Part shown: one piece after another, positions 1 through 19,975 of the stretch
Layout: the number at the start of each line of letters is the position of its first letter
Numbering within the stretch: position 1 is the stretch's first letter
DNA from: Caedimonas varicaedens
GTDB lineage: Bacteria; Pseudomonadota; Alphaproteobacteria; Caedimonadales; Caedimonadaceae
Direction of reading: 5' to 3'
Assembly (NCBI GenBank): GCA_001192655.1
Contig: BBVC01000003.1
Span: forward strand, 1-19,975
DNA length: 19,975 bases
Translations under genes and position numbers: made by a program
Notes under the pieces: generated by a model
Told to the model about the DNA's origin: nothing
Database searches by the model: none
The model's input: the letters and a program-made list of their open reading frames with translations, nothing else

Positions 1-633
1 CGACCTGTTGATAATATCCCTGTTCACAATCCTCTCGCAGGGATCAAACCTCAGCCTTCTAAAAAAGAGCCTTTCCAAACGGGGTCATCGTTGGAAGCTC
101 AATACTCAAGACTCAGGGTGCTGTACAACATGGCCGATTCTTGGGAGTGGCGGGAAATTTACCAGTATGCAAAAGTAATCGGTGTTTCCAGAGATGAAAT
201 TGCAAAATACAATTTAATTCAAAGACACTCAAACGGACAGACTTTTTCCTTGAAATATTTTAAAGAACTCAAAGAAGAAGAAGCGAGAAATGAACTGAAA
301 AAGAGGGAGCAGGAGGAAGAAAAAAGAGAAAAAGCTAGACAATATGAAGAAGAATCATCTCGTGCAGCCTCATCTTTATTTGATAATGTTCCTCCCCCTC
401 AGTATCAAGTAACGCCTGAGTATTTCACGCAGAGTGCTTCTGATGCGGGGATGAATCCTTCTCAGGCGCTTAACATTATTCTCAATCCCACCTCGGAGAA
501 CTTCTACGATCGCATTATCCTTACCTCCAGGCAAAACTGGCTGGGAGGGGCAAAGAATACCACGGCTTTCGGTTTTGAAGACCTTACCAATGAACAAGCT
601 TATAAATATATATCTCAAGGCTATAAACCATAG
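1..633 (+). CDS. Fragment A of a large repeat-containing toxin-like protein, 5'-truncated by the window edge and ending at an in-frame TAG
   Basis: Frame 1 is open from base 1 (RPVDNIPVHNPLAGIKPQPSKKEPF...), so the gene starts upstream of the window. The TTG at 91 in the ORF track is not a credible start. It contains a charged KE-rich linker and then repeat unit 1. It stops at TAG 631-633, where the paralogous repeat unit has CAG. Confidence 0.75.
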   Translation, partial: RPVDNIPVHNPLAGIKPQPSKKEPFQTGSSLEAQYSRLRVLYNMADSWEWREIYQYAKVIGVSRDEIAKYNLIQRHSNGQTFSLKYFKELKEEEARNELKKREQEEEKREKARQYEEESSRAASSLFDNVPPPQYQVTPEYFTQSASDAGMNPSQALNIILNPTSENFYDRIILTSRQNWLGGAKNTTAFGFEDLTNEQAYKYISQGYKP

Positions 634-1251
634 GATTTTCCTACTCTCTCTAACAGACTTGTCTGTCAGAGGGGAAGCTCTCTATTCAAGGATGTAACGT
701 CTGAGTATTTTTCCAAGCAGGCAGAAAAAGCAAAGATGACATCGATGCAGGCGTTAGCAATTCTGATGAATCCCACTCCTGAGAATTTCTATGATCGCGT
801 GATACTCACGTCAAGACAGAACTGGCTGGGAGGGGCAGAGAATACCACGGCTTTCGGTTTTGAAGACCTTACCAATCAACAGGCTTATAAATATATCTCT
901 CAGGGCTATAAATCTCAGGATTTTCCTACTCTCTCTAACAGACTCATCTCTCAAAGAGGAGCGACTTTATTTGAGAACGTAACCCCTGATTACTTTGTAA
1001 AACAGGCTGAAAAAACGGGAATGACGCCTATGCAATCCCTAGCCATTCTGATGAATCCAACGCTTGAAAATGCCTATGAGCGTGTGTTGCTGGCTTCACG
1101 ACAAAATTATCTGGGTGGAAATCATGATCTGTTTGTGTTTCGAGATATTGGTATTACTGTAGGGGAAGCTTACGACCATCTGTTAACTCATATCAAAAAT
1201 AAGGAAAGTTTCTCTCAATTATTAGATGACAGCACCAATAAAATCATTAAA
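370..1251 (+). repeat. Three in-frame tandem coding repeats of 306, 285 and ~285 nt (~95 aa per unit)
   Basis: The unit consensus is SLF-x-NV-TP-EYF-x-QAEK-x-GM-x-P-x-QAL-x-IL-MNPT-x-ENFYDR-x-ILTSRQNWLGG-x-x-NTTAFGFEDLTN-x-QAYKYISQGYK-x-Q-DFPTLSNRL-x-x-QRG. The Leu of SLF falls at 376, 682 and 967. Unit 1 carries an extra PPPQYQV. Unit 3 is much more diverged. Confidence 0.9.
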
Positions 1252-2127
1252 GACGGATTTACCCAATTCTGTCTGGAACGTTATCACACCCTCTATGGTT
1301 CTTTTTATGGTGAATACGAGAAAGTGAAGCATCTTCAATATCTCATTAATACAACCACATGGGAAGCAACCTATAATTATGCCGATAAAGAGGGATTTTC
1401 TAAAGAAAATGTTCAGTATGTTGAGTCGAGAAGAAAAGAGACCATCACTTTTGACAGCTACATGAAAGAAATTCTTGATAGTAACATTGCCAAAGATATA
1501 TTGATGAGCTTTTCCTTTCCTTCAGGAGTGTTAGAATCTCTCGCAGAGACTTTTATTCCAGGTCGGGATTTAAGTACGCTTCAAACGGATTTGGTTCATT
1601 TAAAGGAACACATTGTTGATAGCATTCTAAGTTATGGAGAGATATGGAGAGAAGGCGGGGAGGATTTAGCTGCTCTGTTGAGTGATCATCCTGCCTTAAA
1701 AAAGGTTTTTGGAGAGACGGGACAAACCGCAGGCATCATTTTTGGTGTAGGGGTGGTAGCTCCCAAAGGATTTAAAGCTAATCCCCATAAACCGAGGGTA
1801 TTTGCTAATAAAACTCCCCCTGTTCTGCAACGACAACCCGATTTTAAATGGAATGTGAAAGAGGCTAATGTTGCAGATAAAGTTGGAAGGCATCCGAAAT
1901 TTGGAAACATGTACAAAGACCCTACTCAAAAAGTTGGAAACAAAGAAATTTATTGGTCAAAAGACATTGGTGGAAAAAACGCGCATGCAGGCGAGCATTA
2001 TAAATTATTTGAAAAACGGGGACAAAATTATGAATGGATTGCTGATGTTGATAAAACAGGAAAAGTGATGCTGAAACATAAGAGTGATGTGGGCAAAATT
2101 ATTCCTGACAATGAAATCATTAAGTAG
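736..2127 (+). CDS. Fragment B of the same toxin-like protein: repeat units 2-3, a helical middle region and a C-terminal toxin-like domain
   Basis: It is in the same frame as 1..633, and that frame is open continuously from 634. The first ATG (736) lies in the middle of repeat unit 2, so it is not a natural start. The two ORFs therefore read as one gene split by a single stop codon. Its TAG stop (2125-2127) overlaps the AGGAG ribosome-binding site of the next ORF. Confidence 0.75.
   Translation: MTSMQALAILMNPTPENFYDRVILTSRQNWLGGAENTTAFGFEDLTNQQAYKYISQGYKSQDFPTLSNRLISQRGATLFENVTPDYFVKQAEKTGMTPMQSLAILMNPTLENAYERVLLASRQNYLGGNHDLFVFRDIGITVGEAYDHLLTHIKNKESFSQLLDDSTNKIIKDGFTQFCLERYHTLYGSFYGEYEKVKHLQYLINTTTWEATYNYADKEGFSKENVQYVESRRKETITFDSYMKEILDSNIAKDILMSFSFPSGVLESLAETFIPGRDLSTLQTDLVHLKEHIVDSILSYGEIWREGGEDLAALLSDHPALKKVFGETGQTAGIIFGVGVVAPKGFKANPHKPRVFANKTPPVLQRQPDFKWNVKEANVADKVGRHPKFGNMYKDPTQKVGNKEIYWSKDIGGKNAHAGEHYKLFEKRGQNYEWIADVDKTGKVMLKHKSDVGKIIPDNEIIK
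1777..2124 (+). other. C-terminal toxin-like domain (~115 aa), possibly a colicin E3/cloacin-like RNase fold
   Basis: It follows a Gly/hydrophobic segment (GQTAGIIFGVGVVAPKG). The ordered motifs are EIYW (1945-1956), H-A-G-E-H (1984-1998) and G-Q-x(7)-D-V-D-K-T-G-K-x-x-L-K (2050-2061 covers DKTG). As I remember it, the colicin E3 C-terminus has KIYEW, QHGELE and GQHLGSFDPKTGNQLK in the same order. Confidence 0.4.
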
Positions 2128-2136
2128 GAGAATAAA

Positions 2137-2508
2137 ATGAGAGATCATTGCTGTGATATCATGGAAAATTATTCTACGAGCGATAACTGCTTTATTGAAT
2201 ACGTTCCAGAAACTCGCTCATATAGTTTTTATCTGACAAACCATCCTAATGGTACTCGTCAAAAAATGTATTATTGCTTTTGGTGTGGTTCTGAGTTGCC
2301 GAAAGATTTAAATGAAGAATGGAGTACAATACTAAAGGCAGATTATGGCATAGAAGATGCAGGTTTTCCTTGGAACAAAGAAAATATACCTTTAGAATTT
2401 AAGACGGACGAGTGGTGGAAAAAACGTAGATTAATCGATAAAAATCCATGTAGAGATCAAAGTGAAACAGGGGTTTTTATACCTATGAGTGAATTTACCA
2501 AAGAATAA
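2137..2508 (+). CDS. Small Cys-rich cytoplasmic protein, candidate cognate immunity protein
   Basis: AGGAG (2126-2130) overlaps the toxin stop codon and sits 6 nt before the ATG, a classic arrangement for translational coupling. No signal peptide is visible. It has an HCCD motif near the N-terminus, a YCFWCG motif (CC...CxxC, zinc-ribbon-like) and a TDEWWKKR motif near the C-terminus. It resembles a widespread small DUF-type family that I recall from immunity-like contexts. Confidence 0.55.
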   Translation: MRDHCCDIMENYSTSDNCFIEYVPETRSYSFYLTNHPNGTRQKMYYCFWCGSELPKDLNEEWSTILKADYGIEDAGFPWNKENIPLEFKTDEWWKKRRLIDKNPCRDQSETGVFIPMSEFTKE

Positions 2509-2525
2509 GAGAGGGATGTGATGAA

Positions 2526-2837
2526 ATGATTCAAATTTCTGCTATGAAAATAACTTATTTATTTCTACTCCTGAAAACCTCCAGTTATTTAATGGCCTCT
2601 AGCTACAACAGTAGTCCATATAACTATAAAAATAGCCCCTATAATTACGATAATAGCCAGTATAATTATAAGAATAACCCTTACAATTATGACAATAGTC
2701 CATATAACCCCAGTAATGACCGAATTATTCGTAATGAAAGAGGTCAGGAAATGGGCTATATGGTTCCAAAGGATGATGGTGGGGCTAATATTTTTGACTT
2801 CAATGGTAATCGATTAGGTTATCTTTCTTCCGATTAA
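2526..2837 (+). CDS. Small, probably secreted protein with five SPYNY(K/D)N heptad repeats
   Basis: A GAGGGA Shine-Dalgarno-like sequence lies upstream, 17 nt after the previous stop. The N-terminus is hydrophobic (MKITYLFLLLKTSSYLMA). It is followed by 5 x 7-aa Asn/Tyr/Pro repeats and a C-terminal G-x-x-G-Y motif pair (GQEMGYMV ... NGNRLGYL). An alternative start is ATG 2544. Confidence 0.6.
   Translation: MIQISAMKITYLFLLLKTSSYLMASSYNSSPYNYKNSPYNYDNSQYNYKNNPYNYDNSPYNPSNDRIIRNERGQEMGYMVPKDDGGANIFDFNGNRLGYLSSD
2613..2717 (+). repeat. Five tandem 21-nt coding repeats
   Basis: The units are agtccatataactataaaaat, agcccctataattacgataat, agccagtataattataagaat, aacccttacaattatgacaat and agtccatataaccccagtaat. 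They are in frame and encode [S/N][P/Q]YN[Y/P][K/D/S]N. Confidence 0.95.
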
Positions 2838-2863
2838 TAAAAAAGATTTGATTCATTAACACA

Positions 2864-2905
2864 AAATTCAAAACCGATGAATGGTGGAAGAAGCGGGGAT
2901 TGTAA
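2864..2905 (+). pseudogene. 3'-terminal remnant of a second, diverged paralogue of the candidate immunity gene
   Basis: It reads KFKTDEWWKKRGL-stop, compared with EFKTDEWWKKRRL at 2395..2433 in the intact gene. An in-frame TGA at 2849-2851 lies just upstream, so only about 17 codons are open. Confidence 0.6.
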
Positions 2906-2956
2906 ATAGCTTTTTATAAAAAGCGCCCTCAGAGCAAAGCAAGAAAATTGAAAACA

Positions 2957-4333
2957 TCAATAATAATCCAAACGTGAAGAGAAGAGCTTTTCAATTTTTG
3001 AAATAGCCGCAGGCGTCACCATCAAAATAATGCGGTCTTCCAGTTTAATCGCCGTCGATGGCATGGGAATAATAACCTCTTCTTGCCTTATAATAGCGGC
3101 TACAATAATTTCATGAGGACTGTTGATGTCGCTGACAGGAGAGCCAATGAGACCCGAAGATTCCTGGGCTTCTGCTTCAATGATCTCCCCAAAGCTTTCC
3201 CCCAGCGAATGAACAGAACGAATCCTTCCGCGACGAATATTTTGCAAAATCTTTGATACAGTGACTTTTTTAGGACTAATAACAGCATCAACCCCCAAAG
3301 AAGTCACCAAAGGAGCATGAAGGGTATTGTTGATCAGACAAAGCGCCCGTGAGGCTCCCAATCTCTTTGATAAAAGAGAGGCTAGCGTATTGACACGCTC
3401 ATCTTCCGTCACAGCAACAACCGTTTCTGCAACGTTGATATTTGCTTCGTACAAGACTTCACTATCCAAGGCATCTCCCTGCAAGACAAGAGTGTTTTTC
3501 AGTTCCCCTGCAATGAATTCAGCACGTGCAAGATCTTTTTCAATAATCTCAGCATGAACATTAGGATGGTGTTTTTCGATCTCCTGGGCAAGGCAAAGTC
3601 CAATATTCCCCCCACCCAATATTAATAAACGCCGAGAATCGGAACTTTCATGACCAAAGGCACGCATCGCCTCTGGAACTTTGTCTTTATCCACGGCAAA
3701 ATAAACTTCATCCCCCGCATAGAGTGTATCGGTAAGAGTCGGTAAAATCGCTTGATCTCCTCGCATGATCCCTACAACACAAATATCAATCTGAGGGAAA
3801 AGACTTGTAAGGTGAGTAATGGGCGTATTGACAATCGGTGTGTCAAGGGTACACCGAACACCGATAATTTTCACCTTGCCATCAGAAAGAGAAATAATAT
3901 CAAAAGCTCCAGGAACTGTTAGCGAGCGGCTTATAGACTGTGCCACTTCCAACTCTGGTGATATGACCAAATCAATATTAATGCGCTCTGGGCTATAAAG
4001 TCGGCTCCATCGCGGATCTAGATAGGCTTGCGCACGAATTCGCGCAACTTTGGTACGTACATTAAAAAGGCTGCCTGCTGTTTGACAGGCAACAATGTTA
4101 ACTTCATCAGACTGTGTAACCGCAATCAGCATCTCTGCGTTGCCTGCTTCTGCCTTTTCCAGCACATCAGGATGAGAGGCAAAGCCACAAATAGCCCGCA
4201 CATCCAGACGATCATTAATCCTGTTGATAAGTTCTGACGATTGGTCAATCACTGTTACATGATTATCATGCTCAGAAAGATAAGTGGCAAGATTAAACCC
4301 AACTTGCCCTGCTCCGCAAATAATAACGCGCAT
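2957..4333 (-). CDS. trkA: Trk potassium uptake system, NAD-binding subunit TrkA
   Basis: At 458 aa it is the same length as E. coli TrkA. It has two Rossmann GxGxxG motifs (ICGAGQVG and LILGGGNIG), each followed by a TrkA-C-like segment, and is alignable with E. coli TrkA along its length. Confidence 0.93.
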   Translation of the reverse strand: MRVIICGAGQVGFNLATYLSEHDNHVTVIDQSSELINRINDRLDVRAICGFASHPDVLEKAEAGNAEMLIAVTQSDEVNIVACQTAGSLFNVRTKVARIRAQAYLDPRWSRLYSPERINIDLVISPELEVAQSISRSLTVPGAFDIISLSDGKVKIIGVRCTLDTPIVNTPITHLTSLFPQIDICVVGIMRGDQAILPTLTDTLYAGDEVYFAVDKDKVPEAMRAFGHESSDSRRLLILGGGNIGLCLAQEIEKHHPNVHAEIIEKDLARAEFIAGELKNTLVLQGDALDSEVLYEANINVAETVVAVTEDERVNTLASLLSKRLGASRALCLINNTLHAPLVTSLGVDAVISPKKVTVSKILQNIRRGRIRSVHSLGESFGEIIEAEAQESSGLIGSPVSDINSPHEIIVAAIIRQEEVIIPMPSTAIKLEDRIILMVTPAAISKIEKLFSSRLDYY

Positions 4334-4350
4334 TTTTTCAATATCTCATT

Positions 4351-5727
4351 TTAGGAACGGTTGCCGCGCATGATCTGTAAATCCCTTAATTTACGATGAA
4401 GGGCCGAACGCTCCATCTTCACAAAATCGGCAGTTCGGGAAACATTACCACCAAATCTTTCAACCTGGGCTCGCAAATAATCTTTCTCAAAACTTTCCCG
4501 AGCTTCTCGAAGCGGTAGAGACATAATTTGCAGGCTTTGGTCATTCCGCAGCATCAGTGATGCCTCACCATAAATTTCCGCCGGCAAAAGATTGGGAGCA
4601 ATAGATTCCGACTCATTCTCAGAAGCCATAATCAAAATCCACTCAATCACGTTCTTGAGTTGACGAATATTGCCGGGCCAATCATAGGCTTGAAGCACAA
4701 GAATAGCTTCTTCAGAAAACTTTTTTGGCTGCAATCCATTCAGATTGGAAACATGAAGGATAAGTTCCTGAATAAGGATCGAAATGTCTTCCTTTCGTTC
4801 TTTCAAGGAGGGAATTTTGATGGGAACAACATTTAAACGATAATACAGATCTTCTCGAAAACGCTTCTCTTCAACTGCTTTATGAATATCCCGACTGCTT
4901 GAAGCCATCACGCGCACATCTACTTCTATGTTACGTTTACCCCCTACCCGCGTAAAGGTTTGCTCCTGAAGAGAACGTAAAATTTTCCCTTGTGTCTCAA
5001 AAGGCATGTCCGTCACTTCATCAAACAAAAGTGTTCCACGATGAGCTTCTTCAAAAAGTCCTATCTTTCGCCCTTCCTTATCTTCTGTTCCAAAGAGAAC
5101 ACTTTCAAAGGAATCCGGGTCCAGCGTTGCACAGTTCAAGACAACGAAAGGTCCGTTTTTTCGCTTCGACCTTTGATGAATAAGACGTGCAACAATTTCC
5201 TTACCTGTCCCCGAATCTCCTGAAATCAAGACACGACTATTGGTGGGCGCAACACGGTCGATAAGCTGTCTGAGCTGATTTGCAAAAGAAGACATCCCCA
5301 AAAAATCTGTAATTTCAATAGTGCGGGCTTTAAGCTCTGAATTTTCACGTCGCAGTTTTGCTGTCTCCATGGCACGCCCCATGGCCAATAACAAACGATC
5401 CGCCTTAAAAGGCTTTTCGATAAAATCATAGGCTCCCATTTTAATGGCCTGAACAGCCGTCTCAATGGTTCCATGACCACTCATCATGATAACGGGCAGA
5501 GAAGGATGGTCTTTTTTAATCAATTCCAGAAGCTTGATACCATCAAATTGACTGTCCCCCAACCAAATATCCAAAATGATGAGGTCTGGACAACGCTCTT
5601 GGATCACCTCAATCGCCCGGGTACCATCCAGGGCGCGACGGGTATGATAGCCTTCATCTTCAAGTGTTTCCGAAATAAGCTGGCATATATCAGCTTCATC
5701 ATCAACAATGAGTACTTCTTGTGACAT
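4351..5727 (-). CDS. ntrX: Response regulator NtrX (REC + AAA+ + Fis-type HTH domains)
   Basis: It has an N-terminal receiver domain (LIVDDE ... ILDIWL), a Walker A motif GDSGTGKE, a Walker B motif LLFDEV and a C-terminal HTH. Its start overlaps the ntrY stop by 1 nt (TAATG), and trkA begins 17 nt downstream. Confidence 0.9.
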   Translation of the reverse strand: MSQEVLIVDDEADICQLISETLEDEGYHTRRALDGTRAIEVIQERCPDLIILDIWLGDSQFDGIKLLELIKKDHPSLPVIMMSGHGTIETAVQAIKMGAYDFIEKPFKADRLLLAMGRAMETAKLRRENSELKARTIEITDFLGMSSFANQLRQLIDRVAPTNSRVLISGDSGTGKEIVARLIHQRSKRKNGPFVVLNCATLDPDSFESVLFGTEDKEGRKIGLFEEAHRGTLLFDEVTDMPFETQGKILRSLQEQTFTRVGGKRNIEVDVRVMASSSRDIHKAVEEKRFREDLYYRLNVVPIKIPSLKERKEDISILIQELILHVSNLNGLQPKKFSEEAILVLQAYDWPGNIRQLKNVIEWILIMASENESESIAPNLLPAEIYGEASLMLRNDQSLQIMSLPLREARESFEKDYLRAQVERFGGNVSRTADFVKMERSALHRKLRDLQIMRGNRS

Positions 5728-8003
5728 TATACTTCCATTATCTGATCATCAGACGAACCATATTGCCCAGAGAATGATCCTTCATGGGTTGGAACAATAA
5801 TTCCCAGCGGAAAACTCATTCTGACGCATGCCCCACCCTCTGTCTTATTTTCGAGGGATAGCTCGCCCGAATGATCTTCCACAATTTTCTTCACAATAGC
5901 CAATCCTAGTCCTGTCCCCTTTTCCCTTAATGTTACATAGGGATCTAGCAGGTGTGATTTTTTCTCTGGGAACCCTTCCCCATTGTCTTCTATTATGATA
6001 ACAAGACGTTTTTGATCCTGAAATACAATAATGACAATCTGTCCCTTAGACAAAAGATCACTCTTATTTTTGTCGCTCAAACTTTCAATTGAGTCAATGG
6101 CATTTTGCAGAAGATTCGTAAAAACTTGACCCATCTGAGAAGAGTCACAAAGAATTTTCAATGATTTGTTGGTACATTCAATTTTAAATTCAATATGAGG
6201 ATATGCTGATTTTTGTAAAAATATAGCTTGCTGACATAATTCCATCAAATTTTCGGGAACCATTTTTGGGCTAGGCATTCTGGCAAAACTTGAAAATTCG
6301 GAAACCAGTCGTTCCATTTGATCGACTTGGCGAATAATTGTATCAATACATTTTTCAAAGCTTGCTCGATCTCCCTGAATATCTTTAAGATATTTTCGTC
6401 GCAATCTTTCTGCTGATAATTGGATGGGCGTCAGAGGATTCTTGATTTCGTGAGCAATTCTCCTTGCTACATCTGACCACGTTGCCTTGCGCTGTGCTGC
6501 CATCAATGCCGTAATATCATCAAAAGTAATAATAAATCCGCGTAGTGTTTTTTCTCTATACTCCAACACAATCCGCACCAGAAGCGTTTTTGTAAAGCCA
6601 TGTCGTGTCACCGAAAGCTCATTTTGATAAAAACGATTTTCACTTTCAAAAGCTCGCCCCAAATATTCCATCATTTCAGGCACAATATTTTCAATATTTT
6701 TACCGATGATCGATTCATTTCCCAATGCTAAAAGATCAACAGCTGAACGATTCAAGAGACGAATCTGGCCATCCACAGAAATTTCAATCACGCCGGCTGT
6801 AACACCCCCCAGCACATCTTCAATAAATTGACGCCGTTGATCTATTTGTTGGTTCGCTTCAACAAGCTCTTGCTGTTGGGTTTTCAGCTCTGTGGTCATT
6901 CGATTGAAAGCACGCGAGAGAATGGAAATTTCATCCTCAGAGGTTTTTTCAGAAACCTGAATCGCGTAATTTCCTTGCCGCACGCTCTCAGCAGCAAAGA
7001 TAAGCTCACTAATAGGCCGCGCCATATGATCAGCGAAGAGGAGTCCCATCCATACAGCCGCAAGCAACAGAATCAAGGCAACAATAATAAAGGATACCGC
7101 AAGCTTGATCTCAAGATCATTTTGCAGCGCTTCCAACTGGTTGTATTCACTGACAGCATTGCGCGTATTATCAATGCGTTTCAAGACTCCCCTGTCCAAA
7201 TAACGTCCCGCAATAATGAAAGCATCTGTGTGAGGAATGCGTGTAAAAGCGCGTACACGATCACCACTCTCGCTCGTTTGCAGGATAATTCTATTTTGTG
7301 CTCTTTGAAGATCAATCAAACTGAGAGATTCAAATTCAAGAGAAAAGCTCAGATGAGTGCGCGCATAAATTTTATGGTTTAATCCAAAAATAATGCCTTC
7401 ATTCAAAGACATGATAAAACATTCTTTATCAAGTTCCTCGCTGAAATATTCTTGGTTTTCCGCATACCGGTTAAAATTTTCAGAGAATTTCAATGCCAGT
7501 GCATTAACACTTGTACTAATGGCTTTTTTATGTTCTTCAAGATAAGCTTCAGCAACAGCCGACGATTCATTAAGCGCTGTGCGAACCCGTTCATTAAACC
7601 AGGCCTGAATTCCCTCATTAAATAAAAGGGCGGATGAAATCGCAATAAAGACTGTTGGAACAACCGTTAGGGCGCCAAAAATCAAAGCAAGTCGCAAATG
7701 AAGTTTCGATCCTGCCCGACCACTCCGCCTTTGAGACCATAGGTTGACAATCCGTCGTGAAATTAAAAAACCCAACAAAAGAAGAATGATAAGGTCAAAA
7801 TTAAGAAGATGGACAATTTTGCGGGAATTTCCGCCCAAAAGGACAGAATTGGTAAAGGCACTATAGGTTGCGATACCAGCTCCCACCGCAATAATAAGTA
7901 AAAGAGCAACAAGCTTTTGAGAAAGCTTGAAGCGTTGCGCCCAGTAATAAAAAGTTTCAGAAAAAGCGCGTGTTTTTGCTTTCAGAAAGCCTATCATCGT
8001 CAA
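5727..8003 (-). CDS. ntrY: Sensor histidine kinase NtrY (transmembrane, HAMP, PAS, HisKA and HATPase domains)
   Basis: It has N-terminal transmembrane helices, the H-box HEIKNPLTPIQLSAERLRRK, and N and G boxes (DNGEGF, GTGLGLAIVKKIVEDH). The track start is TTG 8003, but ATG at 7997 (MIGFLK...) is equally plausible. Confidence 0.9.
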   Translation of the reverse strand: MTMIGFLKAKTRAFSETFYYWAQRFKLSQKLVALLLIIAVGAGIATYSAFTNSVLLGGNSRKIVHLLNFDLIILLLLGFLISRRIVNLWSQRRSGRAGSKLHLRLALIFGALTVVPTVFIAISSALLFNEGIQAWFNERVRTALNESSAVAEAYLEEHKKAISTSVNALALKFSENFNRYAENQEYFSEELDKECFIMSLNEGIIFGLNHKIYARTHLSFSLEFESLSLIDLQRAQNRIILQTSESGDRVRAFTRIPHTDAFIIAGRYLDRGVLKRIDNTRNAVSEYNQLEALQNDLEIKLAVSFIIVALILLLAAVWMGLLFADHMARPISELIFAAESVRQGNYAIQVSEKTSEDEISILSRAFNRMTTELKTQQQELVEANQQIDQRRQFIEDVLGGVTAGVIEISVDGQIRLLNRSAVDLLALGNESIIGKNIENIVPEMMEYLGRAFESENRFYQNELSVTRHGFTKTLLVRIVLEYREKTLRGFIITFDDITALMAAQRKATWSDVARRIAHEIKNPLTPIQLSAERLRRKYLKDIQGDRASFEKCIDTIIRQVDQMERLVSEFSSFARMPSPKMVPENLMELCQQAIFLQKSAYPHIEFKIECTNKSLKILCDSSQMGQVFTNLLQNAIDSIESLSDKNKSDLLSKGQIVIIVFQDQKRLVIIIEDNGEGFPEKKSHLLDPYVTLREKGTGLGLAIVKKIVEDHSGELSLENKTEGGACVRMSFPLGIIVPTHEGSFSGQYGSSDDQIMEV

Positions 8004-8269
8004 CCTTGCCCAAGATCATGTTCCTGGATTTTCTTATAAAGCGTATTACGGTTAATCCCCAGCAATGCTGCTGCCTTAACTTTATTACCGTTTGTATGTT
8101 TAAGTACTGTAGAAATGAGGGGCTTTTCAATTTCACGAATAATATGCCCATAAAGGCATGGAGCAGGCTTATCACCATTCAAAGCCTTGAAGTAAGTCTT
8201 AAGCTTGCTTTCAACAACGCAAGCCAGACCAACTTCACAAGAATTTTTATCGTTTATATCTTTCATCAT
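8000..8269 (-). CDS. Fis-family / NtrC C-terminal-domain-like small DNA-binding protein (89 aa)
   Basis: KLKTYFKALNGDKPAPCLYGHIIREIEKPLISTVLKHTNGNKVKAAALLGINRNTLYKKIQEHD aligns with the Fis core, and more closely with the alphaproteobacterial NtrC C-terminus (..YF.AL....P..LY...L.E.E.PLI...L..T.GNQ.KAA.LLG.NRNTLRKKI.E). Its stop is 2 nt from, or overlapping, the ntrY start. Confidence 0.8.
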   Translation of the reverse strand: MMKDINDKNSCEVGLACVVESKLKTYFKALNGDKPAPCLYGHIIREIEKPLISTVLKHTNGNKVKAAALLGINRNTLYKKIQEHDLGQG

Positions 8270-8334
8270 AGTTGGACATGCTGCCTTTCAAATACTATAA
8301 AGTCAATGGTGACAGAAAATTGGGACGATAAATC

Positions 8335-9276
8335 ATGGAAGAAGAAGAAAAAAATAATAATAGCTGGTTCTCACGCCTTAAAGAAGGTTTACAAAAGTCT
8401 TCCCATAAGCTTACCGAAGGTATCAGTTCTATTTTTACCAAAAAAAAACTGGATAATGAGACTCTTCTTGAGCTCGAGGATTTACTCATTTCAGCGGATC
8501 TCGGAGTTGAAACGGCTCAAAAGTTGACAGAAAATTTACGAAAAAGCCGCTTTAATGAAGATATCACGCAAGAAGAAATCCACTCTTTTCTTGCACAAGA
8601 AATCACCAAAATTCTTGAACCTGTGGCCAAACCCCTGCTGATAGGCAACACTCATAAGCCTTATGTTATTCTCGTCGTTGGCGTCAATGGAAGCGGAAAA
8701 ACAACAACCATTGGGAAACTGGGGCGTATTTTCCAAAATCAGGGACTGAAAGTACGTCTGGCGGCTGGGGACACTTTTCGCGCAGCCGCTGTTGAACAAC
8801 TGGCCGAATGGGGCAAGCGTTCCCAGATTCCCGTAGAGGTAGCAAGCCAGGGATCAGACCCGGCCAGTCTTGCTTATGAAGCTTATGCAAAAGCTCAAAA
8901 AGCTCAGGATGATGTCCTTTTAATTGATACGGCAGGACGTCTTCATAACAAGGAAGGACTGATGGCTGAACTCGCCAAGATCCTTCGCGTTCTTCAGAAA
9001 ATAGACCCCACAGCGCCCCATGAATGTCTTCTTGTCCTGGATGCCACCATAGGTCAAAACGCCCATATACAAGTGGAAGTTTTCCAAAAAATCGCCCGGA
9101 TCACAGGACTGATCATCACCAAGCTGGATGGCACGGCGAAGGGTGGAGTCCTCATCGCCCTGGTTGAAAAATTTCATCTGCCTGTCTATGCGATCGGCGT
9201 CGGAGAAGGTGCAGATGACTTGAAAGACTTTGATGCAAAAAACTTTGCCGAGAATCTGGTAGGGCTTTCAGAATAA
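8335..9276 (+). CDS. ftsY: Signal recognition particle receptor FtsY
   Basis: It has an NG domain with the SRP-GTPase motifs GVNGSGKTTTIGKL, DTFRAAA, DTAGR and TKLDGTAKGG, plus a short acidic N-terminal A-region. Confidence 0.93.
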   Translation: MEEEEKNNNSWFSRLKEGLQKSSHKLTEGISSIFTKKKLDNETLLELEDLLISADLGVETAQKLTENLRKSRFNEDITQEEIHSFLAQEITKILEPVAKPLLIGNTHKPYVILVVGVNGSGKTTTIGKLGRIFQNQGLKVRLAAGDTFRAAAVEQLAEWGKRSQIPVEVASQGSDPASLAYEAYAKAQKAQDDVLLIDTAGRLHNKEGLMAELAKILRVLQKIDPTAPHECLLVLDATIGQNAHIQVEVFQKIARITGLIITKLDGTAKGGVLIALVEKFHLPVYAIGVGEGADDLKDFDAKNFAENLVGLSE

Positions 9277-9283
9277 ACCGTAG

Positions 9284-9417
9284 ATGCCTATACCCAAAGG
9301 ATTTCAATCTGGGTAGGCAGACGAGTGGTGAGTCCCGCGCAGCGTACATAAAGTACGTGAGCAGGACTAATCCCGAAGTCCAACAACCTCAGGTTTTGAA
9401 AGGCGAAGGGTATACAT
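9284..9417. ncRNA. Candidate structured RNA or MITE-like imperfect palindrome (~134 nt), identity unknown
   Basis: It lies in the intergenic region between ftsY and gpmI. An outer stem pairs 9289-9295 (TATACCC) with 9408-9414 (GGGTATA). A second stem pairs 9302-9313 with 9388-9401. There is an internal bubble of about 17 and 19 nt. An apical hairpin pairs 9331-9335 (AGTCC) with 9364-9368 (GGACT) and has an inner GTAC/GTAC stem. Confidence 0.3.
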
Positions 9418-9444
9418 TGACAGGACGAACACCTGTCCTATAAG
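9417..9444 (+). promoter_or_regulatory. Sigma-70-type promoter candidate for gpmI
   Basis: It has a TTGACA -35 box (9417-9422), a 16-nt spacer and a TATAAG -10 box (9439-9444). The spacer contains a GACAGG/CCTGTC inverted repeat. Confidence 0.45.
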
Positions 9445-9551
9445 TTTGTTCTGAAATAATCAATAAATGAGTATAACTTTCATGCCAGATGAAAATCCTA
9501 GCCTGGGGAAAAGCGCTCAAAGTGTTCACCACCTTTAAAAAGGAAGCCCTG

Positions 9552-11093
9552 ATGTCTCATCATTCCAAGCCTATTGTGCTTTGTATCCTTGACGGCTGGG
9601 GATATTCCCCGAATCACAACCATAATGCCATTGCTGCAGCCAAACTGCCTACCTGGAAACGCCTTATGGATCATTTCCCTTCGACTCTCCTTGAAGCTTC
9701 GGCTCACAATGTTGGACTTCCCGAAGGGCAAATGGGAAACTCTGAGGTAGGGCATATGAATATTGGTGCGGGACGTGTTATCCTTCAAGATCTTCCGCGT
9801 ATTGATCAGGCGATTAAAGACCGTACATTTAAGTCCATCCCTGGTTATAAAAACTTCATTCAAAAACTGAAACAGTCTCAGGGAGCGTGCCATATGTTGG
9901 GACTTCTCTCACCGGGTGGTGTCCATTCTCATCAGAGTCATATGATAGCATTTGCAAAAGATCTGGCAGAGGAAGGAATTGCTATCAGGGTTCATGGTTT
10001 TCTGGATGGAAGAGATACCCCCCCCACAAGCGGACTGGAATTCGTTAAAGCTTTTTTATCTGAAGTCGAGCCTCATCGTTCCCTGATCCAGATAGCGTCC
10101 ATAGGAGGACGATATTACGGCATGGATCGCGATAAAAGATGGGATCGCGTTAAAAAAGCATATGATGCCATTGCATTTGGAGAAGCGCCTGTATTCAGCA
10201 ATCCATTAACCTATATTACTCAAAATTATGCCCAGGAAATCGGTGATGAGTTTATTTTTCCCACCATCATGGAAGATTATCAAGGCATTAACCCGGGAGA
10301 CGGTCTTCTTCATATGAATTTCCGCGCTGACCGCGTACGGCAATTGCTCTCAGCTTTTGTGATGCCCGAGTTTACCGCCTTTGATCGGAGAAACAACCCT
10401 GACTTATCAGCGATTGCTGGCATGACCGAGTATTCAGAAACCCTGAATCCCTACTGTCCTGCCTTTTTTTCCGCTATTGATATTCAGGAAAGCCTGGGAG
10501 AAATTGTATCGCAGCATCATCTTAAACAATTGAGAGTTGCAGAAACAGAAAAATACGCTCATGTTACTTTTTTCTTTAATGGTGGTCAGGAAAAAATCTT
10601 TCCGGGAGAAGACCGTCTTCTCGTCCCCTCTCCCCAAGTGGCAACTTATGACTTAAAACCTGAGATGTCTGCCTATGAACTAACCGAAAAGCTTATCGAA
10701 GCACAACATCGAAACAATTACGACCTGATTGTCGTTAATTATGCCAATCCTGATATGGTCGGGCATTCAGGAAATCTGGAAGCCTCGATCAAAGCTGTAG
10801 AAACAGTGGACGATTGTCTTACACAATTATGTCAACTGATTGATGAAAAAGGTGGATTTCTTATTATCACAGCCGATCATGGAAATGTAGAGCAAATCCA
10901 TGACGAAGAAACAAATCAACCTCATACAGCCCATACACTTAATCCTGTACCCTTTGTGATATACGGCAAAAACGCACAGACTCTCTCTTTACACCCTGGT
11001 CAATTAAGCGATATTGCTCCCACCGTTCTCAAACTGATGGAGCTCCCCCAACCCATAGCCATGACAGGAAAAAACCTGATTTCTGTCGCATAA
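9552..11093 (+). CDS. gpmI: 2,3-bisphosphoglycerate-independent phosphoglycerate mutase
   Basis: Typical iPGM features are present: the N-terminus PIVLCILDGWGYS, the Ser-containing GNSEVGHMNIGAGR, GRDTPP, and the C-terminal motifs ADHGN and HT. I prefer ATG 9552, which has an AGGAAG SD 5 nt upstream, over the track start at 9489, which has no SD and adds a non-conserved 21-aa extension. Confidence 0.92.
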   Translation: MSHHSKPIVLCILDGWGYSPNHNHNAIAAAKLPTWKRLMDHFPSTLLEASAHNVGLPEGQMGNSEVGHMNIGAGRVILQDLPRIDQAIKDRTFKSIPGYKNFIQKLKQSQGACHMLGLLSPGGVHSHQSHMIAFAKDLAEEGIAIRVHGFLDGRDTPPTSGLEFVKAFLSEVEPHRSLIQIASIGGRYYGMDRDKRWDRVKKAYDAIAFGEAPVFSNPLTYITQNYAQEIGDEFIFPTIMEDYQGINPGDGLLHMNFRADRVRQLLSAFVMPEFTAFDRRNNPDLSAIAGMTEYSETLNPYCPAFFSAIDIQESLGEIVSQHHLKQLRVAETEKYAHVTFFFNGGQEKIFPGEDRLLVPSPQVATYDLKPEMSAYELTEKLIEAQHRNNYDLIVVNYANPDMVGHSGNLEASIKAVETVDDCLTQLCQLIDEKGGFLIITADHGNVEQIHDEETNQPHTAHTLNPVPFVIYGKNAQTLSLHPGQLSDIAPTVLKLMELPQPIAMTGKNLISVA

Positions 11094-11140
11094 TGTTTTT
11101 AGCACTGTACTGCAAAAAAAAGATTATTGTCTGTCATGTC

Positions 11141-11160
11141 ATCCCCGCCTGCGCGGGGAT
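11141..11160. terminator. Perfect 8-bp GC-rich palindrome between convergent gpmI and infC, read as a bidirectional terminator or REP-like element
   Basis: ATCCCCGC-ctgc-GCGGGGAT. On the minus strand it is followed about 20 nt later by a T8 run (complement of A8 at 11113-11120). There is no T-run on the plus strand. Confidence 0.45.
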
Positions 11161-11251
11161 AACAAAACTCCGATACTTATTTAATAACGCATCGTACTTG
11201 AATATGTCTGGGTGTAGAGGGTATACGCGTCTCTATTTTACAATCTCTGTT

Positions 11252-11794
11252 TTAAACCTTGGGAACCAAAACCATCAGCATTTGACGCCCTTCAAGTTTA
11301 GGAGGAAGCTCTACCTTGGCCTCTTCGCCCATATCGTCAATCACACGCTTCAAAATCTCCATGCCAATTTCCTGGTGAGCCATTTGACGTCCCTTAAAGC
11401 GCATCGTAATTTTTACTTTATCATCTTCTGCAATAAACCGTTTAATGTTGCGCAATTTTGTCTGATAGTCGTTTTCTTCAATCATCGGGCGCATTTGAAC
11501 TTCTTTGATCTCAACGATTTTTTGTTTTTTACGTTCAGCAGCCTTCTTTTTTTGCGATTCAAATTTATATTTGCCATAATCAAGAATTTTACAAACAGGG
11601 GGATCAACATTCGGAGAGATTTCCACCAGATCAAGACCGGCTTCCACAGCCATTTCAAGTCCTTCTCGAACACTCACAACGCCTATCATATTTCCATTTT
11701 CATCAATTAAGCGAATCTTAGGCGCCCGTATCGCCTCATTAATCCTGGGTCCATCCATCTGAGGGACTTTGGTGGGTCCGATAGGTTTTGTGAT
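11252..11794 (-). CDS. infC: Translation initiation factor IF-3, probably with a non-AUG (AUC) start
   Basis: The IF3 N- and C-domains are clear (RINEAIRAPKIRLIDENG ... LDLVEISPNVDPPVCKILDYGKYKFE ... KEVQMRP ... KITMRFKGRQMAHQEIG). The first ATG is at 11758 and has no SD. A strong AAAGGAG lies 8 nt upstream of an in-frame ATC at 11794. The frame is open back to a TAA just upstream of that SD. Confidence 0.85.
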   Translation of the reverse strand: MTKPIGPTKVPQMDGPRINEAIRAPKIRLIDENGNMIGVVSVREGLEMAVEAGLDLVEISPNVDPPVCKILDYGKYKFESQKKKAAERKKQKIVEIKEVQMRPMIEENDYQTKLRNIKRFIAEDDKVKITMRFKGRQMAHQEIGMEILKRVIDDMGEEAKVELPPKLEGRQMLMVLVPKV

Positions 11795-11826
11795 AGTCGA
11801 TTCTCCTTTATGTTGTTAAAAAAATT

Positions 11827-13749
11827 TTAATACAAATCTGCCGGGTTCGCAGCTTCTTTCGCCAGTTTATCAACAGCAGCCTGAAGCGCAAGGATTTCTT
11901 GCGTTTCCAACCCCAATTTGCGGATTGTGACTGTTTTCTGCTCTGCTTCCCGTTTACCAATGACGAAGATATAAGGAATTTTCTGTAAACTCAATTCCCG
12001 AATTTTATAATTGATCTTTTCATTGCGTAAATCCAACTCAACGCGCAGATTATGTTTTCTTAAAAGTTGCGCTACATCCCTTGCAAACTCATCCCCTTCT
12101 GACGTAATTGTCGTCACCGCCACCTGGACAGGCGAGAGCCACAATGGAAACTTTCCTGAAAAGTGCTCGATAAGAATGCCCGTAAAACGCTCAAGCGACC
12201 CCAGCACCGCCCGATGCAACATCACGGGCGTGTGTCGTTTCCCATCTTCTCCTACATAGGAAGCACCCAGTCTTTGAGGTAAAACAAAGTCTGCCTGCAA
12301 TGTCCCGCACTGCCAGTCACGTCCAATGGCATCTCTTAAAACAAATTCGAGCTTGGGACCATAAAAGGCTCCCTCTCCCGGATTAATGACATAGCTTAGC
12401 CCCGCAGCCTCAGTGGCTTCTCTAAGAGCCTGTTCCGCCTTATCCCAGATCTCATCCGAGCCTGCCCGCACCTCGGGGCGCGTCGCGAATTTAACACGTA
12501 TATTTTCAAAACCAAGATCCTTATAGACAGAAAGCAATAAATCACAAAAAGCCTTTGTTTCGGAAGTAATTTGATCTTCCGTACAGAAAATATGCGCATC
12601 ATCCTGCACCATTGAACGGACACGCAAAAGACCATGCAGTGACCCTGACGGCTCATTACGATGGCATGCGCCAAATTCCGCCAACCGCAAGGGCAGATCC
12701 CGATAGCTTTTAATGCCCTGTTTGAAAATTTGCACATGGCAAGGACAATTCATGGGCTTCACCACAAGTGTTTTCTCTTCGTCTTCTGACGACGTAAACA
12801 TGGCTTCCCTGAATTTTTCCCAGTGACCCGAAGCTTCCCAAAGCGCCCGATCAACCATAATCGGCGTATTGACTTCGGCGTAACCAAGTTTGGAAATGCG
12901 CTTGCGGATGTAATTCTGAAGTCCCCGATAGAGCTCCCACCCTTTGGGATGCCAGAATACTGCACCAGGCGCCTCTTCCTGAAAGTGAAAAAGGTTCATA
13001 TCTCGCCCCAGCTTGCGATGGTCACGTTTTTCAGATTCTTCCAGTTGTTTCAGGTAATCCTGTAATTGTTTCTCAGTCGCCCAGGCTGTTCCATAAATGC
13101 GCTGAAGCATGGGATTGCGATGATCCCCTCGCCAATAGGCGCCGGCCAGCTTCATCAGTTTAAAGGCTTTCCCCAGTTTTCCCGTAGAAGGAAGATGAGG
13201 CCCTCGGCAAAGATCAATAAAATTCCCCTGTCGATAAAGGCTGACATCCTCACCTTCGGGAATACTGCTGATAATTTCGGCTTTAAAATGCTCTCCTATG
13301 GATTTAAAGAACTCGACGGCTTTATCACGCGACCAAACTTCCCGCACCAGAGGTTCATCTCGATCAACAATCTCGCGCATTCGCCGCTCAATTTTCTCCA
13401 AATCTTCAGGCGTAAAAGACTGTTCACGATAAATATCGTAATAAAAACCGTTTTCAATGGCAGGACCAATGGTGATTTGTACCTCTGGATAGAGTTCCTT
13501 CACCGCTTCAGCCAACACATGTGCCGCATCATGACGGAAAATTTCCAACGCCTCTTCCGATGTTCTGGTGACGATTTCAACTCTGGCATCCTGCGCAACA
13601 GGCAACGTCAGGTCAGAAAGCTTGCCGTCAATTTTGACAACCACTGCGTCTTGTGCAAGGCGCGCACCAATACTGCTGGCGATCTCGTACCCGGTGACCG
13701 CACGCTCATAACGGCGTATAGATCCATCGGGAAGAGTAATAGCAATCAT
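11827..13749 (-). CDS. thrS: Threonine--tRNA ligase
   Basis: It is 640 aa with an N-terminal TGS domain ([14 protein letters not shown]), an editing domain, class II catalytic motifs (FRHDAAH, HRNEPSG, GAFYGPK) and an anticodon-binding C-terminus. infC follows 32 nt downstream. Confidence 0.95.
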
Positions 13750-13921
13750 AACAACCTCTTAATTTTCTGACCAAAGTGTTTAAAATTCTCATGAGATTAC
13801 GCAGAGTGTCAATAAAAATTCAAACGGTCAACAAAAAGCATCAAAATATCATTTGATTTCCTAAGATTTCGTAAATTATAGTTCAGGACTTCAAGAATTT
13901 TTAAAACAGGGATAACCATCA

Positions 13922-14647
13922 ATGACGATGAATAATAACGATCTTATCCGAAAGATTGATTTTGGATTTGTCCTCCTTCCTCAGCCAGAAGTCATACGAA
14001 AAATAAAAGAGCTTGCTGAAACTGTTGTCACAGCGCTTTCTGCCGTACCAAAAATGGCTCCCCTTCCCTCTATTGTGGGTTCTCGGCAAAGAATGCAGGT
14101 AATTAATCCCCATGTTTCAGTAGGGCAATATGGTATTCTGGGCTGTGATCTTCCCTTGCTCTTTGAGATAGTTGAAGAAGTTTCCCGAAATTTCTCCCCT
14201 ATCACGGAAGAAATGAAAGATATTCCTGTTCAAGGAGACAACACTATTTCTCTTGAGTCCACTCATATAAATGCCACCGTTAATCAAAAAATCAGAGAAC
14301 TCTTTTTAAATCTACGCACAGGGTATTTTGACAGAATCGGCAGTCGATGCCCCATTAATCAGGCTCTTTATCAAAAAAGCCAGAACTTGGACAAAAACCA
14401 GGAAGAAGTTGGACTTATTGATCAATACTTTCAAAATTTTGGAATTCCGGAAGCAAACAGGATGAGACCTCATTTTACGCTTGTCTATAATCACGTATCA
14501 GACAGGGAATCCTTAAAAAAACTTCTCTCAGGGATTCAAATTCCCACCCCCCTCAAAGAAATTACTTTTTGTACTTTGGGTGTGGTTGAAATTGATTTTT
14601 GGGGAAATGCTTTAAAGGTTTTGTATGAATGTGACCTGAAAGAGTAA
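13922..14647 (+). CDS. Divergent 2H-phosphoesterase superfamily protein (LigT/ThpR-like)
   Basis: It has two H-x-(S/T)-x motifs in hydrophobic contexts. NPHVSVGQ has its His codon at 14111 and RPHFTLVY has its His codon at 14471. The spacing is ~120 aa, against ~80 aa in E. coli ThpR. Confidence 0.5.
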   Translation: MTMNNNDLIRKIDFGFVLLPQPEVIRKIKELAETVVTALSAVPKMAPLPSIVGSRQRMQVINPHVSVGQYGILGCDLPLLFEIVEEVSRNFSPITEEMKDIPVQGDNTISLESTHINATVNQKIRELFLNLRTGYFDRIGSRCPINQALYQKSQNLDKNQEEVGLIDQYFQNFGIPEANRMRPHFTLVYNHVSDRESLKKLLSGIQIPTPLKEITFCTLGVVEIDFWGNALKVLYECDLKE

Positions 14648-14681
14648 GGTGACTTGGCCAAAACTTTCAGGGCTTGCTGTT

Positions 14682-16061
14682 TCAGGAAACCCGCTCAACA
14701 ACCTTTAAGGATTGAGACATTCCCTGGGTACGAATAAATTTCGAAATAACAGGTACAATTTCTTCACGAAAGCGCCGACCATTAAAAACACCATAATGTC
14801 CCACGCCGGGCTGAAGGTGATATTGCCTTAAACGTGCGGGGACGTTTTCACAAAGATATAAAGCCGCCCGCGTTTGCCCAACACCTGAAATATCGTCTTT
14901 CTCTCCTTCAATGGCCAAAACGGCTGTTGAGTGGATCGCCAGAGGATCCACAATTTCACCCTTCCATTTAAACTTTCCTTTGGCAAGACTGTGCTCCTGA
15001 AAAGCAACCCGAACAGAATCAAGAAAATAATCAGCGGGTAAATCAAGGACAGAGCGATATTCATCATAAAACTTGCGATGCGCCTCGGCGCTTTCATGAT
15101 CACCTCTTACAAGATGCTCGTAAAGCTTTGCAGAAGCGTGCATATGCCGTTCCAGATTCAAATTCATAAAGCCGGAAAGCATAAGAAAGCCCGGACATAC
15201 ACGACGCAAGGCTCCTGGATAATAAAGAGGAACACGCGCGATAACGTGCTTGGAAAACCATTCCAGAGGTTTTTCTTTGGCCAACTTGTTGATTGCAGTA
15301 GGATTAATCCGCGTATCAATAGGCCCGCCCATCAGCGTCATGGATTTGGGCTGAAGCGGATCCTTATGTTGAGCCATCAGCGCCACTGTGGCAAGCACAG
15401 GAACGGCCGGTTGACAAACAGCGATGATGTGCAGGTCACAATCAAGATGATGAATAAAATCCATTAAATACTGAATATAATCCTCAAGGGTAAAAATCCC
15501 TTCCCATAAAGGAACTTCACGGGCATTCATCCAATCTGTTACATAAACATCATGATCTCTCAAAAGCCCTCGACACGTATCTCTTAAAAGTGTTGCATAA
15601 TGCCCTGAATAAGGAGCCACCACCAAAACAGACGGAAATTTTTCCTTGGGAGATTTTGTGCCGCACATCAATTCCCTTTTGAAATGTAATAATTGACAAA
15701 AAGGCTTTGCCTGAACAACTTCTTCTTCTATCTGATAGATATTGCCTTCAGATGATGTTGTTTCCGAAATATTAAAGCGTGGTTTTACATTGGTATAGCT
15801 TCGGGTTTGACGTTCAAAAACTTCCAGAACAGCCGCAGCATTAGGTCGCATGCCCGCCGCAGAAAAAATGGAAAAAGGAGTGTCATTATATGTTTTTCCC
15901 CACGTGGAAGCCTGGTTCAGGGGAGCTTTTGCAAAATTTCCCCAATCCCTCATATAATACACCATAGACATTTCCTGATAACGAAGAGTATCCTCTACAG
16001 GAGATGAAGAAGAGTCAAAATATTTTTTTATTTTCAGGCTTTCCGGAATATCAAGAAACAT
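14682..16061 (-). CDS. phaZ: Intracellular polyhydroxyalkanoate (PHB) depolymerase PhaZ
   Basis: The full-length pattern matches the intracellular PHA depolymerase family (VVAPYSGHYATLLRDT ... VYVTDW ... AVCQP ... MGGPIDTR ... HYGVFNG). The start is set at ATG 16061, which has AAGGAGG 5 nt upstream. The track start at 16079 has no SD, and ATG 15965 is another option. Confidence 0.8.
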   Translation of the reverse strand: MFLDIPESLKIKKYFDSSSSPVEDTLRYQEMSMVYYMRDWGNFAKAPLNQASTWGKTYNDTPFSIFSAAGMRPNAAAVLEVFERQTRSYTNVKPRFNISETTSSEGNIYQIEEEVVQAKPFCQLLHFKRELMCGTKSPKEKFPSVLVVAPYSGHYATLLRDTCRGLLRDHDVYVTDWMNAREVPLWEGIFTLEDYIQYLMDFIHHLDCDLHIIAVCQPAVPVLATVALMAQHKDPLQPKSMTLMGGPIDTRINPTAINKLAKEKPLEWFSKHVIARVPLYYPGALRRVCPGFLMLSGFMNLNLERHMHASAKLYEHLVRGDHESAEAHRKFYDEYRSVLDLPADYFLDSVRVAFQEHSLAKGKFKWKGEIVDPLAIHSTAVLAIEGEKDDISGVGQTRAALYLCENVPARLRQYHLQPGVGHYGVFNGRRFREEIVPVISKFIRTQGMSQSLKVVERVS

Positions 16062-16288
16062 CTGCCCCTCCTTATTCATATTATTGGTACAGACTCATGA
16101 ACTTTTCATCATCGAGTATATTTAAAATAATTTCAAGGCTTGTTTTGAGAGTTCTCTTCATACTCGTGTTTTTTATTCTTGAAAATATTTGAAATATAAA
16201 AAATTAAATATTTCATAATTTTTGCTGGACAAAAATGTCTCAACTAAGCATATTTTGGTAGGTTATTGTTTTTAAAAGGGGTAGAATC

Positions 16289-16801
16289 ATGTTTCAAATT
16301 TTGAAGAATAAATCTGTTTTTTCTGTAGGCGTCCAGGCGCTTATGGCAGGAAGCGTTGCCTTGCTGGTCAGCGGATGCGCACGCAATATTTCTCCTCATG
16401 CGTACTCTGATGCAACGGTCGGTGAAGCAACACGCACCTTGAGAGGAACAATTGTCAGCGTACGTACTGTACAGGTAGGTCCTGACAAATTAGAAAACAA
16501 CCTTGTCGGCGCAGGTATCGGTGGTGTGGCGGGTGGTGTCCTCGGCAATCAGTTTGGCAAGGGCAAAGGCAATCTTGCAACAACAGCAGGCGGTGCTATT
16601 TTAGGTGCGCTTGCCGGATCCTATGCTGAAAAAGAGCTCAAGACCCAGGATGCATTCGAATATGTTGTGCAGCTTCAAAATGGCGAAATGCGCACAGTTG
16701 TCCAAGGTATGGACATACGATTCAACCCCGGCCAACGCATTCTGCTCATGATCGGTGAACGTGGAAGGTCAAGAGTTGTGCCAGACACAGGCGGTTATTA
16801 A
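16289..16801 (+). CDS. Outer-membrane lipoprotein with a glycine-zipper domain (17-kDa surface antigen / SlyB-Pcp-like)
   Basis: It has a signal peptide with the lipobox LLVSGC, and a Gly-zipper GAGIGGVAGGVLGNQFG ... AGGAILGALAG. Confidence 0.8.
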   Translation: MFQILKNKSVFSVGVQALMAGSVALLVSGCARNISPHAYSDATVGEATRTLRGTIVSVRTVQVGPDKLENNLVGAGIGGVAGGVLGNQFGKGKGNLATTAGGAILGALAGSYAEKELKTQDAFEYVVQLQNGEMRTVVQGMDIRFNPGQRILLMIGERGRSRVVPDTGGY

Positions 16802-16822
16802 CCATACTCTTTCTATTGAAGG

Positions 16823-16886
16823 TCCCGTTTTCCATCTTCCTGAGATGTACCAGGAGTATGAAAACGGGATCTTTCATTGTTTTATT
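16823..16886 (+). terminator. Rho-independent terminator candidate after the lipoprotein gene
   Basis: TCCCGTTTTC (16823-16832) pairs with GAAAACGGGA (16860-16869), with an inner TCCTG/CAGGA pairing. It is followed by a T-rich stretch, tctttcattgttttatt. Confidence 0.5.
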
Positions 16887-17259
16887 AGCCCTTCTATTGT
16901 TTTTTCCTTACGATCAAAAAGATTGCCTATTAAAAAACTGGATTACTTGCCTTAAGATAAAAATAGGTGATGAATTATAATTTAGACACAAATCTTGTCC
17001 GCTGGCACCTGTGGCATGCGCGAAAAAGACTTGCAGAGCTTGAACTGAATGATGTAGATGAGTTATACAGATTAGGATTTAACAGAAAATAACGTGTATG
17101 GAATATTCGGGACAGAATTATATATTCAAAATTCTTTGGTAGGATCCTGACCATCGCGTATGTCCCTCTTCTAAAAAACATACTTGAAGACGCTTCCAGG
17201 ATTTTAAAAGTTTCTAAAGTAATTTCATTTAATATAGTAAGGATGATAAGAGAAAGCCT

Positions 17260-19083
17260 ATGATGAATCTTCGCAACATTGCCATTATTGCCCACGTTGA
17301 CCATGGAAAAACAACTCTTGTGGATACTCTTTTCCGTCAAAGTGGTACTTTTCGCGACAACCAGATTGTTGCAGAACGTGCCATGGATTCGAATGAGCTT
17401 GAACGTGAGCGCGGCATCACAATTTTGGCCAAATGCACATCGATTCAGTGGGAAGGCGTACGCCTGAATATCGTTGATACTCCTGGACATGCGGACTTTG
17501 GCGGAGAAGTTGAGCGTATCCTTAGCATGGTAGATGGGGTTATTCTTCTTGTAGATGCAGCAGAAGGACCTATGCCTCAAACAAAATTTGTCGTTATGAA
17601 GGCGCTGAAATTGGGCTTACGTCCTATTGTTGTCATTAACAAAGCTGACCGTCCTGATTCACGCGCTGATGAGGTAGTGGATGAGATTTTTGATCTTTTT
17701 GTGGCTCTTGAAGCCAATGAAAAGCAATTAGATTTCCCGCTTTTATTCGCCTCTGCAAAACAGGGTTGGGCTGTTCGTCATCTAAAGGATGACCATGAAT
17801 CCCTGACACCCCTTTTTGAAGCCATTGTGGATTATGTACCGGCACCCCATGTTGAAGTAGACGCTCCTTTTTCCATGCTGGTCACAACCCTGGAAGCAGA
17901 CCCTTATCTGGGACGAGTGTTAACAGGGCGAATTCAAACAGGTATTGCTCGTCTGAATATGCCTGTCAAAACGCTCAATGGATCTGGACAAATTCTTGAA
18001 ACGTCAAAATTAACAAAACTTTTAGCCTTCCGCGGATTAAAACGGGAACCTATTGAAGAAGCATCAGCAGGCGATATTATCGCCGTTGCAGGGTTAGAGC
18101 ACACAACAGTTGCAGATACCATTTGCTCTCTTGAGGTAACGGAAGCAATTCCTGCTCTTCCTATTGACCCACCAACACTTGTCATGACTTTCTCTATTAA
18201 TGATTCTCCGCTTGCGGGTCGTGAGGGCAAAAAAGTCACTTCTCGTATGATTCGTGATCGTTTATTTCAGGAAGCAGAAAGTAATGTTACAATTCAAATT
18301 CGGGAAAATGACGAAAAAGATTCCTTTGAGGTGGCCGGTCGAGGCGAACTTCAATTAGGCGTTTTGATTGAAACCATGAGGCGTGAAGGGTTTGAGCTTT
18401 CTGTCAGTCGTCCGCGCGTCGTTTATAAAAATGATCCGGAAACAGGGCAACGTCTCGAACCGATTGAGGAAGTACAAATCGACGTTGATGAAGAATTCTC
18501 TGGTATTGTCGTTGAAAAAATGGGACTGCGAAAAGGAGAAATGCGCGATATGCGTCCTTCAGGGGGCGGGAAAAATCGCATCACTTTCCTCGCGCCTGCC
18601 CGCGGTTTGATTGGATATCAAGGCGAATTTATGACAGATACGCGGGGAACAGGCGTTATGAGCCGCGTTTTTCATGCCTATGCTCCCTATAAAGGTTCTA
18701 TTTCCAAACAGCGTAACGGCGTACTGATCGCTACAGATACTGGCAAAGCTGTGGCTTACGCGCTTTTTAACCTTGAAGACCGGGGAATCTTTTTTATCAA
18801 TCCGGGTGACGAAGTTTATAATGGCATGATTATTGGAGAAAATAATCGTCAGCAAGACCTAGAAGTTAATCCTCTGAAAGCTAAACAGCTGACAAATGTT
18901 CGTGCTGCAGGCAAAGACGAAGCTATTCGTCTGACTCCCCCCAAAAGCATGACGCTTGAACAAGCCATGTCTTATATTGAAGATGACGAACTTGTAGAAG
19001 TGACCCCCCTGAATATTCGTCTTCGGAAACGTTATCTTGATCCCAATGAACGCAAACGCCTCAGTCGCCAAAAAGAAGATTAG
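17260..19083 (+). CDS. typA: Translational GTPase TypA/BipA
   Basis: It has [31 protein letters not shown] and NKADR motifs, an EF-G-like domain architecture and a length of 607 aa. Confidence 0.95.
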
Positions 19084-19133
19084 GGGCTTTACCGATCCCT
19101 CAAGTCAGGGTACCATCTTCAAAAGAATAATGT

Positions 19134-19781
19134 GTGATTATGATGGGTTCCAGTGTAAAAATTTATGTATCTCTTGTAGCAATCGGAATTTGCGTTGCGC
19201 TTTCCATGTGGGTAGGAAAGATTTACGATCAATATAAAAATATGTCTGCCTATACCCCGCTGGCTGAGATTGTGGATAAGGGTAGTACGGGACTTCCCCA
19301 CATTGGAGGGCCTTTTACCTTGACCGATCATCTGGGAAACTCTCGCACAGATGCGGATTTCAAGGGAAAATACATGATGGTTTACTTTGGCTACAGCTTT
19401 TGTCCCGACATTTGCCCTGCGGCTCTTTCAAATATGACAGAAGCGCTCATTCAACTGGAAACAAAAGCGGATCAAATTTATCCTCTTTTCATTACTATTG
19501 ATCCAGAGCGGGATACCAGCACACATCTGGCGCGCTACATTGGAATTTTTCATCCCCGCTTTATTGCCCTTACAGGAACCCCGCAACAAATTGAAAAAGC
19601 AAAAAAAGCGTACCGGGTTTACGGTACTAAAACAAAACCCGATGGGACAAGCACCGAATATGTGATGGATCATTCATCCATTATCTATGTCATGGATCGT
19701 CAAGGACGATTTGTGGCGCATTTTAACCATACGACTCCTCCTCAAGAGATGGTGCGTATTTTGAATACACTTATAAGCTAA
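19134..19781 (+). CDS. SCO1/SenC-family copper chaperone / thiol-disulfide oxidoreductase
   Basis: It has an N-terminal membrane anchor, the CxxxC motif FCPDICP and a conserved downstream His (MDHSSIIYVMD). The track start at 19134 is GTG. ATG codons at 19140 and 19143 are alternatives. Confidence 0.85.
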   Translation: MIMMGSSVKIYVSLVAIGICVALSMWVGKIYDQYKNMSAYTPLAEIVDKGSTGLPHIGGPFTLTDHLGNSRTDADFKGKYMMVYFGYSFCPDICPAALSNMTEALIQLETKADQIYPLFITIDPERDTSTHLARYIGIFHPRFIALTGTPQQIEKAKKAYRVYGTKTKPDGTSTEYVMDHSSIIYVMDRQGRFVAHFNHTTPPQEMVRILNTLIS

Positions 19782-19793
19782 GAAAGAAAATAT

Positions 19794-19973
19794 ATGACGT
19801 TACGCTTGCTCACCCTAGCTTTGGTTCTGTTTTTTTTGCCTACAGCGACTGCCGCAGAAGACGCTTTGCATTTCACGACAGAAACTTTTAAATCTCTTAT
19901 CAAGGATTTACAGCAAGAGCTTGAATCAGAGAAAATTGCTGAACAAAAAGATCGGGATCAGGTCTATAGCTAA
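19794..19973 (+). CDS. 59-aa predicted secreted small protein, below the ORF-track size cutoff
   Basis: ATG 19794 lies 12 nt after the SCO1-like stop. It has a signal-peptide-like N-terminus (MTLRLLTLALVLFFLPTATA-AED) and then a charged helical segment. The stop is TAA 19971-19973. Confidence 0.4.
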   Translation: MTLRLLTLALVLFFLPTATAAEDALHFTTETFKSLIKDLQQELESEKIAEQKDRDQVYS

Positions 19974-19975
19974 AA

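Follow-up and report, generated by a model that had tools for sequence, protein, structure and literature searches.

Distal portion of a probable polymorphic toxin–immunity locus on a previously undescribed carrier in the Paramecium symbiont Caedimonas varicaedens

The DNA analysed here (the window, 19,975 bp) is an entire contig of Caedimonas varicaedens, a Paramecium "killer" symbiont. Its bases 1-2905 very probably correspond to the distal portion of a polymorphic toxin–immunity locus whose carrier protein has not been described before. The principle of such loci is already known; the carrier, the unnamed family of its C-terminal tip and the role attributed to DUF6980 are new. A toxin–immunity reading had been put forward in the original prediction and is supported by the variation of both the tips and their paired genes across relatives. 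In frame 1 the toxin gene can be translated from base 1 as far as the stop codon 2125-2127, and its product is 80-94% identical to the full-length relatives P0001 and P0003. The GenBank annotation covers only 736-2127 (Cva_00052, 463 aa). The features of the region are as follows.

1..2127, + strand: 3' 2.1 kb of the putative polymorphic-toxin gene (frame-1 translation; N-terminus off the contig; frame broken once)
367..1230, + strand: three 95-aa tandem repeats (approximately 367-672, 673-957 and 958-1230; TRF, register marks and protein self-similarity)
631..633, + strand: in-frame TAG nonsense codon (frame-1 read; TGG at the same site in L001, the closest relative, 96% identical)
1231..1479, + strand: carrier extension up to the conserved junction ...ITFDSYMKE (the 96% identity to L001 ends exactly at 1479, which is also the insertion point of the L025 cassette)
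1480..1815, + strand: pre-toxin linker of this cassette type (common to P0001/L006 and L025; absent from L001, L002, L007 and L008)
1816..2124 (or from 1822), + strand: putative C-terminal toxin domain of an unnamed family (about 101-103 aa by homology boundaries)
2126..2130, + strand: Shine-Dalgarno AGGAG (overlaps the toxin stop; read from the sequence)
2137..2508, + strand: probable immunity gene Cva_00053, DUF6980 (PF22400 match; pairing with this tip type in relatives)
2526..2837, + strand: 103-aa ORF Cva_00054 with (S/N)PYNY repeats (starts 17 nt past 2508; tandem 21/42-nt repeats at 2604-2708)
2864..2905, + strand: relic of a displaced second DUF6980 gene (last 13 codons, reading KFKTDEWWKKRGL, and the stop)
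2957..4333, - strand: trkA (TrkA_N and TrkA_C matches; first gene of a convergent housekeeping block)

Full-length relatives open with a Sec signal peptide and a conserved N-domain of about 130 aa, followed by a Gly-rich stretch and a middle part that varies; two to four 95-aa repeats then lead to a junction, beyond which lies the exchangeable C-terminal toxin. The signal peptide (...NNLAFA/TQS) was judged by inspection, and the window gene, whose own N-terminus lies off the contig, may be expected from these relatives to encode one as well. The tandem repeats of about 95 aa reported earlier are real: TRF detects a 285-nt period between 484 and 1086 (2.1 copies, 79% matches), register marks lie at 409/694/979, and the third copy is more diverged and detectable at the protein level. 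This repeat has no Pfam match and, beyond the carrier family, is found only in P0031 and P0066. The carrier family has so far been found only in Caedimonas-like contigs. The earlier suspicion that the delivery scaffold might be undescribed holds, since the carrier has neither a Pfam nor an NCBIfam match and no relatives among 185,579 reference genomes or in IMG/VR. It would add to the polymorphic-toxin repertoire a delivery scaffold unlike all known trafficking domains. Upstream of family members lie a gene for an HTH protein, reb genes or no gene, and secretion-partner genes adjoin none of the members examined.

A single carrier bears at least eight classes of C-terminal tip among the relatives. 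Their alignment distinguishes the window type, a DUF7945-paired type and at least four unnamed tip classes, and Pfam profiles identify Ntox28 (35 bits) and colicin-E3 'Cytotoxic' (36 bits) domains in sister tips. The small gene downstream tracks the tip type: the window type is always followed by DUF6980, the second by DUF7945 and the third by a 187-aa ORF. The association between the window-type tip and DUF6980 is observed in L003-L010, L019, L020, L025, L027 and an orphan module of GCA_041443065.1, and spans four carrier variants plus one orphan module. Distant homologues of the tip are likewise always followed by a small gene (-35 to +7 nt) of DUF6980, HEAT/LRV or 165-aa type. The search for swapping of C-termini and immunity genes among relatives, which the original prediction had proposed, is clearly positive.

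Recombination breakpoints fall at window positions 1479 and 1816. L025 is equivalent to L001 with a cassette of about 950 nt added at the junction corresponding to window 1479/1480, the two contigs being otherwise near-identical. L025 keeps the displaced tip and its DUF7945 gene as an orphan, which begins MKEVFDDQVLEEWG and has a duplicated junction ahead of it. The L001/L025 pair represents an unusually clean natural cassette swap in which the old module has been retained; the other orphan module is that of the GCA_041443065.1 contig. C-terminal displacement with orphan modules works here as it does in rhs and cdi loci. The window gene acquired its own cassette in this way, by recombination at the conserved junction 1479/1480, and an earlier DUF6980 gene left its 3' stub at 2864-2905. 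This stub had been noticed as a remnant of a second copy of the 123-aa gene, and its 13 codons and stop do match full-length DUF6980 genes at their 3' ends (DNA identity 95% for L025, 89% for L006 and 86% for L008). Its differences from 2395-2433 are almost all at synonymous third positions. The relic peptide is identical to the C-termini of the second DUF6980 gene of L008 and of the immunity genes of L006, L025 and L027.

The pre-toxin linker carries a Gly/hydrophobic segment (1711-1770, GETGQTAGIIFGVGVVAPKG) and has no Pfam match. The compact terminal domain of the original prediction is present; its length, given there as about 115 aa, is reduced to about 101-103 aa by the homology boundaries. 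From 1816 on, the tip DNA is 92% identical to L008, although the L008 carrier differs, and the corresponding dN/dS is 0.05. The tip is basic (pI 9.5), and its residues H58 and K64 are invariant in the family. A profile search retrieved 216 proteins, about 120 of them with the domain, which in nearly every case occupies the very C-terminus; in other phyla the tip is carried by Rhs, CdiA-like (Fil_haemagg/DUF637) and PT-HINT proteins. The AF2 model (pLDDT 85) is mostly beta and has no fold match in PDB or BFVD, and the tip sequence has no match, Pfam included. As part of the very likely toxin–immunity reading, the window tip would constitute a small, basic, beta-rich toxin domain, and its homologues would define a widespread, unnamed C-terminal toxin family. 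Assignment to the colicin E3-type 'Cytotoxic' RNases (PF09000) was rejected: there is no Pfam match, hhalign with the E3-type tips of P0019/P0007 yields a probability of 0.6% and Foldseek against PDB misses colicin E3. Ntox21 (PF15526) was rejected as well, with one match among 35 family members (E = 0.018) and none for the window tip.

The toxin stop codon TAG (2125-2127) is part of a TAGGAG sequence located 6 nt ahead of the ATG at 2137. This overlap and the Cys-rich 123-aa ORF that follows had been described before and are confirmed: the protein contains 6 Cys and has no hydrophobic N-terminus. It matches PF22400 (DUF6980) over residues 4-96 with 39.4 bits (gathering cutoff 27) and retains the conserved motifs CC...CxxC and EFKTDEWWKKRGL. 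It is acidic (pI 4.9), probably binds zinc, carries no signal peptide and has a dN/dS of 0.25. It has an additional C-terminal segment of about 24 aa, otherwise present only in its nearest relatives, from L007 and L008. A full-text literature search for 'DUF6980' returned no paper. The repeated pairing with this tip type points to a probable immunity function for DUF6980, a family to which Pfam attaches no function.

In the proposed mechanism the toxin would be exported to the periplasm and from there into a target cell. It would act in the cytoplasm, most likely on nucleic acid, which is admittedly a guess. The translationally coupled DUF6980 gene (2137-2508) would encode an acidic cytoplasmic antidote to the tip, and the producer would be protected through 1:1 binding of this immunity protein. 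C. varicaedens is an obligate intracellular symbiont, so that a target cell is hard to name, and this was counted against the toxin–immunity reading.

The architecture closely follows that of polymorphic toxin systems (Zhang et al. 2012 Biol Direct 7:18; Jamet & Nassif 2015), in which a large modular protein likewise joins a conserved N-terminal part to an exchangeable C-terminal toxin, an immunity gene that switches together with the tip follows immediately, orphans and relics occur, and recombination takes place at a conserved junction. Variable tips on a conserved carrier, a co-varying immunity gene and orphans or relics were all found in the Caedimonas family. However, its carrier (N-domain, 95-aa repeats and junction FDDQVLEDWG / FDSYMKE) does not resemble the described trafficking domains, neither the tip family nor DUF6980 as its partner is characterised and no secretion-system genes adjoin. 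Polymorphic toxin systems have also been reported in the Holosporales symbiont Ca. Bodocaedibacter vickermanii (PMC8163844).

The architecture of the Caedimonas family resembles that of the MafB/MafI system of Neisseria. In these Gram-negative bacteria a Sec signal peptide and a conserved N-terminal domain precede a variable toxin, an immunity gene accompanies it, and a dedicated outer-membrane secretion route is not obvious from the locus. However, the N-terminal regions of P0001, P0007, P0008 and P0010 match neither DUF1020 nor any other Pfam profile, no mafA-like lipoprotein gene lies upstream and there is no sequence similarity. CdiA-like (Fil_haemagg_2, DUF637) and Rhs proteins carry the distant homologues of the window tip, each followed by its small gene. 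Membership in CDI (CdiA/CdiB, type Vb) was nevertheless rejected: Pfam detects no TPS domain, haemagglutinin repeats or DUF637 in the window or the full-length relatives, the alignment contains no VENN and the flanks no cdiB. The Rhs/YD toxins were rejected too, as only distant tip homologues occur on Rhs, and the Caedimonas family has no YD repeats, no RHS_repeat/RHS match, no Rhs core (PxxxxDPxGL) and no vgrG/PAAR in its flanks. The same applies to LXG or type VII toxins, with no LXG match and an alphaproteobacterium as the organism. The lack of familiar trafficking markers noted at the outset agrees with the Pfam scans of full-length relatives, which reveal no CDI, Rhs, MafB or LXG domains.

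A non-toxin origin, with a large repetitive protein acting at the surface or in host interaction and unrelated small ORFs downstream, would fit a window protein devoid of Pfam domains and a tip devoid of a fold match. It appears extremely improbable when the same carrier bears curated toxin domains (Ntox28 or colicin-E3 'Cytotoxic') at the end of sister proteins, when the tip is terminal on Rhs, CdiA and PT-HINT proteins, and when tip type and downstream gene strictly co-vary and exist as orphan modules. Within the toxin–immunity reading, the state of the window copy has to be considered. The original prediction described a single very large ORF, which is not open: it missed the TAG at 631-633, a codon used as a normal stop at other places in the window. 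Judged from this in-frame stop, the window copy is probably a pseudogene. A recent nonsense mutation would have cut the toxin part off from the part that directs export, so that the copy is probably no longer exported as a toxin, while its immunity gene is still intact. The TAG might instead be a sequencing or assembly artefact, or a minority variant, in a gene that is intact and active and encodes a working exported toxin. Only one base separates it from the TGG of L001, a repetitive region with 96%-identical paralogues favours mis-assembly, and dN/dS past the stop (0.35; 0.05 in the tip) does not exceed that before it (0.42). However, 454 sequencing errors are mainly indels, chiefly in homopolymers, with few substitutions. 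The assembly was produced on this platform (PMC4645214). Moreover L025 and L001, sister copies from independent metagenomes, are each broken in their own way, the former by a CAG>TAG change at another site and the latter by two frameshifts. These different lesions suggest an ongoing decay of these genes, and an intact window gene is rather unlikely.

The presence of a family member beside R-body genes in two related contigs led us to propose a link with the killer trait. The carrier family would then represent the protein toxin released by R-body-bearing kappa cells into sensitive paramecia: a periplasmic toxin would be freed on bacterial lysis in the food vacuole and would reach the cytoplasm once unrolling R-bodies rupture the vacuole. 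The 'antidote' shielding the producer, and perhaps also the Paramecium host, would consist of the small proteins paired with the toxin. Reviews describe the killer toxin as unidentified and probably proteinaceous, linked to phages or plasmids and accompanied by an antidote, with symptoms that vary with bacterial genotype (PMC11909080; PMC13430693). L002 and L027 each have a family toxin and its immunity gene immediately downstream of the RebB cluster, within a phage-like element, and the two loci differ in tips and immunity genes, L027 having the window-type tip with DUF6980. In L007 the toxin adjoins the same tail-fibre/700-aa module. A signal peptide with no visible secretion partner is also in keeping with this route. 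However, no family member lies within 10 kb in the more frequent arrangement of reb (P22-like prophage, terminase-reb-HU-portal; L029-L031), and the adjacency is thus confined to a single type of locus, in two strains closely related to each other. As for the window copy, it is interrupted and located beside trkA rather than reb. Members of this tip family are also found on Rhs and CdiA proteins in free-living bacteria, and such proteins are typically antibacterial. This link is accordingly quite doubtful. If true, interchangeable tips would account for strain-specific killing symptoms and the small proteins paired with them (DUF6980 and DUF7945, among others) for the self-resistance of killers. 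Decades of searching have gone into the kappa killer toxin, which reviews of 2025-2026 still give as unknown, and the exported toxin/antidote pairs would be concrete candidates.

Returning to the toxin–immunity locus, the third small ORF noted 17 nt beyond the immunity gene is present and does not belong to the conserved system. This 103-aa ORF has no Pfam match and no homologue at any related locus, and probably lies outside the toxin system; its UniRef label is 'KWG Leptospira'. The right border of the cassette is formed by trkA, which is followed by ntrX, ntrY, ftsY, gpmI, thrS, typA and other genes.

The left end of the window (1-2905) very probably holds a polymorphic toxin–immunity cassette, and the original prediction of such a locus, read from the sequence alone, is supported. 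Its parts are listed here.

Parts of the left-end locus
1-1479: carrier part of the toxin protein, ending at a conserved junction (1479/1480)
1480-1815: pre-toxin linker
1816-2124: tip, the putative C-terminal toxin domain, from about PPVLQRQPDFKW to the protein end
2137-2508: DUF6980 gene (123 aa), the probable immunity gene
2526-2837: Cva_00054, an ORF of 103 aa
2864-2905: 13-codon relic reading KFKTDEWWKKRGL*

Tips of the window type are seen on four different carrier variants (P0001 of locus L006; P0010 of L003-L005; a repeat-less protein of 1,002 aa in L007 and L008; and that of L027) and also, in P0012, as a stand-alone orphan. A DUF6980 gene comes next each time, overlapping the toxin gene or a few bases away. 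Behind a second tip type there is always DUF7945, and behind a third an ORF of 187 aa. The closest relative of the window, L001, is 96% identical over 1-1479 (1,479 nt), the similarity ending exactly at the junction; 1816-2510 is 92% identical to L008, whose carrier is another one. L001 and L025 are one and the same chromosomal locus, with a 6.7 kb downstream flank that is 99.2% identical. At the junction, L025 has an extra segment of about 950 nt that contains a pre-toxin linker, a window-type tip and a DUF6980 gene. The old tip and its DUF7945 gene are kept behind this new cassette as an orphan module, which retains a duplicated piece of the junction. The difference between L001 and L025 is a C-terminal displacement, the kind of exchange for which the original prediction had proposed to compare relatives. 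DUF6980 probably gains a role as an immunity protein. In a related symbiont (contig of GCA_041443065.1), the gene at 3053-4180, directly after an orphan toxin–DUF6980 module, encodes an F-box/LRR protein of 375 aa, whose combination of domains is eukaryote-like.

The tight coupling of toxin and immunity genes is also as first described: a TAGGAG spans the toxin stop, 6 nt ahead of the ATG of the 123-aa ORF, whose product has six Cys and no signal peptide. This protein is acidic (pI 4.9) and the tip basic (pI 9.5), which may reflect the usual pattern for nuclease toxins. The relic was correctly recognized as the remnant of a diverged second copy. Nearly all its differences from the 123-aa gene are synonymous, and in other loci full-length DUF6980 genes have 3' ends that it matches at 86-95%. 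The third small ORF (Cva_00054) does begin 17 nt past the 123-aa gene, at the position taken in relatives by the main part of a second DUF6980 gene. It contains five or so (S/N)PYNY(K/D)N repeats (2604-2708) and a KWG-like tail. Since it is found in no related locus, it was rejected as a third component and is treated as unrelated to the toxin system.

Neither the carrier nor the tip family has been described before, as had been suspected for the delivery scaffold. No part of the window protein, carrier included, matches Pfam or NCBIfam, and neither IMG/VR nor the 185,579 reference genomes scanned yielded a carrier relative. Among 5.8 billion proteins searched there were only 11 relatives. About 20 further proteins with the N-terminal part came from a profile search across 1.84 billion representatives, and a metagenome scan added three loci and no more. 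Two proteins (P0120 and P0119) considered as sharing the pre-toxin region were dropped because BLAST shows no similarity between them and the window protein. Full-length members are organized as follows.

Layout of full-length carriers, from N- to C-terminus
Sec-type signal peptide (...NNLAFA|TQS)
conserved N-domain of about 130 aa
Gly-rich stretch
variable middle and Glu/Lys-rich segment
two to four 95-aa repeats
junction (FDDQVLEDWG; FDSYMKE in a longer variant)
C-terminus, different in each member

Two of these C-termini score above curated Pfam thresholds (one Ntox28, one colicin-E3 'Cytotoxic' domain), and at least six further classes, all unnamed, are present.

The tip domain extends well beyond Caedimonas. 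A profile search identified about 120 proteins which carry it, nearly all within 6 residues of the C-terminus. They include CdiA-like proteins (DUF637, Fil_haemagg_2), PT-HINT proteins and Rhs proteins, the last from Pantoea, Aquabacterium and a Tannerellaceae MAG. Residues H58 and K64 (domain numbering counted from base 1813) are invariant, and G31, W47, K50, D51, D78, D80, G83, K88-H89-K90 and G94 are highly conserved. In the named genomes, a small gene follows the tip-domain gene at -35 to +7 nt. Ca. Bandiella and one alphaproteobacterial MAG have a DUF6980-like gene there; the other partners are a 135-aa HEAT/LRV protein (six loci) and a 165-aa protein (two loci). The HEAT/LRV gene is conserved (MIRSAKEF...VAHNK..P.EIL) in L011-L014, L017 and L024, where it begins 0-7 nt past the toxin stop, or overlaps it, behind distant members of the tip family; its product probably represents another immunity family, unrelated to the first, for the same toxin fold. 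Two carriers are unusual, the tip domain being fused to a SecA-DEAD/helicase-like protein in P0035 (1,891 aa) and to an ankyrin-repeat protein in P0052 (635 aa), a hint that certain lineages direct delivery at eukaryotes.

The tip genuinely belongs to a toxin family and is a putative toxin. Its AlphaFold model is confident (pLDDT 85, pTM 0.78) and has six or seven strands besides one short helix. Comparison with PDB sequences returned nothing, either with the single sequence or with a 35-sequence profile, and Foldseek gave no match below E = 0.09 for models of pLDDT 71 and 85 against PDB, nor against BFVD. A resemblance of the pattern WSKD...H.G..YK...D.D..G..KHK to colicin E3 was rejected, hhalign giving it a probability of 0.6%. 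One of 35 members gave a match to Ntox21 (E = 0.018), which was taken as noise.

The very large ORF of the original prediction can be followed in forward frame 1 from the first base to a TAG at 2125-2127, and its tandem repeat is confirmed, with a period of 285 nt. However, the frame is interrupted by an in-frame TAG at 631-633 which had been overlooked. L001 has TGG at this site, and the stop therefore corresponds to a single G>A change. Recoding was ruled out because typA and the toxin gene themselves terminate with TAG, which is thus a normal stop in this genome. An assembly error at 631-633 is possible. The window is one whole contig of a 454/Newbler draft genome, that of a kappa "killer" symbiont of Paramecium biaurelia (PMC4645214). 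The sister toxin copies are broken differently, by a CAG>TAG change at another codon in L025 (L025:1239-1241) and by two frameshifts in L001 (L001:1-330). Downstream of the window stop, the product of 736-2127 (463 aa) is identical to Cva_00052 of C. varicaedens. Because no good ribosome-binding site precedes its annotated ATG at 736, as judged by inspection, the window toxin gene is probably a pseudogene with an intact immunity gene. The dN/dS ratio of the tip relative to L008 is 0.05 (dS 0.40), with 0.25 for the immunity gene and about 0.36 for the carrier. These values indicate that the cassette has been under purifying selection and that the nonsense mutation must be recent. The three close toxin copies (window, L025 and L001; 94-98% identical) each have their own lesion, which suggests recurrent inactivation with the immunity genes left intact. 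Toxin genes of this type seem to decay repeatedly.

Whether the family includes the Paramecium killer toxin was weighed from its genomic associations. L002:5810-11286 and L027:1565-7297 each have a toxin of the family, together with its immunity gene, just 3' of R-body (RebB) genes within a phage-like element. Both contigs share their reb genes but not the tip–immunity cassettes, that of L027 being window-type with DUF6980. The toxin of L007 adjoins the same tail-fibre module. More commonly, however, reb genes are part of a P22-like prophage, flanked by terminase and portal. L029:10001-16109, L030:743-9498 and L031:966-7525 carry four RebB-family genes as cargo of this kind, in the order large terminase gene, RebB genes, two HU-like genes and portal gene. 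No toxin-family member occurs within 10 kb of these canonical loci, leaving a general reb–toxin linkage unsupported. Reviews of 2025 and 2026 describe the killer toxin as still unidentified and expect a protein with an antidote, tied to phage or plasmid elements (PMC11909080; PMC13430693). In another Holosporales symbiont, polymorphic toxins have already been described and proposed as an addiction mechanism (PMC8163844). Identity of this family with the killer toxin is therefore weakly supported, possible but unlikely.

The region to the right of 2957 is a convergent housekeeping block of ordinary content, with trkA, ntrX, ntrY, a Fis-type HTH gene, ftsY, gpmI, thrS, a PHB depolymerase gene, typA and a SCO1 gene. 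Promoter and terminator scans gave results not above chance. Another Caedimonas paralogue is Cva_00546. In many alphaproteobacteria ntrYX-trkA is followed by hfq-hflX; here (2906-4333) trkA is followed by the toxin cassette, and there may be a synteny break at the cassette site. The Fis-type HTH ORF (8000-8269, reverse strand; 88 aa) terminates 4 nt inside the ntrY start and looks like a stand-alone DNA-binding domain at the place expected for ntrC.
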